From NCBI GenBank assembly GCA_020891255.1, contig BQFW01000001.1, positions 2,294,001 to 2,358,000 of the forward strand: a DNA stretch of 64,000 bases. Direction: 5' to 3'. Every line of letters begins with the position of its first letter. Positions within the stretch are counted from its first letter, which is position 1. The stretch comes from Entomortierella parvispora E1425. Lineage: Eukaryota > Fungi > Mortierellomycota. The notes below the pieces were generated by a model that did no database searches, was not told the origin of the DNA, and was given only the letters and a program-made list of their open reading frames with translations. The position numbers and the translations under genes were made by a program. Positions 1 through 64,000 of this stretch are shown here, one piece after another.

Positions 1-78
1 GCTTTCTCTTCTTTCTTTCTTTCATCCATCCACATTCTCACCTTCTTCCTCCCTCCTGTACATATACATACTCGCAAG

Positions 79-1123
<1,045 letters not shown>

Positions 1124-1575
1124 GCAATGTCGGGAACCATCAAGGAAGGAAAATACAAAACATAATATCAACAAAAACACACGTTTCGTTGCTTTCAGGA
1201 CGGGACGATTTCATTCGCCGTAAATAAACCATGTCATATTAGCAAAACAAAACCCTACATCATGCCTTTGAAGGAGGGGACAGGGGAAGTGCGAGATTCG
1301 TATTGTTGACAGAACTGCACAAGCCTCTAAAACAGTTGAGTTATTTTTTACTCCAAGGGACCGGCGAGTCTCCGATTTGCTCTTTCATTCAGTCCAAAGG
1401 TGGATATGATGAAGGACTCGGAAAATGATATCTTCCACGGCCAAGAATGATAGAAACTGCAAGTTGGACTTTGAGCAAAAAGATCTTTAATAATATACAG
1501 GCGGAAAAAATGCAACAAGGGGGGACGGAATTAATGAAAAAAGGAAAGAATAAACAGAAAGAAACTGGAGTTGTT

Positions 1576-2934
1576 CTAAACAGCACCTTCGACTTCATCA
1601 GCTGCTGTTGGTGGAGCAGATGAAGGAGGTTCAACCTCGACATGGTTCATCTCTGGCACGGCTTTGAAAGCCTCTGGCTCAGAAGATGCAAAAGAGGCCC
1701 TTGTAAAAGAAGAAGAGGACAGAGGAGAAGCACGGATGGCGGTGGCTCTTGTGGTTAAGACCCCATTCCGGAAAGGATCATGATGATGCTGTTGGTTTCG
1801 ATGGTTCAGAGGGGAGGTTGGAAGGGCAGGGCCTCCTCCGACCAAGACGAGGATTTTTTCCAGAGGCAAAAGCAAGCCCAAGAGTAAACAAATGACCGAG
1901 ACTGTAAAGACTTGCATCTTTGTGTACTGTCGAACGGCCAAGAGACGAGAGACCATCCGCACAGTCTGCCTTGAGTTGCTCAACTTTGTGGTCAAATAGT
2001 TGACGGGTGTGGCGAGAAGGCCCAAGGAGGAGCCAGGTGTAGAAGGAACGTCTACGCCCTCGCCCTTGGAGCTGCCAGCAGAACCACGGGAGACCTTTGT
2101 CGAGGCGGAGTGTGATGATCCCATAGAAGAGTTCTGTGCGGCGCCCTTGGAAGACGATGTGAAGAGGGTGGGATAAGAGCCTGGAGGAGAAGAAGTATTC
2201 GAGGAGGTGGACGAGCTTGTTGACATTTTGCGCCCTCCTGCTGAAAGCTTGGTACTGCCAGACCGAAGCCCACCGCTGCCTGGGGAATGGTGGTAGGATC
2301 GCTGAACCTGTGGCTGTGGTCGAGATTTGTCCGAATGAGCAGATCGAGCAGAAGAGTGCATAGAGGATGCCATAGAAGACGAATTGGAGGAAGATGAGGA
2401 GATAGATCCGCCATCATCCTGGGGGTCTCTCATTGTTAACGTGGAGGACGAGGCACACTGGATAAACGTTTCGATTATTCTCCTGCGGTCCAATTCTTTC
2501 CACTAGAGAGAAAGTGATGAAGGGAAGAGTTAGATCTTGGCCCCAACGTGCGTAGAAAAGTATAACTTGTTGTGCGGGAGGACTTACACTGGCGGCATCG
2601 ATTTGCGCGCTTTCGTCTTCAGTCAGAGCAATACTTTGCAACAGGAACCGGTCCTGAGGATTGACCCAACTCTCGCAGCGAACTATCATTTCCAATTCAG
2701 AGGAAGAGCAGGTCAGACACTGAAATGCCAAGACAATGTGCCTTTGCTTTAACTTTCAAAGAACACACAATCTCATACCAAACACTTCAATAGACTGTCC
2801 AGGAACCAGCACTCCGAGGACAGGCTTGACAGAGTATCTCAAAGGAGCATTCGTCTTGAACTTGTATCCGACTGGGGCGCTCAACAAGTTTTTGATCTTG
2901 AGCTTAGAGACAAGACCGGACGAGACTTTTGAAG
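1576..2934 (-). CDS. MSP (major sperm protein)-domain membrane protein, VAP/Scs2/MOSPD-like; 5' exon not resolved
   Basis: Exons read KLKIKNLLSAPVGYKFKTNAPLRYSVKPVLGVLVPGQSIEVF|VRCESWVNPQDRFLLQSIAL...|WKELDRRRIIETFIQC, resembling the MSP core (FKVKTTAPKxYCVRP, DKFLVQS). A Ser-rich linker and a hydrophobic segment (VFTVSVICLLLGLLLPL) follow; stop at 1576-1578. Confidence 0.8.
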
Positions 2935-5900
2935 CTATTGAAAGATGCAGGACAAGGAGCCGTTAGCAAGAAGAAAAACGTGGTTGCAGCAGCACAGACC
3001 AATGCAAACACCTTTGCCCTGGATTTGAAAAAAAGGAAGGCATTCCACTTTTCCTCCCGTGCCGAGTCCCTGAATGGGGGATCACTTCCGCCCACCCCCC
3101 TTTTTTGTTGTCTTCGACTCCATTCTTCACCCACGCGATTTGACCGATCCTTGTCCCCACAACTCCGCGTTGACACGATAGCGAAAGGGCTAAAAAAATT
3201 GACGGAGCCCTACAACATCCTCTCTTTTGGATATTGGAGATAGATCGACCACAGCAGCACGTCGTTGTCTGTGCGTGGATCAATTTAAAAACAGTCGGGC
3301 AACGTGTTCTCCCCACATCCCAACCTGGTGATGATGGCCAGATCCAGATTCAACAACAATAGTCTGGATTAGAACTTGTCCGTGCATCCAACGACGACTT
3401 CCTTTTTTTTGTTTCGGTTGGGAAGAAAATCTCCCCTAATGTTAAAGACTGCATAGGCAAAGCCAACGGGGTCCGGAGGAAAATTGCAGAGCCAATGTCC
3501 CCATGACATTGATCCAAGGCAACACAAAAGGGAAGCATAGAGTCGAAAAATTGGGGCAGCTGTGGCGAAGGGTCCACATCGGCGAATATGTCGTCATACT
3601 GGAGGGATGGCTGTGGCATGCAGGGCGAGGGTTCCAAAAAAACCAACTCTCCAGCTCCAAGAGTAGACACTCCTTTTATCTTTGTCATACAGCATCCCAG
3701 TCGTTCCCCTTTTGCAGCGGGGAAGAAAGAAGGGTAGAAAGCAAAGTATTCAGATCATTTTGAGTGGGTGGAGCTGTACCTGTAAATTGAAAGTTTTGTG
3801 GGGAGATTCGAAGGAAGGATGTTGGGCTTTGCGCGTTGTTGGAGGTGGGGGAGGAGTTGCTTGAGAGAGACATCCTGGGAAGCGAAAGGCCAGCCTTTGT
3901 TCGGGTATGTGTATCTTGAGGAGGAAGAAGAGAAAGAGGAGAAGGATTGTAGAAGAGGATGCGATGGGGATCAAGAGCCTTCTGGATCCCTTTTTTGAAG
4001 CGAAATAAAAGGAAACTGGAGACAGATCACGCCCGTGTCTTGTGAGAGGGAAAGGGTGCTGCGCGGCAAGACTGTAACGGGAACAGCGTGGGTTGGCCGG
4101 TGATTGTTGCAGTGTTGACAGAAGGGGGATGAACGAGGTTTCCCGCTGAATGGGGAAATGTGAATGACAAAGCAGGAGGAGACAGAGCAAAGGATGCAGA
4201 AGAAAGAAAGAGCAGACGATAAAATAAAAAAGGGATTGGGCGAAGGGCGACAAAGAAACTTTTTTTTTTTTATGAAAAAAGAGGTCACGGTGGGGCAATG
4301 AGATTTGGGTGGGGTGCGAGGGAGATGGAGGAATGGATGTGAATTGGGCGAAGGGTAGAGCAGACAGATGGCAAGAAGAGACGAAGAAGAAGACAAAGGG
4401 ACGAAAGAGAGAGAAGCAACGAAGAAAAAGAGCGCGGCAATGGGTCGGCCGTGTTCCTTTTGGGGGTGATCCAACAAAAAACCGATTCGAGGTAAAAATG
4501 GGCCAACCCGAACAAGGGGACGGATGACCTGTCCGTCGGTCGGTCGGTCGGTTGCTTGGCCCTTCTTCCTCTCTCTCTCACTGCCAGCGTAGGTGGGGTG
4601 GATGGGTGGATGGGTGGATGACCTGACCTTCACCTCAGCCCAGTCCTCGCTGGTGCTTGGCCCTGCATCGCCATGTCCTCTTGCTCTCTCTCTCTCCCTG
4701 TCATCGACCGATCATTTTGGAGGGAAAGCACTACAAGTCAGGTTAGGACAAATCGATCCTTCCTCAAGAGCCTCCACCCCTACCGAGCAGAGCAAAGCAG
4801 CGGCTGCCTGCTCTGCTCTAGAACAGAACAACCGCAGTCATTGCCCAAAAAACAGCAGTGGCAGTAGCAATTGCAAACAAGAACCGCAGAGCAGAACAGA
4901 GAGCCTCCCAACAGGGTGGACGGGTGATCTTGAGTTCTTGCAGGAAAGGTCATGCTGAACGCACAAACAGAAGCAAACCCGACAGACCTGCACAACAGCT
5001 CTTGTGCTCTCTGTTACTTTGAGTCCAGGGGGATCGTTTTTCGTTTTTTGTTTGTTGTGGGGCGACCAAAAATCCCCACGGAAACACCGAAATTAAAAAA
5101 AAGTGAAAATTCTCATCACAAATCCCTCCAACCCGCTGCGGGCTACCAGCCCACAGAGACCCACAACGGCGGTATCGTCCCCTGACCCAACAGAGTTTTT
5201 CTGTTGGTCGACCCCCTGAAGCGTGGCTGACTTTTGACCTCAGCTGGGGCCCAGCTGGGAAGGACGGACGGACGCTGCTTCCCATGTGCACATCACATCA
5301 GGTCATTGCCGTTTTCTTTTATGTACTCCTCTGCACCAGACCGGAGCTGCGACTTATTCGAGGGTTGGAATCGGGCGAGAAAACTCAATTTTTTTTTTTT
5401 CTTTTTTGCTGTCCCGCAGGCCCAGAGGAGGAAAGCGTTGTTTAAGAGCGCCGCCAGCCAGGTTGGGGGCAATTGAAATCAAAAAGGTCATCCACACCTC
5501 TGCTGACTGGGGCGAGTTCACTTTAATCAGGATGCCATTGTTCCTGCAGCGCAGCCCTTTGTTCCTGTTCCTGTGTCCCTGTGGTGTGGTGCGGCTTCTT
5601 TTACTTTTTTTTCTGTCTCTCTGGCCGCTCTGGGGATGACAAAACAACAAAAGCTCGTTTGTGTTCAGTTCATTGTTTGTGCTTCGCCGTACAGAGTCGA
5701 CGCCTGGATGTCCTTTTCCTGATCCACATCCATCCCCAATCCTTTTCAGATCGTCAGCGACTTCGATAAAAGTGACCGAGGCTACTAACTTGCTCCCCCT
5801 TCTCTTAACGCCGTTCCGTCGTGTTGAAACTTCCCGCTTGCACTCCTTTTGCTGGGGAAGGGCTGTCTCCAAGGTACGGTTTAATGGTACATGGAGTTGG

Positions 5901-6667
5901 GTTCCGCTTAACGTGTTGTAGAACCATTGAACGAAAGGCTAGAATTAAGATTATTCGTCGAATGACCTCTGTATTCCCACCGCGTGTCCACTCCCTGCTC
6001 AAACTCTGAAAGTTGTTATATGACAACGTAATAAAAAGTCATTACCCCAAAGTGCATTCAGCTTGAAACCGGACAAACTCTTGCAACTCACAAGGTTGCT
6101 AGGGTATCAAATGTGTGCATCCGTGATCTACTTTCCCAGGGAACGCGAATCGTGGATCAAGGATCAGCTGTACAACCTGTAAAGTCCCGTCTCCTGTTCA
6201 ACTGGTCCAATCAACCTTTCTATGAAAAAAACGCTATGTCTCTCTCTACACATCTGTCCACGGCAACCACATCAGCATACAAGTTGTTACAACATCCTCC
6301 TCGTCTTTCTTGGGAAGAAGGTCACCTTTGCTCAATTGCATCCTGCCTCCTCGGTGGAAAATTGCTCGACATCGGTTTCATATAAGTAAAAATATCTGTA
6401 TTGTAGTTTCTATTTCCTCCAGTCGACTAACATCTCCTTCAGGCGGCATAGAGGTTGAAAGGAGAGGAGAGTGTAGGGATTGAGGATGCTGTGCTGTAGT
6501 TGGATATCTAGCTCATGTCTAGTTTGTTTTTTGTTCGCCGAGTCCCAAAAAAAGGTTCCTGGTCCACGTTCGTCCCGCTCTGTTGCTTTGGTGGCCCATG
6601 GCAAGAAGTTTACAAAAAAGAAGTCGCCATTATCCCTTGCAAAGGCGCTGTTTCCTGAGGGTCATAT

Positions 6668-7468
6668 TTAAACGGTGACCTTGAAGGGGAGGGTACCCTC
6701 CTCGCGCTGCTCATCCCACTTGCCAACCTAAAAAAGAGTAAGAAGGTAACGCGTAGAAATAGATCAGTAACCAGATCTCTCAGGAAGACGCGCCTCCTTG
6801 TATATAGAGAAAAAGAAAGAAAAAAAGAGGTCAGACATCTTACCCAGTCAGCGGGGCACAAGCTCTGGTAAGCCTTCTTGAAGTCCTTGCAGGGGGCAAA
6901 GTCCTCTCCACGTGCGTTGATGCACTTGAAGTAGTCCGAGTACGACTGCCAGCAGTGCTTGCTCTGGTTCGTGTTGGGGAAACGAGCGTCGAAGGGGGCT
7001 AATAACAATTGAAGAAGGAAAAGCCTCCGTTAGGACTGAGTCATGAAAACAGTCTTGATAGGGGGGGGGGGGGGTCAAAGAGGATGCGTTCCGTTCCGGT
7101 GTTTCCCTGTCGCGGCTTCCTTTGTATTATGACAAGATCAAATAAAGGTAGTAGGTCGCGGGTCTGTCCGTGCGAGTACTTCCGAGCGGTTTTTCTGCAA
7201 TCTGATCAAAAAGGTGAGTCTCGAGTCCATTTCATGCCCACAAGAAATCTCCTGTCATCCAAGTCTTGATCTAATGAACTCGCTCCAATTGATCAGTAGA
7301 ACTGTTTGTTTCCCAGTAGCTCTCCTGATGTTGGATCGGAGGCCGTTGTTGTGCTGCTGCTCCACAAAAGAGATATCCGTCTCTTTTTTTTCCGTGATAT
7401 CTTTGACAATATGTGAGTGTACTATCAGGGAGGAAGCACGCACTGGTCTTAATCTCGATATCGGACAT
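6668..7468 (-). CDS. COX12: Cytochrome c oxidase subunit 6B (Cox12)
   Basis: MSDIEIKT|TPFDARFPNTNQSKHCWQSYSDYFKCINARGEDFAPCKDFKKAYQSLCPADW|VGKWDEQREEGTLPFKVTV* has the CX9C-CX10C pattern and the COX6B motif PFDARFPNxNQ; GT-AG junctions found. Confidence 0.96.
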
Positions 7469-7688
7469 GGTGATGATAATGGATGTGAGTGAGTTGTGAG
7501 TGATCCCTGCGATGGATGTCCCTATGTGCCCGGAAGCGCGCGAATGAAAAAAAGCACTTCTGTCACGGGAGAAATTATATCGTAAATGTTGCAATGACAT
7601 CGATCACGTGAGAAGGACGCGCTGCCTCTTACTGAGACGATAACAACTGGAAAGGCATTGAGCTAGCAGAGTCAGAGCCGTCATCCAT

Positions 7689-8334
7689 TTAAGGAATAAC
7701 TCGTAAGGTATCTTTTGATGGCTCCTGAGGAGGCAAGGCTCCGAGGACATTGCAGCCAACCGAGGGCATAGACAGACAGGATTTAGAGCCAGGCTTGTTC
7801 AGGTCTACTTCTTGGACACTATAAGTATAACCCTTGTCTAAATACTCTGCCATTCCACCGCAAATACCGACATTGAATCCTCCGACACAGGTAAATTGGG
7901 TCAGGTCAACGCCCAGGCAAATGTCGACCCATTTGCAGTCCATACCAAGGGTCTGGTTAGATCCAACGGGCGGCTCCTGGCACCTTGCTGAGACACATGC
8001 CGGGCTTTGAAAGTGAGGATCTTTGCAGCACGGTAGTGTTCTTGTCTGGGCCGATGCACCCTCTTGGTAACAGTCTTCGGCTCCCTGAGAAAGTTTACAG
8101 ACATATTTGGAATTGCCCACGTTGCACCTGATGAATCCATATCCGCAGCCTGCGGCCGCACTGGTGTTTGTCCATGGTGGACAGACTTCCTCTTGTGTGC
8201 AACACGGCATGAACTCGGCTGAACCCCCAAAGTTGGTGGGCCAGGAAGTAAAGTTGTTGACTACATTGTCCATCCAGAGGAGGTTACAGCTAGTCATGAT
8301 GACGGCTACTTGGAAAGGTCGACTGGTTTTGCTG
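7689..8334 (-). CDS. Cysteine-rich hypothetical protein, large last exon; upstream exons unresolved
   Basis: 202-aa ORF (7689-8297) with about 18 Cys including two CC doublets. It is preceded by a branch site, pyrimidine tract and CAG acceptor near 8335, and the frame stays open up to it. No family recognised. Confidence 0.5.
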
Positions 8335-8877
8335 TTTGGGAAGAGAATACCGAGAAAAGATCAGAAAAAAAAAAAAAAAAAAGGTATCCAACTTGAACTC
8401 CTGTTTGTTATTGCACCGCCTTCCGGGAAGAAAAACCGGGATTCTTTGACGAGGGGATCAAGTAAACAAATGGACATCACGCGACTGAACAGCATCAAGG
8501 CAACATGCAAGAGCAACCGTTTCGCAGGTTACGATACTGATTATTGCAAGAGGACATAACACTGCAAGGGTGACGCCGTCCATTCTATACCAATGCCAAA
8601 GGATATCTAGCTAGAGAAGGAAAAAGAGGGTATTTGTTCTAGCGTGCAACGCCTTTCCGAGGAAGTATCGCATCTGGAACAAATTGGCCCGAGTCGCGAA
8701 AGATTGGATTGTCATACCATGCACAGCCCAAAGCAGGTTTCCAAGACCTCATACCACACGAACGCCGCACAAAGCGTAGAGATCAAAGGGTCACAGCGGT
8801 TGACAGCGCATGAAGAGGATATTTTTCGTATGGTTTTTTATTATCTGTTGTTCAGCGGTATGAAAAGGTATGGCATT

Positions 8878-11020
8878 CTAAATAACGTAAAACTGGTCGG
8901 CCTCCTTTTCTCTTTTCCGACCACCAAAGCAGGCCCAGCCTGAGATCATCTCGTTCCATTCTTGGATAAGAGACTGCTTGAAAAACAACAAGAAGATCCA
9001 GATACCCGTCGTACTGACCAGACCCTCTGCGATCATCATCAGTATAAAGTTGGGCATGTGGCCACTTGCATACTTATCACCACACTCTTCCTGGCTACCG
9101 CCCGTAAAGATACACAGCTGCCAGGTCGACATCCAGCTCATGTCTGTCTTACTTCCCTCAACCAAATAAAAGGCCCAGTAGACCAGGATGGAACCGGAAA
9201 TGACCAGTGCCAAGACCGCGGCGCGCCACTGGATGCGGATCGCGTTCAACACGTGGCGACGATGAGAGATCCTGGCAGCACGACCCGAGGACAAAGTCGA
9301 GTGAGAAACTGTCTCGGACTTTTCAGACTGAAGAGTGATGCGGATGATGTGAGCGAAGGTAGCGATATGAAGCAGGATGGAAGGAACCATGATCACTCCA
9401 AGGGGAATGAACAGCAGAGCATTCGAAGTATCTTGCGTAGCCATACACCTAAAAAAAATAATGCGAAAAACAAAAAAGATCAGTTTCTAAGGATCAAAAT
9501 CAATGGAAAAAAAAAAGATAGCAGGCAAGACCTTACATGTTCGAGTTGTTCCAACCAATAGATTTGGTAACAACAGCAATTGCGGCAAAGGCTGCGGGAA
9601 TGATCCACCCGATGGTGTGGGACAACCAGGCGCGTCTCGCGAGCCAGCTGGAGTTCCAGACTGTATGCAAATGCAAGTTCACGATGACGAGCGACAGCCA
9701 CGCCGTGGTTGCAATGGCTCCAAAGATAAGCCAGCCTCCCTGCGCCAAGCACAGGTTGTTGTTGTACGATGTCGATGTGACAATGGCCGTGGTAGGGATA
9801 GGCTGATGGGTTGCGCACTGAACACGCTTTGGATCTCCGTAAGAGAGAGCAACAGCAGCACTGAAAATGCAAGTGGAGATAGCAGCAAACAGAATCAAGT
9901 TGCTTGGGTGCTGAAGTTTGTCTGGCAACAGAAGATAGGAGATCACCAGAATCAAGGCCAGACCTGCAGAAATACCCTTGAGAATATCTGTGATAAAGAA
10001 TCCTTTATCCAGGATTCCAGGCTTGTAAAACGCGTCAGTCTGTGGGCAGGGAAGACAGCATCCGCATCCACAGTTGGCATTGTCGGCATTCTGCAGTCCC
10101 TTGGTCGCTTGGAAGACAGTGTCGACGACAAATGGCGAGGGGCACTCAGTCATAGGCTGTGAACAAGTTATGTTGGTGCTTTGAGCTACATTCAATTGAA
10201 GTGCCAAGCAGGGTTGTATTAGCCGCAATGTCATACCCTATAGAGATTGCTCTGAAAAGCCATATATACATACGTGGGATGTAATTGCAAGACGGGTCTG
10301 GCTGGTATGGGAATGGGCCTCCAGGATACGCCCCCGTGCCTGGAATAGGTGTCGAGCAGTCAGGGAGCACCGTCATATTCTGGGGGATTACTCCATGGGA
10401 TTGGAGGAAAGCTACATCAGCTTGGCAGGTCTGGATGGCCGTCTCGCATGTTGATTTGCAGGCAAAAAGGACATTGTAACTGTTGGCTATGGGAAGAGAG
10501 TGTATTCAACAAGCTCGTGTTAGAAGGGGTGCTGGAAATGCTCGGGAATATGATCGATAGCACAACATTGGTTACTCTGTCCAGTCAGTCCAGTCGTGAC
10601 AGGGCGAGGAAAGGCGACCGAGCACCCATAGGCAAGCATGGCAGATTGGCATGGATCGGGCAATGCCATGAGGCTCTCCAGGCCTGCTGCAGCCTCGATC
10701 ATGGTTACGTTTGTACCGTCAGGAATCCAAACGTTGTAATCAATAAAACCTTGGCAATATACTCCAGTGTACGGCACCACTACAAAGAAGAAGGATCCGG
10801 ATTAGAAAAGAGAGCGATAGACAACAGGTATGAACATTAAGGTACCGCCAACAAACAAAAACGGAAGAGATGTCAGATGCGCATCTGCCATGTATCCATA
10901 GAGTAGTATATGGACGATCACGGCGGGCATCAAAACGGAGAGGCGATTGTGAGCCAATGGTGAACGGCTCGACGCGTCCAAGTCCCTGCTGGGGCTCTGA
11001 GCTGGTCTGGACCCAGCCAT
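8878..11020 (-). CDS. Frizzled/Smoothened-like (class F) 7TM receptor with N-terminal cysteine-rich domain; start approximate
   Basis: CRD-like exon VPYTGVYCQG...DPCQSAMLAYGCSVAFP; linker CPSPF...CGCGCCLPCP; TM region with HPSNLILF, CLAQGGWLIFGAIATTAWLSLVIVNLHL, SHTIGWIIP; C-terminal WQLCIFTGGSQEECG...MMIAEGLVSTTGIWIFLLF. This matches Frizzled/Fsl-type architecture. Confidence 0.85.
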
Positions 11021-13901
11021 CCACCATCCGCAAAGACACCATCACACCGGCAGACTTCCTTGCTCCATCCACATGGATACCGCAATATACCACAACTGCG
11101 ATTCTTCCGTCAATCGACGGCTGCCCACAACGTGACCCATATTTCCTATCGCCAGGCTCACATCTTTGCCCTCTGTCTTTTTCATTTTTTGATTGACTTT
11201 GTCTGACGTGCAGTTGGTGCAACCACGGCTGCATGTCGCAGAGAAGGCTCTGTTCCTGACAAGACCCACGCTGGCCAATGAACTCTACTTGCCAAATATA
11301 TGGCTCTTGCTCGCGATTGTTCTTATCCAACCAGACCCACCCGAAAGAGAGAGAGGAAGACTGAATCCCTTCGTCTTATTAGGGTGTTTGATTGCTGGGT
11401 GGGTCAACCTTCTGCGCTGCAGCCGAAATAGGTGGTGTTGGGTACCAGTCAGTGCCCTCCTCCGAACTCTTTTTTGTTTTTTGGTTTGACGGCGCGAGGA
11501 GAGTGGAGATGAAAAAAAAAAGTTTGTCCAAAGTTCACTATCTTAGGACAAGACAGCCGCTGGTTGGATGGGTGAAGGGTATTGTGGGAGAAGAAGCAAC
11601 GGCTGTCGCAGACTGAACTCAATGAAGGAGGCCAGTCCAAAGGAGAAGGGGATCCGTTCATGAATTCATTCACCCCCGCTCATTGCCATTGCTCTCATGC
11701 ACGCATGGGCGCCATCATCGGGTGATTTGGCGAATGACTTGACGTCTGAGAGTCTGTGGGAAGAATTTACCCCTCCGACAGACTGGCTGCGACCGTTGGA
11801 GTCAAAAAAGAAAATCATTTTCTGGATGGAACGGTTGCGAGATGGTGGTTCTCGTTCAATCTCCTTTGTGTCTCGGTGGACAATGAAGGGCTGGTGACGG
11901 GAAGAGGAGAGGAGGACTTACTCTGTCCAAGTGCCTCTGCTTTCTGGATTGTCGATGAGAGCAGGGTCATTGAAGCTAAGGCAGACACCAGCAGGCCTGC
12001 TGCTGTTGGCCGTGGAAAATGAGAGAAGCCACGCATGCCTCTGTTGTGATGTTCTGCTGGTTCCTGATTCGATGAAGACGGATTCTTTAGGGTAAAAAGG
12101 AGATGTAAGAGAGAAGTAGAGAGTGGAAGGATGATCGATCTGGAGGTGTTGACGAGATGGAGGATAGAAGGGAGGTAGAGGAAGAGACGGAAGAGGAGAC
12201 GAGCGACGAGGAGAAGGGGAGGGAGGAGGGAGGGAGGTACGAAGGGAGGAGATCCTGTAGAAGGGTGGACTGGGAGCTTTGCGGTGAGGTGAAGACAAAG
12301 AAGACAAAGAAGGCAGAAGAGAAACGAGAAGGAGAGACGAGCGTCGCATTGGACACTCATGAAGAGCAGAAGCAATCCAGAGCAGAACTCTGTTCCTCTC
12401 CTTCCCCTCCTTCCCTCCCTTCGCTGCCTTCCCTGTCTTCCCTCTCGACGTCCTGGCTGCACGCTCCAGGTGAGGCGGGCGCTCTGGCCTGTGTGGCTTT
12501 ACCACATACGCACGAGCTCTGGCACCGTTGAGTCGTGAGCAAGCCTGCCCCTGTCTGTAGAGTCAACCTCACCGTTTTTTCTCCACTGTGTGGTCGTGTC
12601 CCTCCCGTGCTCCATCGTCCATTCCTTATTTCGTCCAGATCGGTTGACCCTCAGTGATAAAGACAAGCATGGGCCGATTTGTTTCAAATTAACGTCTCTC
12701 AAACCACTCTACTCTCTTTTTTTCTCTCCCCATACTCTTGCAATCGCAGGCTATCTCCAGGCACCTCATAGTGAAAGTGGAGGAGAATGAACAGCCTTTC
12801 TCTCTCTCTTGTTGTTGCTTCTGTGTCTTGTGGAGAGAAAACCCAGTTCCTGGAGTCAACACATGAAAATCATGTCAACAGAGCTCGCCTTCCCCAATGC
12901 TTTTGCGGGCTTGCCTTGGAAGGGCTGGGTCGCACGAACACTGAACGAAGCAGACGACAGTGCACAAAGAACTGATCATTGACAGGGTACCACCTGCCAT
13001 CCTTTTTGCAGTCATCCTTCCATTTTGTTGATTGGGTATACCGCTCTGTTGTTCTTGACCACAAAAAGGATCGAAAGTAGTGAGAATCAGGCAAGCTCAG
13101 AGGAATTGCTCAAGCGCGCGCCCAAACGTTGATATCGTCTTGGGCACTTTTTTTTTTGCATGATTATTGTTGCAAGTTTGGACAAACAAGAGCTCTTTCG
13201 GCATTGAAACAGTCATCAATGCCGAGAAAGCAATGATGGTAGTCCTTGTTACACACAACCGTTGTCCAACGATTTTAATTGTTTTTTTTATTTGTATTGC
13301 CCGGACGATTGTTTTGTTTCCTTCTTTGATATTGGGTTGTACAAAGCTATCCTGGTCCCAGATGATATTCATTTTTGACTTTCTTCAAGAATGTGATGCC
13401 CAAGGTTGTTCCTCCCAGGATGACCATGACCGACTTCAAAGCTCAGAGAACGACAGCGACAACGACGGATGCTCGAGAATGCTGAAAGATACAAAAGGAA
13501 AAACTCGAGTGCGCGACGCTTATTTTCTTCTGATGGGCACTACGTAGTGAGGATGGGTTGGAAGTTGCAATGATTCCAAAACTACTTGCGGAAAAACAAA
13601 TGAGCTCTTCCGAGCAGGGCTCCGCTCCTTTTCGGTTTCTACAAATCGCGGCTGGACTTCTTTGCGCTCCCCTCCTGTCCCTGTGCCACCGAATGGCCAA
13701 CCCTCTCGCGGAGATTGGATTGGCAATTGAACCTGCCAGCCATGGCCCTCGCTCTCAGATTCTTGGACCAGTGCTCTTCCCATCAGCAGTGTTTTGGTTG
13801 GACTAGACTGATAAAAAGGACAGGATCCCCTCACTGACTGAAAGAATGTCGTGCACCAAATGGGAAAGTCAGCACGAGAGGGCGAGCAAAAGGGCTCACT
13901 C

Positions 13902-13932
<31 letters not shown>

Positions 13933-14825
13933 GGAGCTATCGATTGTCAATCCTCTCCCTACAAGAACAATTTGAAGGCCCAAATCACTTTAAAGTGAAA
14001 AAGAGTGAGAACAGGCCAACGCGTCAGAACCATCGTCTAGACTACGGCGCAAGGAAAGACGCCTAGAGATCAACCTTATCTTTTGGGACAGGTGGACATT
14101 AAAAAGACTTCGCAGGGCCGCACAGCACTAGGCGCGGACTTGCTGTAGCATCAATCCGCGGGTGCCAGCGACAAGGTCAAAGGTGGGGGACATGTTTGAA
14201 GATTCAAGTCAACATGCAAAATTTCTGTGCCGAGAACCCAAGACTCTTATTACGGTTCCTGGTCTGTGCAACATATTCTTGGAGATATGTGCCACGAACA
14301 CAGATGGTCACCGGGAAAATGAATTAAAGCTGAGGCAAACTATTGCTGCAGACTGCACTTGTTGGATTCAAGAAGTGAGAAAAGGAGTCGCGTCTCTGTG
14401 CCGGCTGGGATGTAACCATTCTTGAATGGATGTGCGTTGGTGCCTTGTGCAGTGCAGATACAATAAAACCCCACTGTTAGGGGATATATCGTGCCTGAGC
14501 AACAGGGCCTTACAAAAAGGGCCAGAACTTTCATACTGATCGATATGTAGTCGGCTACAACACGCTACGTAGCACTAGATGGCACGGAGGAAACCATACG
14601 TGCTTCCAGGCGTGCTTCCAGACGTGATCCACTCTGACCAACTTGCAAAGCCTACTCCCGACCATGAGTCAACAATTCCTATCACCCGAGATGACCCTCT
14701 TGAGTAGTAAACAGTGATAAGCATGAATATCATACAAGGCATTACTTCCTACATAAACATCCACCTTCAACTTAAGCGATATCAGTCTCCTTAACATTAC
14801 AAAATCGTAAACTGCGAAAACTTCC

Positions 14826-14856
<31 letters not shown>

Positions 14857-15330
14857 CGACAGCAACATCTTGGCCGCAATGATCGATCGCACCCGAAAAC
14901 AATCTGGTCGATCCCGAATGATACTATGTGGTCGAATACTTCATCCTTATTTCCTTATTCGCAGCGTGTCAAAACGCACCTTTGAACTCTTCCGCGACCG
15001 TTTTGACACTCGTTCCACAAGAATCCAGAAACCTCCAGATATGATCAATGGTTCGTTTTCAAGTTTCTTTGCTTTATGTCATTCCACTTGTCCTGACGTA
15101 TAACAAACGAAGAACTTGGTTATTATTGAAACAAATCCTTGAGCCACCGTGAAAGGTTTGACCAAGCATTTCGACTCGAAGAGGGCCGCCTAAAACAGCA
15201 ACAATCGATGAAATACAAATAAGTGGTTGCAACGCCAAAATGGGCACCGTGGCGAGGTCCATCGGTGCAACAAATGAAGGTCCTACAGCTAATACGTGAT
15301 TTAGCGGATCGACGGAGCCTGCGAGTGATC

Positions 15331-17845
15331 CTATTTAACTGCACAGAAACATCGTGTTAGTTCCAGTCTTGCCATTGTCGTCTCTTCATCGTGTGAGCAA
15401 TTGGTAAAAATGACTTACTTGCTGATGCTGATGAAGTAGAACGGAAACACCGGTGAGAAGGATACATCAGTTGCCATCTTGAGGCTCTCATGGCTTCGTT
15501 CCTACAAGCAATTGGCAAAAATGACTTACGGGGGCTGATGAAGTAGTACGAAAACACCAGTGAGAGAGATACAGGTGACCACATTAGTAGCCATTTAACG
15601 ACTGCCATGGCGTTGTCGTTACGAGCAATTGGTAAAAATGACTTACTCGCTGATGAAGTAGAACGAAGCACCGGTGAGTGAGATACAGGTGGCCCCGTTA
15701 GTAGCCCTCTTGCGACTGCCACGGCTTCATTCTGACAAGCAATTGGTTAAAGTGACTTACAAACTGATGAAGTAGAACGAAAACATCGGTGAGTGAGTTA
15801 TAAGTAACCACATTGGTAGCCTTCTTGCGACTCTCATAGCTTGGTTGTTACAAGCAATTGGTAAATGTGACTTACCAGCTGATGAGGTAGAATGAAAACA
15901 CAGGTGAGGGGGATGGAGGTGACCACATTAGTAGCTATCTCGCGACTACCTTGGCGTTGTCGTAACGAACAACTGGTGAAATGTCTTACCCGCTAATGAA
16001 GTAGAACGAAACATCGGTGAATGAGATATAGGTGACAACATCAGTTGCCATCCTGCGACTGTCATGGCGTTGTCGTAACGAACAATTGGTGAAAGTGACG
16101 TGACTTACGCCCTGATAAGTAGAACGAACACACCGGTGAGAGAGATACAGGTGACCACGTTAGTATCCATCTTTTGGCTGCCATGGCGTTGTCGTTACGA
16201 ACAATTGGCGGAAGTGACTTACTTGCTGATGAAGTAGAACGAAAAACCGAGTGAGAAACCGGCGGACACATTAGTTGCCTTCTTGTGGCTGTCATGGCGT
16301 TGTCGTTACAAGCAATCGGTAAAAATAACTTACATGCTGATGAAGTAGAAGGAAAACACCGGCGAGAGGGATATAGGTTGTCACATCAGTTGCCATATTG
16401 CGATTGATATAGCGTTGTCGTAGAGCAATTGGTAAAAATAACTTACATGCTTATGAAGTAGTACGAAAACACCAGTGAGAGAGATACAGGTGACCACATT
16501 AGTGGCCATTTTACGACTGCCATGACGTTGTCATTACGAGCAATCGGTGAAAGTGTCTTACCCGCTGACGAAGTAAAACGAAAACATCGGTGAGTGAGAA
16601 ATCAACGGACACATTAGTTGCCTTCCTGTGGCTGTCATGGCGTTTTCGTTGCGAACAATGGTAAAAATGACTTACAGGCTGATGAAGTAGAACGAAAACA
16701 CCGGCGAGAGGGATATAGGTTGTCACATCAGTTGCCATATTGCGATTGATATAGCGTTGTCGTAGAGCAATTGGTAAAAATGACTTACATGCTTATGAAG
16801 TAGTACGAAAACACCAGTGAGAGAGATACAGGTGACCACATTAGTAGCCATTTAACGACTGCCATGGCGTTGTCGTTACGAGCAATTGGTAAAAATGACT
16901 TACTCGCTGATGAAGTAGAACGAAAGCACCGGTGAGTGAGATACAGGTGGCCACGTTAGTAGCCCTCTTGCGACTGCCATGGCTTCGTTCTGACAAGCAA
17001 TTGGTGAAAGTGACTTACAAACTGATGAAGTAGAACGAAAACATCGGTGAGTGAGTTATAAGTAACCACATTGGTAGCCCTCTTGCGACTCTCATAGCTT
17101 GGTTGTTACAAGCAATTGGTAAATGTGACTTACCCGCTAATAAAGTAGAGTGAAAATACCGGCGAGTGAGAAACCAGCGAGCACATTAGTTGTCATCTCG
17201 TGGCTGTCTTGACGTTGTCGTTACGAGCAATTGGTAAAAGTGACTTACCAGCTGATTAAGTAGAACGAACACACCGGTGAGATAGATAGAGGTGACCACA
17301 TTAGTAACCATCTTGGCACTCTCATAGCTTCGTCGTTACAAGGGTAGACTTACCGTCTGATGAAACAAATGAAGGAAAGAGAGACAGGGGTAGAATGTAA
17401 GCTTATATCCAGATAGTGCTGTATATTATCTTTACCAAGGCCTACTTCTCTCTGAGTGCACAGATCATTATCAAGGAGATGGTGTTAATCAACCATGTTA
17501 GCGTCAGTTTTGTGTTTTGTCTTCGCTGTCATAGCGACAATGAAAACTGACTCGTCGATTGATATGTCGCGAAAGAATAAAGAGCTATACGGGCTGCGAG
17601 TGCTTTCTCAAAACTGCCATCGTTGAGGAATGCAGCACTTCTGACTTACCCAGTAATCGAGTGGATCGGATAATACCAGACGGGAAAACCTCAGATTGTT
17701 AAATACAAACGTCGCTAAGGCGATAACCGCTGCTCACCAAGACGCCCGAGGTCTTTTTGCTTTGTCATTCTGTTAAAACTTACACAGGGGCAGCGACAGT
17801 GAAGCCTAGAAAGGCAACAAGGACAAGGAGGAACTGGATCTTCAT
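15331..17845 (-). CDS. Micro-exon gene (21 exons) encoding a 43-aa secreted prepropeptide MKIQFLLVLVAFLGFTVAAPVEKRCGFDILGIIKAGCFDPPIK
   Basis: Exons in transcript order: 17845-17784 (signal peptide, ends CCT GT|GTAAGT); 17451-17446 AGAGAA; 17356-54 ACG; 17251-49 CTG; 17136-34 CGG; 17021-19 TTT; 16906-04 CGA; 16791-89 CAT; 16678-76 CCT; 16564-62 CGG; 16449-47 CAT; 16336-34 CAT; 16225-23 CAA; 16111-09 GGC; 15992-90 CGG; 15878-76 CTG; 15763-61 TTT; 15649-47 CGA; 15534-30 CCCCC; 15421-19 CAA; 15338-15331 TTAAATAG. The total is 132 nt (43 codons + TAG) with no internal stop. Every internal exon is flanked by AG and GT. Confidence 0.85.
15339..17359 (-). repeat. Tandem array of ~114-bp units (17 full units plus a partial one); each unit is one spliceosomal intron plus one micro-exon
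   Basis: Minus-strand consensus GTAAGTCATTTTTACCAATTGCTCGTAACGACAACGCCATGGCAGTCGCAAGATGGCTACTAATGTGGTCACCTGTATCTCTCTCACCGGTGTTTTCGTTCTACTTCATCAG-NNN. Period is 105-119 bp. Across the 18 micro-exons, donors are GTAAGT (16) or GTAAGA (2) and acceptors are CAG (14), TAG (2) or AAG (2); a CTAAT/CTGAT branch-like motif occurs in most units. Confidence 0.97.
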
Positions 17846-18737
17846 TTGGGAGTAATGTGGAGAAGATAGAAGGTGAGGGGTGGAGGTAAAGGTGTAAGTC
17901 GAGCGATGGTTCTTGTCTGGCAAGGAAGACTGTGGCTTTTTGAGGAAGGAACCTCTGTTCAAGGGGCGCATCAAGGGGCATTGCTCTCTCCTATCTTTTG
18001 GGTGGATGCAGATTTCAAGAAAGTGGGGCTCTGCCCATTTCGGCAGCAACATTTTTCCAAAAGGAAAAAAAAAAGTTCTCAGCTGCCGGGCTTGGAGTGA
18101 AGACGATGTAGGACGACTGGCAATTGAGGGCGCAGTTGTGTTGTTTCTTCATCGGTCCGCATTGCTACTTTCCGAGATTAGCACTGTCCCTCGAGCTCCT
18201 TTCCCTCTTCTTCAATTGGTCGTCCCCCGCACCAAAAATGATATTTCAGCGGCGATTGTGCCTTGGCCACGACGCCTGCTGGTTGTACCTGGGAGGAAGC
18301 GGGTCTGTATATGTTTCAAACACCAATATTATAGCCCTCCCCCCCCCCCCCAAAATGCTTGCCCACTCAGACCGCTTTTTGAGCTGATAGGACCCACGGT
18401 CTTCCCTCCGCGACAGGCCCCGGAAATTCAGGACCAAGTATCAAGAGCGCAGGGGGAAAAAGGGGCATGATCAACAAGAACGGAGTCCCCTGTTGTCAAG
18501 TAGCAGGTAGGTCCGCTGATCAGTCATCTGAATGAACTTTATGTTTCTTTCGTTCTTTGACTGGGTCATGTTGGGGTATGGAAAAAAACCGAGAACAAAG
18601 CAGCAACCCGCAGGCTTGATGACCCGAGGGATCCACGCGATGATAAGGATAAGCTACAGAAAGAGGATATAAGGTTTCTCTCCTGGAAACTTGAAAACAT
18701 TGCATGATCGGCTTTGATATCCTTAGTTCTATCTTGA

Positions 18738-19511
18738 ATGTCTTTCCTACCACATCGCCTCACCGCTTCCCTGTGGGATTGCCAAAGTTCGATCCAATCT
18801 TGGTGTGGACGCTTGCCGCAAGTTTGTCGATAGCGAGGACTTTTATACCCTCCCTGTTCCGATCGATTCCAACACAGGCGCCAAAGTCGGGGATTCGTTT
18901 GATATCACCGCCTATTTGCAATCCCAATATCCGACCGCGGGATCTGGCCCCTACAAACACCCGACTTTGTCTATCAACCAGAAACTCTCATCCTGGTCCC
19001 TCTCTCTGTTGAGAGAGAGGGTAAATATGAAGATTACGCTCGATTCAACACCAGTGTCGATGCCGCCTTCACCATTCATATCTCTATCTGTGCCTTTAAG
19101 CTCCCCTTTGATCCTGCCACCGAGGAAGCCAGCAGGGCCCAATTCGTTCAACGCGCCAGCGCCTATGGTATCACATCTTTTGATCAGTTCGAGGTCAAGG
19201 GGGAGGCGCGCGAAAAGGTCAAGGAATCGCTCCGTCTCATGCTGGGTGACCTTGGCAGGCTCTATTTGAGGGACCCTAGCGGGCCCTTCTTGTTGGGTCA
19301 GCAGGCCAGTTACGCCGATCTCATCGTCGGTGGATGGCTTCGAATGATGAAGGTCACTCTTCCAGAGAATGAGTGGGAGGAAGTCAGCAGCTGGCATGGA
19401 GGACTCTTTGGACGTTTGTACGATGGTCTGGAGAAGTTTATGGAGGTCAAGTGGGAGGATAGGCCGAGCTGCTGCAATGATCCATGCATCGCCCAAACCA
19501 AAATAAAATGA
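18738..19511 (+). pseudogene. Intronless GST-like gene (UstS-like/GST_N_3 fungal family), frameshifted and apparently with an N-terminal deletion
   Basis: One frame reads IAKVRSNLGVDACRKFVDSEDFYTLPVPIDSNTGAKVGDSFDITAYLQSQYP (GST N-domain TLP...GDSFDI). A different frame continues ILVPLS...YARFNTSVDAAFT...FDPATEE...GPFLLGQQASYADLIVGGWLRMMKVTLPENEWEEVSSWHGGLFGRLYDGLEKFMEVK. No intron signals explain the shift. Confidence 0.75.
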
Positions 19512-19895
19512 TGAGAGCCGTTGCTTCGCCCGTTTTTGTTCAACGACTTCCCCTGCTGAAGGCCATTTTAAAATAAACGAGATCGTGCCGCGATGTTGCA
19601 TTAAAAAACACGGGCTGTGCTCTCGTGTCATTGCACGCGAGTGCTGATTCGCTTGAAGGAGGCTCCGTCTGGTCAATTCATAGACCTTTGTTCCCTTGTT
19701 CTTTGATAGCTGTTGAATGGGTGCGTGCACTCCCTTGATAGCCCTTGAGGAGTGCATCCAGCCAGCTGAACTCGTTGAGGGGTGGATTCGACTGAGGGTA
19801 TGATCGTCGATTCTTAAGGGGTCCATATGTGATTCATTTATATACATCGCTCGGGCTTGGCTTTTTTCGTCACTCTTTCGCCTTTTCTCTCCTTC

Positions 19896-20695
19896 ATGGT
19901 AGACCTGACTGGTAAGTGCCTCTCCTTGAACAACATACACTCTCACCTTTGCTCCTCTCTGTCGTTTCGTTCTTGTATGCCCTTGCCTTGCTTCATAACC
20001 ACCATTCCTTTCAGCCTGTCTCTCTTTTTTTTTTTTGCTATTCTCATGCTTCAATGACCACGTTTCATTTCAACATTGTCTCTCACGCGTCATTTCGACT
20101 GCGCCCGCCAGCTCAGTGTTGACATTGACTCATTTCTCTCTATTCCTTGTATGTACTTTTCATCAAAAATAGTGATTGCCTCGGTCCTGGCCTTAGTCCA
20201 TCAGTCTTTGACATGCATGGCGCACATTGCCGGGGGGTTCATATGGTAAGTTGTAGCTTCTCTTGCGTTCGTGTTTGTTGCCTTGTGAGTGTGTTGACTG
20301 GTCTTCTTTCGTGTGTTCTCACAAGTCTCTTCTCTTCATCTTCTTCTTGAGTACTCTGCAGACCCTCCCTCATCCCGCCTGCCTCTGTTAGGCTGCGCCG
20401 CTTCCTCGTCGTTTCCAGTTTACAAGTTAAGTGTGTGTGTGGGTGTGTCTCTCTCTTGCTCTTCCATCCCAATCTTTCTTTCATCTCTCCATCGGATGCA
20501 GGTCTGGTGGGAGCTTGAAGAGGTTTTTCGTATTTCTGGCCCTGGCAACAAGAGAGGAAACGTGATTTACGGCTTGAAACCCAACTGCCGCCTTCTGAAT
20601 ACAGAACCCAGCTGGTGGACATGGTTTTGTATCCCATTATGGTCATGCAAATGGCTATCGACCCCGTGTGCTCGTCAACACCTTTGCCTTTGGGT
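19896..20695 (+). other. Possible multi-exon hypothetical gene or spliced transcript
   Basis: GTAAGT donors at 19912 and 20246 and AG acceptors at 20171-72 and 20390-91 give an open spliced frame MVDLTVIASVLALVHQSLTCMAHIAGGFIWLRRFLVVSSLQ...; no family recognised. Confidence 0.25.
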
Positions 20696-22724
20696 AAACG
20701 GCACCGTGTCGAGCACACTGCCCTGAGTATCGCTTGCGTTGCTCTTGGTAACACCTCCTTGTGGCTGTCATGTGAATAGGTATGTCGTTTGGGGGCCTTG
20801 CCGTTTTGGTGTTAATAACAAGGAGTTGAGGAGGCCTGAGGCGACTTCTTTGGAACCACCCTCAGTGTATTCGACCCGTGCTGTCTCTTTGTCCCGTATT
20901 TAGCTTGCTACTTGATGGTTGATCGGCTTCAGCACAAGGACCATTGATGATCATTTTCCAGCTCAGCTCCATTTGACTCTCCTTGGTCGAGCCAGGCCGC
21001 AAGGCTAGGCAATTCCATTTTAGCCCACGTTTGCACTCTCAAACCTGAACGTGGGCTAACCTCCGTATTCTGTCAGCCCTTTTCTAGCACTGGATTACCG
21101 TGCTGGGAACCGTTGCGCAGATATGGTTTCGCGATTTTCGCGGCTTGACACTCCTGCTGGTTCACTCCAGTCCCTTCAACAGGGTTCTTTTTTCAAATCC
21201 TGGGTGGTTCAGATGGCTGAGCTCTGGCAACAGAAATCGGTGGTTTGTTCTGTCTAGGTGGACCGTCGTCTTTCCGCTGGGAGTTTGGGATGTGAAACGT
21301 GGTCTTTTTAACCCTAGATCGTGAAAGCGCCTTCCCCCTGGGATAGGAAGTGTGTGATCTAGAAACCCAGCAATTCCGTGTCATCCCTTTTGGTGCTTTC
21401 TGCAGATTTCGAAATGCGGGCTTTTGAGTTGTAGATGTGAATCTGTCTTTTGTTTTTCCGGGACCAGAAGTGATGAAGTAGTGAGATTCCTCTGGCATTG
21501 ATTTTACGTCCATCCTGTTGCCGGGAGGTGCAACGTGGTCTTTGTCTTTGATTGAGTTGGGAAAGTGTGGAGCAAGAGCAACAACTGTCTAAATGCTTGC
21601 TTCTTGACTGATGATTGACTTTGTACTATGGACTACTCACCTCTTCATACATTTTGGACAGGGACTCTCTGGGCGGTTGCTGGGTCTTCTTGATCTGGTG
21701 GCCATGACAATGCACACAGTTGGCTGAGGCGGAGGAGGTTAGGGATGGCGGGTGGGTCTTCCTTTCGCTCTCAGCGGGATCTTTTGGCACAAGCAAGAAT
21801 ATCGCAACGAGAAAACCATGTACTGAAGCAGGATCTCCAGCAGACCTCGCACCAAATTATCGCCAAGGCAGATCGAGCACGAAAGCCGTACCAGAACAGA
21901 TTGCGCACTGAGCAGGCTCCCAGCAGACCGCCAAAAGCCGAATCCAGCAAACAGATACTCCAGGTAGAGTCCATTTCCGATCCTGAAATGTTTCTTGTCT
22001 TCTCGTCGTGGCCACTCTGCACGTACCTTGGACCAGGATAATACCCTGAAAACTCAGACGCAGCCGTCATTTGCGAGATCTCCCTTCTGGCATCCATTGG
22101 ATCCTCTTGATCCAGACTATGTTTCATGGCGCAAGTCCTTGCTGCTCTTCCATTCCTTTCGACATTCTGAACTGCGAAATCTAATCAACACGGAATAAAA
22201 CATGTTTACCCATACAGACTTCTAGTGTTTTTTTTCATTCACTTTGGTCCGCGATGATCACGATCATCCAGTTTGTTGGGGTGCTGTGAATAACTTGTTG
22301 TCTCTCTTGAAAAGAAGGGTAGGCAAATGGCCAAGAAGAGACCGAGATTCATTGATTTGTTTCCAACGCCACGGAAGAGGCGAGTTGTCGTGAGCGTGCG
22401 GAATCAGAATTCAAGAAAGAGTCAGAGTCAGAGGACAAGAACAAAGGTCCTACCAACATTATGATCCTCTTTTGGACAAGGACTCGGGCAAAGAGACAAA
22501 GGGAAATTCCACCTTCACACCAAAGAAAACGACTGGCGCCTGATTGACTCATCGTGCAAGCACATTCTTTATTCATTTTTTTTTAGAAAACTTATGGTCC
22601 TTTGTGGCCCGACCGATAAATAATGTTCATCGTCTTTTGTTCCAGGGTCAAAAAAAGTTTCTGTCCTCCTGAACTGTTCTTGCTTGTGGTGTGGTTGTTT
22701 GTTGTCGCTGCTGTTTTTACATAT

Positions 22725-25611
<2,887 letters not shown>

Positions 25612-25616
25612 TGTAG

Positions 25617-25646
25617 ATGAATGAATGAATGAATGAATGAATGAAT
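25617..25646. repeat. (GAAT)n microsatellite immediately upstream of the CNA1 start codon
   Basis: GATGAATGAATGAATGAATGAATGAATGAATAA seen directly. Confidence 0.85.
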
Positions 25647-26612
25647 AAAATGAAATGAAGGGAATGAAAGAAGGAGGGTAGGAAGGAAAGAGAGGGAGAG
25701 AGAAAGGGACGGAGGAAGGAAGTCAGAGACAGAAGAAAAGAAGGGAAAGAGTGAAGCAAAGGAGCGCAAGCCAAAAAAGAACACAACGCGAGGCAATTCT
25801 GACTGTCTGCCTGTCTGGCCACCCCCCAGGCGGGAAGAGGGAAGAGGCGCGTCCAGTGCCGCCATGGGGACATCTCTGTTCGTGTCCCTTTCTTTGTCTT
25901 GTTCTCTCCTCGTCTCTTTCACGGTTCGCTCGTGGCTGGACACTCGCGTTGTTGTCCTGTCTTGTGCTGACCCTCTTGCAACCACGCGGCAGGCGCAGGC
26001 ATCGCCCTTTCGGTGCTTGGCCATCCATGCCTCGCTTTGGGCGTTGTGCGGGAAAATTCCTGTCAAAAAAAAAAAAAAAAAAAAAGTGGTGATCACCTGA
26101 TATCGTTATTGCCGCGCACAGTTGATCATGGAAATAAAATAATCGTCGCGCTTGATCGGCAGCTCGCTCCGCTCCCCAAGTCAAGAAGGACAGACGAACA
26201 GAGCAGAGGAAACATGACATGGCAAGACAGACAGAGGTAGACAGAGTGGTGGGACAATACATTCAGTACTGTACAGTGTACAGCAAGCAAGACGGAATCA
26301 GCAGCAAAGAACAGGGCAAGGTGAAAACACGAGAAAGAAAGGGCAGGACCAGTCGCTGACACCCCTCCAGGCGAATGTGACGTTTTGACACCCTGCGCTT
26401 CCTTGCTTCATTTCCCCTTGACAATCCACTCCACAGTTCACAGCGCCCCTTCTCGAGCGGGCCCAGTTCAGCCGTTGGTTTCTTGCTTCTTCTTCTTTCT
26501 TGCTTCTTCTTCTTTTCTTACTGCACTCCACTTGCTCCCCGTCTCATCCTCTCTTTGTACCCTTCCATCTCTACCCTCTCTCCCTTCCCCTCACTTACAT
26601 CCCACAGCCGGC

Positions 26613-29330
26613 ATGAGCCACCTCGTCAACTTATCCACCTACGGTCACGACCTCAAGGCCGCATACGATTCCATCCTCCGACCCTCCGACCCAAAGAATG
26701 GCGACAACTGGGCCCTCTTTGGCTACGACAAAGGCACCAATGACCTCAAGGTCCTTGGCCACGGCTCAGGTGGACTTGAAGAGCTCGAGGACGAATTCGT
26801 GGATGGCAAGATTCAGTACGCGTTTGTTCGCATCATCGACCCCAACTCGGAACTCAACAAGTTTATTCTCATTGCCTGGGTAAGCAGCGACTCGTGTTTT
26901 CTTATCGTATATTCAACGCATGCGCTCTTTTCGACTCGACCCGAGTCGCCTGGGGGCTTTGCTGGACTCGACGTGTGCCAAGCCTGGGCCTTTGATCGAA
27001 ACAGGACCCAAAGGACAGCGCAGAAAAGGAAGGGCTGTCGTTGAATTTATTTGGTGGCGACTTTCTATGACGTCCTTGCTTGGCGGCCTCGCCTCCGGAT
27101 GTCGTTCATTCATTGGAACGGTGCTCAAGCTAATATGGGCTGTATGCCACCGCTTCATTTGTCTTTCTAGTGCGGCGACGGTGTGCCTGAATCAAAGAAG
27201 GGACTCTTCAACTCCCATCTCGCCGATATCTCCAACTTTTTGAGGGTAAGCCCCATGTTCTGATGCATCCAAGGACTCTGCTGCGATGGTTCGGTTGTGG
27301 CCGTTCTTGTGAACTGATTGACACACGATAACCTGACTCAACTGTCTATGGACGACACGTTTCTTTAGGGATATCACTTGCAGATCAATGCACGTTGTGA
27401 GGCCGATGTTACGCCAGCTCAGATCATGAAGAGAGTGAACGAAGGTTCTGGTTCAAAGTACTCGATTCACAAGGAGACATACGAGGCAGAGAGAATTCGA
27501 CCCTTGCAGTCGGCCTATAAAAAGACCGAGATTCCCGATATTGCAGCTCTTCAGCGTAACCCCACCAAGCCAGAGCCAGCCCCCAAGGTAAATGAGAGAG
27601 CTCTGCACCCGCAACTTGAGCTACAGAAAGACATGGACAGTCTATCATGAGCATTCTGAAATCTAATACTTTTCAAACTTTCTATCATTCCAGTACAACG
27701 TTGGAAACAAGACTTTCGGTGCTTCTTCTGCATCTGCTGCCCCCGCCCCAGCAGCATCAAAGCCTCTCTGGAACGCTCCTTCCCCATCATCCACCCCCGC
27801 ATCTTCGTCCTCATCAACACCTGTGGAAAGATCATGGAAGACTTCTGTCGGATCGTCTTACAGCGCGTCTACCAACTCTGGATTTAACAAGGTTGCTCCC
27901 CCTAGCTCCTTACTTTCCTATGGACAGTCATCCACCCCCAATGAGCCTACGATGAACAAAGCCCAGCAGATGCGTTTGGAGCGTGAGGCCCGTGAGAAAG
28001 AGGAGCGTGAGAGAATCAAGCGCGAGATCGCTGCCAGTGAAGCCCGTGAGAGACAAAACGACAACAGCCAGAATAGTGCTCAAAAGCAGGCCGAGGAAAG
28101 ACGTCTTCAGGAACAACGCGAACGTGAGCGTGAACAACAGCAGGAGCAGCAGAGATCTCAGGATCGTGCCAAGGAGGAACGTGCGGCTCGTGAGAAGGAA
28201 GAGCGTGAGCGTGCAGAGGCTGAAGATGCTGCCCGCTCTGCTCGTGAGGCCATCAAGGCCAGAGAGGAGGCACAGGCCCGCGATACGGCTGCACAAGAGG
28301 CCGAGAAGAAGAGACAGCAGGAGCAGCAACAACAGCGGGAGAAGGCTGACAAGGAGGCTGCCGAGAAGCGTGAGAGAGATCAACGAGAAAAGGCAGAGGC
28401 GGAAGAGCGCCGAAGACAGCAGGAACAGGAGGAAGAGGAGAGACGCCTGCATGAGGAAGAGCAGCGTCAATTGGAAGAAGAGGAAGAGCGTCGCATGCAG
28501 GAGGAGGTGAGCGCCGCCACCGCACAGTCTGTTGATCTTGGCGCCGATGCTCTTCTTGCCTCATCCTCTCATGCCCCAACTGCAGCTGGATCCGTCTCCG
28601 CCATTGTGCTGTACTCCTATGAGAAGGCAGAGGAGAACGAGATGTCTTTGGTCGAGGGCGAGATTATTTGCAATGTCACAGAGTTGGACGTTGGTTGGTG
28701 GAGCGGTGAGAGTGAGGACGGTCAAAGATCTGGATTGTTCCCAGGTATGAAAGGTCGAACTGAACTTGAGAATTGATGCTTGATACACTTTGAAGTCTGT
28801 TGCTAACAGAATACTATCTTTTGTAACCGTAGCCAACTACGTGGAGGTCATCGAGCATTCGCATGAGCACGCTGAGGCAGCGCATCATGAACAGGAGCCA
28901 GTGCATTCACCTGAGGCCGCCGCTGAGGAGCATTACCATGAACAGGCTGCAGAGCATGCCGTCGTGGATGATGCTTCAGACAAACCCTCTGCCCTTGCCC
29001 TGTATGATTACAATGCTGGAGAGCCAAACGAGATTTCATTTTCTGAGGGCGATACCTTGACTGAGATTGAGGTAAGGATATGACCTTGTGCATTCATGAT
29101 TGGGATACATTGATACAGGACCTGCTTTATTAACAAGCTTCTTCATTAGTTCGTGACTGAGGATTGGTGGAGCGGTCGTACACGGGAGGGAGCTGTTGGA
29201 CTTTTCCCATGTAAGTTGCAACCGAAGAAGGATAAGCAGAGCCGCGTCTTCATATCGTGTTGCCAGACTATTAACGCTTGTCTCTCCTTTTGAATCTCGA
29301 ATAGCCAACTACGTTGAACTTCACCAATGA
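26613..29330 (+). CDS. ABP1: Actin-binding protein 1 / drebrin-like (ADF-H domain, charged coiled coil, two SH3 domains)
   Basis: N-terminal ADF-H (NWALFGYDKGTNDLKV...GGLEELEDEFVDGKIQYAFVRIIDPNSELNKFILIAW); E/R/Q-rich coil; SH3 motifs AIVLYSYEKAEENEMSL...GWW..GLFP and ALALYDYNAGEPNEISF...DWW..GLFP|ANYVEL. Confidence 0.95.
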
Positions 29331-29552
29331 ACCAGGACAGATACCTTGCAACGACGATGAAAAAGAATTAAAATAAATAATCCGGATTTTTTTTGAGGTT
29401 TCATGGAACATTTTGTTGCACTCAGGACGGAAAAAGAGCCATGCCAGATCAAGGTTCCACTTCTTGATAGCAAAGCAGGTGGTAGACTGCAATCCTCCTA
29501 TCTTGTTGTGTATCATCGGTGGAAGAGTGCAGCCCTGTGCATCAGAGAGGTC

Positions 29553-29583
<31 letters not shown>

Positions 29584-29702
29584 GAATTATTTTCTGCAGT
29601 GCCAACTGGCACGATAGCCATTCCTCTTCTCTTTTCCTCATTCATTTCGAAATTCACATGGTCAAGATCTTGGACTTTCTCCCGCCTCAGGTGCTGGTCT
29701 CC

Positions 29703-30925
29703 ATGGCCGCGATGGACCAACGGAACCTCGACATTGACATTGGAAACCATTTCTTCATGACAGGTCTTCCATTACGGTACTGGTCCTCCCTCTCTTTAAA
29801 AAAACGTTGACAAGTTTTCGTTGTTTACTGATATGGTATTGCAGCTATGTACTACAGTACGCTTTGAACCACCTTCGTGGGATGTCTATCGACTCTAGTC
29901 ATATCCCAGGATCTGTCTTACTTGTTACAAGGTCCAGAGCGGAGCTGCAGACGCTCATGCATCTCGAGCAAGAACGCATCAAAACGACGACAAATCTGGA
30001 AAGCCGTGTGTGGCGACATTTGTTCTCGGAGGATCCACACAACCCCGTCATAGCAACAGATCAAGAAAGTCCTGTCAATGTATTCGAACCAGAGCTTTGG
30101 TCAAGGATCCACATGCGATATGCACCGACGATAGACCATGTCCAATCCCTGTTCCAGGGACTGCACCTAGAGCCAGAGGACACGAATGGCATCACTTCCT
30201 TTGGCAACTCGACAGAATCTCCTGTTTTGACTGAAGACAGCGAAGAAGGGCCACCGAGTCATACGAGGCAGCTTCCAAGTTTGGTAATACTGGTGGGATG
30301 CTTTTCGCCAGACTATACCTTCCCTAACGACCAGGACTCGGACGCGGCCCTGGAAGAGGATGCGACCTACCTGGAGAATGTGAATACCTTGACATCAAGC
30401 AAGGCCATGAGCGTGATCAAGGACTCGCTTGACTGGATTGCGAACACAAGGTAAAGAATCCACTATCCGGCGTTTTATCAACTTTTTTTTTTGCTGCAAC
30501 TTTCTGACCCCACTATGAAATCGCCATGCTATAGCGGACGAAATGTGGGCTTGGCCATATTCGAAAACACGGCCCTTCCAACTTTACCCACACCAAGCGA
30601 AAGCAGTACAACTTTGACCCCTTCGCCCAAGGATCTATGGCTCGAAAGGACAATTGGATTTTGGGTAGACGCCATCTTGACCGTTGAAAGGAAACGACCT
30701 CTCTCGACTGCAACAGAGTCCAATGCTGACTCCTTCCGACTACGGATAAAAACACACGAGGCCATCCAAAAACTATTGGATGCCGGATCAAGCCACTCTG
30801 CCACAACCACAGATACCACAGACCGGACACTAGACCCACAGTCTGTTCTCTCCGGCATGGCCTCTATAGAATGGGACTTTGACTATGACAGTAGCACCTT
30901 TCGTTCTGCAGTGTCAATAGAATGA
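29703..30925 (+). CDS. Hypothetical RecA-fold protein resembling SWSAP1 / Shu-complex Rad51-paralogue-like subunits
   Basis: Segments YVLQYAL...GSVLLVTRS...LWSRIHMRYAPTIDHVQSLFQGLH...LPSLVILVG align by eye with SWSAP1 (VLFLTRR...LQKIRFQYPPS...PSLLLLDG); introns near 29777-29844 and 30451-~30490. Confidence 0.5.
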
Positions 30926-31013
30926 ACCTTTTCTTTTTACTCACGAATGGGCCGTGTTTGGGATAGATGCCTTTTTTTTTATTTTTTTTTATTCTCTTCA
31001 GTTTTTTTGTTTT

Positions 31014-33271
31014 TCACCCGACCAAGTTTTGGATCGACATCATGTTGGCAGAACTAGCACTAAACGATTTCCTGCGTGCCATTTCCACGTCGCGTTCACC
31101 ATGAGAACTCTTTTGACCCAATGGAGGACGAAAAGAGACCTTTCCGCTTTCCATTGGCACGTCCTCCTCCTCGTCGTCGTCTTGATCCTCCTCCGTCGCC
31201 CTTGATGTCTCCCTGTCGTCTTCTTCTTCATCGTCCTCCTGTTCGTCGTCCTCGTCGTCCTCGTCATCATATACATCCGAGTGCTCGATAGAGTCCCTCA
31301 GATCCTCTCGAGAGTCGACTCTGTTCTGAAGCAGGGATGGGGTGGTAGAGGAGGACGAAAAGACTCTTGGACGAGCTACACGCGCAGGGGGCTGCTGGTT
31401 GTGCTGGCGATGCACAGCTGGGAAGGCGTACGGTGAGGGCGCCCTTGCGTGAGGGTGATGATGATGTGGGTGCAACGGCGACAAGGGAGAACGTGGCTCG
31501 TGAGGCTTGATGAGTGTGGAGGAGGAAGTCGACACGCCTGGCAAAGGAGCGAAATGTCCTGGACCGGATCGAGAAGAAGAAGAGTGGGTGTTGGATCCAG
31601 AGGAAGGTGCGCCATGGGCCATGATGACATGAGATGATAATGACCGAGGAATGTCGGGGGTCCTTGGAGGGGAAGGCAACATCATGTTGGACGGTGAAGA
31701 GCTGGATCGTGCCATGGCCATGCTCATGGACATGGGCATGTTCGTCAAGGATTTCGGTGGCAAAGAGTTGTTCACTGGCAGGGAATGGCGACGCTCGTAG
31801 GGCATGAACCTTGAGAGGGGGCTTTGGTGAGAAGGCGAGCTTGGCATGCGATGAGAGGAAGGATAGGGAGGGGGCTGATGATGAAGAGGCGACACTTCAC
31901 CATTGGATGTGAACTCTCCATGCTGATGCAGATTCTCTTGGGAGCGATGATGTTGGTGATACCGATGCGGGCTGTATTGACCTTGGGGGGTCCGATACTG
32001 CGATTGCTGCTGGTCAAGATGATGATGCTGGTAGTGGTGAAGATGTAGGTTGGACTGAGAGTGAGGTGAGAGATGACCGGCGCTATGTTGGACCATGATG
32101 GAAGGCATGCTCATCCTCCTCTTCTTGCGTTGCATGGTCGTGTTGAAGTGGTTCTTGATCGCGTTGTCGGGCCGACCGGGCATCAGCTTGGCCATCTCGG
32201 CCCACTTGGAACCAATTTGACTGTACAGCTCCAGAATTCGCATGTCCTCTTCGTGCGTGAAGGGGGATTTGTTAACTGTAGGAGAAAGTATAGAACAAAG
32301 TCAGCTCACCAAATCTTGCAATGGAGATGTTAGATGTTGCGTGCGGAGGAGTCAGGACAGAGAGGCAAACATACTCTGAGGGTCCAAGTGATTGTGCCAT
32401 CGCTCTCGACATTGCTTGCCAGTGCGAGATCCGATCCTTGAGGCGATAAAGACCCACTTCTCGGGACCAAAGTCGTTGACAAGGCTCGTGAGACGGTTGT
32501 CCTCCTATGTAAAAGAAAGGAAAGGACCGAAGGCGTCAATGACCAGGAAGGTGTGTGTGCAGTCAAATACATCACTGCTTCAACTATTCAATGGGGGTAG
32601 AGGGAATGTGTACCTCTTCTGTCCAAGGGCCCTTGACCTGACGGGGTCGCGAGGTCGAAGATAAGGCGCGCCAGCGATGCAGACATTCCTCTCGATCACG
32701 CGTTCCCTCTGGGAAAGCGTACTCGGCAACGGTTCGCCAAGACTTTGTGCCATGGACCGTTACAGCCTCGTGCAGCGCTTGATCCTGGAGAAAGGCGGAA
32801 TGATAAAAAGGCAAAAATAGCAAATAAAAATTGGAATCAGGATTCATCCTTTATCGTACATGAAGAAGAGAGAGAGAGAAGAGAGAGAAAGAAAAAGGGA
32901 GAGGAGACAACAAGCAACGGTCCAGATTTTCGCTTTTTCTTTTTTTTTTTTTTTTTTTTTACCTCGAGGCGATGCCATTGTCTTGAGCCGAAGGATGAGC
33001 TATCGCTCCTTTCCGCATATGACTGATGTTGAAGGTCCTGGTGTGAATGTGAACGCTCATAGTGATGTTGAGAGTGGTAGGGTGCCTGTTGTTGTGGGTG
33101 ATGATGGTGTTGTGACTGAGGGTAAGCAATTGAGGGGTGAGCATGGAATACTGAGGACATGGAGGCGTTCGATCCGGACGAACTTGGGGATGAGAAGCTG
33201 AGACGCTCCATCGATTTTTCCATATTGAAATCGGTCGTGTTCAGGGGAGGCAAGTCGGTTGGGATCCTCAT
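31014..33271 (-). CDS. Myb-family transcription factor with three Myb repeats
   Basis: Repeats [12 protein letters not shown]...ECLHRW, GPWTEE|[42 protein letters not shown] and [42 protein letters not shown], followed by a low-complexity His/Ser/Pro tail. Confidence 0.93.
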
Positions 33272-33298
33272 GGCTGCTTTTTAAGAATTAGGGTAGGT

Positions 33299-33338
33299 AT
33301 GAGTGCGTGCGTGTGCGTGTGTGTGCGTGTGTGTGTGT
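33299..33338. repeat. (GT)n/(GCGT)n microsatellite upstream of the Myb gene
   Basis: GAGTGCGTGCGTGTGCGTGTGTGTGCGTGTGTGTGTGT seen directly. Confidence 0.8.
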
Positions 33339-35911
33339 TTGATATGGAGGGAAGGTCTGTTATATGAAAAGACCAGAGCAGAATTAATGATTAGGAGGGT
33401 ATTAAATAAGGGTCGCTTGTAGAGGACTCGAGAAAAGAAGGTATGGAGGGGAAAGGCCGAGTTGTCAAGGTTTTTTGATTGCAGGGAGTAATCTGCCCGT
33501 TGTGTAGAAATAGCAATGAAAGGTGCGCTGTGGAATAGGAATGAGAACAACAAACAACCACCAACAGATTAAAGGCTATAGATAAGCAAGGTGAGGGTGT
33601 TTCGCGACAGGATGAATGGGTATGAGGAGATGAGGGAGAGAGAAAGAAAGAAAGGAAAGAGAAAGAGAAAAAAAAAAGGGAAACTGTCGAAATGAACGTC
33701 GGGTTAATAAACGGGAAAATTTCGACAGGTTGAGGAGACTCATTCATTCGACCCTTTTCATGGATCTGCAAAGAGAGGAAGTGGACGAGTTTGAGAAGCG
33801 AGAGTGAGAGTGAGAGTGAGTGACTTTCCGGTAGCGTGTTTCTTGTTGTTGGCTACTTGTTCCTCCCATGGTTCTCTCATGGGATCCCCCTCTCCCTTTT
33901 CCGAAGTGTGCCTGGGAACGATTGGAATATCGAGATGGAAGGATGGATCGTGCGTTCAAACCATTGCCCGTCTGTCCGTCTGACCGATAGACTGGGACTC
34001 CCTCAGTCAGTCTTCTCTTTCTTTCGTCTACTCTACCTGGCCCCCCTCCTCCTCTTTCTCCGGAAAAGAGCGCCTGTCCTTTGTGCGATGCGTGTTTTTC
34101 ATAAAGGGACAAACAAAAAAAAAAAAAAAAATGAACCCTCAGGAGGCCCCGGAGGTGTTGTTGTTTAATGTTGTTGATGCATCGTTATGGTTGTTGCGCG
34201 TGGAAACCTGAGAGCAAAAACATGTTGCTCTTGTCAGCACAAAAACACCATCGTGTTGCCCCTCCCTTTTTTCTTTCTCTCTGTCTCTCTCGCAAGAGCA
34301 ACCCAAAGGGCAGCCACCACGCAAAAGGGGGTAGGTGTGTGTCTATAGCATGTGTCTTGTGTGTGCGGATAGACTCTGAACGCGGAGAGAGGGCCCAACA
34401 AGAATATTCAGGAAGAAAGAGGAGAACAAAAAAACGGTGCAAGGTGTGAAGAGTAGAGGAGCTCTCTCCCCCCAAAGGAGACGGATGTCTTTGTCTTAGT
34501 TCTTGTTGTTCTGGTTGTTACTCCTCTTGCTGTTGTTCTTGTTGCTGCTCTTGTTCTTCTTGTTGTTATTTTCTTTTTCTTTTTCTTTTTCTTTTTTTAA
34601 TGAAGGGGTTGATGGTGGGGTGGGCAGTTGCGGACCAGTCCTGTCAAGGAGGTCATACTAGACCCTTTCCACGTCGAAATCGTGGCAGTACAAAGACTCC
34701 TTTTCGATTGGCCAAAAAAACACGCCCAGCTGGTGTTGATCCGTCCTTCTTTGGGTTCAACCCGAGCCAGGAGCCTTCCGTCGCCTCATGGTCATCCCTT
34801 CCTTGCATTTTTTTTCATCCTGGCGGCATGGATGGGTGGATGGGCAGTACCTAAACGTCGGACATGCACGCCCGCATGCATCGTACAATAGACACACTCT
34901 TCCTAAGAAAAAAAGACTCCTCTCTGTTCCTTTTTACTTTCCTGCAAAAAGCTTCCATCTTTCTGCACCACACAACACTTATCTAATCCGATTGGGGAGA
35001 TGGCGCAGGAACAATCCGCAATGGCGCGTCCAACACGCGTCTTTCGGGGTGCTTTTTCCTTCAGAGCACGAACAAACCTCTTTGGAGTCAACGTTTTCCC
35101 GCCAAGACAGAAAGACCAGTGAGCGAATGATGAGTCCATTTCCGAGAGGTGTAGCAGATTCGAATCTAGAGAAAGGGTCAGATGGTACCCAGCGTGGATG
35201 TGACCCTGCACACCGTGGAGGGGGCCACCCATACACTTAAAAATAATAAAAAAAATAAAAATGTACCTAGTCGCTGCAAGGAGATCACTTTGGGCAAACA
35301 AAAAGAAGCTTTTGAGGGGGACGAAAGTGAGGGGGAACTCGATGATTGCGAGAGATGCATGACAGACTCTTGCCACTTGTTTTGTCTCTTTGTTTTTTTC
35401 AGGAATGACGAAGTCGGGCATATCTCCCCCCCTCATTCCCCTTCCACACATGTTCTGGTCGATGTCCAATTGCTTTGGCATATCGGTTTTGGGGACCTGT
35501 TGTCACCCCTCCTTGATCCCTTCTTTTTTTTTTTCTTTTTCTCTCTCTCTCTTTTACCCATCATCATCGCGCTCCTAGAAATCGGTTGAACTACCTGGTG
35601 TGGATGGGTTGTGAGTGACATCCTGTGCTGCCATCCTGTGAGGGCCTTGCAGACAAATGCAGGAGGTTTGGGTTCATGGAAACCAAAAAGCCCCCTCCCC
35701 TTGCAGGGCGGTGCATGCGTCTATCTTTGTTTTGTTTTCTGGCGTCCACACCGCAGGAAAAAATAAATAACACTAAAAGAAAAAAAAAAAAAACAGTCTA
35801 TCTTTCTTCCAAGGGCTTTAAAGTCTACATGACAGTCCAGACCCAGATCCAGACCCAAATGGTAGTTGTGTTTATTAGAGAATATACATGCTAGGTAGAT
35901 AGTAGTGTGTT

Positions 35912-38642
35912 TCATGAGCGACGCGCATTCTGCAAAAGAATGGGGTCATTTCTCGAAGGCAGAGGAGGTGGGGGGACCGGACGGTTCTGGGTCTGGCGCA
36001 TGGGAGGAGGAGGAGGCACGGCCAATGCAGTCACGACATGGTCTTGCGATCGGTTCAGAGGTTGAGGATGTTTGATGGTGTACTGAGAGTTGTTCGCAGA
36101 CCCGTTGGCATTTGAATATTTTCGGGTCGCTGCCCAGGCTCGGATCTGATCACGCTTGCGGTAGCAAACAACGGCGCTGATAACAATAGCCACAAAAATG
36201 GACCCGATAACAATGAGGATGATCTGCCAGACCTCCATACCGTTGAGAATGGGGGGAAGATCGGGGCGACCGGCCGCAATGGCCACATAGGGTGGCGAGT
36301 CTTTTGAAGTCATGACCTGGTAGGCTATCAGGCCATTGAATGGTGCGTTATAATCCAGAGCAACCTAGCAACATAAATAAGCGAAAGCAAGGGGATGCCA
36401 TCCTGTCAGCAAAAAAAACCAGATCGAAACGGTCGCCTTTGCTTACCGCAATCATAACCACCCCCACCAAACACACAAAAATCAAAAACTGTACCTCACT
36501 TTGTCTCCAGTCACTTCGACGGTCTTCGAAGCGATCGTTCTTGTCGGGTCCACCAACAAGGGCTCCGTAGATGGTGTACTTCTCCTTAGCGGGGTAGGAA
36601 TCAAGGGTGCCAGGGTCATCTCCGCCGGAAGCCGGGGCCGAGTGAGGGTTGATGGGAGAATTGGGGTGCACACCGACAACGTAGGGGGTCTTTTCAGGAT
36701 TATCTCCTAGCAAATAGTTGATCTGACCCAAAGCAAACGCCTGGTACTCCGATACTTTCTCCTGAATCGTGGCATTGCCGTTGCTGTTGCTCTCCATCTG
36801 GGTGGACAACAGCATGAGGCCGAACGCAGCGTTTGCCGAGACAACTGAAGTGTCATCCCCCGAGTTTCCGTTGCAGAAGTAGAGACCGCCCTTGGTGAAC
36901 ATGCAGGGCTTAGGAGCATTTTTTGTAAAATCGGCAAACTGCTCCGAGAGGCTTTGCCACTTTGAGTAAGCACTCGTTCCATTGGTCAAGCTTGCCATCA
37001 AGATGTAAACGAAGCCTGTCTTGTCGTCCCAGGTAACGGGGTTGGTCTGGATTCCCTGGGAGTTCTCAGAGTCAATATACACACCGGCTTTCTGGGCATA
37101 GATTGGGTTCTTGGTCAAACTGTATAGCCAGGCAGCACCCCAAGCCAGTTCATCTACAAACCCAGAAGACGCGTAGCAGCAGGAGGCAGCTGGGACAACG
37201 GTCTGGTACACCTGCTGTGGCGTGGCTGTCTCTGCAAGGTTATAAAGGACCTCGGCGTGGGTCTGGAGAGTAGTGGCATATGTAGCGTTGTTTAGCTTGT
37301 CACGGTACAACTGAGAGCAGGCAGAAAAGGCTGCGGAGGCATCGGCCATGACATCCGTTCCCGGGCTGGTCCTGTTCACCTGGAATGAAGCACGGGGTCC
37401 AGGGATAGTCGTATCGGGCCCCCAATAGTTGTTATCGATATCGCTGGTGCCGACTTGAACCCAGAGCGTGTCGTTGTTGGAGTGGGCTTTCATCAGCCAG
37501 TCCATACCCCAACGAACCATCTGGTCCAAATACTGAGTTTGGTTGGCAAGCTCGTAGCCTTCAAAGTAGGTAAGACCGCCCCAGCATGTTTCTGCAAGTG
37601 TAAACGTGAGAGGAAAAATGAACTTGAGATAATCTCCAGCATCGTAGTAGCCCTGAAGAAAAAGAAAAAAAAAGTCATTGCAGGGCAAGAGTCAGTTCAC
37701 GGCGAGGACCAATTGTGTTTGATGTGCCCACGATTGAGTTCCACTTACCCCTGTCAGATCAACACCGACATCGCTGCCATCGGTCATGGCAGAGTTATTG
37801 CGCTAGTAAACACAGAAAACAGGTCCAGAATAAGTTTAACGAGAAAATGGCAATTTTGTCCCTGTGGCCACTAGGTTAACTTCGCTATTCCTGTCTTGAA
37901 AACGACAGCCAAGAACTTATAAACATGGCAAGGATATTTCTTTTTCCATGCGGGAACTGACCCTACTGGTGCTAAAAGAACAATGACTTACCCAAGTAAC
38001 GCGTTGATTCGGTGGGAGTTTGCCCGAACGCTGAGCCTCGTAGAACAATAAGGAGTAGTCGAGCAACCTAAACGCCACATGCACGAAGCAGAAGGTCAGA
38101 GAGGTACTTGCAGAAGAATCGGCTTAATCTTTATCCTCGTCGCGTACAATAGCCGCCAGCAGTAATCAAATTTGTCTTTTGATCAGAACATTCCACGGAC
38201 TGGGAGTGGCGATCGTTCTACCGGTCGTACCGATCCCTTTTTTGTTAACGGCGAGGGGGGACGATAGTAGTGGTAATGGGGGACGATAGTGGTGGCAATG
38301 AGTAGGGGGGGGGGGGGACTGGACAACCTACTTGACGTATTCGGAATCTGGGAACGAAGGGCTCGTTACGTTGTCCCGGGGCTCGTCAGGGAAGACGGGT
38401 GGCGCCCCTGAACCTGCATTAAATGTGGGCGATGGCGCAGGCGGTTTTGGAGCAACGGTGGTCGTGGCGGGGGGAGGAGGAGGTACTGCAGTGGGAATGG
38501 CTGCGGCTGAGCTCGTGGCGGGGACTGGTGTGGGCGAGGGAGGCGGGGCAGAGGGCGATTCCTGGGCACCGGCGGTGTTTGAGCAGAGGGTTGCAACAAG
38601 GGCCACAGCGGCCCATATTGAGGTAGAGGTCGGTATCTTCAT
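35912..38642 (-). CDS. Glycoside hydrolase family 9 endoglucanase with signal peptide, Pro/Thr-rich N-terminal linker and C-terminal TM anchor
   Basis: Signal [26 protein letters not shown]; GH9 motifs [17 protein letters not shown]|[11 protein letters not shown] and [25 protein letters not shown]|ALDYNAP; [28 protein letters not shown]. Confidence 0.93.
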
Positions 38643-41334
38643 GCCGTGTGAGCAAGGTGATGTTGAGTGAATGAATAAATGAAAGAATGAATGATGGCTG
38701 GACAAATGGGGACAGGGCAGGTGAGATGGACGCGGAGACGGATCACCACTGAGGAGAACGAAGGCTAGCTTAGGATGTGAATGGGAGCAGGGGAGGGAGA
38801 GAGGAAGAGAGGAAGAGCGAAGAATGAAATGAAGAGATGGCAAAGGAGAATTAACAATGACGAAGACGAGAAGAAGGAGTGAGGAGAGGAGAAGGGAGGA
38901 AGGAGACAGCTGAGGAAGAGAGGGAAGAGGGGAAGAGCAGGCCCTGCCTGTCGGCGCATGTTCTTGTCAAGCAAGCTGTTTAACCTGTTCTGTGGCACGA
39001 TGGTGCGGAGCGAAGGACGGAGCGAAAGGATCCGCTTCTTCCTGGGTTCGTTACCAGTCTTAGCCTGCTGAGATGGGATGATCAGTGCGGAGAAACTCAA
39101 GATAGGATAGACGGCAGCCATGGTATAAAAAACCCGCTCTGCATGCCTCCTTCCCTGCCCGTCTCATCTCTGCTGGGGTCAATTGCTGGCCAACACAGCC
39201 CCGGCAAGGGCTGCTGCTGAACCGAGGAGAATAATCTCTCAATAATCCCGCTCAAATAGCCGCTGTTGTCCTGCCAGAAATAGATCCTGCTCATTCTCAA
39301 AGTCGCACAGAAACCAAAACAAGATTGTGCACAGGGCGGCGATTCTTTATTGACGCAGGAGACAGCCCTTCTCGCAAACTTTTACTCTTTCGGGGTTGAT
39401 TGATGCGATAGTAACTCCCTCTGCTTCCCCCTTTCCTCTTCCTCTTCCCCTTTGCGCCTCAGCCTGGACAGGGAACATTCAATTCAAGGCCGGGATTGAA
39501 AATTCTCCAGCCCGAGGCACATGCAGCTGCGGCTGCCATTGAGACAGCAGGGGCAACGCTATCAGGACAGAGGTGAGGGGGGGGGGGGAGGATCAAGACT
39601 CAAGAGCGGGAAAAGTGAACAGCCGAAACTGAACATTGAACCACATAGTCAAGGAGTGGGGATGGTTGAAAAAGATCGGCGCAGTGGAAGACGAAATGAT
39701 GGAGTGGTCGAGGGTGAGTTAGTTATCCAGGTTTTGTGCAATTGAGGACTCGAAAAGAGAGGATGTACTGGTCTGGACCTGGCTCTTGTTCGATAGGCCG
39801 ATCGAGATACCACGATCTTGAATCTCGGGACAACATCTCAAGTATCTGCTCCTGGATGTTGTAATCGCTCTCATTTCCTGCAGAGCTCTGCAACATAATT
39901 TTCTTGCGCACGTGGCCTAGCAAGGTCGCGCTTTGGGCCATCTCGACTCGCAGACAGTCAAGGCGCAGAACAGTCAAAGACTTTCACCTTTGATTTGCTT
40001 CATATATCTAGAGACCACCCGTCGTGCACCAATGCAAAAACCTAGCTGCATAGAAAAAAGCCGATCAAGACACACAGAGATGGAGAGAGAATGTCCTATT
40101 GACCGTGGTACCAGCAGTGGTGGAGAGGCAAAAGGTTGAAGGGAAGACCCAGTAACCACAATACTGTGGCGCACACAAGAGCACTTCAGTTGGGTGTCAC
40201 CATCTATTCAGAGACCTTTTGGGACAGGGGTGATCACAACCTGCCTGGACCACAAAATGGAGGGATGCACCCGAGGGCATGCTACAGTAGCAAGGCCACA
40301 ACGAGAAAGAAGAGTGGAAAAGAGGGCCGACTTTGACTGGCGCAAGCGAGAGTATGGGCATGGGTGAATGACGCAGGTCGATCGCCGTGCACCCGCTGCG
40401 ATAATAGCTCGACAGGGCGTGGTTCTGCCCCTGTGTCCGCCCTACGAGCAAATTAGGTTCTGTGGCAATCAAAAGAGACTGCGACCATTCGCCACAGTCG
40501 TCCGTTGGTGCCTGTTTGGTGCAACCTTCATTTCCCACCACGCACCCTTACTTCGTTCTCGCCCTCCCCCTCTCGTCGACCTCGTCGACTGTGTTTTTTT
40601 TTCTTTGTTGACAGCAGAGTTGAGTTGGCTAGAGACCTGTGAACTAACAGAGGAGAGGGCAAGAAAGAGCAGTGAGTGAGTGAGTGAGTGAGTGTGTGAG
40701 CACCCGCACCATCAGCCAGCCCTCTGCGCTGCACTTCCAGTATTTGGCTGGCCCCTGTCCGTCTCTCTTGTCCGTTGCTGGTTGTCTCTTTGCCATCCAT
40801 CCATCCATTCATCCCTGCCCCCTTCCATCCCTCCATTCCGACATCCGCATCCCACATCCATCTGGGCCGCATTCCTTACTCGCTTCTCATTCCCCTCTGC
40901 TCGAGCAAATCACAGCGCTCATCCCGTCCTACCAACCCACCCCACCACCCCTCATCTCGACTGTCCTTTGTCTTGAATCCCTTTCCTTCCTTCTCTTTTA
41001 CGCAAGCCCTCACCCTCTTACCTTTCCGAGGAACTGTTCCCGTACCCGGGTTCTGTTCTCTCCCTCCCTCCCCGCCCCCCGCTCCTATTCTCATTCTGCT
41101 CCCGCTTCCTTGCCTGTGAGTTCTCTATCCTCCATCCCCTGCATGCTTTCTCCAGTATGACGGCGGGCGTGTGTCAAAGCTGCGTCCTTGCATGTCTCAT
41201 GTCTCGCCTCCCCTTCTCCTTCCCCACACGACCGTCGTCTTGCTGTCAAAGACTAAACTACCTTGCTGTTTTTCCTTGCTTCAGGCGAGCACCCGTTCCC
41301 TGCCTCTCCCCCATAGAGATATCCTAGAGTCACG

Positions 41335-42418
41335 ATGGGCGCCCAATGGAAACGTGAAAAGGTCCAGGACCACAAGTTTGACTTTATCAACGTGGACGAC
41401 TTTGTCGACAATTCTTGCTGGCGTCAATTCCGGTACTGCCTCGTCTTTGTGGCTATCATGAGAGGCATCCTCGTCTACTGCTCCGATATCTTCACCGCTG
41501 TCAATTTGCTTGCCAATAGCAATCCACAGACCTTCGTCTCGTCAAGCGGCGTCGACTTTGGAGGGTTCAAGCTGCCTTTCACTGTGTACAAGTATCTGTT
41601 CCCAGCCTGTATTATCTTTGGGTTCTTGCTTCTGGCACTGGAAGTCCGTCGGGCCAGGAACATTGTCCTGTCTAGAGACATCTCGTACGCGTTCACGTCT
41701 CAGATGGCCAGTCGATACTACACTGTGCGATCCTATCCCCATTACTGCTTCTTTTCTCAGATTAACAACTCAAAAAAGAAGGTGGATGAGGTTGCTTTCT
41801 TTTGCTTCTTTACATTCAGAAGTAAGTTCTGCTCTTTCTTTTGCCACCGTTTTTTTTTCTCTCCCTCCAACCTCACAGCGGTTGCTTTTTACCGCACCCG
41901 TCTTCTTTCGCGACTGCACTGACTGGTCAGGGAGCGACTGAGCCACTTTTTAGACAGCCCTTGCGCCTTGTTGGTCTGCCTAGTGAGCCTTTATTAATTG
42001 CATGCCCTACTGGTCCATGAACCATGTATCTTTTGTATCTCACTAGACTGGAAACGGTTGATGCTCGCCGATGCGCCTCGTCAGGTCATCAACGCTTCGA
42101 TTCTTTACCAAACCTTTCAAGGCAAAGTGGAGTGGAGCAAACCCTCGAGCTTTTTCGATTGGGGCACACTTCTGCCCAATGCCTCCATCTTCAAGCTGAT
42201 TACCTTGGGCGCTATGATCTTCACAGTGCTCATGTTTGCGTTCTCTCTTTTGATGTTTCTTGCGGCTGTTGTCATGTACATCCCCTTGGTCAGTCATATC
42301 CAGGGAAATCTCAAGGAGTTCTGTTGCCACAAGATCGATAAGCGGTACGTGTTGACCTTACTCGACTGTTTGCTTTGCTAGATGTCAGAAGAATGAACTG
42401 CAGGAGCTAAACAACCTT

Positions 42419-42452
<34 letters not shown>

Positions 42453-43499
42453 CATTGTAGTATCGAGGAACTCATTCGCAGAAATACAAAGAGAAGAGCC
42501 GAGGCGGCGTTGAAGGGCGGAAGGAAGGGCAGCCAGAAAGATATTGCCATGTCAAACTTGAAACAGCCAACCCTTCCGCAGCTGGATTTGCTCGAGGGCA
42601 CCAGCAATAAGCCTTTGCCGACCCCACGGACCGCCTACACAGCCCAGACCCCAGCCACTTACAACACTCCCTACGCAGGCAACAACGGCGGCTATGGCCA
42701 ACAGCAAGATTTCTACGACAATAACTATGGCGAGTACGGTGGCGATTATGGTTACAACAATACGAACAACAGGGGATTCACGACTACCCCTGCCACTGCT
42801 GGATATAACCAAAACTACCCCAAGGATGACTATTTCCAGTCAAAGCCCACTCCTCACCGTTCCGCAACCACGACCACATCCTCAGCTGCCACGACGCTCG
42901 TGTCGTCCAAGACACCAACTGGTTATGATCCTTACTCTGAGTCCGCGTACACGGATGATATCTACGATATCTACTCGGGCAAGGAAGAGCAGCAACGCTT
43001 GCAACAGACAGCTGCTCAGGAGGCTTATGGCGATTATTACAGCACCCCTTCCAGCAATAACAACAGCAGTGGCTTGTATCACCAATCCTCACAGGCAACA
43101 GCGCCCGCTCCTTCATCAAGAACGAGGCGATATGATGATTATGGTCATCCACAACGGTCTGGCTCGCCCCTGCCCTCCCAGCATGGATCCGACCTTGACA
43201 GCAACCACTATGGTTATGATAACAGCAGGAGCAACGGCAACACTAATGGAACGACACGTGCCTACGCTGCTAACAACACCACGAACACAAGTGCTGGCTA
43301 TGGTGGATACAACAATAACGGCCACCATAACTCTGCAGAGTATTACCGGTCCAGTAGCCCCGCCCCTGGTGGTCGTGGCAACGGGAGCAGTCAGTACCAG
43401 CAACAGCAACAACAATACGCGCCGCAGACTTCCCCTCAGCAAGCACCCCAGCGTGGTCGTCGGCAAGATACGAACTACCGGGCTGGCCAAGGGTACTAA
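41335..43499 (+). CDS. KCH1: Kch1/Prm6-family low-affinity potassium transporter
   Basis: N-terminus WKREKVQDHKFDFINVDDF, then ILVYCSDIFTAVNLL, DISYAFT...RYYTVRSYPHYCFF, and WKRLMLADAPRQVINA...YIPLVSHIQGNLKEFCCHKIDKR; long disordered C-terminal tail. Confidence 0.88.
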
Positions 43500-44124
43500 T
43501 TGTTACAAAATATATTTACACAAAAATAAAGATATTGAATTGAAAAAAGCACCCTGTCTCTGCATCCTACGAGCAAATGGGAGTACAGAGATGCAGAGAG
43601 GAGAAGAACAGAAGAGAAGAGAGGAAAGATAGAAGGCAAGAAGAGTGTGCGCGTGGACAGGGTCGGCGCGACTGGCTGGCGAAGAGCAAGACCTGCGTGT
43701 GATTGGCCCCTTGCAGTTTCTGTGTTCGTTCTCCACGCACAGAGTCCACAGGGGCAGAACGAAAACCAACGCGCCGGGCTCAGTGCGACTGTCTGTCATT
43801 GTCTGGCTGTCCAGTCAGTGTCCGTGGCGTGGAGTGGCGTGGAGAGCAGCGAGAGGGATGATGAAAGATGGGATGATGCCATGTCACCTTGCTCCTCTCC
43901 TTTCTCACCACGATCATCCCTCTTTCACGACCCCTTCCCTTGATTTACTCACCCCAGCTTTTTTTTCTTTCTTTCTCATCATCCATCGTCATCCCGGTAC
44001 CCACATTCGGTCGACACTTGGACTCTGGAATAACGACATCCCGTGCACACATCTCTTTTCTTTTCCCTCCCCTTCCCTCTTTTTCCTTCTTTTCCCAACC
44101 AAAGGAACAGGACTCACCCCCACA

Positions 44125-45586
44125 ATGTCATGGACTCTTGTTCTGTCGAGTCTCATCCTCGGAGGGGTCATCTGTGTAAGGCTGCATTCTCTTTCTCCTT
44201 CATCGCTTTCGAGGAGAAAAGGAGAAGAATGAAAGTTGCTCTCCATTGGACAATGGACAAGACAAGATGACTTACCATGCCAGACATCTGTTTATCCTCA
44301 TGTAGGCCTTCTCGATCCTCTACTTGATGAGTCCCAACCCACGACAGCCCACAGAATCTGAGAAACGCTACCAAGACTACTCTCACCTCCCTTCGCTCAT
44401 CAAGGAAGAACAAGACTATCTCCAACGGAAATCAAAGGAAGCCTCGTCTTCTTCATCACCCTCAGGGAAGCCTGCCAAGGTCGCAGGCGCATCGACTCGA
44501 TCGGATAAATACAAGTCGCAATTGCTGAAGCTGGATCGAACCGACAGTCCTGCACAAAAGACCTTGTCCGTGGTCGTCCCCGCTTACAACGAGTCGGAAC
44601 GTTTGCCGATCATGATGAAGGAAACCTTGGACTTTTTGAAGGCCAAGGCCAAGAAGGAGCCTGGATTCACCTATGAGATCTTGATTGTCGATGATGGTTC
44701 CCAAGACACGACCGTTCGGGTGGCCCTGGAGCTGGCTCAGCAGGAGAAGGACAAGGATATTCGCGTTGTGAGCTTTGAAAAGAACCGTGGCAAGGGTGGT
44801 GGTGTCATTCAGGTATGGCGAGTCAATATGCTTTTTTGAGCCTAGATGATGTTCTGTCAGGGCGAATTGGACTGACCTTTCCGATTCGATGTTCTTTCTT
44901 TTGACAGGGCATGCAATACACACGCGGAGAATACATCTTGATGGTAGATGCGGATGGTGCAACTCGTTTCTCAGATCTGGATTCTTTGTTGGACAAGCTC
45001 AAGCAGAACGAACGCGATGGACATTGTGTCGCTGTCGGATCCAGAGCTCACCTTGTCAAGACGGATGCTGTTGTCAAGGTAAGGCAGGATGGGCAGGCTT
45101 TATTGCTTTCTTGATGAGGAGCAAAAAAAAAAAAAAAAAAAAAAAATGGTTTGCAAATATTCTGACATGAGACCTGGACCTTCCCATTTCTAGCGCTCGT
45201 TCATCCGCAACTTTTTGATGTACTCATTTCACAAGGTCTTGTATGTGCTCGGCGTCCGTGGAGTCGAAGATACCCAATGCGGCTTCAAGCTCTTCACTCG
45301 CAAAACCGCCCAGGCCATCTTCCCCAACATGCATGTCGAGGGCTGGGTCTTTGATGTCGAGGTCTTGCTGATTGCTCAGCATCTGAAGATCCCTATTGTA
45401 GAAGTTCCTGTCGCCTGGCAGGAGATTGACGGATCCAAGGTTTCGTTGATGCGGGATTCCATCCAGATGGCGCTGGATCTCTTGATTATCCGTATGAACT
45501 ATATCTCGGGCATCTGGACCATTCGTCCCTTGCCGTCTTCGGTCGCTAACAAGAGCGACAGCGCGGTATCGAGCAAGAAGAAGTAA
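44125..45586 (+). CDS. ALG5: Dolichyl-phosphate beta-glucosyltransferase
   Basis: N-terminal TM; GT2 motifs [76 protein letters not shown]. Confidence 0.96.
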
Positions 45587-45772
45587 AATAGAATCTATCA
45601 TGTATCTCTCCACTCCCGACACCTTGTTCAAGTCGCGTCCTATTAAAACCAAGGAATGCAAAGATTATTATGGATTCAAAAGGGACAAGGATGGAGATTT
45701 TTGTCTATGTAGTTTATTTTTATGAACAAGGCGGGAGGAGTGTTTGAATTGTATACATTATTTTACGTCGCA

Positions 45773-47848
45773 TTACTTGGCACCAATCTTCTGTTGAAGG
45801 GTGCGCTTAATGACACGAGAGATGACATCCGTGTCAGGGAAGGCCAAGGTCTCGAGGTTCTGGGCATAGGGAGTAGGAATATCGGCACCAGTGATACGGA
45901 CAACAGGGGCATCCAAGTGGTCGAAAGCCTCGCTCTCCATGATCTGAGCGCAGATCTCGGATCCGACTCCGTACTGAGGCCAGCCTCCCTCAACAGTGAC
46001 CAAACGGTTGGTCTTCTTGACAGACTTGATGATGGTATCAATGTCCAAGGGGCGGATCGAACGCAAGTTGATGACCTCAGCCTTGCAGATACCCTCCTTC
46101 TCCAAGAGCTGAGCAGCCTCCAAAGCAAAACCGACAGAGCGAGAGTGGGCAACGATGGTGATATCAGAGCCCTCCTTTTCAATCTTGGCCTTGCCAATCT
46201 CGACAACAAAGTCCTTGGACAAAGCAGCCTCGGACATGGGGAAAGAGACACCATACATTAGCTCGTTCTCCAAAACAACAACGGGGTTAGGGTCACGGAT
46301 GGCAGCCTAGAGAAGGAGAAAGAAAACAGCTTGATGAGTATTTTCGGACAATTGAATTGCAATTGAACTGCAATAAGGTCCTATCTCGCGAAATTTTACC
46401 TTCAGCAAACCCTTGGCATCCTCAGAGTTCCAAGGAGAAACAACCTTAAGACCGGGAACAGATCCATACCAGGCTGCAAAGCACTGGGAATGCTGAGCAG
46501 CAACACCGGAGGCGGCACCGTTAGGGCCACGGAAGGTGATGGGGCAAGTAACGTTTCCTCCGGACATGTAGTGAGTCTTGGCTGCAGAGTTGACGATCTG
46601 ATCAATGGCCTAATGGTGACGAAATAGAATAAACGTTGCATCAGACTCTACGATCTTTTCAAATATTCAATTGAAATGCCAGCACTGAAGGCGATCCTTA
46701 CCTGCATAGCAAAGTTCCAGGTCATGAACTCGCACACGGGCTTCAATCCAGCAAAGGCCGATCCAACAGCGAGACCACAGAATCCAGACTCGGTAATAGG
46801 GGTATCAATAACGCGCTTGGGACCGAACTTGTCCAAGAGACCCTTGGAAACCTGATTTTAATTCGACAACAAAGGGTCAGCGATATGTTGTTTCTACTCT
46901 TGCGAGCCATCCCCTTTTCTCATTCACACTTCCATTCTGTTTTCAAAGAAGAAACAGGGCTTCATCTTTTCTGCGTAGTCGCCCGCTTCGCAAACAAGGA
47001 CCGAACCCTCTCGCGAAGGTTTCCGTCTTTGATCTTTTGGGGCATGAACTTTATGTGGGTTGCACTCTTTTTTTTTTTTTTTTTTTTTGCTCTGCGAAAA
47101 TATATTTTTTGGGTGCTCACTTGCCCTGGTCTCTCTTTCTCAGTGCTCGTTGCCCTTTATTCCATCATGAACATTGAGGGGCGGACAAGTATCCGTGTCT
47201 TTCCGCGAAAAGCATTTCAGTCTCTTGCCATCCCATTTTTGAATGGCTGATGATTTACCTTGTAGGCTCCGTTGTACTGACCGACTTCCTCGCCCATCAA
47301 GTAGACCTTGTCATCCGCTTGCATCTCCTCCTCCAAGGCAGAGTTCAAGGCATCACGGACGGTCATCTAGTACAAACAAAGAAGAAAGGCCTTTGTCAGA
47401 ATGAAAGCAAAAGATAAAAAAAAATGTAGACTCCCGCCGTGGAAAAATAGAACGTAAAAGGTCGCTCATGAAGTTGTTCTTATCCTCGCTTATCATCCGC
47501 CTCAGTCTATCTTGGTCCAATGGATAGAACAAGCAGACACTCCTCCCATTCCAGACGCGTGATTCGTTGGATCCATCTTTGAGCTGACGTTGACGTCAAA
47601 GAAATCTTTCCGTAATTTTTTGTTCCCGATCTCATATTGTCGACACCAGGTAATTGGGAAGGGTGTCGCCTCTTCAAAGGTGGGAAGGAGAAGAGTAGCA
47701 GGAAAGATCCGCTTACCTCTACACCATTCTTGGAGTTGTATGACCGCTTGGCAAGCAAGGATGTGGCGAGGATGGGGTTGGATCGGGTCAAAGCCTGGCG
47801 GACAGAGGGGATTGAGACCACGGCGGCCTTTCTCAACACGGAAGACAT
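45773..47848 (-). CDS. PDB1: Pyruvate dehydrogenase E1 beta subunit (mitochondrial)
   Basis: Presequence-like [23 protein letters not shown]; [70 protein letters not shown]. Confidence 0.98.
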
Positions 47849-48392
47849 GACTGTATATGTGAAGTACGTGAGAATGAAAGAGGGGAGAGAAGAGTGGAGT
47901 GGAGAGAAGAAAAGAAGGAAGAGAAGAAAGAAGGGGAAGAAAGGGAATGCAAGCGAATGAGAAAGAAAGGACAAAGGGAATGGGTGCAACAGGGGGAAGG
48001 AGGGGAGAAGAAAAAAGTGACCGAAACTGAAAAAGTCGCCCGCACGCACGGGCACCCGTCGCGGCTGCATGCCACAGAACCCACAAATTATCCCACACTC
48101 GGGAGCAATAGGAAACTCACGGCAAATCAACGGAACACATGAGCTCTGTCTTTCTCTCTGCCTTCCGCAGATCCACAACGTTTTCAGGGCGGCCGTTGGT
48201 GGACAAACGCGCGCCCTGTTTCCTTTTGGACCACCAGCCATCCTACGGATCTGTCCTTGCGCAGACAACAAGAGTGATTAGGTGCATTTCAACCAAGAAG
48301 TGTATTTATTTTTGAGATAATATGTGTACAAGAATGAAGAGTATGGAAAATGAATGGTAAAGGGTAGCATGCAGAATAACGGAGACCGGTCT

Positions 48393-49839
48393 CTAGACCA
48401 AGAGAAGGGCATTCACACAGCCGTCCAACTCTGGGTTGTTTGTGATCTGGGCATATTTACCCCAAACGACCTTGCCTCCTGTGGTAACAAGACCCAACTC
48501 TGACACGTTGACCTCAATAACTGTTCCCTTGGTGAGAACACCAAGCTGTGTGTAAAGAGGACTCTGGGGGTTCTTCTTGACTCCAATGATAGGCAAGCAG
48601 AAAGTAGCCTTGAGCTCGGGGTGGGTAACGTGGGCCTTCTTGTAACGGAGGGCAGAGGGGCGAATGAAACGCTCGTACTTTGGGGGCTTACGAGTGAAGC
48701 CATCACCAACGAACGTGGCCTTGGTGACCATTCTCTTCCATGACTTGGCCTTGGTCTTTCCTGAGCGGAGGACCTTGAACATCTCGTCCTCAGCAATACC
48801 ACGGACCTTGGGCAAAGGAACGTTCCACTTTCCAGCCTTCTCCTTGCGCTTCTGCTTAATCATGTTGCTCAACACCTTGGCGCGCTGCTGACCCTCACGA
48901 TCCAAAAGATAGCCGGGAACAGCTCCCTCTGGAACAGCCTCGGCATCCTTCTGCTTGGCGTTCTTCTCCTCGTGCTGCTTAATACTGCAAACGGTAATTG
49001 GATAAAACAAAGGTTGGTTAAATAGTGTCCAGGTGTAGGGTATATCACGACTATTGGATCTCTGAATTGGCCTTTCGGGGTGGTTGAGAAAAGGTTCCTG
49101 TGGTCCTCTTCCGTGACTCCTGGTCCAGTAGAGTTGAATTCCTTGGATAGTGGCGTCACACGTGTTGCTGTAACTCTCTGCAGCAGGTCCAGATTGAGAA
49201 TATTCTCGTAATACCGAGTGAACCAACCGCAACCCCTTTGCGACTGATACATCTGCTCCCTCCTGTATCTGTCTCTTGCATATTCGTAAAACCTGGGTCC
49301 CTGCTCCGGTCTATTGCCATGCATACATTGCTCCTGATAATGCTATTATAATAGTGGTCGACTTGGACACGTTGAAAAAAAAAGGTACGTACGTCTTCTT
49401 CATCTGAATCTTCTCAGAGTGTCTCTTCTTGTTGTACATCTTGGCCCTCAAACCAGTGACCTTCTGTGCAAACTGAGAGCTCTTGTGGGCCTCTCTGGCC
49501 TCTCTCTTGCGCCTGGGAGGTAAAAAGAAGAATCGAAGGTCAATAAACAGGTCGGACAACCACGGAGTCATATATGACCACGACAAGTCTCGATGCTTAC
49601 TTGCGCTCGGCGAAATCGAGTCTGCGACCATGTCGCTTAATCGACTCTTCGATATATTCGTTCTGAGGCTATTCGACGAGAAGTTGAGTAACGCACAGCA
49701 GCAAGAGTAGGAGACCGATGTTAGCGATGAATTAGGAACGACGGAATGAGATGCCGCAGACTGGCATGTGTCCGATGCGGAAGACTATTGCTTGCTGTGC
49801 AGAGCAGAGTGAGGCAAAGCAGGTAGGTCATCATACCAT
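48393..49839 (-). CDS. NSA2: Ribosome biogenesis protein Nsa2
   Basis: M|[23 protein letters not shown]|[10 protein letters not shown]...EKIQMKKT|IKQHEEK...[28 protein letters not shown]...[22 protein letters not shown]; the first coding exon is the ATG alone (49837-49839). Confidence 0.97.
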
Positions 49840-50069
49840 AGTAGGGGATGTGAGGGGGAAATGCGAAAGGAGGGATCAACTAATGCAGAAACATCCACGT
49901 TCATGTAGCAGCCAGAACAATGAGAAAAAGGCACGGCACAGCGTAGATAACCCCTCACATTTGCACGGGTCTACTGCGTGTTGTTTGAAAAAAAGCAAAA
50001 AAAAAAAAAAAAAGGTGACTGCGGGACGACCTGGTGGCTTAGTCACTCGTAAACAAGACGAGTTCAATC

Positions 50070-50098
50070 CACGTGATTGGTCTGATATGTCACGTGAC
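50070..50098. promoter_or_regulatory. Two CACGTG E-boxes (one within the perfect palindrome GTCACGTGAC) and an adjacent reverse CCAAT box in the NSA2/PUT2 divergent promoter
   Basis: CACGTG at 50070-50075 followed by ATTGG at 50076-50080; GTCACGTGAC at 50089-50098. CACGTG is the established bHLH (Cbf1/Pho4/USF-type) core; function here is inferred. Confidence 0.45.
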
Positions 50099-50210
50099 TT
50101 GATCTTCGTTGGCTGGGTGCGAAATGTTCGTGGAGTACTTCAGTTCTCTCGCTCCTTCTCTTCTCTTTTGTTCCTCATTCCTTCCTCTCCAAACCGCAAC
50201 CAAACACATC

Positions 50211-52774
50211 ATGTCTGTCCCTACCGCCAACTTGGCCACCTTCAAGATCCCCGCCGTTGCCAACGAGCCCATGGTAACGTCCATTGTTTCCTGCATGTTC
50301 ATTCTTTTGACCGCAACCAACCACTGTCTCAACTCTCCCACGCTAACTCGCCCCAATTTTTTTTTTTTTTTTTTTACTTTTCTCTATGTTTCTGATGCTT
50401 TCGATTCATGCCACGCTTACAGAAAGCTTATGGCCCCGGCTCTGCTGAGCGCGCCGCTCTTCAGGCTGCCTTGAAGGAGCTCCGTGCCCAGGCCCCTCTT
50501 GATATTCCTTGCATTGTCAACGGAAAGGAGGTATGGTCACTTTCGCCGTTTGTCTACACGTTTCTGGATGGAATGGGCGAAACACTGCGGAGCTTCGATT
50601 AACGAAGCTAACAAATCTCGTCTTTGTTCCTTCTGTCTGTTTCTTTGGGCATACTTAGGTCCGCACCGGAATCATGGAGAAGCAGGTCATGCCCCATGAG
50701 CACAAGACTGTCCTCTGCAACTACCACAATGCTGACGAGGCTCTTGTTGCTAAGGCCATTGATGGTGCTTTGGCTGCCAAGCTCGACTGGGAGAACACTC
50801 CCTTTAACGACCGTGCTGCTATCTTCTTGAAGGCTGCCGATCTCGCCTCGACCAAGTACAGGTAAAGTCAACCAACATACCAGTCATTGAGTGGGGATCT
50901 AAAGGGATGACTCGTTTGGGCCTAAAATTGTGGGTTATGGGTCATAATTCATTTAGTGTTTGGGTGATCTGATCCTCTATTTTTCTTTGTGGGCTCGCAC
51001 CCTATGGTTCGGGCGGGAAGAGGAAAGAGAGACTGAGCGTGAGAGAGAAGAGAGTTCTGTGCCGTGCCTACTCTATATGGGAATCCTATTCTTTTTCGCA
51101 GAGAAATATTTCCCACCGTCGCCGCTTTTTCCTTCATTTTTTTGGGCTTTCGTTGGGGTAGAAGCCGTTTGTGTCCGTGTACAACACCCTTGATCGATGG
51201 CTCAACAATCACCCTGGCCCCTGAAGATGTTTCTGTCCCAGCTCCTGCCCGTACCCGATCCACCGAGTTTGAGGTCTTGGATCTCTTGGTGGCCTTTGGC
51301 CGTTCTTCCATATTTCTGGCCCTTTCACCCAATGACGCCACTTTCGTTGGATTTCGCCCCTTGAAATCCCGACTTCTTTATATTTTTTATTTTTTTACAA
51401 TTGAAGAGTCATCCATGTACCAGGGGCTTGGTAGAGTCTTTCTTATGGAACGATGACTGACGATCCGTCTCTTCAATATATGTTTGTCGCGTCTTTAGAT
51501 ACAAGATCATGGCCGCCACCATGCTCGGTCAGGGTAAGAACGCCTGGCAGGCCGAGATCGACTCCGCCGCCGAGATGATCGATTTCTGGCGCTTCGGTGT
51601 CAAGTTTGCTGAGGAGCTCTACGCTGTCCAGCCCCCCCAGAACAGCGCCGGAACCTGGAACCGTACCGAGTACCGCCCCCTCGAGGGCTTTGTCTTCGCC
51701 GTCTCGCCCTTCAACTTCACTGCCATCGGTGGTAACTTGGCTGGTGCCCCCGTCCTCATGGGTAACGTCTGTGTCTGGAAGCCCGCCCCTGCTGCCACCT
51801 TCGCTTCCTATGTTGTCTACGAGATCATGCGCGAGGCTGGTCTCCCCGATGGTGTCATCCAGTTCATCCCCGGTCCCGCCCCCGAGGTTGTCGCCCAGGT
51901 CATCAAGCACCCCGAGTTTGCTGCCCTCCACTTCACTGGATCCACCCACGTCTTCCGCAAGCTCTGGAAGGACATTGGAAACAACATTGAGAACTACAAG
52001 TCTTACCCCCGTATTGTCGGTGAGACTGGTGGCAAGAACTTCCACATGGTCCACAAGACCGGTAACGCCACCTCGGTTGTCAACAACACCATCCGCTCCT
52101 CGTTCGAGTACCAGGGCCAGAAGTGCTCTGCCTGCTCGCGCTGCTACTTCCCCGACAACCTCTGGCCCGAGATCAAGGCTGGTCTCATTGAGGCCCATGC
52201 CCGCATCCAGGTCGGTGGTGTTGAGGACTTCAAGAACTTTGCTGGTCCCGTCATCAACCAGTTCTCGTTCGACAAGATCAAGAGCTACATTGAGTGGGCT
52301 AAGAGCGATGCCGAGTCTGAGATCATTGCTGGAGGCACTTATGACGACTCTGTTGGATACTACATCCAGCCTACCATCATTGTCACCACCAACCCCCACT
52401 CTCGCACCATGACCGAGGAGATCTTTGGACCCATTGTCACCATCTACGTGTACAAGGCTGAGGATTACGAGAAGACCTTGCACTTGGTTGCCAACTCTTC
52501 CGCTTACGCCTTGACCGGAGCTTTGTTCTCCCAGGACCGCTATGCCACCGTCCAGGGCGCCAACATTCTCCGTAACGCTGCCGGAAACTTCTACATCAAC
52601 GACAAGTGCACTGGCGCTGTTGTTGGTCAGCAGCCCTTCGGTGGTGGACGTGCCTCTGGCACCAACGACAAGGCCGGAAGTGCCGCTATTCTCTCCCGCT
52701 TTGTCTCCCCCCGTTCCATCAAGGAGTCCTTTGTTGACCTTGAGGACTTTGTCTACCCCTCCAACTTGGTTTAA
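50211..52774 (+). CDS. PUT2: Delta-1-pyrroline-5-carboxylate dehydrogenase (ALDH4)
   Basis: FKIPAVANEP, DRAAIFLKAADL, MLGQGKNAWQAEID, PLEGFVFAVSPFNFTAIGGNL, GETGGKNFH, FEYQGQKCSACSR, EEIFGP, QPFGGGRASGTNDKAGS. Confidence 0.98.
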
Positions 52775-53399
52775 AAAGCCATTCCACCCCCCTTTTTCCA
52801 TCCCGTCCCCTCCCCGACTCATTCTTTTTTCATGCACAGCTCATAAACTAACTAAAACAGGGTAGAAAAGACGGGAAAGGACTGTTAATAAAACACCAAC
52901 CTTTTGCATACAAGCCATAATGACTCAAAAAAAAAAAGAGAAAGTGCAAAAAAACCCCTTAAAGGAGATAGGAGAGCGCGTCTTCGGCACGCGCTCTAGT
53001 TTTTTTGAATGATTTGTATTCTTTTATTGCGATCTGCGTGTATGATCCGGCTGTCCTGCAGGTAGACTCCGGTATAGAGGGTGATACGGTATGAGAAATC
53101 GAGGAGGAAATGAATTAGGGAGAGATATGGGTATTATGAAACTAGGGAGAAAGAGGAGGCTGACAAGAAGCCTCTGGAAAGAGTATTTACAGACGGTTTG
53201 CAGAAGAGAGAGTGCGAGAGATGTGTTGTACAGTAGAAGAATGGGATAAAAGATGACGAGAGAAGGAAGCAAGAAAAAAAAAAAAAGAGAGAGAGAGAAT
53301 GACCTTCCTCCTCACATCGATTTCAAGAGTGTTTGTTGGACGGAGGTTTTGGCTTGCAAAGTCGTCTGTGGGCATGGTTGATTTTTTTTTCTGACTCGT

Positions 53400-55364
53400 T
53401 CACAAGGCTTGGCTCAGCATGCTCAAGACCACAGCAGCCTCTTCCACCTTGCGTCTTTGACGGAACTTGCGAGCCCAAAGACGCTTGCTCTTCCGAGTCC
53501 TCTCCTTCCGGTCCTTGTCATCCTTGACACGACCGTCGGGCAAGGAGTCCCATTTGCACTTGCGGGGGTGCATGGTGGGGCTCATGTTGTGGACATTTTT
53601 CAAGTGTCGTCGCAGGTTGCAGTTTTGGTTCTTGCTTGGTTTGAACGCACGACTGCAGACGGGACAAAGCAACAGCTGGGAGCTGTTGTTGTTGTTGTTG
53701 TTGCTATGGGTGTGGTGGTTGCCACCGTTCCCCATGGACGAGGAAGGGCTGCCGGGGGACGATGGAGAGTCCATCCTCTCATTCTTGATAAACGTATGGT
53801 GCGAGGACGATGGGGAGGCGCCATAAGGATGCATCTGACCTCCAGGATGCATGTACTGACGTTGCTCTGAAGGCGTGTAAGGCGAAGACTCACGCGAGTA
53901 CTCTTGCCCCTCATCCGACGACTCTGTGGAGGACCGACGACGGTGGTGAGGAAGAGCGTACGGATGGTGCTTGGGGTACATGGCAGGAGAGTATTCCTCG
54001 TTCTTGACAAAAGCAGAGTGGGCCTGACCGACAGTAGCAATATTTCGGGTCGAGACCTGGAGATGAGGAAGGGTCGGGGTCAAGGGTGTGGAGAGGATAG
54101 AACTAAGAGAGGAAGGGATCGTGTTTTGGGTGGGTGCGGTAACAACAGAAGCAGGGGCGGGGGCGTGACGGGGTGGCGGCGGCGCTGAGATGGACAACGA
54201 CGAAACTGGAGAGTAGACAAGTCGACTGGAGCATTGATTCTCTTCCTTGACGATGGCTGGAGTGATGGGGGTTGACGGGGTCGGCAAATGATGGGAGTAT
54301 GATGAAGAAGAAAAGGACGAAGTGGGGAAGGTGGAGGAGGAAGGAGGAGTCGATGGTCGTGAAAAGTAGTCACCGCCAGGTCCGTGGTTCATCATCATTC
54401 CTGATGGGGTCGTCGAGGCCGACGAGGCCGAAGCACCCATCCAAGGGGCAGCAGTAGCTGACGCCATCCGTGCATGGAATTCCCGTTGCGACGAGGCAGG
54501 AGAATAATCCACATGATCCCGGCCGAGCAAAGGCGACTGGGGTGGGTAGGGAGATGAAGAAGCAGTGGTCTGTTGACCAGAATACTGCCTGAACCGAGTC
54601 GCCGTCGTCGTTGGCGCCGATGCAGTAGCAGGATGTGGAATTGATTCGCGAATGTGATGATGAGGATTGTGATGGGCTGGTTGTTGGAACTTTTGTTGAG
54701 AATGATGAGGTGGATGATGAGGATGAGGATGGATGTTGTGCTGCTGCTGCTGCTGCTGCTGTTGTTGTTGTTGTTGCTGATGTTGATGTTGTGTTGACTG
54801 ATACGGTTGGTAGTGATTTGGATGATGATGCTGTCTTGAAGGAAGACCATGGAACGGTGGCAGCTGATGAGTGTACCGTTCCCGCTCTTGTGGCAGAGGA
54901 GAGAACGGAGACAGGATCATGGGTGCATGCTTATCCTGCGCTTGGTCTTGATGACCACCGTGGGTACTGTGCATCGATGCCTTGTGTGGGCCAGTGGTCA
55001 CTGTAGTGTGTTGCTGATGATGAGGGTGAGTGAGTGAGACTGGACGGTCTTGTGAGAACGAGGGTGACCTACTCAACACATCGCAGGGTGTTGCTGGGCC
55101 TGGAGAAGTGGAAGGAGAACGACCAGAGGTGGAGCATGCACTATACTGACTGTGCAAGGACGAGCTCGAGAATCGCGATGTCAATGAGAAGGATCGGCTT
55201 TGGAAGGACAGGGCCGGTGAGGCCGATGTTGGTGTAGAGGGCATTCTTTGGGGATGGTGCGAAGGAGAAGGACAATTGCTGTTGTGTTTGGAGGAGGAAG
55301 CTGTTGAGAGGTAAGGAGCGAAATTGGTTTGGATCGAAGGAAGATCGACCGATGGACTCGACAT
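53400..55364 (-). CDS. Single-exon C2H2 zinc-finger transcription factor with poly-Q, His and Ser-rich regions
   Basis: 654-aa ORF; CPVCSRAFKPSKNQNCNLRRHLKNVH finger, basic helix RKERTRKSKRLWARKFRQRRK, C-terminal EEAAVVLSMLS. Confidence 0.85.
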   Translation of the reverse strand: MSSPSVDLPSIQTNFAPYLSTASSSKHNSNCPSPSHHPQRMPSTPTSASPALSFQSRSFSLTSRFSSSSLHSQYSACSTSGRSPSTSPGPATPCDVLSRSPSFSQDRPVSLTHPHHQQHTTVTTGPHKASMHSTHGGHQDQAQDKHAPMILSPFSPLPQERERYTHQLPPFHGLPSRQHHHPNHYQPYQSTQHQHQQQQQQQQQQQQQHNIHPHPHHPPHHSQQKFQQPAHHNPHHHIRESIPHPATASAPTTTATRFRQYSGQQTTASSSPYPPQSPLLGRDHVDYSPASSQREFHARMASATAAPWMGASASSASTTPSGMMMNHGPGGDYFSRPSTPPSSSTFPTSSFSSSSYSHHLPTPSTPITPAIVKEENQCSSRLVYSPVSSLSISAPPPPRHAPAPASVVTAPTQNTIPSSLSSILSTPLTPTLPHLQVSTRNIATVGQAHSAFVKNEEYSPAMYPKHHPYALPHHRRRSSTESSDEGQEYSRESSPYTPSEQRQYMHPGGQMHPYGASPSSSHHTFIKNERMDSPSSPGSPSSSMGNGGNHHTHSNNNNNNSSQLLLCPVCSRAFKPSKNQNCNLRRHLKNVHNMSPTMHPRKCKWDSLPDGRVKDDKDRKERTRKSKRLWARKFRQRRKVEEAAVVLSMLSQAL

Positions 55365-56544
55365 TGTGGGACGGCTGATGGGGGGGATGAAGGTGTTCTT
55401 TTTTTTTCTTTTCGAGAAATGAATGGATCGAAGGTCGAACCAGAAATGAAAGTGTGGAAAGCAGTGGAAAAAAGATAAGCCCTGGGAGGTTGTGGAAATA
55501 TGATGTATTGTTATCAGTGTCGAGCTGTGTGCGCTGCGGCCGTTTCTATGCTATTTCGTTGCGCTTGCTGTTGCAGAAGAAGCCATGTACGGGAAAGAGA
55601 AGAAGAAGGGATATTAATATATGAGGTTGAACAATTGGACAATCTTGTGGTGGTCAAAGCACGCGTTTTGTGCAGATTGACGGTGTGGATTTGGTTCGTG
55701 GAACAATGGCGGGAGGGCACAGGGATTCATGCCACGGAATTATTTACCCAACGAACAAGGGTGGAGAGGATGGGAAGGAATGGAATGGACCCTGGAAGAA
55801 ATGGGGCAAAGGGAGAACGGGTAGACGGCGTTAAATGTTGGAGGGTGAAGTAGACTGTCGGTCGAATGAGGTTCGCGAGGATTTGGGAATCGAACAAAAA
55901 GAATAAAAAAAAAAAAAAAAAGAGGAAAGGAAGACAAAAAGAAGGATCGCTCGGTTGCTCCTTTAGCACTTTAAAAGAACCACAGCCAGGAACCAGATGG
56001 AAGCTGATAAGTGACAAATAAGAGATGGTCTAAGGGAGCCAAGAGAAGGGATGGAGAGAAAGAGGGAGGGGGGGGGGAAGATGGTCGATGGTAGCTGATG
56101 TTGGTGATTACAGGAGAGGAAAAGACGAAAAGCTGAAAGAAGGATGGGAGGAGGGGCGAAAAAAGGAGATGGATGCGCATTCTCGACGGTGGAGGAGTGA
56201 GGAGCGAGGAGAGAAAAGACAAAAGAAGCAGCAGCTCCAATTGAAGGGTGTACATGGTATAATTAGTCGGAAACAAAGGAGAATGTAGTTGTCAAGGTAC
56301 CATACCTTCGGTAGACTAGAAGTCCTTGTTGAAACAGAGAGGGCGGCGTGGGGTAGGAGGAGCTGGAGTAGAGAATGAAAAGGGATGGACGTGAGCCGCG
56401 GCTGGTGAGATGAGAGAAAGCGGGCAGAACGAGCGAACAAAGTAGACAGAGGAGGGCCGGTGACGATGTGAGAGCCAGCACGGAGGCGTGGATGAATAAT
56501 TGATTGGAGAGAAGAGCGAAGGAAGAAGAAGAAGAGGATTTCGG

Positions 56545-56590
56545 TGGTGGTGATGGTGGTGGTGGTGGTGGTGGTGGTGGTGGTGGTGGA
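56545..56590. repeat. (GGT)n microsatellite
   Basis: Nearly perfect run of GGT triplets seen directly. Confidence 0.9.
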
Positions 56591-59500
56591 GATGCTTTCA
56601 AGGCATGTCCTCCCAAGAGAAGGGACAGGGAGATCGAGGGAGAGCTGAGCGCCCAAGGGGTGTCTGTGTCTGCATCCAACCGACTGTCGTGGCCAGGACA
56701 AAGGTACAAACACACGGACACACATCGCCATGCTCTCGCTCTGTTGATTCCTTGAGCGTCATGCACGATCCAGTGCCTCTGTCCAACGTCGCCGACATGC
56801 ATGTTTTGCTATCTCGTTCGTTGTGCCTTGCTCCATTGACCTTCATCAAGGGGCGAGGACGAAGGAACAGGTGAATGAATGGGGGCAGAGGGCATGGTAC
56901 ACTTTTGGTGTACCTGTCGAGTCCGCCAGTGGGGTTCAAGGGATCATTAGGTGAAGAAGTTCGTTGTTGTTGCTGATGCTGTTGTCCTCATTACTATGAT
57001 TACTACTGGTGTAATGTCAAGAACAAGAAAAGGAAGAGGAGGAAGAGGAGGAGGAGAAAGAACGCGATGAGGGCACTGTCCCTCCTCCTTTCTTCCCCGA
57101 GTCGATGCACGGCACTCTTTGTGTTTGATAGCTCGTTACTCCACCGACAGGTTACCTTTCTTGGCCAAAGATACCATCCGTCTGAAGCCCTTCGGTCTAG
57201 ACGTATGTTGGACAGTGACAATAAAAAGAGATGCTACTTGCAAGCCAATTGTTACCGTGGGCCGGGTAACCAGCTTATCAGCTTGTCCCTTCTTTTTGGC
57301 TGCCTTGATGGTACGCTTCTTTTTTTCCTCCATTACTCTGCAGTAGAATCAACGTATGCTGCAACAACCACTTCCCGCAAGGCTTTACACCGAGAGCTGG
57401 TAGATCTGGGCTCGACAGTTGCGGCCTGTTTGCCGTCAATGGTAGTAACAGACATGAGGAAGAGGAAGGAAGGCGACGATCTACTGCACACCTGTCCATA
57501 TCCTCTCCACTCCTGCGCTCCTCCCGAACTTCCCGTCATCTTGCAAACCCCACTCCTGAAAGCAGAAAACAGTAGGGTCCATCAGCATCGTGGCCGCTCC
57601 CTCCCACCGTTACTTTCATGTCCATCTGTCTTTCTGTCCCCCAAATCGACTTTGGATCGAAAAAGATGAAAACAAAGGCAAAAAAAAAAGTCTCCGTTTC
57701 CCACCATCGGGCACTGTGCTACCATGAATTAGCTCATGGCTTGTTTATTCCTCCTGGCGGGCATGGTCACTCTCTGTAGAACCACACCCTGTCCTGTCTC
57801 CCTCCATCTGACAGTTGGCATCAAGATTTTTGCAGGAGAGGGCGCGCATCCAAAAACAAGAGACACCAAGCGGCAATGCAACATTGTCAGGGAGGGTTGA
57901 AATGAGGAGGGGGGGTCAACTGAGGGGAATCCACCCTTCTCTCGCAGGAAGAGCTGGGGTTCATCTAACTCAAGTCCCCTCTAGCCCTTCATTTTACCTC
58001 GTTCTTCAGAGTAGCTACCCCTTTGACTAATAGACCCAACGCCCTTTGTCGCTCACGATATTTCATCAACCATTTCCCCTACCTCCTTCTTACTCCTTGA
58101 TCAGATTGTTCAGCGAGCTCTTCTTGCCCTGAACAAAATAAAAAAAAAACACGAAAGAGCGCGCAGTCCCGCGTTTCGGCCACAAGATTAATGCAGAAAA
58201 AGAGAGCGCACCACAATGCCTTTTCTCTTTTTCTTTTCTTTTAAAAGACTAAAAGACAGAAAACACGATGAACACAACATCGTGGGGTCAGGGCAAGGTT
58301 CAGGGGTTATAATGAAAAAAGGAAAAAGCAGTGGGAAGAGGGGAAAGACCATCCACCAAGAGAGATTGCATCATCCATCTCAAGTCCCTTCGTGTTTTTG
58401 TTTTTCTTTGGTCAGACACGAAAAAATAGCGTCGCCGTGCTTTGTCCAACCTTCAAGTATGGCGGGAGCACCATTGCGGAGGATAAAGGAAATTGGCTGT
58501 GGTTCTTGGGTGCCACCAATAATTCAAAGAATGTGTTACTGAGCGACAAACCTCTTGTGTGCATTTTTTTTTTTTTTTTTTTTGCGCGCCAAAAAGATCT
58601 TGCAGAAGAACTAGGAAGAGCAGGCAAAGAGAGGGCCAGACAATTAGGCTGATCCTCCTTTGTGCTGCCAGGAAAACGATTCTACTGAACCGATCTGAAC
58701 AAAGAAAAACGCGCACCAATCGATCTGTCTTTGTCTTTTTCTGCATCTCTTTATTCGGATTGCTTTGTATCAGGGTCAGACATGGGTCAATTTAGCAGGT
58801 GCATTGCATCGCATTCTGATCGGGGACCCCAAACAATACGACTTGTTTTATACTTCTCATTCTTCTTTCTCTCTCGGGTTCTGCATTAACCTAAACTTTG
58901 CCAATGGGTCGACGGACAGAGGCATGCACAGTCGAGTCGTCAGTTCTCCTCCCGCTCATTTTCTTCCTTCCTCCTTCTCGGCTTGACCCGACTTTTTGCT
59001 CAAAAGCTTTCGGCCCGGGTGCTTTTGAACAGAGAGAGAAACGAAAGAAGGAAGAAAAAAAAGCAGGGAGGCGGGACGAGGAGGACCATGCATCAATGCA
59101 TCATGCAAAAAGAGAACCGTTTGTTCGATCAACTAGCTACCTATAAAAAAGCATCCTTTGTTTGTTTGCTGGGATGTTAATGTTTGTTTTTGGACAAGTC
59201 AAAAAGTCACAACAATGTCTCGAGCTGTCTCCTCAAGACCCCAAGGCCAATGCAGGAGGCGCGCCAAATGGGAAACACACGAATACAAACAACGTGGGTG
59301 CCAAAAAAAACACGCGAAACTAAAAACATTGTTTTCAAGGGGGCGCAAAAAAACAAGAGCACAAACAAGCCCAAGCATCTTTGGGGCGGGCGACGCCCAA
59401 TGCTGTCTGCCAAGCTGCCTGACGGCCAATCTGTCGGTCAGAGTTCCTTTTCAAAGTTCCTGTAACGTTTTTATTAATTTGGTCGGTATTAATGTCCCCC

Positions 59501-59719
59501 CCTCTCCCCTTTCCAACCCCCTTCCGTTGGGGCTCTTTAATTGCCTCGGCAGCATGGTCGCCGACAATTGCAAGCAGGAACAACAGACAGGAACAAAAAA
59601 AAGCATCTACAAACCTTGTAAACGAACGAATCTCAGATAATGTACAAGTTGTATTAGAAAAAGTTTGTTTGCACCCTCTCTCTCTCCTCTAGTTTGAAAT
59701 CTCTTTGCGTGCTGGATGG

Positions 59720-61078
59720 TTACATGCTGGCCATGCTAACAAGGGAAGAGTCGCCGGTGATATGAGTAAAGGCGACCTGCATCAGAATACGACACATGAT
59801 CCCAAAGACAATCACCAACGTCGTCGGTAGATAGCCCGTATCCAAGAACACGGACAGAGCCTCAATGTTGGACGTGAAGACTATGAAGTTGACCAGTAAC
59901 CAGGAGTGTTCCAGTGCCGTGTAATCCCAGATCACCATCAGGATTAAAAACATCTTGCCGAAACTCGAGATGATCAAAGTCGTCGTGATGTAGTTGTATC
60001 TGGAGAGGCGTTTGCAAGTGAGAAGGGTCACAGGCAAGAACGTGAGTCAATTTTTGTTTGTTCCTCAAGATGCAAAAAAAATGGCCAATGTTCACCAGCT
60101 TTTTTTTAAGAAACAGTTCTCGGACTTACTTTAAAATGGCGTACCGGCCGCCATACCACAAGCTCACAATGAGTCGAACTCCAAAGTGGAACGACAAGAA
60201 CTCTGCAATCGAGGAAAACAAAAATACGAAAATGAGCATCATTTTCCAATTCTGTTCCGTGACATCCTTGATGTTCCACAGGTTGCCCTGCATATCGCCT
60301 CTCGTCGATCTTTCCAACTGCTTACCAATGATGCACAGAAACAGGATATAAAGGTATTGTAATACGAGAGCATGTTGTGCGAATCCTGCATCTGCCACTG
60401 TTGCCTCCTGCTCAAGTCGGAACCATTTGATGTCTGTTAAGTGGGAGAGATTCGGTGAATAACAGGTATCTCGAAGAGGATCCTACTCCCATTCTCCATG
60501 GGGTCATATATGTCGATTCACTTACAGACATCGAACAGGATCAGCAATACGCCCAACTTGAACACGTTTTGCTAAAGTGACATAGTATTGTCCATGTTAG
60601 CGAGTCGAGTCTTAAATAACTATGCCCATCGCACCTTCGCCAGAGATCTACCATCCGAGAAACATCCCGTAGGCAAGGTGAAAGAGCGAAGGCCGAGATC
60701 AAGCTTCCAGATCGTGTCTAATCGCCAGGTTGTCCCCATTTGATGCCCTTAGACTTACATCGATACCTATATCCCGATAAGGTAGTCGATTGAATAACAG
60801 GTGTCGATAAACCGGCTTTTTGTGGAGGATCATGTCCACAAAGATTATCACAAAGTCGTGCTCCACATATTTGTCCGCTAGCTTCTGACAGTGCTCCTAT
60901 ATATCAGTTTTTTTTCCGAGAAAACGAGTCGTCAGCTTTCCTTCTTTTGTTCATCTTGTATTCTCGTCCATGATGCAATCCCATGAATCCATACGCAGTA
61001 GGTGAGTCGGATGTTTCCTTTGCTGTATTCGGTGTAGAGTGACGAAACTGCAGCGCCACACTCGACACAGGTTGGCAT
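59720..61078 (-). CDS. ARV1: Arv1 family sterol homeostasis protein
   Basis: N-terminal MPTCVECGAAVSSLYTEYSKGNIRLTYC zinc motif; later TM exons (YLYILFLC...FLFSSIAEFLSFHFGVRL; LIISSFGKMFLILMVIWDY). Confidence 0.93.
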
Positions 61079-61223
61079 GGTGATGTCGATGAAGGAGGCA
61101 TCAGCATCAAGCAATGCACGAAAAACTGTTCTTCGTGATTCATGGCACGTGACGCGCATGGATTTGACGAATGGATGGGATGTTTACAAGCTGTCTGTCT
61201 ATTTCTTCATTTTTTTCCCTATG

Positions 61224-64000
61224 TTACTCAAAATCATCGTCGTCCTCGTCATCCTCAACAATATTAGCGTCAGAGTCTGATCCTGCAGAATCATCCCCTT
61301 CGGCCGTTTCTTTGTCCGAATCAGACTGCAAGATTGCATCGATATCTTCCATGATCTTCGCCAGTTTGGCCGACGCCTGTGCCTTGGATCTAGAGGTAAG
61401 AGTACGCCAGAGATCAGAATGTTGTCCAAAGCAAGGTGGATAAGTTTCGTAATAAAAAATAGGAAAGCGTATTCAACTTACGCCTTTTTTCTCCGTTCTC
61501 TCAAGACCGGAGGCGCCTTGATCACTTCTTCAATAGAATCTGCAGGTTGAAAAAAAGAGAGAGAGAGAGAGAGGTAAGCACATGCGTCCTTCAAGCGAGA
61601 CTTCATTCACAAGTATAGGATGCATCCTCCCGGTGATTACCTTCTGGTGGCTCAAATCCGTCCAAGAACGAGACCTCCTCAGTCAATTCAGCCAACTTGT
61701 TCAGCTCATCATCATCCAGTGCCTCCGGAGCATCATCAAACATTTTGAGGATGTTCTTCTCGATCGATTGGATATATTTTTTGGCACTGAGTTCCTGGAA
61801 AGGACGTTTCTAGTTTCATTAAGATACCAGTAGAATAGTATTAGTCTACGTCCTGAGCAACAGCTCTCGAACTAGTGGGACTGAACTTACATGCTTGAGA
61901 TTTCCAAGAAGTAGCGTCAACTTCTTCAATCTGATCTCTCCCGCATCGGCATCCAGTCTGATCTTGAACAGGATACCAGGCAAGAATTTGCGTGTTTCTA
62001 AGAACAATAAATGCAAAACAAGGTTAAGTCTCTGAGTTCTCGAGTAACTGATGCAAAAGAATCCGGTTCGTACCCAAGCTTTCTGTGAACATAGCCTTGA
62101 CAAGGTTAATGGCGATATCCGCTGGCAAGCCAAAGTCGATGTTATTGATGTCATTTTCTGTGTCAGCACTATCATAAAAGAATGTTGCCAAAATGTGATT
62201 AGTAAAATAGTTTTTGTTCTAATTACCTGCAGCTTCAGCTCATTTGCCTCTTACCCAAGGACGCGGCGAGGTTCACACCACTCCAACAGCTGCTGAGCCA
62301 TGATCGTTGGCGTGGGCATGTTGGTCTTGGAATCTTGATAGAGCTGGATGAGATGCACCAAGATGGGAACAAAAATCTCGCTCAAGATTACCTGATTCTC
62401 GTGAGCAGAATGGAAGTAAACCTGCATGAAGTAGCTCAGACATTGTCGGAGGTGGTTGTTGTTGGCAGTTTCGGGATCAAAATACATTGTAATCAATGTG
62501 CGCAAGATCTTATATAAAATTGGCGTGTTAGCAAACATGCATCCCGGTTCAGATCAATTCCCCAAAGGCCCTGAGGAGTACAATACCTGTGCATTCTTCA
62601 ACAACTTGGTGAGCATCAACTTGGCCAATCCCTCGGCTGCAATGGCTTGCAGTTCGGGTGTCGTGCTTTCAAGGACCTTTGATAGATCCGTAATGATTCT
62701 ATCCTCTGTGATGTTGGCAGCCATGTTCTTCATGCCAAACGTGAGAAGCAAGTCAAAGACAATCTAAGAGACATGTAGAGCTCAAAGTTAGTCACGGAGA
62801 TCTAGAAGTAGCACACCTCAAGCCACCACGTGGCACTATACCTTTAGTGAGAGGGCATGCAGTGTGTCGTTGGCGTTGTCTGCGAATATACATGTCAAGA
62901 ACAACTCCATGTTGCCTTGAGCAAGCGCTTGATCCAATGCACAAATCAGACCAAGGCATTGCAAACCGAGCTGTTGCATGACTTCCTCATGTCTTGCAAG
63001 GGCTGGAATAACCAACTCGTTTAAAAGACCATACATATACGAGTTCTCTGTGAGGGGCTAGGTGGAAAAAAAAAAGATGTCGATTAAATGCCAAACATGA
63101 TAATGGTGATCTCTCTCCTATATTCCAGTCGCACTTGCTTACCTCTTCGCTCCGTTCCAACATGAATTTTGTAATCGTCAAGCAACGGATACGAATCAAC
63201 GTTGCCTCCATTTCACTCGGTGCCTTTCCAATGTCCTCTGCAGCAACGGATGATCTTCGTCTTGATATACTGCGTTTGCGTTTCCTTGGCGTGTCGGCCA
63301 TATCCAAGGTTTGATCGTCGGGGGAATCATCGTCATCCTAACGTTGGAGGGAAATATTTAGTATCCTTCTCGTATGGCCCAATCTGTGTCTCGATCATAT
63401 CAACCTTACATCCGAGCCTTCGGGATTTCTCAGGTACTCTTGCTCATCAATACTAGTGCGAATATCAGAGATGATCTCAATGACAATACGCGTAAAATCT
63501 TTCTCGTTCAGAGAAATCTTTCCCATTGTCTCCACAATACAATCCAAATGCTTGTCAGGGATATCATCGAGCATGAGCATTTCACCTAGAAGAAACTCGT
63601 GTTGATAAGATAAATGTCCTCAGATCACCAGGGCTCTCCAGCATCTTGCACTTACGAAGAAGGTTAAACATCTTGCGTCGACCGTTTTCGTCCGCGTAGT
63701 CGAGAAGCTTGGCGATCATCAAGAGTTGAGTCACAATGAACTCGGCTTCGGGGCGGTTCTCTTCTTCAGCCTCTTGCATCATGTTGCTGTATTTTTGGAT
63801 GTAGAACGCATGTCGAGTGACCTCTGGAACGGCTTTTTCGAACTGGATGTCATCGTCCTTGCTCCTGCAAAACTCTGCATAGGCTCTGACAAGAAGCGCA
63901 CTTTCTACAGTGAGATTGAACCAAAACACATCTTTCCACGTAATGAGAAGAACGATAAGTCAGTGTCATATTATCAACTCGTCCTTATCCGCTCCGTTGC
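61224..64000 (-). CDS. YCG1: Condensin complex subunit G (Ycg1/Cnd3/NCAPG), 3' part; gene continues beyond the window
   Basis: HEAT-repeat exons ESALLVRAY..., PEVTRHAFY...EFIVTQLLMIAKLLDYADENGRRKMFNLLR, GLQCLGLICALD, AIAAEGLAKLML, NNHLRQCLSYF; acidic C-terminus ...EDDEDDDDFE*. Confidence 0.93.

Follow-up and report, generated by a model that had tools for sequence, protein, structure and literature searches.

How finely can introns divide a coding sequence? The question is raised by a tandem repeat on the minus strand of a 64,000-nucleotide stretch of DNA from Entomortierella parvispora E1425 (hereafter, the window), which had been read, from its letters alone, as a gene whose repeated introns are separated by exons of about one codon each. 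We consider it likely that the locus is a real, expressed and unannotated gene, running from about 17845 to below 15100 on the minus strand, in which some 18 one-codon exons are spliced together to encode a small secreted peptide. Unless otherwise stated, all features below are on that strand.

The array spans positions 15419..17356 and consists of 18 micro-exons and 17 tandem copies of an intron of about 110 nt; the evidence for it is the sequence, the tiling by genomic contigs of run X1 and the zero depth in the RNA run X2. Analysis with TRF describes the interval 15464-17339 as 16.4 copies of a repeat of period 115 (75% matches), with an additional higher-order period of 342 bp. There are 18 consecutive GTAAG donors, at 17353, 17248, 17133, 17018, 16903, 16788, 16675, 16561, 16446, 16333, 16222, 16108, 15989, 15875, 15760, 15646, 15529 and 15418, with an AG located 3 nt upstream of each (5 nt in one case). 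The exons read, in order, ACG, CTG, CGG, TTT, CGA, CAT, CCT, CGG, CAT, CAT, CAA, GGC, CGG, CTG, TTT, CGA, CCCCC and CAA (or CATCAGCAA for the last one); CCCCC (15534-15530) is the sole 5-nt exon of the array. These triplets are identical to those of the original prediction, and the layout that it described was confirmed. No zero-length exon is present: the spacing from AG to GT is always 3 nt, except for one case of 5 nt and one of 6 or 9 nt.

The splice signals of the array are regular and close to optimal. Most donors (16 of 18) are GTAAGT, the other two being GTAAGA, and the acceptors are CAG (14), TAG (2) or AAG (2). Each array intron follows the order GTAAGT, a branch-like motif (ACTAAT, ACTAAC or ACTGAT) some 49 nt from the 3' end, then a pyrimidine tract and CAG. 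In every regular unit no AG comes between the branch motif and the acceptor, and the AG-free zone measures 51-103 nt. The pattern of three donors separated by two 3-nt exons has 8 matches in the window and none in 100 dinucleotide shuffles. The hexamer GTAAGT is scarce outside the array, which holds 18 of its 37 copies in the window, and the bona fide introns of the GH9 gene encoded in the same window, whose exons are 100% identical to the E. parvispora protein P0001, start with GTAGGT, GTAGGG and GTACAG. Within these 64 kb we found neither a second such array nor a further copy of the intron unit. Elsewhere in the window, the ORF at 9533-10234 had no exact product match on record.

On its 5' side, the array is preceded by exon 1 (17784..17845), which comprises the ATG and a total of 20 and two-thirds codons and ends in phase 2, reading ...GTCGCTGCCCCTGT, at a GTAAGT donor at 17783, where the match of the RNA contig also stops. 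It encodes the signal peptide MKIQFLLVLVAFLGFTVAAPV, which by inspection (MK, a 13-residue hydrophobic core and TVAAP) has the pattern of a secretion signal. Intron 1 (17452..17783; 332 nt, GTAAGT ... GCTAAC ... CAG) is delimited by its sequence and has zero depth in run X2. It is followed by a 6-nt micro-exon, AGAGAA (17446..17451), with a GCTAAC branch, a CAG acceptor and a GTAGGC donor, which the mRNA may lack, and by intron 2 (17357..17445; 89 nt, GTAGGC ... CAG), which is outside the repeat family. On the 3' side, the last coding intron (15339..15418; 80 nt, GTAAGT ... ACTAAC ... CAG) is homologous to the array units in its 5' half. The terminal coding exon (15287..15338), covered by the RNA piece 15342..15286, provides TT to complete an Ile codon, then AAA, the TAG stop (15333-15331) and the start of the 3' UTR. 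A 97-nt intron (15190..15286; GTAGGA ... TTTTAG) begins 44 nt past the stop and coincides with a joint in the RNA contig, after which the 3' UTR (15100..15189; RNA piece 15188..15100) continues beyond 15100. In total, the pre-mRNA holds 21 introns, of which 17 are tandem copies of one another, and 19 internal exons (17 of 3 nt, one of 6 nt and one of 5 nt, the last one being probably of 9 nt and not 3). Exon 1, the AGAGAA exon and the terminal exon are present as had been described.

Since the exons are in phase 2, each triplet would supply one codon's wobble base, nearly always a C, plus positions one and two of the following codon. Of the 18 triplets, 16 start with C or T, and the two that start with a purine both come after an exon ending in AA, where they give Lys codons; the chance of such a placement is about 1/136. 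This regularity, stated in the original prediction, was confirmed, as was its joined reading frame, which is open over 43 codons up to the TAG; the originally proposed exon set gives CGFDILGIIKAGCFDPPIK.

Is this chain of exons spliced into a mature mRNA? No run typed as RNA was found to contain the locus, and a wider search gave three runs, all labelled DNA. One of them, X2, is labelled 'DNA?', comes from the same sample as the genome run X1 and behaves as an RNA-seq library. The genome paper describes a TruSeq RNA library with RF strandness from the same culture (PMC8759367), and the 2x150-bp RNA-seq reads of E. parvispora E1425 are deposited under DRA013164. The coverage of X2 is limited to 15100-15342 and 17784-17844, and depth is zero over the array. 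The RNA evidence consists of one 318-nt Logan contig (record 9) from this single library. In minus-strand sense, it reads as an Illumina adapter, exon 1 down to 17784, 58 letters without a placement, then 15342..15286 (1 mismatch to the genome), the 97-nt joint and 15188..15100, and the record extends about 30 nt past 15100. Its 5' edge, adjoining the adapter, is at 17844, i.e., one base inside the ATG, and the orientation of the adapter is consistent with a minus-strand RNA. The joint in the 3' UTR is canonical, as the skipped 97 nt have CT..AC ends on the plus strand.

Between the exact end of exon 1 and the terminal exon, the contig therefore has 58+4 = 62 nt, which is the predicted sum of the micro-exons (6 + 16x3 + 5 + 3 = 62 nt). 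This supports the splicing of the micro-exons into the mature mRNA, free of array sequence, the match being one of total length. Neither of the outcomes named beforehand as speaking against the prediction, a direct join of exon 1 to the last exon or a retained array, appears in the contig. One could still suppose that the array is lost as one large intron, or skipped en bloc, and that the 58 letters come from a chimera or from an unrelated short exon. The agreement over these letters does rest on length, and if the full array were skipped, so that exon 1 continued directly into TTAAATAG, the frame would stay readable across the join. However, the gap between exact boundaries is 62 nt and not 0, no contiguous stretch of the 3-kb region matches the 58 letters, the direct join would encode a signal peptide with two residues alone, and the internal GT/AG dinucleotides and AG-free zones would not be kept if only the outer sites were used. 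We thus regard removal in one block as very improbable.

The array is repetitive, and it or its number of units might be a mis-assembly of a long-read genome; short-read contigs do break inside it (the pieces of X1 are 128-535 nt long). Yet eight such pieces tile 15100-18100 with 0 differences, homologous units are found in an independent, diverged run (X3), and the length of the RNA contig fits the assembled number of exons. A mis-assembly is therefore the explanation to which we give almost no credit.

The RNA contig also bears on the exact exon set. The last array unit carries a 6-nt duplication, CATCAG, which creates an extra AG 6 nt upstream of the acceptor chosen originally. The AG-free zone of that acceptor is 4 nt, compared with 51-103 nt for every other unit, and the first AG past the branch motif delimits instead a last micro-exon of 9 nt, CATCAGCAA (15419..15427), of which the originally proposed version is the final 3 nt. 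The 4-nt overhang of the contig has 1 mismatch to GCAG, and fits ...GCAA but not ...CCAA. The 6 nt are absent from the last micro-exon in X3. The last micro-exon of the expressed mRNA is thus probably the 9-nt one, and with a total of 62 nt this would leave another 6 nt to be skipped at some other point; no isoforms were seen beside this one contig. The length would permit AGAGAA to be the missing 6 nt, in which case the exon set has no Kex2 site. The originally proposed exon set fits the 62-nt total, but its CCAA disagrees with the observed GCAA, so that its exact 43-residue product is probably not the dominant one. A form such as CGFDLGIKAGCFDPPSAIK, with the 9-nt last micro-exon and two weak-site exons skipped, is more likely.

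What would such an mRNA encode? The ORF of about 132 nt is predicted to specify a signal peptide of 21 residues, a short pro-piece up to a Kex2-type EKR and a 19-residue peptide that begins with CGFD and has two cysteines. The EKR is present if the AGAGAA and ACG exons are included, the former contributing the Glu and positions one and two of the Lys codon, and the 43-residue product has a single KR. The peptide would be secreted and cleaved, with a disulfide probably closing it, and may serve as a signal, an antimicrobial or an interaction peptide. Neither the 43-residue product nor two alternative exon sets had an exact match among 15 billion proteins, and no homologue of the product was found among 5.8 billion clusters at E<=10, nor did this search show homology to the flatworm families of micro-exon genes. 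The genome of E. parvispora was annotated using AUGUSTUS with HISAT-mapped reads as hints (PMC8759367), a mapping that would presumably be unable to place 3-nt exons. We found no precedent in the literature for tandem introns, 3-nt exons or micro-exons in Mortierella or in fungi, and the layout of the gene is, as far as we could find, new. The earlier claim of a fungal, unannotated and undescribed gene agrees with these searches and with the assignment of the sequence to E. parvispora.

When the units of the array were aligned and changes counted by parsimony, GTAAG and AG showed 0 changes, whereas the two exon columns, i.e., the two bases before each donor, had 6 and 6 changes and ranked 1-2 among 115 columns (mean 1.38). 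The chance of these being the top two is about 1.5e-4, a value that overstates independence because the units are recently duplicated. The array would thus grow and change in two ways, both of them partly shown: by duplication or loss of intron-plus-codon units, as seen in the higher-order repeats, and by substitution of the two informative bases in each exon, which are the most variable columns. Beyond the array itself, genomic paralogue contigs have a single matching stretch, about 17846 to 17777, which extends from the ATG to the first donor and where depth is 3.6 times the baseline. The homologous units of X3 have plain 3-nt exons in place of the 5-nt and 9-nt ones, and its C-terminal tail differs from that of E1425 by a frameshift, which suggests weak constraint on the tail.

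These data can be set against a neutral history, in which transcript and splicing are real but the array is a minisatellite of introns that expanded selfishly or neutrally in a small, unimportant or decaying gene for a secreted protein, with no functional residues and no selected peptide. An intron duplicated in tandem together with 3 nt never disturbs the frame, so that such duplications can spread in the absence of selection, and the higher-order repeats testify to recent block duplications. The frameshifted tail and the lack of a detectable homologue of the product fit such a history as well, as do similar arrays in the probably tolerant N-terminal parts of kinase genes (described below). 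On the other hand, neutrality predicts that exon bases vary like the average column, whereas they are the most variable ones and the intron signals are frozen. Furthermore, the array encodes all of the mature peptide with its two cysteines, and the KR site as well, and the paralogues keep the signal-peptide exon precisely from ATG to donor, a pattern known from families that combine a conserved leader with variable mature sequences. We consider the neutral account unlikely, while giving it some weight. The conservation of the units, of about 75%, together with the many introns and tiny exons, could also recall a non-coding host gene whose repeated introns carry snoRNAs or other small RNAs, the exons being irrelevant. 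But a search of 15000-18200 on both strands with Rfam cmscan (E<=1) gave 0 matches, conservation is concentrated in the splice signals and not in the intron interior, no C/D or H/ACA box arrangement is seen, and the mRNA has an ATG-started signal-peptide ORF that is kept among paralogues. This makes a host gene highly improbable, slightly more so than the loss of the array in one block.

Is the phenomenon restricted to this species? Neither an array nor a chain of AG-NNN-GTAAGT was found in the 10-kb flanks of the locus (GCA_016097885.1) of the orthologous GPCR P0121, which belongs to another Mortierellaceae species and is the closest representative (70% identity) of the Frizzled-like GPCR neighbouring our array. 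Also beside the array, the ORF at 18951-20054 had no homologue found. A scan of metagenomes for chains listed at least 120 loci, most of which are (GTAA)n-type microsatellites and hence spurious. Analogous arrays with unrelated introns are nevertheless present in three metagenome contigs, L041 (10 units), L015 (18 units) and L071, and there too variation peaks in the exon columns. The intron consensus of L041 is no more like that of E. parvispora than shuffles are, and the arrays of L015 and L071 lie towards the N-terminus of kinase genes, in a region that is probably tolerant. The organism carrying the kinase-gene arrays is AT-rich and Mucoromycota-like. These contigs suggest that such arrays are more widespread than one species.

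Returning to the reading of the locus as a gene of one-codon exons, the layout itself hints at how it could be spliced. A 3' and a 5' splice site that are 3 nt apart cannot both be occupied, which argues for stepwise, ratchet-like removal. The introns would be removed singly, by intron definition, and each step of the process would leave one codon's worth of RNA. Only tentatively do we extend this to a general class of 'codon-cassette' genes in Mucoromycota-type fungi, in which the unit of a minisatellite is an intron plus a codon and the array encodes a secreted peptide. As the phase-2 exons of the present locus almost always start with C, the gain, loss, shuffling or skipping of units would give a sense codon and never a stop. 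If such a class exists, unequal crossing-over in the DNA and regulated skipping of single codons in the RNA would both produce peptide diversity from one locus, with a conserved leader exon and hypervariable mature parts, and these genes may pair with neighbouring GPCR genes as modules of ligand and receptor.

Should the letters of the transcript be confirmed, this would be the most extreme split gene known to us, with one codon per exon over about 18 consecutive 3-nt exons. It would mean that a fungal spliceosome processes chains of introns whose sites nearly touch, so that a culturable fungus would allow direct tests of how short an exon can be and in which order introns are removed, and it would tie the dynamics of minisatellites to the evolution of proteins, as one repeat unit gained or lost is one amino acid. 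The locus also reveals a weakness of annotation: arrays of this kind are treated as repeats and masked, aligners miss 3-nt exons, and the product is not among the 15 billion predicted proteins that we searched.

How does this gene compare with known systems? The micro-exon genes of Schistosoma and other flatworms have a first exon encoding a signal peptide, very short symmetric exons and small secreted products, and form multigene families missed by predictors. Their exons are of 6-36 nt and, being symmetric, can be skipped without a frameshift. They were reportedly described by Berriman et al. in 2009 and DeMarco et al. in 2010. The present gene shares with them the signal-peptide exon 1, the short symmetric exons, the small product predicted to be secreted, the multigene family and the absence from gene predictions, but has 16-17 exons in a row of 3 nt, occurs in a fungus and would encode some 19 residues of mature peptide behind a Kex2-type site. 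Its introns are moreover copies of one another, which makes the locus a minisatellite, and there is no sequence homology between the two. In recursive splicing at ratchet points, e.g., in the long introns of Drosophila Ubx, (Y)nCAG is followed by GTAAGT and the intron is removed stepwise. There, as here, a strong 3' site abuts a strong 5' site, but a ratchet point has a zero-length exon and retains no sequence, whereas our array keeps 3 nt with coding content at each step and its introns are of about 110 nt, not of tens of kb. The precursors processed by Kex2 in fungi (KEPs, alpha-factor-like pheromones and dikaritin RiPPs) have a signal peptide, a pro-piece up to KR and a short peptide, with several repeats separated by KR and ordinary exons. 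The order of signal peptide, KR and peptide would be the same in our gene if the AGAGAA and ACG exons are included, but its product has one KR and the repetition lies in the introns and not in the peptide. In the Rogers model of intron gain, the duplication of a segment bounded by AG/GT gives a new functional intron. Introner-like elements of fungi are near-identical introns dispersed in unrelated genes (PMC4457414). The introns of the array are also near-identical, but are arranged head to tail in one gene, with a codon each, and in the 64-kb window their unit is found in this array only. Finally, single 3-nt micro-exons were described in Drosophila homothorax (PMC7392893), in RPS24 (PMC11162997) and in plants (PMC8831610), where they are isolated in large genes between long and unrelated introns. 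They demonstrate that exons as short as 3 nt can be included by a spliceosome, and differ from ours in that here a chain of about 18 would encode the whole peptide.

The proposed peptide gene, on the minus strand throughout, opens with a 62-nt ATG-initiated exon (17845-17784) that ends at a GTAAGT donor. A 332-nt intron, the 6-nt micro-exon AGAGAA (17451-17446) and an 89-nt intron separate it from the array, whose GTAAG donors lie at 17353, 17248, 17133, 17018, 16903, 16788, 16675, 16561, 16446, 16333, 16222, 16108, 15989, 15875, 15760, 15646, 15529 and 15418. In the originally predicted chain, all 18 array micro-exons are preceded by AG; 17 are 3 nt long and one is 5 nt long. The last coding intron (80 nt) leads to a terminal exon that starts at 15338 and carries the stop codon (15333-15331). 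To Tandem Repeats Finder, the array is a satellite with a basic period of 115 bp and a higher-order one of 342 bp, spanning 15464-17339 (16.4 copies; 75% matches). The pattern GTAAGT-gap-AG-NNN-GTAAGT-gap-AG-NNN-GTAAGT has 8 matches in the window, against none in 100 shuffles that preserve dinucleotide composition, and no second array of this architecture was found elsewhere within the 64 kb. The predicted layout of array, exons and donors was borne out in every detail that can be read from DNA.

Transcript evidence comes from run X2, from the same sample as the genomic run X1. X2 behaves as RNA: depth is restricted to 15100-15342 and 17784-17844, with zero over the entire array, and the run has exon-only coverage, canonical splice joints and 0.32 of the sampled words. 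It is catalogued as 'DNA?' despite this behaviour, so run searches filtered for RNA miss it. Its 318-nt contig, in minus-strand sense, opens with 23 nt of Illumina adapter, followed by 17844 to 17784, ending exactly at the predicted donor. There follow 58 letters that align nowhere in 15100-18100, and then 15342 to 15286 with one mismatch. Since the terminal exon was predicted from 15338 and the aligned piece starts at 15342, the distance between the two exons is 58+4 = 62 nt, exactly the predicted micro-exon total (6 + 16x3 + 5 + 3), an agreement in length. Removal of the block predicts 0 nt at this place and retention predicts alignment to the array; neither was seen, and thus the two outcomes against which the prediction had been staked (exon 1 joined directly to the last exon, or the array retained) are absent from the contig. 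Excision of the whole array as a single intron is contradicted by the 62 nt, and we regard it as very improbable. As far as transcript structure and length go, the interpretation as a chain of micro-exons is supported. Towards its 3' end, the contig has a joint across a 97-nt gap with GT..AG ends; this 3' UTR intron (15190-15286, minus) lies 44 nt past the stop codon. The contig then continues with 15188 to 15100 and beyond. At its 5' end, position 17844 (the T of the ATG) adjoins the adapter, and upstream of it X2 coverage is absent, which leaves two readings: a 5' UTR of just a few nt, or a truncated contig.

The total length of the predicted exon set was recovered; its exact composition probably differs somewhat from the prediction. 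The X2 piece reaches 4 nt past the terminal-exon acceptor, over genomic GCAG, with one mismatch. Because a local extension must end on a match, the mRNA should read G-C-A-A here, and not C-C-A-A as in the predicted chain. GCAA is expected from splicing of the last array intron at the first AG past its branch motif, which gives a 9-nt exon, CATCAGCAA (15427-15419, minus). The last array unit is the only one in which another AG lies between the branch motif and the predicted acceptor (AG-free zone of 4 nt). We consider it fairly probable that the last micro-exon is this 9-nt one. With a total of 62 nt, 6 nt must then be absent elsewhere, and the 5-nt exon must be included because of modulo 3. 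The candidates for skipping, all on the minus strand, are the CAT exons at 16791-16789 and 16449-16447, both of which have a weak AAG acceptor, the two CGG exons that precede GTAAGA donors, and the AGAGAA exon. Skipping of both CAT exons would give a candidate product reading ...VEKR followed by CGFDLGIKAGCFDPPSAIK; skipping of AGAGAA would cost the product its putative KR site.

When the pieces of the original exon set are joined in order, they give a 43-codon ORF composed of MKIQFLLVLVAFLGFTVAAPV, EKR and CGFDILGIIKAGCFDPPIK. By inspection, its first 21 residues have the form of a signal peptide. EKR is a predicted Kex2-type site, after which the predicted ORF holds a 19-residue peptide with two cysteines. 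The array exons are in phase 2, so each triplet starts with the wobble base of the preceding codon. This base is C or T in 16 of the 18, and the two purine-initial triplets both come after exons ending in AA, giving Lys (chance of this placement ~1/136). Both the ORF and this wobble-base signature had been claimed from the sequence and were reproduced here.

We aligned the array units with donor and acceptor as anchors and counted substitutions on a tree of units. The 115 columns have a mean of 1.38 changes, and 33 have none. GTAAG and the acceptor AG show 0 changes across units, in line with the invariant splice dinucleotides noted earlier in all 18 junction pairs, and the two bases directly 5' of each donor are the two most variable columns (6 + 6 changes). 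The chance that exactly these two exon columns rank top is estimated at ~1.5e-4, a value that overstates independence because the units are kin, falling into subfamilies that stem from recent block duplications. Each regular unit has a CTRAY-type branch motif ~49 nt before its 3' end (ACTAAT, ACTAAC or ACTGAT, with ACCAAT in two units), and its acceptor is the first AG past this motif, with AG-free zones of 51-103 nt. GTAAGT is scarce outside the array, which contains 18 of the 37 copies in the window, and the verified introns of the neighbouring GH9 gene start with GTAGGT, GTAGGG and GTACAG. As an intron, the repeat unit is unusually strong, and it varies freely at one place only, the dinucleotide in the 3-nt spacer. 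Even allowing for the kinship of the units, this pattern matches the prediction of exon-intron selection and not that of a neutral satellite. A small-RNA host gene is extremely improbable: there is no Rfam match at E<=1, and within the unit conservation is lowest in the intron interior.

The array can also be compared with related loci. X1 depth over exon 1 is 3.6 times the baseline, and several X1 contigs match only over ~17846 to 17777, a stretch that opens with the ATG and closes shortly after the first donor, and diverge beyond it; paralogous loci therefore have precisely the signal-peptide exon in common. We give next to no credence to a mis-assembly of the array, as X1 contigs tile the region with no differences. 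Run X3, from a different sample and study under the same species label, is 85-95% identical over 15300-17640 and carries a homologous array with small indels at two micro-exons: the CATCAG duplication is absent and CCCCC is replaced by CCC. Relative to the window, the ACG exon differs at 2 of 3 bases, and whole-unit differences appear as skips of 113 (one missing unit), 695 and 766 nt; splice dinucleotides are unchanged in the rows displayed. X3 could represent a diverged strain or paralogues, and its contigs could partly be paralogues. Its differences fit a minisatellite-like gain and loss of codon units, and suggest that the C-terminal tail of the predicted peptide is weakly constrained. The most serious rival, a neutral intron minisatellite inside an unimportant gene, explains such frame-neutral growth and the loose C-terminus; we nevertheless find it unlikely, because under neutrality the informative exon bases should not vary most beside frozen intron signals, nor should the leader exon be conserved among paralogues.

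E1425 is an endobacterium-cured line, grown for 7 days on CMMY medium and sequenced with Nanopore and HiSeq (DNA) and one TruSeq RNA library (2x150, RF strandness, DRA013164); its annotation used AUGUSTUS with HISAT-mapped reads as hints (PMC8759367). We infer that this pipeline was unable to place 3-nt exons, and that the product is for this reason missing from the protein collection, where neither exact look-up nor homology search retrieved it, as anticipated for a gene said to be missed by gene predictors. The GH9 endoglucanase ORF in the window has as best match an E. parvispora protein, its exons being 100% identical to the window, and its relatives at 60-80% identity are all from Mortierellaceae. 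A Frizzled/7tm_2-like GPCR gene (8968-10774, minus) shares the strand of the peptide gene and lies ~4.5 kb downstream of it; around the orthologous GPCR locus of another Mortierellaceae genome (GCA_016097885.1), no array occurs within 10 kb. Immediately upstream of the peptide gene is an ORF of 367 codons (18951-20054, minus) with no Pfam domain and no homologue in a collection of 5.8 billion clusters, which is probably not a gene.

We scanned JGI metagenome contigs for the same architecture, i.e., tandem homologous introns each followed by one 3-nt exon, and obtained at least 120 loci. Most of the matches listed (e.g., L005, L011, L021) are (GTAA)n or (GTAAGTAT)n microsatellites and were discarded as spurious; any scan for AG-NNN-GTAAGT will systematically pick up such microsatellites as false positives. 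Among the matches listed, three appear from their sequences to be real analogues. The first, L041 (Ga0213864_10142092, 1-1209, minus), is array over its entire 1209 bp, with 10 units of ~129 bp (GTAAGT ... GATACTAAC ... AACAG plus a variable triplet) and a perfect TACTAAC motif. Its triplets, in phase 2, read LGCFWCDLS, and its intron consensus resembles the E. parvispora unit no more closely than shuffles do. The second, L015 (WNGF01082377.1, 1-2644, minus; 17% GC), carries an unbroken series of 18 3-nt exons (AG-NNN-GTAAGT, period 88-115), flanked by an ATG exon on one side and protein kinase exons (Pkinase, E 5.8e-9) on the other. An open frame leads from the ATG across the triplets into the kinase, and skipping of the whole array would preserve this frame too. 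The third, L071 (WNGF01149738.1, 1-760, plus), which shares its metagenome with L015, has at least 4 three-nt exons in repeated introns of ~100 bp. They lie upstream of an N-terminal kinase exon that is a paralogue of the one in L015; the Atlas clusters nearest to this exon are kinases of Mucoromycota, some of which have Sel1 repeats. In L041 and L015, the putative splice dinucleotides do not vary and the exon columns rank among the most variable ones. L015 would represent the architecture of the E. parvispora locus in a different gene family and organism.

Isolated 3-nt exons are documented in animals and plants (e.g., PMC7392893, PMC8831610). Our literature search found no chains of 3-nt exons and no tandem intron arrays encoding a peptide, and so gave no precedent that would speak against the claim that such a gene is undescribed. 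We rate the locus as a new, extreme form of the micro-exon gene idea. Mechanistically, the E. parvispora array is similar to recursive splicing, where strong 3' and 5' sites directly adjoin each other, but it keeps a 3-nt payload per step. The closest known kind are the micro-exon genes of schistosomes: their first exon encodes a signal peptide, their micro-exons are symmetric, their products are secreted and they are poorly annotated, traits that recur in the proposed E. parvispora gene. The latter differs in its fungal host, in the absence of sequence homology and in its product, a peptide of ~19 residues with a predicted Kex2-type site; its exons are one codon's worth, and its introns are tandem homologues of each other.

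Follow-up and report, generated by a model that had tools for sequence, protein, structure and literature searches.

The minus-strand locus described here, which comes from a soil fungus of the Mortierella type and lies within the window (the whole stretch of 64,000 nucleotides that was analysed), is probably a genuine secreted-peptide gene, for which an exact mature form and a function are proposed below. With slightly better than even confidence, we place it as a genuine member in a lineage-specific family that comprises at least 11 genes. These genes would encode small secreted peptides, with the mature region spread over exons of roughly one codon each. At the DNA level, the family anatomy and the conservation of splice sites give good support for a small secreted precursor whose mature region has two cysteines. 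The spliced reading, predicted as it is from DNA signals, is not a product of chance, being supported by sister genes, by splice-site conservation and by hypervariable bases ahead of the donors.

Gene anatomy and sister loci

When joined on the minus strand, exon 1 (17845-17784), AGAGAA (17451-17446), 16 three-base exons, CCCCC, CAA and TTAAATAG translate as MKIQFLLVLVAFLGFTVAAPVEKR-CGFDILGIIKAGCFDPPIK*, a precursor of 43 residues that ends at the stop codon TAG (15333-15331). The coordinates, strand and translation of the spliced reading given in the initial annotation were all reproduced exactly. Depending on splice choices, the precursor is predicted to have 41-45 residues and the mature two-cysteine peptide 19-21. 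If splicing follows the signals in the DNA, the gene is composed of about 18 three-base exons.

Exon 1 (17784..17845) is 62 nt long, carries the ATG and the predicted signal peptide MKIQFLLVLVAFLGFTVAAP, and then ends on GT (phase 2) at the donor GTAAGT at 17783. Its DNA is 80-87% identical to that of seven other loci in the genome, and its length and phase are the same in all 11 family loci examined. The family exon encodes MK..(F/Y)L.VLVAFLG..AAP and ends in phase 2 at a GTAAG donor, a pattern that the present locus fits. At least ten other loci in the genome are built to the same plan: the 62-nt exon for the signal peptide is followed by 3-nt exons that keep the same phase, and in many cases the last exon encodes Lys-stop. 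The chains in the family reach 48-49 exons, and tandem introns of about 105-115 nt lie between the exons, a layout that the present locus shares.

The micro-exon array (15419..17356, minus strand) was defined by listing donors and acceptors and by TRF, which finds a period of 115 nt and 16.4 copies. It consists of 18 micro-exons, 16 of them 3 nt long, with 17 introns of 102-116 nt between them. In order of transcription, the micro-exons are ACG (17356-17354), CTG (17251-17249), CGG (17136-17134), TTT (17021-17019), CGA (16906-16904), CAT (16791-16789), CCT (16678-16676), CGG (16564-16562), CAT (16449-16447), CAT (16336-16334), CAA (16225-16223), GGC (16111-16109), CGG (15992-15990), CTG (15878-15876), TTT (15763-15761), CGA (15649-15647), CCCCC (15534-15530) and CAA (15421-15419), the last of which may instead be CATCAGCAA (15427-15419). 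The last intron (80 nt, 15339..15418, minus strand) reads GTAAGT...AACTAAC...GTGCAG. The coding part of the terminal exon (15331..15338, minus strand) reads (A)TT AAA TAG, or Ile-Lys-stop, and the 3'UTR runs on below 15331. This exon is homologous to the C AAA (AAA) TAG and 3' flank of the paralogues. A Lys-stop ending in the homologous terminal exon, read in phase 2, is found in the present gene and four paralogues, and the locus shows the family trait of a Lys(-Lys)-stop terminal exon and homology in the 3' flank. The +2 of the exon CCCCC is balanced by the +1 of the terminal exon, which has TT in place of C, and this preserves the Lys-stop frame.

Homology to the paralogues also extends upstream. 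The 5' flank and 5'UTR (17846..17960, minus strand) resemble their promoter-proximal region, and when the 260 nt ahead of the ATG are aligned for eight family members, the block GACCATCGCTTGATCCACACCTTTCC...CCATC is shared. The TATA-like TTTAAATACC of the paralogues reads TCAAAAAGCC at the present locus and is thus not kept, which counts against the reading as a gene.

Exon 2, AGAGAA (17446..17451), is optional in that the frame is kept with or without it. Intron 1 (332 nt, 17452..17783) is made up of decayed repeat units, as judged by local alignments to the typical unit. Its branch site CTAAC lies about 45 nt ahead of CAG (17454-17452), the first AG downstream. Intron 2 (89 nt, 17357..17445) has the weak donor GTAGGC, a branch-like CTTAC and the acceptor CAG. 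The donor couples G at +4 with C at +6, a combination seen in no other family intron; other family introns do include GTAGG donors, but these have T or A at +6. The CTTAC is also weak, which counts against use of exon 2. With the exon included, the predicted junction sequence from exon 1 through AGAGAA to ACG is GTAGAGAAACGC, and V-E-K-R is formed across the junctions. The E-K-R requires AGAGAA, and the Lys codon arises from ACG, the sole micro-exon that begins with A.

It is possible, if unlikely, that AGAGAA is not an exon, and that exon 1 joins ACG over an intron of 427 nt in the same gene and frame, to give ...AAPV-R-CGFD... with neither a dibasic site nor a Kex2 step. The secreted peptide would then be APVRCGFDILGIIKAGCFDPP(SA)IK or a product of cleavage at the one Arg. 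In all ten paralogues the micro-exon chain does follow exon 1 directly, and none has KR or any other dibasic site after the signal peptide; in one of them, L040, R-C junctions with no Lys ahead recur, as DDRC and ERC. The weakness of GTAGGC and CTTAC is in keeping with this. However, the position of the CAG as the first AG past a strong branch site means that its use is expected, and its use without the GTAGGC donor leads to an in-frame TAG. Moreover, skipping exon 2 makes the unusual A of ACG merely synonymous, whereas in the model with exon 2 it creates the Lys. The Kex2 site proposed earlier holds in part: VEKR looks canonical, and the genome has kexin P-domain genes (PF01483 matches of 98.5 and 64.7 bits on contig C4), but the site hangs on one weak 6-nt exon that has no counterpart among the paralogues. 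We regard Kex2 processing of the precursor as plausible.

Splice signals and divergence within the array

The array donors comprise 16 GTAAGT and two GTAAGA, and the acceptors 14 CAG, two TAG and two AAG. Every array intron has a branch motif (ACTAAY, ACTGAT or ACCAAT), and GTAAG...AG is retained in 18/18, with no change at any of the 126 GTAAG and AG positions. Elsewhere in the introns the mismatch is 13.9%, and under that divergence the absence of any splice-site change has P about 1e-8. The array introns resemble an ordinary intron of the neighbouring GPCR gene.

Micro-exon positions 2 and 3, the two bases ahead of the donor, have a diversity (pi) of 0.74 and 0.73, whereas the introns average 0.22. 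Of the 115 columns of the repeat, these two are the most diverse, in first and second place, and in six other arrays they hold ranks 1-4. In recent duplications of three-unit blocks, the introns are 96-99% identical and the micro-exon bases differ (Gly to Cys; Asp-Ile-Leu versus Gly-Ile-Ile). The only micro-exons here that begin with a purine are ACG and GGC, both preceded by AA to form Lys codons, an arrangement that is one of 136 possible placements; across the family, a test of purine-initial micro-exons after split codon boxes gave a trend only (odds ratio 1.9, P = 0.08). C occupies micro-exon position 1 at 79% of junctions, compared with a normal C3 of 33%, an excess that may stem from the -3 position of the donor consensus and not from codon use. 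Codon adaptation in the three phases (0.75, versus 0.69 and 0.62) gives weak support for the frame.

It is distinctly unlikely that the array is a family duplicate which is decaying or not expressed and amounts to a satellite of intron units, and that the locus yields no peptide. The first three or so units at the 5' end are decayed and two CAT exons depend on AAG acceptors, both of which count against a gene; a 5-nt exon, a duplicated acceptor and the degenerate TATA-like motif point the same way, and broken units are clearly present in two paralogues (L028 and L026). Against this stand the donors, branch sites and acceptors, intact in all 18 introns in spite of the divergence around them, and the compensation of the 5-nt exon's frameshift by the terminal exon.

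Intron 1 also contains a candidate cryptic exon of 40 nt (17689-17650), followed by GTAAGT at 17649. Its inclusion would shift the micro-exons to phase 0 and replace the two-cysteine peptide by an Arg/His-rich product, ...RETLRFRHPRHHQGRLFRPPN. All the required signals exist, the frame remains open, and TTAAC branch motifs like the one within its TTTAAC are found in other family introns. We nevertheless consider it very improbable: its AG has no pyrimidine tract and lies 9 nt past the branch site, compared with intron tails of 37-49 nt here; the Lys-stop ending is lost, in conflict with the phase-2 design of all the paralogues; and its CAI is slightly lower (0.74 versus 0.80). Hardly credible is a host gene whose product is the introns, for example small RNAs, with the tiny exons irrelevant: repeated introns with negligible exons do look like a snoRNA host gene, but the idea of snoRNAs or structured introns was rejected as the array has no Rfam match at E<=1, its units gave no consensus structure (-1.4 kcal/mol, 3 pairs) and single units have fold z-scores of -2.4, 0.1, 1.5 and -0.6, and it leaves the conserved signal-peptide exon, the fixed phase and the hypervariable dinucleotide unexplained.

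The predicted peptide and its proposed maturation

The product of exon 1 has an N-terminal Lys, then a hydrophobic stretch of 11 residues and then TVAAP, all kept in the ten paralogues. By inspection of the sequence, the n, h and c regions of a putative signal peptide are present and conserved in 11 loci. The cleavage that the initial annotation proposed for it, VAA/P, would place Pro at +1, and TVA/AP would be more likely.

The mature peptide has Cys1 and Cys13 and a computed net charge of 0, as the initial annotation had it. The length of 19 residues given there is obtained with the second CAG (15424-15422) of a tandem pair of acceptors at the last micro-exon, spaced by 6 nt; the first (15430-15428) is the one homologous to the acceptors of all other units, and its use gives ...CFDPPSAIK, a 21-mer. 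The supposed amphipathic core is not borne out: the helical hydrophobic moment of GFDILGIIKAG is 0.28, a value reached by 45% of shuffles of the same residues. The suggested likeness to amphipathic antimicrobial peptides was dropped on both charge and moment, and with it a cationic, aurein-like α-helical peptide. Two other classes were rejected: a KEP (Kex2-processed repeat protein), as the precursor has a single core and no more than one KR in place of several KR-flanked repeats, and a dikaritin-type RiPP precursor (ustiloxin-like), as the precursor has no repeated cores. A UstYa/DUF3328 partner (PF11807) had no match in the genome, nor in the control genomes of the same search.

No scoring match to the 43-residue precursor was found among 5.8 billion proteins, and the peptide matched nothing in Pfam or among PDB sequences. 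Degenerate back-translation of GFDILGIIKAGC gave 0 matches in metagenome contigs, and a degenerate exon-1 pattern gave seven only, all bacterial chance matches. That neither the protein search nor the metagenome contigs contained the product counts against the reading. An ORF across three intron units (15357-15722) was discarded, having no match in two protein libraries. There is no array beside the orthologous GPCR (P0003, P0005, P0008) in Gamsiella, Dissophora or Linnemannia, so that conservation across species is lacking, which counts against the reading; gene order there is rearranged, however, and this says little. An RNA-seq set for E. parvispora E1425, DRA013164, is cited in PMC8759367.

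On the basis of these observations, we infer the following course of transcription, splicing, processing and disulfide formation. Transcription would start some 100 nt ahead of the ATG (17845). The 19 or 20 short introns, ordinary in appearance, would then be spliced out one after another, a sequential order that is required because a 3-nt exon has no space for two simultaneous spliceosomes, and the growing exon would gain 3 nt at each step. The mRNA would encode the precursor of 41-45 residues, from which the signal peptide would be removed in the ER, most likely at TVA/AP. Where AGAGAA is included, kexin would cut VEKR in the Golgi. A Kex1-type carboxypeptidase may trim the C-terminal Lys, a family-wide feature, and a disulfide would close a loop between the two cysteines, 12 residues apart. 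The secreted product, acting outside the cell, would be CGFDILGIIKAGCFDPP(SA)I(K). The hypervariability of the family makes a part in biotic interaction or signalling more likely than a housekeeping function.

Literature searches on single-codon or 3-nt exon arrays and on fungal micro-exon genes gave nothing relevant. We hold it an evenly balanced question whether this is a gene design without description in the literature searched, in which each residue is a separately duplicable cassette of a codon and its own intron, with as many as about 49 of these 3-nt exons in a row, spliced stepwise. Peptides would evolve by duplication of units or blocks together with point changes at two bases per unit, and the product would serve as a secreted signal or in defence, looped by its disulfide and evolving fast. 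It may be paired with the Frizzled/secretin-like GPCR encoded 5 kb away.

Significance and comparison with known systems

Splicing as predicted would make this an extreme case of a micro-exon gene, on which the handling of successive 3-nt exons by the spliceosome could be tested. The gene would further exemplify residue-by-residue evolution of a peptide through duplicated units of intron plus codon, and would stand for a class of small secreted peptides that is hidden in Mortierellaceae, being missed by standard annotation and read mappers. Mortierellaceae fungi interact with bacteria, nematodes and insects. The locus yields a short list of exact peptide forms, predicted to have 18-25 residues and one disulfide.

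The micro-exon genes (MEGs) of Schistosoma are similar in having a signal peptide in a normal first exon and a mature region from many short symmetric exons, and in forming lineage-specific families with small, secreted, fast-evolving products. Their exons are 6-36 nt long and their introns mutually unrelated, whereas each exon here has 3 nt and one unit of about 112 nt is repeated in tandem to form the introns, in a gene predicted from the DNA of a fungus. Recursive splicing (ratchet) sites in long animal introns share the near abutment of 3' and 5' splice sites (CAG|NNN|GTAAGT), which implies that successive introns are removed stepwise; the classical ratchet point is, however, a zero-length exon within one long intron, and here the introns are short and each step is predicted to leave three coding bases. 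Introner-like elements and fungal intron gain by duplication likewise multiply near-identical spliceosomal introns in one genome, but the copies here lie head to tail in one gene, each with a codon, and are not scattered over unrelated genes.

At the level of the product, the resemblance to Kex2-processed fungal precursors (alpha-factor, killer toxins, KEPs, Ustilago Rep1) lies in the predicted signal peptide, the short pro-segment that would end in aliphatic-Glu-Lys-Arg and the small mature peptide, together with kexin genes in the genome and a basic residue at the C-terminus, open to trimming by a Kex1-type enzyme. The present precursor differs in its single core, with no KR-separated repeats, in a KR tied to a candidate 6-nt exon and in paralogues that have no KR. 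Aurein-type amphibian antimicrobial peptides share a short G-(L)-F-D-I-type motif; the peptide here differs in its net charge of 0, its low hydrophobic moment and its predicted disulfide boundary, and homology was not detected.

Organisation of the peptide locus

As read from its splice signals, the peptide gene occupies window positions 15331–17845 on the minus strand. Exon 1 (62 nt, 17845–17784, minus strand) opens with ATG and codes for MKIQFLLVLVAFLGFTVAAP; its donor is GTAAGT, in phase 2. It is followed on the same strand by a second exon of six nucleotides, AGAGAA (17451–17446), by a tandem array, and 3′ of the array by a terminal exon that starts TTAAATAG. Tandem Repeats Finder describes a unit of 115 nt in 16.4 copies, with a higher-order period of 342 nt. 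Each unit resembles an intron: the 5′ end is GTAAGT (16 units) or GTAAGA (two), the branch motif is ACTAAY, ACTGAT or ACCAAT, the tail of about 49 nt beyond it is rich in pyrimidine and free of AG, and the 3′ end is CAG (14), TAG (two) or AAG (two). The GPCR gene next to the locus has an ordinary intron of similar make-up (GTAAGG, ACTGAT, 37-nt U-rich tail). Consecutive units are separated by exactly 3 nt in 16 cases, these being the micro-exons, and once by 5 nt (CCCCC). The last micro-exon is either CAA or CATCAGCAA, its two CAG acceptors being 6 nt apart. A 28-nt poly(A) run is found at window 14826–14853, some 480 nt beyond the stop codon, and long T or G homopolymers occur at a similar distance in the 3′ flanks of paralogues.

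Joining exon 1, AGAGAA, the micro-exons and the terminal exon reproduces exactly the 43-residue precursor of the initial annotation, ending in CGFDILGIIKAGCFDPPIK-stop. About 79% of the micro-exons in the family begin with C, so that all three phases stay open, and the open frame alone is therefore no proof. The case for a real gene is carried by the family, the conservation of the splice sites, the two hypervariable bases and the micro-exon changes after duplication, and on these grounds it is probable that a secreted-peptide gene is present and read in the proposed frame.

The gene family and its pattern of variation

A genome-wide search for two 3-nt exons separated by one intron found 114 matches, which fall into about a dozen arrays; the reversed pattern, used as control, had 12. 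Upstream of every array retrieved is a 62-nt exon, in the same phase, encoding MK[IFL]x[FY]..VLVAFLG..AAP; BLAST identifies seven further loci that match exon 1 at 80–87% identity. Read in the phase of exon 1, the paralogues are predicted to give short secreted peptides, for example ...APTDALTAAVSADAIIATKK, ...APTILDLTAIDIDLKK and ...APADPPAGDLGLPSGPSGPSDSK. The largest member seen, L040 (G000:C13:1842501–1850500 of the source genome, minus strand), has 48–49 consecutive micro-exons, 47 of them of 3 nt, and a predicted product of 72 residues with five Cys, PGD(D)RCYPTY repeats and a KK-stop end. The terminal exons of several paralogues are homologous (C AAA (AAA) TAG), and their 3′ flanks align with that of the peptide locus. 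Here the terminal exon (+1; TT in place of the C of paralogues) compensates for the CCCCC exon (+2), and Lys-stop is thus retained. The TATA-like TTTAAATACC of the paralogues is not retained at the peptide locus.

Some variants were also seen among the paralogues. In L026 (G000:C8:3055001–3065000, minus strand) the micro-exons themselves spell an in-frame stop (CAA ATA A.., Lys-stop); units 3′ of it have weaker donors (GTAGGT), one unit has GTAAAT, and the whole resembles a partly decayed 3′ array end. In four loci on contigs C8 and C13 (L025, L027, L040 and L041) the donor tends to GTACGT after micro-exons like CGA, CGG and CAA, and to GTAAG after those like CCC, CCT and CTG, with exceptions in L041.

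Within the peptide locus, 13.9% of positions in intron columns outside the signals deviate from the consensus, as against 0 of 126 positions in GTAAG and AG (P about 1e-8). Variation within the unit is greatest at the two bases preceding each donor (ranks 1 and 2 of 115 columns; pi 0.74 and 0.73, mean 0.22), which rank 1–4 in six other arrays and which in phase 2 are codon positions 1 and 2. Recently duplicated blocks whose introns are 96–99% identical differ in their micro-exon bases: CGG versus CTG changes Gly to Cys, and CGA-CAT-CCT versus CGG-CAT-CAT gives Asp-Ile-Leu versus Gly-Ile-Ile. The peptide accordingly contains internal repeats (CGFD / GCFD, DIL / GII).

Splicing alternatives and the mature product

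The first 427 nt 3′ of exon 1 are decayed units, one without an acceptor and another without both sites. Such decay would fit a silent or decaying copy of the family, but the sites are intact in 18 of 18 introns and the frame is compensated, and we regard this explanation as unlikely. Inclusion of a 40-nt cryptic exon (17689–17650), with a frame change that would make the reading rich in Arg and His, is highly improbable: its acceptor is 9 nt away from a TTTAAC branch site and lacks a pyrimidine tract, an arrangement that no other intron here has, and its frame drops the ending of the family. A host gene for intron-encoded small RNA is not supported, since the intron units match nothing in Rfam, share no consensus fold and give z-scores that are inconsistent.

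The KR site of the precursor depends on AGAGAA. Inclusion spells V-E-K-R, the canonical-looking kexin site that had been proposed; skipping leaves the frame intact and reads V-R-C. The CAG at 17454–17452 is the first AG past a good CTAAC branch site and should therefore be used. The donor after AGAGAA is weak (GTAGGC; GTAGG donors elsewhere in the family never have C at +6), and the 89-nt intron behind it offers no more than a branch-like CTTAC. The sole A-initial micro-exon, ACG, contributes its A to a Lys codon when AGAGAA is included, which favours inclusion; the sole G-initial micro-exon, too, is preceded by AA and completes a Lys codon. The ten paralogues, all of which lack a dibasic site, speak against inclusion. 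If the gene works at all, we lean towards inclusion in the message.

The annotated 19-mer also needs the second of the tandem CAG acceptors, while the first, homologous to those of all other units, gives ...CFDPPSAIK and a 21-mer. For two CAT exons the acceptor is AAG, and skipping either would remove one Ile in frame. The proposed sequence of the two-cysteine core, with Ser-Ala and the terminal Lys present or absent, is slightly favoured; an exact Kex2-released 19-mer is unlikely. Signal-peptide cleavage had been placed at VAA/P, where Pro would fall at +1. By analogy with yeast prepro-alpha-factor, cleaved at ALA/APV, TVA/AP appears more likely.

The near-neutral charge noted earlier holds (net charge 0), but the helical hydrophobic moment of the "amphipathic" core is 0.28, a value reached by 45% of shuffles, so that neither the label nor the aurein analogy survives. 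The product would be a putative extracellular, disulfide-looped interaction or signalling peptide, rather than a membrane-lytic one. Searches of Pfam and of PDB sequences found nothing similar to the peptide, and the predicted product, the back-translated core and the ORF through the introns have no matches in protein and metagenome collections. Kexin P-domain genes are present in the genome. The genome search for UstYa gave no match, its controls being equally silent, and the surroundings of the peptide locus showed no RiPP-type enzyme.

An unrelated gene for a small secreted Cys-rich peptide is predicted at L022 (G000:C1:772001–778500, minus strand; array C1:775146–775396). Its product reads MVSRTF...AVPLQGKLEKR, then ECHAGLCSNGYTAYCEPYC. 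Next come three near-identical 120-nt introns with GGT micro-exons between them (Gly-Gly-Gly, phase 0) and a terminal GAGATTTGA; the canonical LEKR sits in an ordinary exon.

Neighbouring genes and related systems

The neighbouring GPCR gene (window 8878–10234, minus strand) is Frizzled/secretin-like (PF01534 and PF00002). It has orthologues of 70–75% identity in Gamsiella, Dissophora, Linnemannia and other Mortierellaceae, a result that assigns the source genome to this family, and no array was found in the flanks of those in the three named genera. Of the 11 arrays, two have a GPCR gene at a distance of no more than about 6 kb: the peptide locus, and the neighbouring array at C1:2288–2290 kb, which adjoins a class C GPCR (G000:C1:2283106–2283698). 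The other nine have no GPCR gene of those two classes nearby, and ligand-receptor pairing is therefore not family-wide. Elsewhere in the window, a long single-exon ORF (36348–37688, minus strand) has a full-length match to glycosyl hydrolase family 9 (E 4.6e-95), a family uncommon in fungi.

An RNA-seq set, DRA013164, was reported with the E1425 assembly (PMC8759367). In the literature searched, no description of single-codon exon arrays was found. The precursor layout at the peptide locus is of the Kex2 type seen in KEPs, with a putative KR, but lacks the repeats that the KEP criterion calls for. The CAG/NNN/GTAAGT junctions are similar to recursive-splicing ratchet points, but retain 3 nt per step. 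Among described systems, the micro-exon genes of schistosomes come nearest. They have in common with this family an exon for the signal peptide, short exons that are symmetric, and products that are secreted and evolve fast (predicted here), while the family described here differs in its 3-nt exons, its tandemly duplicated introns and its kingdom.
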